DNA from: Chlamydiota bacterium
Lineage (GTDB): Bacteria; Auribacterota; Tritonobacteria; UBA1439
Length of the DNA: 15,143 bases
Assembly: GCA_037133055.1 (NCBI GenBank)
Contig: JBAXOY010000078.1
Span: 1-15,143, forward strand
Direction of reading: 5' to 3'
The translations under genes were made by a program, and so were the position numbers. Shown in pieces: positions 1 to 15,143 of this stretch; the stretch's first letter is position 1; every line of letters begins with the position of its first letter. The notes under the pieces were generated by a model that did no database searches, was not told the origin of the DNA, and saw only the letters and a list, made by a program, of their open reading frames with translations.

Positions 1-66
1 AAACGGGGCGGGAATGACATCCGGAAGAAGATACCCCCCGTAAGTGACCCAGTACCCCCTGCCCGC

Positions 67-495
67 TTATTTCCCCTTCGACTGCAGCGTTTTTACGGCG
101 GCCGGCGTGGAGGGAGAGTTGAAACTGGGAGGGACGCGGAGCTCGCACTTCATCTCCAGATGCTTGAGCGCCTCGTAGCTTTTGTACTTTCCCCCGCACC
201 ATTCCGTGAGCTTCCCATCGATGAACCAGGCCCTGACCACGTGCGTGGTCGGGTATTTGATCCAGCCGTAGTCGTCGAGGTAGTTGGGTATCCCCATGGT
301 CTCTTTCGAATAGTCGATCACCTGGACAAAACTGCCCCCCGCCTTCTCCGAATACACCGCTTTGGGCGCGCCGAACAGGTCGTTGACCTGCTGCTCGCTC
401 ATCCCCACCTTCAGCTTTTCAGTTCTGAACATCGCGCAGCCGCAGACGAGCGCCGCGACGAGCACGGATGCTCCCGCATACATCATTTTTCTCAT
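67..495 (-). CDS. Lipoprotein with SmpA/OmlA (BamE-like) motif, 142 aa
   Basis: Start reassigned to ATG at 495 because AGGAGG (501-506) lies just upstream. N-terminus MRKMMYAGASVLVAALVCGC is a lipobox-type signal, followed by LKVGMSEQQVNDLFGAP, typical of the SmpA/OmlA domain start. Confidence 0.7.
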   Translation of the reverse strand: MRKMMYAGASVLVAALVCGCAMFRTEKLKVGMSEQQVNDLFGAPKAVYSEKAGGSFVQVIDYSKETMGIPNYLDDYGWIKYPTTHVVRAWFIDGKLTEWCGGKYKSYEALKHLEMKCELRVPPSFNSPSTPAAVKTLQSKGK

Positions 496-516
496 GGCCC
501 CCTCCTTTCCCTGCGA

Positions 517-526
517 ATGGTACCAT
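517..526 (-). promoter_or_regulatory. Putative extended -10 (TGgTACCAT) for the lipoprotein gene, within the perfect palindrome ATGGTACCAT
   Basis: TGn plus 4/6 match to TATAAT, about 22 nt upstream of the ATG at 495. Confidence 0.35.
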
Positions 527-554
527 AATGCCCTGGGATACCGGAAGGCCGGAG

Positions 555-2681
555 TCATTTTGCGCTCCCGCCCGGAGGCGCATCCGTCGACGGGCGGTCC
601 CGCCGGTAGATCTCCACGAAGTCGACGCCGCATATCGATATCGCGTGGGCCCGCCGCAGTTTCGCCGCCTCCCGTACCGATTCCCGCTCCACGGACCGAT
701 CCTTGTGCGCGAGGGGAATCACCAGCCAGTCGACGGTCGAGGGGTTCTCACGATTGATGCGCGGGGTGAACGCGGCCCGCGGGGTGTCGCGCTCCCAGTG
801 GAAACGGAACTCCCCGCTGATGCCGGCGGCGAATATCGTTTCGCCCTTTCGCGCATTGGCCTTGAGATACCGGACCGCTTCCTTCGTCCCCACGCCGAAC
901 CCCGTCGACACCATGCGGGATACCCCGGCCGGCCCGCCCATGAGGGGACTGCAGTAGATGTCGTAATAGGGAGCAATATAAAGGAGCGGGAGCGCGCACA
1001 GCCCCGCGACAATTACGCCCGACACCGCGCGCCATGTCGGGAATGACGACGGGGCGCGGCCTCGTGCCACGGCGGCATCGAGCGCGTTGAGTATTCCCTC
1101 GATGCCGAGCCCCGCGATCAGGCAGAGAAACGGAAGCGCGGGATCGATATAGCGCGCGGCCATCTTGTTCCCAAAGCTCATCGCGGTGATGAATACGAGG
1201 GGGGCTAGGAGACTCATGAGGCACGCGTCCCAGCCCGTCTCCCGGCGGACTATCGCACGGCACAGCGGCACGAGGCCCAGGGCCATCAGGGCAAGCATGA
1301 GCGGGGGGGTTTTTACCACGAACATGAACAGGTAGAACCAGTACGGGGGTGCGAGGGTGGTCCCGCCCATCCAGAATTTTTCGTGTCCCCTCTGCCCCAG
1401 GTACGTCATCACCGCGGTGTGAAACACCTCGTTGATCATCGCCGTGCGGAATACCTGCACAAACGCGAGAACGAGGAGGGCGATGAACGCCGCACGGACG
1501 GGCAGAACGAGATCCATCCACCGGGGCCAACCGGCCGACTTCGAGCGCCCTGCGACAAGGGCATAGAGGAGGTATGCGCACACGAGGACGCCGAGGATCT
1601 GCAGCCAGGGGAACGATCCCACCGCGCCGACCGTAACGATGACCGCCCGCGAGAACGGGACCCTCCGGAGAAACTGCCCGTAGACGATCCAGGGGGGGCC
1701 GAACGGCGCGTACCAGAGCTTGGTGAAAAGCGCGAGGTACGTGCCAAGGCCGATCCCCAGCCATGCGAGATCGCTCGATTCGATGAGGCGCATCGTTCCC
1801 CTCCGATCCCGGAGCCGCAGGATCGTCTTCCATGCGATAAGGCAGGGCACAATCATAACGGCGGCGATTTTGGTGAGCAGCCCCAGACCGAAGAAGGCGG
1901 CGGAGACGATCTTCCAGCGGATACGCATGCGCCGCGCATACATGAGGTAGCACAGCAGCGACAGCATGAAGAAGAGCGTGAGCGTCGAATCCACGTGGGC
2001 GATGCGGGAGAGACCAATATGCTCCGGGTACAGGGCGAGAACTACCGCACCCCAGAACGCGGCCCCTTCGCCGAGGGCTGCGCGGGCGAAAAGATAGAGG
2101 AGAAGGCAGGTCAGGGTGCCGATGAGCGCGGCGGGGAGACGCGCGGCGACGAGGGGGGACAGAAGGGCATACGAGAACGTCGAGCCGCCCTCCCCCAGAT
2201 ACACGCAGGAGGAGCCGATGAGCGCGGCGGAAACGAGCCCGGGGTAACTGAGACGGGCGGTCGCGCTCTTGAACTCGCGCACCCGCACCTCGAAGATGAG
2301 CGTCCTTCCGTTGTCTATCCAGGTGAGCTCGTCCGGGAAAAGGCTGTGCCCCCCGAGGTCATACATGCGGGGGATGGCGGCGGTGAGCGCGATGAGACCG
2401 CCGAGCAGGAGCGGGCGCCTGTTCCGCTCCCCCCAGCGCCTCAGCCGCCCCGCCGGATCAGGGCGTCCGAGAACGAATCTGAGCGCGAGCGCGATAAGGA
2501 GAACGCGGAACGGGTCGGCGATGTGACTGCACGAGAATCCGATCCGGCCCATACCGGGCATGGGGAGTCCGCAGTCCAGGTCGATTGTGCCGGCGAAGAA
2601 GATGTAGAGGAAGACACAGAGCGACACCCCTGTCGTGACGTCGAGCGCGCGAACAAGATACCTATTGCCGGTAAGTTTCAT
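555..2681 (-). CDS. GT-C glycosyltransferase, family 39 / ArnT-PMT_2-like membrane protein, 708 aa
   Basis: Motifs RMYDLGGHSLFPDELTW, ARLPAALIG, SRIAHVDSTLTLF, GLGLLTK and ARYIDPALPFLCL, with many TM segments. Start set at ATG 2681 (AAGGA upstream); the longer ORF start overlaps exbD. Confidence 0.85.
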   Translation of the reverse strand: MKLTGNRYLVRALDVTTGVSLCVFLYIFFAGTIDLDCGLPMPGMGRIGFSCSHIADPFRVLLIALALRFVLGRPDPAGRLRRWGERNRRPLLLGGLIALTAAIPRMYDLGGHSLFPDELTWIDNGRTLIFEVRVREFKSATARLSYPGLVSAALIGSSCVYLGEGGSTFSYALLSPLVAARLPAALIGTLTCLLLYLFARAALGEGAAFWGAVVLALYPEHIGLSRIAHVDSTLTLFFMLSLLCYLMYARRMRIRWKIVSAAFFGLGLLTKIAAVMIVPCLIAWKTILRLRDRRGTMRLIESSDLAWLGIGLGTYLALFTKLWYAPFGPPWIVYGQFLRRVPFSRAVIVTVGAVGSFPWLQILGVLVCAYLLYALVAGRSKSAGWPRWMDLVLPVRAAFIALLVLAFVQVFRTAMINEVFHTAVMTYLGQRGHEKFWMGGTTLAPPYWFYLFMFVVKTPPLMLALMALGLVPLCRAIVRRETGWDACLMSLLAPLVFITAMSFGNKMAARYIDPALPFLCLIAGLGIEGILNALDAAVARGRAPSSFPTWRAVSGVIVAGLCALPLLYIAPYYDIYCSPLMGGPAGVSRMVSTGFGVGTKEAVRYLKANARKGETIFAAGISGEFRFHWERDTPRAAFTPRINRENPSTVDWLVIPLAHKDRSVERESVREAAKLRRAHAISICGVDFVEIYRRDRPSTDAPPGGSAK

Positions 2682-2732
2682 AGTCCTTTTACGCCGGTCA
2701 GGCCGTCGGCGGTGCTGCCCGGGCGGGGAACG

Positions 2733-2753
2733 GCGGGCTGAAGCCCGCACTGC
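2733..2753 (-). repeat. Single REP-like hairpin (GCAGT-GCGGGC-TTCA-GCCCGC), GTAG-family-like
   Basis: Perfect 6-bp GC stem with 4-nt loop, preceded by GCAG (one mismatch from GTAG), in the exbD-GT39 intergenic gap. Confidence 0.45.
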
Positions 2754-2784
2754 AGATGAGAGGGAAAGGCCGTCCAATCCCTCC

Positions 2785-3192
2785 CTATTCTTCCGTGGCC
2801 AGCGACACATCGTTGATCCCCGCCTCCTGGCACGCGTTCAGAACCGCCACGATGTTTTCGTGGTACGCCTTCGCGTCGCCGCGCACGAAGACCCTCGGTT
2901 TGCGCGCCTCCGCCATCGCCGCCTTGAGCCGTTTCGGCAGCTCCTCGATTGTGACCGGCGCGCCGCCCATGGTGATCTCCCCCCCCTTCGACACCGTGAC
3001 GGCGACGGGCTGAATGTCCATCGACACCGTTTCCGAGGACTTTGCCTTCGGAAGGTTTACCTGGAGCTCGCGCTGGACCCTCTGGAACGACGTGGCGACC
3101 AGGAAGAAGACGAGGAGATTGAAGACGACGTCGATCAGCGGCGTCATGTTCATCTCATCGCCTTCCGTCGACTTCCTCCGCACGAGTCTCAT
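2785..3192 (-). CDS. exbD: Biopolymer transporter ExbD/TolR
   Basis: NMTPLIDVVFNLLVFF with the essential TM Asp; C-terminal VFVRGDAKAYHENIVAVLNACQEAGI; ATGA overlap with exbB. Confidence 0.93.
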   Translation of the reverse strand: MRLVRRKSTEGDEMNMTPLIDVVFNLLVFFLVATSFQRVQRELQVNLPKAKSSETVSMDIQPVAVTVSKGGEITMGGAPVTIEELPKRLKAAMAEARKPRVFVRGDAKAYHENIVAVLNACQEAGINDVSLATEE

Positions 3193-3914
3193 TGCCCGCC
3201 CCTCCTCTCGAAGAGGTCCTCGAGGAACATCCTGAGCGTGATCTCCATCCGCTCGGAGATCCTCCCCTCCAGGAGGCCCCGGAAATAGTGGTAGAAGGCG
3301 AGCGCGGGGATGGCAATGAGAAGCCCCGAGGCGGTAGTGATAAGCGCCTCCGAGATGCCCGCGGCGAGGAGATCTGCCCTTCCCAGACCCGACTCAGAGG
3401 CCACCACGTTGAACGCCTTGATGATCCCGAAGATCGTCCCCAGGAGACCAAGGAGCGGGCTGATGTTCGAGATCACGAGGAGGGGCTTGATCCGCAGGGC
3501 GAGATCGTCCATCTCCCGCGCGCCGAGGTCCTCCACGGTGCTCCGGATCAGCGCGTTCGAGACCGACGGGCGCTCGTTCAGCGTCAGGGCGATGGTGAAC
3601 ACCGACGCGGCCGGGTTCCGGTGCTCCCGGCAGTAGTCCATCGCCCGTCCGTATTCGCCGGCCGACACGAGCGCGCGCACCTCCTTGGCGAACTTGAGCG
3701 GGACCACCCGGTCTGGGCGCATCGCGATGAACCGCTCCACGGCGAAGCCGAGCGCCAGTATGGAGCAGGCCAGGAGCGGCCACATCAGCACGCCCCCCTT
3801 CTGGAACTCCTCGTACCGCAGAGAGAACCATGAATCCGCGGCGCAGTACGCGGGAACCGCCGCCGCGCCGAGAAGCACCGCGCACACCGCCCACCCGCGC
3901 GTTCCATGTCTCAT
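3189..3914 (-). CDS. exbB: MotA/TolQ/ExbB proton channel family protein, with a probable N-terminal signal peptide
   Basis: GGVLMWPLLACS, SPLLGLLGTIFGIIKAF and GISEALITTASGLLIAIPA signature helices; adjacent to exbD. Confidence 0.92.
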   Translation of the reverse strand: MRHGTRGWAVCAVLLGAAAVPAYCAADSWFSLRYEEFQKGGVLMWPLLACSILALGFAVERFIAMRPDRVVPLKFAKEVRALVSAGEYGRAMDYCREHRNPAASVFTIALTLNERPSVSNALIRSTVEDLGAREMDDLALRIKPLLVISNISPLLGLLGTIFGIIKAFNVVASESGLGRADLLAAGISEALITTASGLLIAIPALAFYHYFRGLLEGRISERMEITLRMFLEDLFERRGGQ

Positions 3915-4960
3915 CGTGCACCCCCCTTCCCTTTTCCCCCGTCGGCGCCGGGGCGCTCACGCGCCCCGTTCGCCTCGGGCTTTTTCGTCCCCTGTGCCTG
4001 CCGCTTCTTCTCCGCCGCCGTCACCGTGAACGCGGGCCCCTTGTAGGACCAGACGGGACTGAACACCACCCGCTCGATCCCGTCGGGGTCGGCCTTCGAC
4101 GAGGAGTAATAGTCCTCCTCGGCCGCGATGATCGCCGCCATGGCGGCGACCGTGGGCGAGAGATAGGACCGCGCGGGCCCGTCCCCCGGCTCGCTGAGCG
4201 CCACGACCGCCGTCCCGGCGGCGGGCATCGCCGCGCGCTTCCCTTTCACCGCCCGCCCGGCGCGCGAGGAGAGGTTCTTGAACTGTCCCGGCGTGAGAAG
4301 CCATTGCGAGGTGAACTGGAGATTGAAATCGCTCACCTTCCTGCTCCCGTACCCGATCTCCATCTTGAACTGGTCCATCAGGCGCCCGATCTCGAAATCC
4401 GAGCATTTCCTGAGGTCGATCACCCGCTGGTAGCCGACCGCGCCCTCCTCCGCCTGCGCGGCCTCGCCGCTGACGACGTCTGCCTCCCTGGAGACCCAGG
4501 CGCGCGCGTCGATTTGTCGGTCCGCGAGAATCTCCCTGAGACGCGCTTCTTTCGTTTTTGCCGACTTCTCCGCGGTCTGGGGGGAGAGAACCTGCGAGAG
4601 CTTCCGCGACAGCTCCTCTTTGCCGTAGACCGGCCGCCGCCCGGGGGCCTTCTCCGCCGGCTTCGCCTGCGCCGCCTTCTCCGCCGGCTTCGCCTGCGCC
4701 GCCTTCACCGCCGCCGGGGCCTTCACGGCCGAGGGCGCGCCTCCCGCGGGACGGGGCCTGAGCCTGAGCGAAACCGCCCTCGTTCCGGCCGGCCTCAGAC
4801 GGGCGGGCTTCGCGGACCAGGGCGGCCCGAAGGAGAAGAGGACCAGGAAATGCGCCGCGAACGAAGCGGCGAGGCAGAGGGCGAGGACCCTGCGGCGGCG
4901 CCGCCTCTCCCCGGCGCGCCACTCCTGCTCCCCGGCCTGCACCGCGTTTAACGTGCTCAT
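3911..4960 (-). CDS. Single-pass membrane protein, TonB/TolA-like energy transducer candidate with unrecognised C-terminal domain, 349 aa
   Basis: Poly-Arg stretch, then TM helix with SFAAH (SxxxH), then Ala/Lys/Pro linker with AAQAKPAEK repeats; ATGA-coupled to both neighbours. Confidence 0.7.
   Translation of the reverse strand: MSTLNAVQAGEQEWRAGERRRRRRVLALCLAASFAAHFLVLFSFGPPWSAKPARLRPAGTRAVSLRLRPRPAGGAPSAVKAPAAVKAAQAKPAEKAAQAKPAEKAPGRRPVYGKEELSRKLSQVLSPQTAEKSAKTKEARLREILADRQIDARAWVSREADVVSGEAAQAEEGAVGYQRVIDLRKCSDFEIGRLMDQFKMEIGYGSRKVSDFNLQFTSQWLLTPGQFKNLSSRAGRAVKGKRAAMPAAGTAVVALSEPGDGPARSYLSPTVAAMAAIIAAEEDYYSSSKADPDGIERVVFSPVWSYKGPAFTVTAAEKKRQAQGTKKPEANGARERPGADGGKGKGGAR
4647..4706. repeat. 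27-bp tandem repeat (2.2 copies) encoding AAQAKPAEK
   Basis: gccttctccgccggcttcgcctgcgcc at 4647-4673 and 4674-4700, plus a partial third copy. Confidence 0.9.
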
Positions 4961-7524
4961 TCCTCCACGACCCAGTCTTCCTCGGCCTGCTCCGCCGCTT
5001 CCTCCCCTTCCTTGAGCTGCTCCTCGGAGTCGTCCTTGACCTCCTTCGCCTTGTCGATCGTCTCGGACGCCTTATCCTTCGCCTCGTCGTACTCGGCGCG
5101 CTCGAACCGGTCGTTCGCCTCCTTCAGGAGGTCCTTCGCCTCGTCCAGGGCCGTGCGCAGGTCGTCAAACTCCTGGTCGAGCTTATCCTCGGTCTCCTCC
5201 ACCGCGTCCTCGGCATCCCGGACGGCGCTGTCGGCATCATCGATCTCCTTCTGCGCGTTCTCCCGCTGGCCCCCGGCCACGCCGAGGAGCTTCTCCGCCT
5301 CCTCGCGCGCGTCCTCGGCCTTGCCGAGGGCGTCGCGGGCCTTCTTTTCCGCGTCATCGAGCGTGCCACTCTCGATGAGCCCGGCCGCGTCGTCGGCGAG
5401 GTCCGTCGCCCTGTCGAGAAGGGCGCGCGCGTCGCGCATGTCGATCTTCTCCCCCTCCCCGCGATCGATCAGTTCCGTAACCGCATCGATTTCATCGCGG
5501 GCATTTTTAAGCGTGTCCTCCGCGCCCCCGCCCCCGCCCTCGCCCCCACGCACCGCCGCGAGATCGAGTTTTTCGGCGAGGGAACCCCTGAGGCGGGCAA
5601 TCTCCATCCCGGGGAACGTGTCCTTCAGCCCGAAATAGAAATCGATCCTTTTCCTCAACACCAGGTCCGGCCCGTCCACGTCGAGGACCTCGTTCTTCAG
5701 GAGGTCTCGGAAGATCCGGTCGATCTTCTGGTAGCCGCGCTGCGATGTCTCGTACCACGCGAGCGCGATCAGGAGCTGCGCCCGGTCCCGCAGATCGTCG
5801 TCGGGTTTCGCCGCGAGCAGCTCGTCGCAGCGCGCGTAGACCGTCGCCTCGTCGCCCACGAACGAGGCCTCGTACGCTCCCCGGAGGAGCAGCAGGAGCG
5901 CGCCCCGCTGCTGCGCCTTCCGCTGCGCGTAGAGATCGAGCATCTTCCCCGCCTCTCCCGCAAGGGCGCTCCGGGGGTGCTTCTCCACGACCATGCGGAA
6001 CTGCTTCACCGCCTTGTCGTACTCCTCAACCTCGTAGAGCTCCTTGCCTTTGGCGAAAAGCCTGATCGCCTCGGCTTCCTGCGCGGCCTCGCGCACGGCG
6101 CGGTCGCCGGGCGCCCGGCGCTCGCTGAGGGAGAGCGACCTCGTGGCGGCTTCGATATCCCCGGCGGCGATCGAACCGACGGCCGCCCGGAACAGCTCCT
6201 CCGACGCCAGCGCGTCCGGCGGGATATCCCGCATCGCGCCGGCGACCTGGGCGATCCGGGCCTGGCTCGACTTCCTCAGGCCCCCCGCCCCTTCCGGGAC
6301 GGCCGCGTAGAGGGCGGCGGCCCTCATGAGGGCATCGTTCGCGGCGAACGGCTTCCCTTCGAGGCGGGCCTTGCCGGCGGACGCCTCAAGCCTGTTCGCC
6401 TCGCGGTAGACCCGCCACGCGTTCTCGGGCACGTCCATGTCCCTGAGCTCGTTCAGGCCGTAGAGGGCGCCGATCGCCCCGGTCGTCCGGTCGGGCTGGT
6501 ATCCCTCCCGCAGGAGGATCGCGAGCGCAGTCCGCGCGCTGTCCTTCAAGCCGGAATCGACGCATCGCTGGGCGAACGCCGAGAGGGCCGTCAGGAACAG
6601 CGCCTTCTGTTTCCCGCCCGCGGGGGAGGGAATCTCGACACCGGCGGCCCTCATCTCCTTATCGAGAGCCTCGAGGTCGCGCACGATCGCGTACCGCTCC
6701 AAGGCGGTCTCGATCGTGTCGATCTGCGGCGGCCCCGTTTCCCCCGCGATCAGGCGGTAGGCAGCCGCGGCCTCCGGCTGCATTCCGCGCCGGAGATAAA
6801 ACCCGCAGGCATCGCGATAAAAATCGTCGAGGGATTTCGGGCTCACCTGCGCCTTTCGCTCCGCCCCGACCGTCGCGAGCGCGTTCCGCACGAGGGACGC
6901 CGCGGCCTGCGCGGAGCCCGCCGCCGCCTGCCGCGTGATGGTGTTGTAGCCCCGCCCTGCGAGGTACTGCGCACGCACGGGCCCCGCCCAGCCGGACGAC
7001 CGGTCGAGAGCGCTTTTGAGCGCGGATGCGGGGTTGGCGAGGACCCTGGACGCCGCGGGCGGGGCGTCAAGGTCGGCGGGATGCGCCTCGATATCCCGCA
7101 GGAAGCGCTCCCTGATGCCGGCCGCGTCCGGCGGGGCCCACGCGGGCAGCGGAAAGCTCATCTCGATCAGGGTGCGCGTGAGGACGCCGAGACGATAGGC
7201 CATGTACGGGGATCGCTCGGAGGGAAAGAGTGCGCGGGCGAGCGCGATCTGCGCGGCGAGCGCGCCCGCGGCGGTCGCCGCGGCGTCAACGCCCGCGATG
7301 CCCGCGTAGGAGAACGCCGTCGCGGGCGCGGCGTCGAGCCCCTCGCGGAAATACTCCGGATGGGAGCGGAGGAAATTCGGGACGGCCCCCTCGAAGCCGG
7401 CGAGCGCCGCGGCGGTCACCCTGTCGACCACGATGTCCGCGCCGTGGGCGGGGCGGAGAATGAGGCAGAGGGCGCACGCGCAGAGCGCGGAGAGACAGGG
7501 GTGCGGTGCGGTGCGCGCGGCCAT
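4957..7524 (-). CDS. Large secreted TPR / helical-repeat protein, about 855 aa (alternative TTG start at 7533)
   Basis: Signal peptide ending AHG-A; TPR-like LFAKGKELYEVEEYDKAVKQFRMVVEKHPRSALA (BamD/CpoB-type); Gly linker GGEGGGGG; acidic Ala-rich helical C-terminal repeats; stop overlaps the next ATG. Confidence 0.85.
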   Translation of the reverse strand: MAARTAPHPCLSALCACALCLILRPAHGADIVVDRVTAAALAGFEGAVPNFLRSHPEYFREGLDAAPATAFSYAGIAGVDAAATAAGALAAQIALARALFPSERSPYMAYRLGVLTRTLIEMSFPLPAWAPPDAAGIRERFLRDIEAHPADLDAPPAASRVLANPASALKSALDRSSGWAGPVRAQYLAGRGYNTITRQAAAGSAQAAASLVRNALATVGAERKAQVSPKSLDDFYRDACGFYLRRGMQPEAAAAYRLIAGETGPPQIDTIETALERYAIVRDLEALDKEMRAAGVEIPSPAGGKQKALFLTALSAFAQRCVDSGLKDSARTALAILLREGYQPDRTTGAIGALYGLNELRDMDVPENAWRVYREANRLEASAGKARLEGKPFAANDALMRAAALYAAVPEGAGGLRKSSQARIAQVAGAMRDIPPDALASEELFRAAVGSIAAGDIEAATRSLSLSERRAPGDRAVREAAQEAEAIRLFAKGKELYEVEEYDKAVKQFRMVVEKHPRSALAGEAGKMLDLYAQRKAQQRGALLLLLRGAYEASFVGDEATVYARCDELLAAKPDDDLRDRAQLLIALAWYETSQRGYQKIDRIFRDLLKNEVLDVDGPDLVLRKRIDFYFGLKDTFPGMEIARLRGSLAEKLDLAAVRGGEGGGGGAEDTLKNARDEIDAVTELIDRGEGEKIDMRDARALLDRATDLADDAAGLIESGTLDDAEKKARDALGKAEDAREEAEKLLGVAGGQRENAQKEIDDADSAVRDAEDAVEETEDKLDQEFDDLRTALDEAKDLLKEANDRFERAEYDEAKDKASETIDKAKEVKDDSEEQLKEGEEAAEQAEEDWVVEE

Positions 7525-7568
7525 GCGGGTCAAACCCTATCCCCCGCGCCCCCGCGCGGGTTCCGGCC

Positions 7569-7579
7569 TGTGGTATAAT
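7569..7579 (+). promoter_or_regulatory. Extended -10 sigma70-type promoter (TGTGGTATAAT) for the ECF sigma gene
   Basis: Perfect TATAAT at 7574-7579 with TGTG extension, 72 nt before ATG 7652, standing out in a GC-rich background. Confidence 0.65.
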
Positions 7580-7614
7580 CCGGGCGATGTAACGGCGTCA
7601 TGGGGTCGGGTTCT

Positions 7615-7643
7615 ATGGTACTGCATGCGCGCCGGGTTTGGAA
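7615..7643 (-). promoter_or_regulatory. Putative sigma70 promoter TTCCAA-N17-TACCAT for the TPR-exbBD operon
   Basis: On the minus strand, -35 at 7643-7638, a 17-nt spacer and -10 at 7620-7615. Confidence 0.35.
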
Positions 7644-7651
7644 CGTAAAAC

Positions 7652-8233
7652 ATGGCCACCCACATTGCGCGGCTCCTCCAGGGCGACAAGGACGAGTGGG
7701 ACGAATTCGTCGATCGCTTCACTCCCGTCATCTGGGCCGCGGTGAAGGGCTCGATCTTCGCCCACGCGGGCTCGGTGAACGAGGAGGACGTGCGGGAGCT
7801 CGTCCAGTCCGTCTTCGTCCGCCTTGTCGCCCAGGAGTTCCGCCTGCTCAGGACCTACGACCCGGCGAGGGCGTCGCTCGTCACCTGGCTCACCATCGTC
7901 GCCAGGAGCGCGGCGATCGACTCCCTGCGGCGTCGGCGCCTTCAGGTCGTCCCGCTCGACGAGCGAGCGATGGATCCCCCTGCGCCCGAGGCGGTGTCCG
8001 ACTCCGGCATCGAGCTCCCGGGCAACCTGCTCTCGCCGCGCCAGAAGCTCGTTCTCCATCTCCTGTGCGATGACGGGATGGAAACGTCCGAGATCGCCTC
8101 GATGCTCGGCGTGGACGCGCAGACGGTGCGCAGCACGATCCACAAGGCGGTTTCCAAGCTGAGGAAGCATTTTAAAATCAGGAGCCTGAATCCCAGTTCC
8201 GGCGGGGATGTTTCGGCCGGATTATGCGTATAA
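7652..8233 (+). CDS. ECF-family RNA polymerase sigma-70 factor, 193 aa
   Basis: Region 2: DVRELVQSVFVRL...SLVTWLTIVARSAAIDSLRRR. Region 4: LSPRQKLVLHL...SEIASMLGVDAQTVRSTIHKAVSKLR. An in-frame TAA at 7646 fixes the start. Confidence 0.95.
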   Translation: MATHIARLLQGDKDEWDEFVDRFTPVIWAAVKGSIFAHAGSVNEEDVRELVQSVFVRLVAQEFRLLRTYDPARASLVTWLTIVARSAAIDSLRRRRLQVVPLDERAMDPPAPEAVSDSGIELPGNLLSPRQKLVLHLLCDDGMETSEIASMLGVDAQTVRSTIHKAVSKLRKHFKIRSLNPSSGGDVSAGLCV

Positions 8234-8234
8234 C
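8202..8234 (+). promoter_or_regulatory. Putative ECF promoter, copy 1: GCGGGGATG-N16-CGTATAAC, upstream of the anti-sigma gene
   Basis: Same boxes and spacing as the copy at 9816-9784 (minus strand); CGT-type -10; followed by GGAGG (8240-8244) and ATG 8251. Confidence 0.75.
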
Positions 8235-8250
8235 ATTGCGGAGGCGGATC

Positions 8251-8790
8251 ATGACCGGATCACGGGATGAATTCCGCGAGGCACGGGCACTCTGGAAGCG
8301 GGTGAAGGACAACGCCCCTCAAGGGGACCGCTCCGCCTGCCCGGGGCCCGGCGACCTCGCCGCCTATCTTGACGGGGCGATGCGCGGCGCGCAGCGCGGC
8401 GGGATCGAGGAGCATCTCCGTTTCTGTCCCCCCTGCGTCGAGGCGATTGCCGGGCTCCGCGTCCTGCTCCGCGCCGGCCCCTCCCCCGCGCCTTCAGCCG
8501 TCTTCGAGAGGGCGAAGGGGCTGGTGGCGGCGCCCGCCGCGGGCGAGCGGCGAATCAACGGCGTCATCGCGCTGCGCCATCTCTTCTCCCTCATGAGGAC
8601 CTCGGCGGCATGGGCGGCAGCCGCGGCGCTCATCGTCGCCGCGTGCGCCGCGGGCTTCATGATGGGGCAGGAGACGACTGCCCCCGCACAATCGGGGCAA
8701 GCCCCGGTTTCCGAACTCGGCGCGCACGCCCCCATCATTTCTGAATTCAACAGGCTGGAACAGCAGTTCCTGAAAGGCGACCCGTCATGA
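8251..8790 (+). CDS. Zinc-binding transmembrane anti-sigma factor (zf-HC2/ZAS), 179 aa
   Basis: CPGPGDLAAYLDG...EEHLRFCPPC (HxxxCxxC); TM helix WAAAAALIVAACAAGFMMG; short outer tail. Start moved to 8251 by the GGAGG RBS. Confidence 0.88.
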   Translation: MTGSRDEFREARALWKRVKDNAPQGDRSACPGPGDLAAYLDGAMRGAQRGGIEEHLRFCPPCVEAIAGLRVLLRAGPSPAPSAVFERAKGLVAAPAAGERRINGVIALRHLFSLMRTSAAWAAAAALIVAACAAGFMMGQETTAPAQSGQAPVSELGAHAPIISEFNRLEQQFLKGDPS

Positions 8791-9239
8791 ACAGGCTTTC
8801 CCGGAATCTCCTGCTCGTCGTCATGCTCGTGTCGATCGGCTTCAATATTTTTTTCATCGCCGGGTATAGGCGGGCCCGCTCAACCCTCGACAAATTGAAA
8901 ACCGACAGGGGCTATGTCCAGCTCCTCTCCCGCAGGCTCAACTTCACCCCCGAGCAGGAGACGAAGCTCGTCACGATCAGGGAAAACCTCCAGATGGATA
9001 CCGCGGCGTTCAACAAGGCCCACTCGCCTGAAATCGACGCGTTCTGGGACGAGATGGTCAAGGACAACCCGGACCCCGCGAAAATCCAGGTGTTGGAAAA
9101 AGCCCTGTCCGAGAAGCGCCAGGAGATTCGGCACCGGGTGGTCGGGCGGATCCGGGAGGCGTTCGCGTGCCTCACCCCCGCGCAGCGCCGCGACCTTGCC
9201 CGCATCATCAAGGACCGCAGTTTCCTGAAGCAGCTATAG
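8787..9239 (+). CDS. Membrane-anchored periplasmic Spy/CpxP/ZraP/CnrX-like (heavy-metal-sensor family) protein, 150 aa
   Basis: N-terminal anchor LLLVVMLVSIGFNIFFIAG; LNFTPEQ and LTPAQR (LTxxQ) motifs; NPDPAKI loop; ATGA overlap with the anti-sigma. Confidence 0.8.
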   Translation: MNRLSRNLLLVVMLVSIGFNIFFIAGYRRARSTLDKLKTDRGYVQLLSRRLNFTPEQETKLVTIRENLQMDTAAFNKAHSPEIDAFWDEMVKDNPDPAKIQVLEKALSEKRQEIRHRVVGRIREAFACLTPAQRRDLARIIKDRSFLKQL

Positions 9240-9339
9240 CCGGTCCCCCGCCCACGACCGGCCCGCCCCGGGGATGGGCCCGTCTTTAGGGAACCCCCGC
9301 GGGGTGGGGATCATCCATTCCCGATCCATACTCATCGGT

Positions 9340-9390
9340 AAAAAGCCGCCGCCGGGCCCCCCATCTTCAGGGAAACCCGGCGGCGTCGCT
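9340..9390 (-). terminator. Rho-independent terminator of the Gly/Pro-rich gene
   Basis: Minus strand has a 10-bp stem CGCCGCCGGG...CCCGGCGGCG followed by GCTTTTT, about 20 nt after the stop at 9409. Confidence 0.7.
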
Positions 9391-9408
9391 CCTGATTCAT
9401 CTCCCGCC

Positions 9409-9738
9409 TTACCACCATCTCGGCGCGTCGTAATACCCGGGATAATACACGGGCGGATTGTACACCACCACCGGCGGAGGAAGCGGCCTGTAGCCCCACC
9501 CGCCGTAGCCCGGGCCGTACCAGGGCCCCTGGTAGTTCCAGCCCCACCCGCCCGGCCTCGGCCCCGGCGGACACCCTTGGTTCCATCCCCCGTGCCTCGG
9601 CGGCCCGCCCCGTTGCCCCTGCCCCGGTCCGCCCCATCCCCCGCGTCCAGGGCCGCTTCGGCCGTCCCCGGCAGCCGCCTGCCCGGCCGCGAGCGCCAAC
9701 ACGAGCATGATGCCTGTCGCCACTGCGATCCTCTTCAT
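9409..9738 (-). CDS. Secreted low-complexity Gly/Pro/Trp/Tyr-rich small protein, 109 aa
   Basis: AAAGGAGG RBS at about 9746-9753; signal peptide MKRIAVATGIMLVLALAAGQAAA; mature part with GGWG repeats and PPPVVVYNPPVYYPGYY; terminator downstream. Confidence 0.8.
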   Translation of the reverse strand: MKRIAVATGIMLVLALAAGQAAAGDGRSGPGRGGWGGPGQGQRGGPPRHGGWNQGCPPGPRPGGWGWNYQGPWYGPGYGGWGYRPLPPPVVVYNPPVYYPGYYDAPRWW

Positions 9739-9783
9739 CCCGATCCCTCCTTTCGGTCGGTGCCATGCTGCATCTTCTACCGC

Positions 9784-9816
9784 GTTATACGGAAGAACCC
9801 CCCGCCGCATCCCCGC
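9784..9816 (-). promoter_or_regulatory. Putative ECF promoter, copy 2: GCGGGGATG-N16-CGTATAAC
   Basis: Reverse complement reads GCGGGGATG CGGCGGGGGGTTCTTC CGTATAAC, 45 nt before ATG 9738. Confidence 0.75.
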
Positions 9817-11330
9817 TAAAAATCACCCCTCGCACGGTTCCCGACACGGGTGCGGGAGGCAAGGAGGAAGCCGGCGAGCATGATCGTGAGGGTGCCGGCG
9901 ACGGGAACGAGGAACTGGTTGAAGGGGCAGCGGAGCGCAGCGGGGCACCAATCCGCCTTCGGCGTGAGCGTCATCCAGGCGATCATGAACACGCCCGCAA
10001 GGACGCCGCCCGCCGCGGCGCGGCTCCCGACGCGCGTCCCCGTGTAGCCGAGGAGGAACAGGCCGAGCATCCCTCCCCCGAAAATCCCCGAAAGGGTCCA
10101 CCATGCGTCGAGGGCGCTCTTAATGTGGATCATTCCCAGCGCGAAGCCGACGCCCACGCACCCCCAGAGGAGCGTCCCGGCGTAGAGGACCGCCATCGAC
10201 TCGCGCTCGCCCGCCTGCGGGCGGAGAAATCGACGGTAGAGGTCGCAGAGGGTGAGCGTCGCGCAGCAGTTGAGGCTCGACGAGATGGTGCTCATCGCCG
10301 CCGCGAAGATCGCCGCGATGAGGAGCCCGGCCATCCCGGGCGGCAGGGCGTGCACGATGTAGTACGGGAAGACGTTGTCACCGCCGCCCGCAGCGACCTC
10401 CGCCCTGATCTCCGGGGAGAATGCCTCGGGGCGCGCCATGTAATAGGCGAAGAGCGCCGTGCCGATGAAAAAGAAGAACGCCGAGACCGGGATGTAGAGG
10501 AGCGCGCTCATCCAGACGGACCGTTTCGCGCCTCCCTCCGAGCGTGCCGCGAGATACTTCTGGACATAGCTCTGGTCGATGCCGAAGTTCTGGAGGTTCA
10601 TGAAAAGGCCGTAGAGAAGGACGACCCAGAAGGTCGCCGCCGAGAGGCTCGCCCCGAAACTCCCGAGGCTGAACTTCCCGTGCGCCGCGGCGATCCGGAA
10701 GACCTGGCCCGGCCCCTCCGGCATTCCGAGCGGGATGCTCACCACGCACGCGAGCGCCCCGGCGATCAGGACGATGCTCTGGACGACGTCCGTGTAAATG
10801 ACCCCCTCGATCCCGCCGAGGAGCGTGTAGAGCGTTACGAGGCCGCCCGTCATGAGGATGGTGAGGCGCGTGTCCCAGCCGAGGAGATGGTTCAGGGGCA
10901 GGGCGAGGAGATACATGATCGATCCCGTACGCGCCATCTGCGTCAGGAGATAGCAGGCGACCGCGTACATCCGCGCCCAGGTCCCGAAGCGGCGCTCGAG
11001 ATGGGAATATGCGGAGATGTCGCCGCAGCGGCGGAAGAACGGGACGAAGTAGCGGGAGCCGGCCCACGCGGCGAGCGGGAGCGCGAGGCTGAAGACGAAC
11101 GGGTTCCAGTTCCCGGAGAACGCCTTCCCCGGGAGCGCGAGGAACGAGATGCTGCTCACGTAGGTGCCGAAGATGGAGAGCCCTACGGCCCACGCGGGGA
11201 TCGACCCGCCCGCCTTCATGAAGGCGTCGGAGGCGCGGCTCTTTCGGAGGAACCAGCAGCCGAAGGCGACCGTGCCGATCATGTAGGCGGCGAGCACGAC
11301 GATGTCGAGGAGCGGGAGGCGATACTGCAT
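9816..11330 (-). CDS. Sodium:solute symporter (SSS/SLC5, NIS/SiaT-like), 504 aa
   Basis: [50 protein letters not shown] and [20 protein letters not shown]. Start at ATG 11330 with GAGGG RBS, 8 nt after the upstream stop. Confidence 0.93.
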
Positions 11331-11338
11331 CTGGTCCC

Positions 11339-12637
11339 TCAGTCGTGAGGCCACATGAATTCGTCGAACACCGTCAGTACCGGCCAGCCCGTGACGCGAA
11401 GCCCCTGATACGGGGAGAAATCGCACCGCATGTGCAATGCGGCGTGGTCGATCGTCCGCGATGTTCCGGGATCATAGACGAAGAAGTCCGCCCTCTTCCC
11501 CTCCTCGATCCCCGTCCGCGGGGGAAGACCGAAGATCCCCGCGGCGTTCCCCGCCGAGAGCGCCGAGAGCTTCTCGTACGAGAGCCCCCGTTTCCTCCCC
11601 TCGCCGAAGAGGAGAGGCACCATCGTCTCGACGCCGGGGATGCCGAACGGGAGGCGGGTGTAATCCCCGCCCCACGTCTCCTTCTGGCCCTGCATGAACG
11701 GGCAGTGGTCGGTCGCGACCGTGTCTATCGACCCGTCCGCGAGCCCTCCCCAGAGCGCCTCGCGGTCCTCGTCCTTCCTGAACGGAGGGCAGCAGGTCGA
11801 GCAGAATCCGTCCGGCTCCGCGTATTTCGCCTCCGTGAGGAACAGGTACTGCGGGCACGTCTCGGCGTGAATGCGAGCGCCCGCCTTCCGGTGCCTCCGC
11901 ACCGCATCGAGCCCCGCAGCGCTGGAAAGATGGACGATATAGATTTGCGTTCGATATTTCGCCGCGAGCGACATGACGAAATCGATCGCGTGCGCCTCGC
12001 ACTCCGGCGGGCGGCTTCCGGGATACTGCGCGAGCGCGGTCTTCCCCTCCGCGACGAGGCGTGCCTGCGCCTTTGCGATCGAGGGGCCGTCCTCGGCGTG
12101 CACCATGAGGACGCAGTCCCGCTCCGCCGAGAAGCGGCAGATCCGGTCAAGGAGAGTACGGCCGACGGAGGCATCGTTCATGTGCACTTTGAACGAGCGG
12201 ACCCCCTCTGCGACACACTCCTCCATCTGCGCATCGAGGTCCGGAGGGTTCTCGGAGACCGCCACGTGGAGGAAGAAATCAGTCCGGCACCGCCCCTGCG
12301 CCGCCTCTCGCCTCGCACAAAGCGCGTGAATGAGCCGCTCACCCTTCTCCGGGTAGGCGAAATCGCCGAGCGTCGTGATGCCGCCCATGAGCGCCGCGCG
12401 CGAGCCGCTCTCGAAATCGTCGGAAGAGACCTTCCCGCTGACGGTAAGGAGCTCCACGTGCACGTGCGGGTCGATCGCCCCCGTGAGAATGACCTTCCCC
12501 GTCCCGTCCACCACCCGCGCCGCGCCCGTCTCCCCCACCCCGCCGACACGGACGACCTTCCCGCGATCGAGGGCCACGTCCGCCCGCTCGATCCCCCGCG
12601 GCGTCAGCACCTCGGCTCCCCTGATGACGAGATCCAT
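11339..12637 (-). CDS. hydA: Dihydropyrimidinase / D-hydantoinase (cyclic amidohydrolase), 432 aa (alternative TTG start at 12649)
   Basis: [19 protein letters not shown] (carbamylated Lys), VHAED, YIVHLS, ETCPQYL, PPFR, ATDHCPF and DFSPYQG motifs. Confidence 0.88.
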
Positions 12638-12810
12638 TGGAATCTTCAACTCCTGATATCTTTTCGACTTCCGCTCCCCCCGAGCGAGAAATCTACCTGC
12701 TCTCCCCTCCTCCTGAAGGGGCGGGGGGTGGCACGTTGCATCTCCCGTTCACTCACATCCCCGGAAGCATTATGCAGAATAGCCCTCCCGATTTCAGCAT
12801 ATTTCGCCTG

Positions 12811-12840
12811 ATCGTGGTGTGATAATCGTGGTGTGATAAT
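12811..12840. repeat. 14-bp perfect tandem repeat ATCGTGGTGTGATA x2 (plus AT)
   Basis: Copies at 12811-12824 and 12825-12838 in the divergent intergenic region. Confidence 0.9.
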
Positions 12841-12894
12841 GATTGTTCCACCATACGCCATCATATAAGATTTGTAACTGATCAGGATCCGGAA

Positions 12895-12921
12895 TTCAGG
12901 AGTCAGAAGTCAGGAGTTGGA
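12895..12921 (+). repeat. Degenerate heptamer tandem repeat (TTCAGGA GTCAGAA GTCAGGA GTTGGA)
   Basis: Three to four imperfect copies with 7-bp period. Confidence 0.5.
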
Positions 12922-12927
12922 ATAAGG

Positions 12928-13122
12928 GCGCTCGCAGCGACATTTGAGGACCTGGGACACGGCGAGGTCTCCGACGTTTTCAACAATGGAACGTTCGAGA
13001 GAACACCAGAGGAAGGGTTTGAAACATCAGCAGTGAATTTGCAGGGCTGCAGTCAGAAGGAAAAGTCGAACGGGCAAATGCAGCCGACGCCGAGGACGGC
13101 GGAATTGAGCGGACCCTCATGA
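12928..13122 (+). pseudogene. Possible 3' remnant of an integron-cassette ORF running into a half attC-like site
   Basis: Stop-free frame 12826-13122 with no early start codon; it ends SNGQMQPTPRTA across GTCGAAC-GGGC-AAATGCAGCCG-A-CGCCG-AGGA-CGGCG. Confidence 0.35.
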
Positions 13123-13251
13123 CGTGTCGCGCCTGGCGGCGCGAAGGAGTCATTCGAGCGGGGCCTTCTGCGGGGCTGCCGCCTTGCCGGCGCTGGACAT
13201 TTCTGCGCGCCGCCGGAGATTCCAACCGCACGACCACAGGAAACAAAACCA

Positions 13252-13800
13252 ATGAAAAACACCGCCTCGATTCTCATAGCCGTCGCCCTTTCGCTTCGCC
13301 TCGCCTCGGCCTTCGCTGAAGAGCCTAAAGACAAGAAACCGGCGACCGAGAAATCGGCTGCGAAAACGTCTGCAGCAGCCAACGCGACCGGGGGAGAGTC
13401 TATGCGCATCACCGCATCTGCCGTGTCGCTCACCGTGGACGATGTCGTCGCGTCCCGGGATTTCCTTATCACGCACTTCGGCTTCCACGTGAACATGGCT
13501 GACGAACAGAGCACCTTCGTTTCGTTGGGACGCAAGGACAGCGCCATGACGGTCATCTTCCTGCGTCGCGGGAACAAGGTGCTGCCCGAGGGTTTCCGCG
13601 ACCAGCGTGCGACCGGGCTCATCCTCGCATTCACCGTCAAGGGACTGGCATCCGAAGAGCGCCGACTTCGGGAGGAGGGCGTGACCATCACGATGCCCTT
13701 GCGCGAGGAGCCGTGGGGTGAACGGCTCTTTCAGGTGACCGACCCCAACGGGATTCTTATTGAGTTGGTCGAGTGGATTGCACCCAAAGGCAGCAAATGA
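13252..13800 (+). CDS. VOC/glyoxalase family protein with N-terminal signal peptide and Lys/Ala linker (alternative start 13402)
   Basis: SLTVDDVVASRDFLITHFGF, LILAFTV and EEPWGERLFQVTDPNGILIELVEW motifs. Confidence 0.9.
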   Translation: MKNTASILIAVALSLRLASAFAEEPKDKKPATEKSAAKTSAAANATGGESMRITASAVSLTVDDVVASRDFLITHFGFHVNMADEQSTFVSLGRKDSAMTVIFLRRGNKVLPEGFRDQRATGLILAFTVKGLASEERRLREEGVTITMPLREEPWGERLFQVTDPNGILIELVEWIAPKGSK

Positions 13801-13986
13801 GCGCACGATTCATGCAACCGTCTGAGGACTGGAAGGAGAGGGGGGGATTCCAACCGGTTTCCCATCGCATGATCGAGTTCTCGTTCACCCCGAATGCGCT
13901 CCCCGAGCGTCCGGTCGGGATAGAGTGAACAGGAAACGACGATGCCGGATGGCCTGCGGTATATATATGGACCGGATAAAGACATA

Positions 13987-15141
13987 CTACCAGATGGTCA
14001 GAAGCCGTCGCAGCAGGCTCCTGCCCGCATCCCGCACCGTGATCGTCTTCTTGCCAAGGAAGATCACGTACTGAGTCGTCGGCGTCAACTCGGAGAGCGA
14101 CCCCACCGGCGGCAGTTTTCCCGCGTCCACCAGCACCACGTACAGCGTCGTCGTACCCTTGATCGACGCCGGCACGTTCAGCCCGTCCAGGATCGTCGCC
14201 TTGAACGGCGCCCCTAGACTCTTCACGTTCCGCACCGCAGGTGTTATCCCCGGCAGGATCATCCCGTTCAGAAAAATGCTATAGATCCCGATCGGCGTAT
14301 CCGCCAGGATATACGCGTCGAAGGGCGTCGTCACCGGCTTGCTGATCACCACCTCCACCGTCAGCGGTTCCCCCGGGTTCAGATCGTCGTCGGGCACCAC
14401 GATGTCCACAACCGGCGTCGGCGTTGGGACAATAAATGGCGTAATCACGATGGTCGGTGTCTGAGTAGGCGTTTCAGTCGGTGCCGGAGCCGTAGGTGTA
14501 GGTGTCGACGTAGGAGACATCTCGGTCGGCGTCTCGGTCGGAGTCTGAGTCGGTGTCGGCGAGGGCGTTATCGTCGGGGTTTCCGTCGGCGGTACCGGAG
14601 TCTCGGTTGGCGTTTCAGTCGGAGACATCGTCGGCGTTTCCGTCGGCGGTACCGGAGTCTCGGTCGGCGTTTCAGTCGGCGCCGGAGCCGTAGGCGTAGG
14701 TGTCGACGTAGGAGACATCTGGGTTGGCGTCTTGGTGGGTGTCGGCGTGGGCGTTATCGTCGGCGTGCTCGTCGGCGGGACCGGCGTCCCGGTAGGTGTC
14801 GACGTAGGAGACATCTGAGTCGGCGTTTCCGTCGGCAGTGCCGGAGTCTCGGTTGGCGTTTCTGTCGGAGACATCGTCGGCGTTTCCGTCGGCGGTACCG
14901 GAGTCTCGGTTGGCGTTTCAGTCGGAGACATCTGGGTCGGCGTCTGAGTCGGCGTTTCCGTCGGCGGTGCCGGAGTCTCGGTTGGGGTTTCAGTCGGCGC
15001 CGGAGCCGTAGGCGTAGGTGTCGACGTAGGAGACATCTCGGTCGGCGTCTTGGTGGGTATCGCTGTCGGCGGCACCGGTGTCAGCGTCGGTGTCGCTGTC
15101 GGCGGCACAGGGGTCAGCGTCGGCGTCTTGGTGGGTGCCGG
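13987..15141 (-). CDS. Partial (5'-truncated by the window) Pro/Thr-repeat surface protein with C-terminal beta-rich domain
   Basis: Frame is open to the window edge ([12 protein letters not shown]...); about 240 aa of PT/ETPT repeats, then a domain of about 125 aa ([17 protein letters not shown]...[10 protein letters not shown]...YVI). Confidence 0.88.
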
Positions 15142-15143
15142 AG
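14410..15143 (-). repeat. Mosaic intragenic repeat array encoding PTETPT / [19 protein letters not shown] / [19 protein letters not shown] units
   Basis: Near-exact DNA blocks recur, e.g. gccggagccgtaggcgtaggtgtcgacgtaggagacatct near 14483 (one mismatch), 14681 and 15000, plus units of about 57 bp. Confidence 0.9.

Follow-up and report, generated by a model that had tools for sequence, protein, structure and literature searches.

A two-box motif ahead of an anti-sigma gene is very likely the target promoter of the adjacent ECF sigma factor, as predicted from sequence

Closest described ECF modules

Three described ECF groups, ECF111, ECF281 and ECF290, share a gene order in which the sigma gene is followed by that of a single-pass anti-sigma factor (+1) and that of an LTXXQ/heavy-metal-resistance protein (+2) (Casas-Pastor 2021, PMC7826278). 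The +1 anti-sigma factor of ECF281 has a zinc finger, and the promoters predicted for the three groups, all sought upstream of the sigma gene, are TTGAACCT-GTCTAAA (ECF111), GGAACTT-GTCTAA (ECF281) and a low-information ACGG-CGT (ECF290) (PMC7826278). In the CnrH-CnrY-CnrX system of Cupriavidus metallidurans (ECF291), cnrYp is a sigma-dependent promoter ahead of the anti-sigma gene, and CnrX binds metal via His42, His46, Glu63 and His119 (PMC6851896). The RpoE-dependent promoter rseAP3 of E. coli lies inside or after the sigma gene and serves the anti-sigma operon alone (PMC8595263). For about half of the ECF sigma factors no autoregulation is known, and the described motif-discovery pipeline searches upstream of the sigma gene, its operon or a divergent gene (PMC7776599), so that promoters located after the sigma gene are missed.

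The module analyzed here lies in a window, by which we mean the whole 15,143-nucleotide stretch of DNA under study, with the following features:

7569..7579 (+): predicted housekeeping promoter of the ECF gene, a sigma70-type extended -10 element, TGTGGTATAAT, with function assigned from the sequence
7652..8233 (+): sigma factor of the ECF type, 193 aa, with only regions 2 and 4; passes the cut-offs of Pfam Sigma70_r2/r4 and TIGR02937
8202..8210 (+): GCGGGGATG, the -35 box of site 1, with GGGGATR as its conserved core
8227..8234 (+): CGTATAAC, the -10 box of site 1, with C(G/C)TANAA as its conserved core; transcription predicted to start at about 8240
8251..8790 (+): putative anti-sigma factor of 179 aa; zf-HC2 match over the cut-off (E 9.2e-6); SD GGAGG at 8240-8244
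8787..9239 (+): Spy/CpxP/CnrX-like protein, 150 aa, with a hydrophobic helix at its N-terminus as the predicted membrane anchor
9347..9385 (-): hairpin resembling an intrinsic terminator, downstream of the Gly/Pro-rich gene; fold z = -5.47, 0/200 shuffles
9409..9738 (-): Gly/Pro/Trp/Tyr-rich protein, 109 aa, signal-peptide-like start; predicted regulon member; SD AGGAGG at 9751-9746
9784..9791 (-): CGTATAAC, the -10 box of site 2; transcription predicted to start at about 9778
9808..9816 (-): -35 box of site 2, GCGGGGATG

We consider it highly probable that the two-box motif is a promoter read by the adjacent ECF, which would transcribe from it the anti-sigma factor, the Spy/CpxP/CnrX-like partner and a few exported proteins, and usually not itself. 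The sigma factor has the make-up of group 4 (ECF) proteins, with regions 2 and 4 only in about 200 aa; it scores 69 bits on TIGR02937, over the cut-off of 42.9, and its structure model and PDB fold search match ECFs. Among the best 25 NCBIfam models, none except the superfamily model exceeded its own cut-off. The element TGTGGTATACT is found at the place equivalent to that of the putative housekeeping promoter in the same-genus relative G002. The 179-aa protein is predicted to be the anti-sigma factor of this ECF, with a zinc-binding (ZAS) domain, one hydrophobic helix and a short C-terminal tail; a zf-HC2 match is found in 11 of 30 anti-sigma factors of the family and is absent from the other 19. 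Its stop codon is overlapped by 4 nt by the ORF of the Spy-like protein, completing a predicted module of sigma factor, anti-sigma factor and membrane-anchored Spy/CpxP/CnrX-like protein.

This gene order is that of ECF111, ECF281 and ECF290, and the zinc-finger single-pass anti-sigma factor at +1 and heavy-metal-resistance protein at +2 of ECF281 are found here as well. The ECF281 promoter GGAACTT-GTCTAA is, however, unmatched, the top pair found de novo here being GGGA-N18-CGTA, and the autoregulated TTGAACCT-GTCTAAA promoter of ECF111 is likewise unmatched by the window's family. The Pfam-less single-pass anti-sigma factor and membrane-bound metal-resistance protein at +2 that characterize ECF290 are present in a branch of the family with Stellaceae-labelled proteins; CGT is common to both promoters and (G/A)CGG coincides in part with the left edge of GCGGGGATG, but the ECF290 description lacks the GGATG core. 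The likeness to RpoE and rseAP3 resides in a promoter inside or after the sigma gene serving the anti-sigma factor. RpoE, in contrast, also autoregulates, whereas the motif is found upstream of the sigma gene at only 7/56 loci of the window's family; rseAP3 is situated some 230 nt ahead of rseA, against typically 15-29 nt between the site and the anti-sigma start here; and the boxes differ.

The likeness to CnrYXH lies in an ECF held by a single-pass anti-sigma factor with a membrane-anchored PF13801-type partner, an arrangement that is predicted here from sequence. The two differ in that cnrYp also drives the sigma gene (order Y-X-H), that CnrY is a non-ZAS anti-sigma factor whereas that of the window is a ZAS protein, that the His/Glu metal ligands of CnrX are not conserved in 30 partners of the window's family, that the Cnr targets are efflux pumps, and in a sigma identity of about 20%. 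It is nonetheless conceivable, if unlikely, that the promoter is as we read it and that the system is a CnrYXH-type nickel/cobalt sensor with metal-binding targets. Suggestive of this are the Metal_resist domain of 27/30 partners (LTXXQ being found in 28/30), the weak profile matches of the partner to NccX (E 0.028) and CnrX (E 0.11), the cnrYXH gene order of genome G171, the His-rich character of some targets, and a weak Atlas lead from the 109-aa protein to RcnB (0.81, all of its matches being below 0.9). Spy, the best natural PDB match of the partner, scores far better (E 1.2e-7), however; no metal efflux gene is found among the motif-led targets; and the 30-partner alignment has no conserved His or Cys column, only two partly Met columns (10/30 and 9/30). 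S16 and N20, within the partner's helix, are invariant. Because the partner family is without a conserved His, we slightly favor envelope or protein-folding stress over nickel/cobalt as the signal, the weakest step of the mechanism proposed below.

Copies of the motif in the window and its genome

The initial annotation had described a bipartite motif present twice with the same 16-nt spacing, which the whole-window sequence confirms: GCGGGGATG-N16-CGTATAAC occurs in exact copies at 8202-8234 (+) and 9816-9784 (-), and 0/200 dinucleotide shuffles contain two matches. Both copies are oriented, as had been proposed, ahead of a ribosome-binding site and ATG, site 1 being followed by its SD and the ATG at 8251 of the anti-sigma gene and site 2 by its SD and the ATG at 9738 of the 109-aa gene. 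The description of the spacers as unrelated was roughly right, 7/16 positions being identical, and the two-box motif is real, but the conserved consensus, GGGGATR-N16-C(G/C)TANAA in the family, is shorter than the 17 bases originally delimited. From RpoE numbering, transcription would start near 8240 with C/G at -1/+1; the start predicted near 9778 would have T/A at these positions. A point against the promoter reading is that anti-sigma leaders are predicted to be very short, 11 nt in the window. Missing from the initial annotation is that site 1 falls within the annotated sigma ORF, the -10 box taking in the stop codon TAA (8231-8233) of this ORF. The C-terminus of the window's sigma factor runs on through the promoter; in close relatives the protein ends about 7 residues past KHF.

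These two sites are the only zero-mismatch copies in the 2.99-Mb genome, and are also its top two scores (27.1 bits) with a matrix built without any site from that genome. A third site, GGGATG-N16-CGTATAAC at G000:C85:4669 (+), on another contig than the window, stands ahead of a Tyr/Pro-rich ORF of 118 aa whose start resembles a signal peptide. The pattern GGGATR-Nx-CGTATAA is found three times in the genome at spacer 16 and not once at spacers 10-15 or 17-23, against 0.066 expected from box counts, a value that overstates the significance because the pattern was chosen from two of the three sites. With the broad family matrix the genome has nine sites over 20 bits, six of them without annotated target, five of which are without any SD-led ORF. 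Two candidates were left out of the count: C1:27864 (GGGACG-N16-CGTATAAC, 18 bits), with no convincing gene downstream, and C24:6308, with no SD-led ORF after it. Near six other sigma loci of the genome the motif scores at most 16.2 bits.

Conservation of the motif and its fit to the base-reading code

Conservation beside orthologous ECFs had been set as a test beforehand. A matrix site lies just after the sigma gene and before the anti-sigma start at 57/61 non-redundant orthologous loci (window included), which are related by descent, so that such counts are not independent; the figure is still 57/61 with a leave-one-out matrix, against 0/61 for reverse-strand sites and 5/1200 shuffled sequences over 12 bits. 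Two of the four loci without a 16-nt-spacer site have a version with a spacer of 17 and two have none. The 12-base pattern of the window, allowing up to two mismatches, occurs at 50/60 loci (reverse strand 0/60; shuffles 15/1200), and a spacer of 16 was found at 55/60 loci versus 0-5 for spacers of 14, 15, 17 or 18. In an unbiased gapped-word count downstream of the sigma genes, the two leading pairs are GGGA-N18-CGTA and GGAT-N17-CGTA, both present in 39/79 regions; no such word pair emerged from the regions upstream, and an AAC-type pair is absent among the top 14 word pairs on either side. The motif persists in hosts with 32-37% GC (Aminicenantes) and with about 70% GC, and is also present in Kiritimatiellae and Planctomycetota.

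All three new Planctomycetota members among the hold-out genomes carry 25.6-27.3-bit sites before the anti-sigma gene; neither of two more distant sigma factors (28-30% identity) has a site over 12 bits. In the hold-out genome G171, rearranged to the order anti-sigma, Spy-like, sigma, the best site is now ahead of the anti-sigma gene: the motif tracks this gene. An Ensifer module with the same gene order and an unrelated sigma factor (48 bits on the family HMM versus at least 120 for family members) is without the motif (best score 9.4 bits). With 57/61 loci and 3/3 hold-out genomes, the test was passed, in support of the initial proposal that the motif is the recognition sequence of the adjacent ECF. 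Because it precedes the inhibitor gene beside nearly every related sigma factor examined, the motif is very likely the predicted target promoter of that sigma factor.

The published residue-to-base code is consistent with part of this assignment. Residue 90 of the sigma factor aligns to RpoE Asn84, and all 56 sigma factors with Asp at this position have C at -13, the single Asn protein having TG, a covariation that rests on this one Asn sequence. In the code, Asp84 gives CG at 0.62 and TG at 0.02, and Asn84 gives CG at 0.40 and TG at 0.19 (Todor 2020, Dataset S3); the -10 box fits it, the aligned Asp84 predicting C-13. Ser161 (Ser172) predicts the G-34 found in the motif. At -31, Arg171 is expected to specify C (0.88; T 0.10, G 0.007) (Todor 2020). 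Despite the invariant Arg160 (RpoE Arg171), the motif has T when read in the RpoE register, or G with a shift of one base, an apparent exception to the code. At -12 the sites differ (G 38, C 15, A 3, T 1 of 57), though Asp84 prefers G; no contact residue accounts for the change at -12 in the CCTA clade, and CCTA requires 5 changes on the tree. A search for covariation of -12 (CGTA/CCTA), -9 and the last -35 base with sigma residues was discarded, the top columns being ones that do not contact DNA and that follow clades.

The departure from the Arg171 rule, together with the TATAAC contained in CGTATAAC, could point to a sigma70 promoter with a near-TATAAT -10 element, or to the operator of another regulator, in either case unread by the adjacent ECF. 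Matches in genomes without this sigma factor are in line with such a reading: GGGATR-N16-CGTATAA has 14 matches in the five module-bearing genomes of the window's family versus 7 in the phylum's remaining 74 genomes, among them a pair on a single contig of G046, of which one lies ahead of a primary-sigma-like gene. Of the genomes concerned, G046, G015 and G042 have no ECFs but distant ones (38-58 bits) and G030 and G013 have none at all, and these matches were treated as background. We find this explanation improbable. Conservation does not extend to the final T of the sigma70 hexamer (C 26, T 14, A 9, G 8 of 57), whereas the upstream C is kept in 56/57 sites; a TTGACA-like box is absent and a sigma70 scan reports neither site; the motif is neither a palindrome nor a direct repeat; and it follows one sigma clade across phyla, being absent beside other ECFs, with no other gene common to the loci examined. 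A chance origin, or one from coding constraint where the sigma gene ends, might be suggested by the overlap of site 1 with the sigma ORF and its stop codon and by the 11/57 family sites whose -35 box begins inside the CDS, but its probability is negligible. In the other 46/57 the box begins outside the CDS, at offsets of 5 to about 200 nt from the gene end; the flanks of orthologous sites are 23-33% identical; the same motif stands ahead of unlinked genes; and shuffles, strand control and hold-out contradict chance.

Predicted regulon, mechanism and position of the clade

The 109-aa protein has no Pfam match. Its orthologues in both same-genus relatives, G001 and G002, carry the motif, in support of the earlier suggestion that this convergent gene is tied to the sigma module. 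Four of the 14 family-genome matches lie before anti-sigma genes, nine before small Pro/Tyr/Gly-rich ORFs with signal-peptide-like starts and one at a contig end; in G003 the module is present with the motif at the anti-sigma site only. Not all Gly/Tyr-rich genes belong to the regulon, since a 206-aa Gly/Tyr-rich paralogue on contig C50 is without a site (best -4 bits). Motif-led targets include DUF1800, YHYH, CotH and planctomycete cytochrome c proteins. Several secreted proteins of uncultured bacteria are thus predicted to fall in one regulon. The mini-regulon of anti-sigma and Gly/Pro-rich genes put forward in the initial annotation is supported, yet reaches beyond the window, and the sigma gene itself is mostly no target.

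Beyond the position, strand, spacing and conservation of the motif and its tracking of the anti-sigma gene, the mechanism we propose is modelled on known ECF biology. The sigma factor would be made at a steady level from the housekeeping promoter and kept at the membrane through its single-pass anti-sigma factor. An extracytoplasmic signal would release it, the likely sensor being the membrane-anchored Spy-like protein, in the role that CnrX has for CnrY. Free sigma factor would then fire two kinds of site: that before the anti-sigma gene, with negative feedback that makes the response graded and self-limiting, and those that precede small secreted Gly/Pro/Tyr-rich proteins.

A CGTA -10 element is also found in ECF11 (GTGATC-CGTA), ECF245/SigW (TGAAAC-CGTAT), ECF18 (TGCATCTT-CGTA), ECF23 (TGATAG-CGTATTA) and SigF (GTAACC-CGTA), and in these ECFs, as in the window's family, CGTA would be partly read by Asp at the Asn84 position, but none of them has a GGGGATR -35 box. 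ECF group descriptions searched for GGGA, GGAT and GATG contained no such -35 element, and a literature search for the motif with an ECF sigma promoter gave none among the matches listed, one ECF paper having the string in a primer. Two other candidates were rejected: ECF214 ('TATATACG -35 / GGATG -10'), which has a different arrangement, Firmicutes/Bacteroidetes hosts and RskA-like anti-sigma factors, and ECF57-62 of Planctomycetes, whose regulators differ. The signature of the family in our alignment, TWLTIVARS and QTVRSxxHK, has no match in the 8 Todor supplements searched (Dataset S6 in part). The clade is apparently unclassified, as judged from the descriptions of the ECF groups. Whether all elements of the joint reading hold together seems to us evenly balanced: an ECF clade absent from current classifications that would read a new -35 box, GGGGATR, against the Arg171-to-C rule, probably via the invariant Gln157 and His164, with negative feedback only, a Spy-like membrane-anchored co-sensor and a regulon of secreted low-complexity Gly/Pro/Tyr proteins.

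If this is true, wiring by negative feedback only hid the promoter of the clade from upstream-motif pipelines, and mining of the sigma-to-anti-sigma junction would reveal the promoters of many other 'non-autoregulated' ECF groups; the very high conservation of the post-sigma promoter suggests a simple general route to those of orphan groups. The set of sigma factor, promoter and anti-sigma factor is directly testable in E. coli, where it is predicted to be orthogonal to AAC-type ECFs. Searches of plasmids for cultured hosts yielded only ECFs of 27-33% identity, and the named homologues of the sigma factor are from MAGs. The clade comprises over a thousand proteins, from mostly uncultured Alphaproteobacteria, Planctomycetota, Kiritimatiellota, Aminicenantota and the window's family.

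The motif and its genes in the window

The ECF module and the convergent gene that faces it are laid out as follows:

7652-8233 (+): ECF sigma gene
8251-8790: predicted anti-sigma gene, whose product combines a zf-HC2 domain with a single hydrophobic helix
8787-9239: Spy-like partner of the LTXXQ/Metal_resist type, with a hydrophobic helix at its N-terminus
9738-9409 (-): convergent gene for a 109-aa Gly/Pro/Trp/Tyr-rich protein without match in a Pfam search, followed by a strong terminator-like hairpin

The initial annotation had described a twice-repeated bipartite motif with 16-nt spacing, and pattern matching confirmed two exact copies of GCGGGGATG-N16-CGTATAAC (-35 box, spacer, -10 box) in the window, at 8202-8234 (+), before the anti-sigma gene, and at 9816-9784 (-), before the convergent gene; 0 of 200 shuffles reached two matches. 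The proposed scan of the 2.99-Mb, 191-contig genome showed this pair to be the sole perfect copies and added a third site (C85:4669, core GGGATG-N16-CGTATAAC) preceding an ORF of 118 aa that is rich in Tyr and Pro and begins like a signal peptide. Upstream of the sigma gene itself no motif was found (best score 3.5 bits); a predicted housekeeping promoter element at 7569-7579, TGTGGTATAAT, is echoed there in the same-genus relative G002. Nor does the motif stand in front of the divergent cluster at 2785-7533 (-), which we take to encode an 858-aa TPR-like exported protein, a TonB-like proline-rich protein and ExbB/ExbD-like proteins.

The sigma ORF reads through the first site, its stop being a TAA within the -10 box; its relatives (73-95% identity) mostly stop ~7 residues past KHF. 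Within 8180-8233, a TGA lies approximately where the relatives stop, one base out of frame, so the C-terminal run-on reflects either an error in the assembly or an indel specific to this lineage.

Conservation of the motif beside orthologous sigma genes

The sigma family is large: 1095 of 1473 candidate homologues had E < 1e-20, and 2973 of 3637 had E < 1e-30 when a Stellaceae-labelled member served as query. All 149 proteins scored from a representative search reached at least 120 bits on the family HMM; the genome's other ECFs, RpoE and two plasmid modules of the same architecture scored at most 60, and a nearer outgroup, two Planctomycetota sigmas, ~110. Within the window's phylum, 4 of 79 genomes carry a family sigma, all of one family; the anti-sigma end and the partner were also found at a contig start in the same-genus relative G001. 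Two further genomes of that family (G005 and G007, 95-96% complete) yielded neither a sigma match nor a strict site.

Motif conservation was assessed in five of six genome loci (L038, at 24% identity, being excluded), the 80 of 522 confirmed metagenome loci that ranked best by protein E-value, the motif playing no part in the choice, and 4 loci from the window's family. When gapped 4-mer pairs in the regions downstream of sigma were counted without bias, GGGA-N18-CGTA and GGAT-N17-CGTA ranked top (39 of 79 regions each), and a CCTA variant occurred in 19. Removal of loci >90% identical left 65, of which 61 had enough downstream DNA; a site followed the sigma gene in 57 of these, against 0/61 on the reverse strand, 7/56 upstream and 2/56 in divergent position. 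The family consensus is GGGGATR-N16-C(G/C)TANAA. As checks on circularity, a leave-one-out matrix retained 57/61 and 5 of 1200 shuffles exceeded 12 bits; the window's fixed pattern, with up to two mismatches, matched 50/60 loci (reversed, 0/60; shuffled, 15/1200). The spacer was 16 nt in 55/60 loci, against 0-5 for spacers of 14, 15, 17 and 18 nt. Typically, the homologous anti-sigma gene begins 15-29 nt after the site, and the Spy-like gene comes next wherever the available DNA reached that far. The four misses comprise 17-nt spacer versions (L036, L094) and loci with no site (L042, L043). Hosts include Aminicenantes (32-37% GC), Kiritimatiellae and Phycisphaerales. At L034:1421-4386, in one Aminicenantes genome, sigma and anti-sigma lie ~3 kb apart and the motif stays beside the anti-sigma.

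A hold-out search of 251 Planctomycetota genomes returned three new family members, each with a 25.6-27.3-bit site before the anti-sigma, and two outgroup sigmas, neither with a site >12 bits. In one genome, G171, the sigma gene comes last, after the anti-sigma and Spy-like genes in that order, and the best-scoring site has shifted to a position before the anti-sigma; a second site precedes a secreted protein homologous to an Aminicenantes motif-led gene (31% identity, E 7e-30). A Cys/Lys/Gly/His-rich repetitive secreted-like protein (L177:1683-2783) is divergent from this rearranged module.

Alignment with RpoE pairs D90 and S86 with Asn84 and Asn80, and Q157, R160, S161, H164 and K165 with Gly168, Arg171, Ser172, Phe175 and Arg176. 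According to Todor 2020 (PMC7776599), Asp84 favours CG at -13/-12 (0.62; TG 0.02) and Asn84 permits TG (0.19). C-13 was present in 56/56 Asp sigmas and TG in the one Asn sigma, which is a single but independent agreement with the code as given there. For the -35 box the same code has Ser172 predicting G-34, which the motif carries, and Arg171 predicting C-31 (0.88), where the motif has T; the invariant Q157 and near-invariant H164 may alter the reading of this box. No residue was found that explains the variation at -12.

Conservation and hold-out bear out the earlier proposal that the motif is the recognition sequence of the adjacent ECF, and as a sequence-based prediction it is very probably the cognate promoter.

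The predicted regulon

GGGATR-N16-CGTATAA has 14 matches in the five module-bearing genomes of the phylum versus 7 in its other 74; the reversed pattern has 3 across all 79. Four of the 14 precede anti-sigmas, one lies at a contig end and nine stand before small ORFs that are rich in Pro, Tyr and Gly and begin like signal peptides. Looser patterns raise the background: 4 of 7 matches in G004 carry CCTACAA or CGTAGAA and lack a comparable target. Among 161 small ORFs of the window's genome selected by SD and hydrophobic N-terminus, only the C85 gene and the convergent gene, the top two in Pro plus Tyr content, follow sites >18 bits. This filter overlooked a 206-aa Gly/Tyr-rich gene on C50 (start near 12567 (-)), which has no motif site upstream; its product begins like a signal peptide, contains GWGRGYGWGGGYG repeated in tandem, ends in a tail rich in Tyr and Pro, and is akin in composition to those of motif-led genes.

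Orthologues of the convergent and C85 genes keep the boxes between flanks only 23-33% identical, a comparison in which box identity is circular and box placement is not; the suggested tie of the convergent gene to the module is supported. Motif-led genes of other phyla encode, among others, DUF1800, YHYH, CotH, planctomycete cytochrome c and EF-hand-like proteins. In a Phycisphaerales genome (L146, G083) the motif precedes a DUF1800 gene, and DUF1800 also adjoins an unrelated ECF, anti-sigma and periplasmic-sensor module on an Ensifer plasmid (L165), a hint that different sigmas may serve a common function. Two GGGATA-N16-CGTATAA sites share one contig of G046 (C45; L148, L155), a genome in which the family sigma was not found, one of them directly before a primary-sigma-like gene; they may coincide with sigma70 -10 boxes by chance, or the sigma may be missing.

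From the placement of the sites, we infer that the wiring would be mostly negative feedback; the module's signal and the function of its targets are likewise inferred.

Known systems and predicted membrane partners

ECF111, ECF281 and ECF290 are defined by the gene order of the window's module and differ in predicted promoter, as described in Casas-Pastor 2021 (PMC7826278); no group description in the portion of its text that was searched contains a GGGATG -35. By its description, ECF290 (ACGG-CGT, low information) may still be a candidate group. The promoter specificity has apparently not been described so far, and the prediction is directly testable in E. coli. E. coli rseAP3 offers a precedent for an anti-sigma-only promoter; there it supplements autoregulation (PMC8595263), whereas in the window's family the anti-sigma site is the dominant conserved one.

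By analogy, the module likely works like CnrYXH, although the metal ligands described for CnrX (PMC6851896) are not conserved in the family's partner, which is closer to Spy than to CnrX. In the aligned partners, Ser16 and Asn20 of the hydrophobic helix are invariant, and in the helix of the anti-sigma Trp121, Gly135 and Gly139 are conserved, a pattern that suggests the two helices may pair within the membrane. One branch of the anti-sigmas retains the zinc ligands (11/30 match zf-HC2), which are lost in the branch including the Stellaceae-labelled sigmas, the rest of the domain being conserved.
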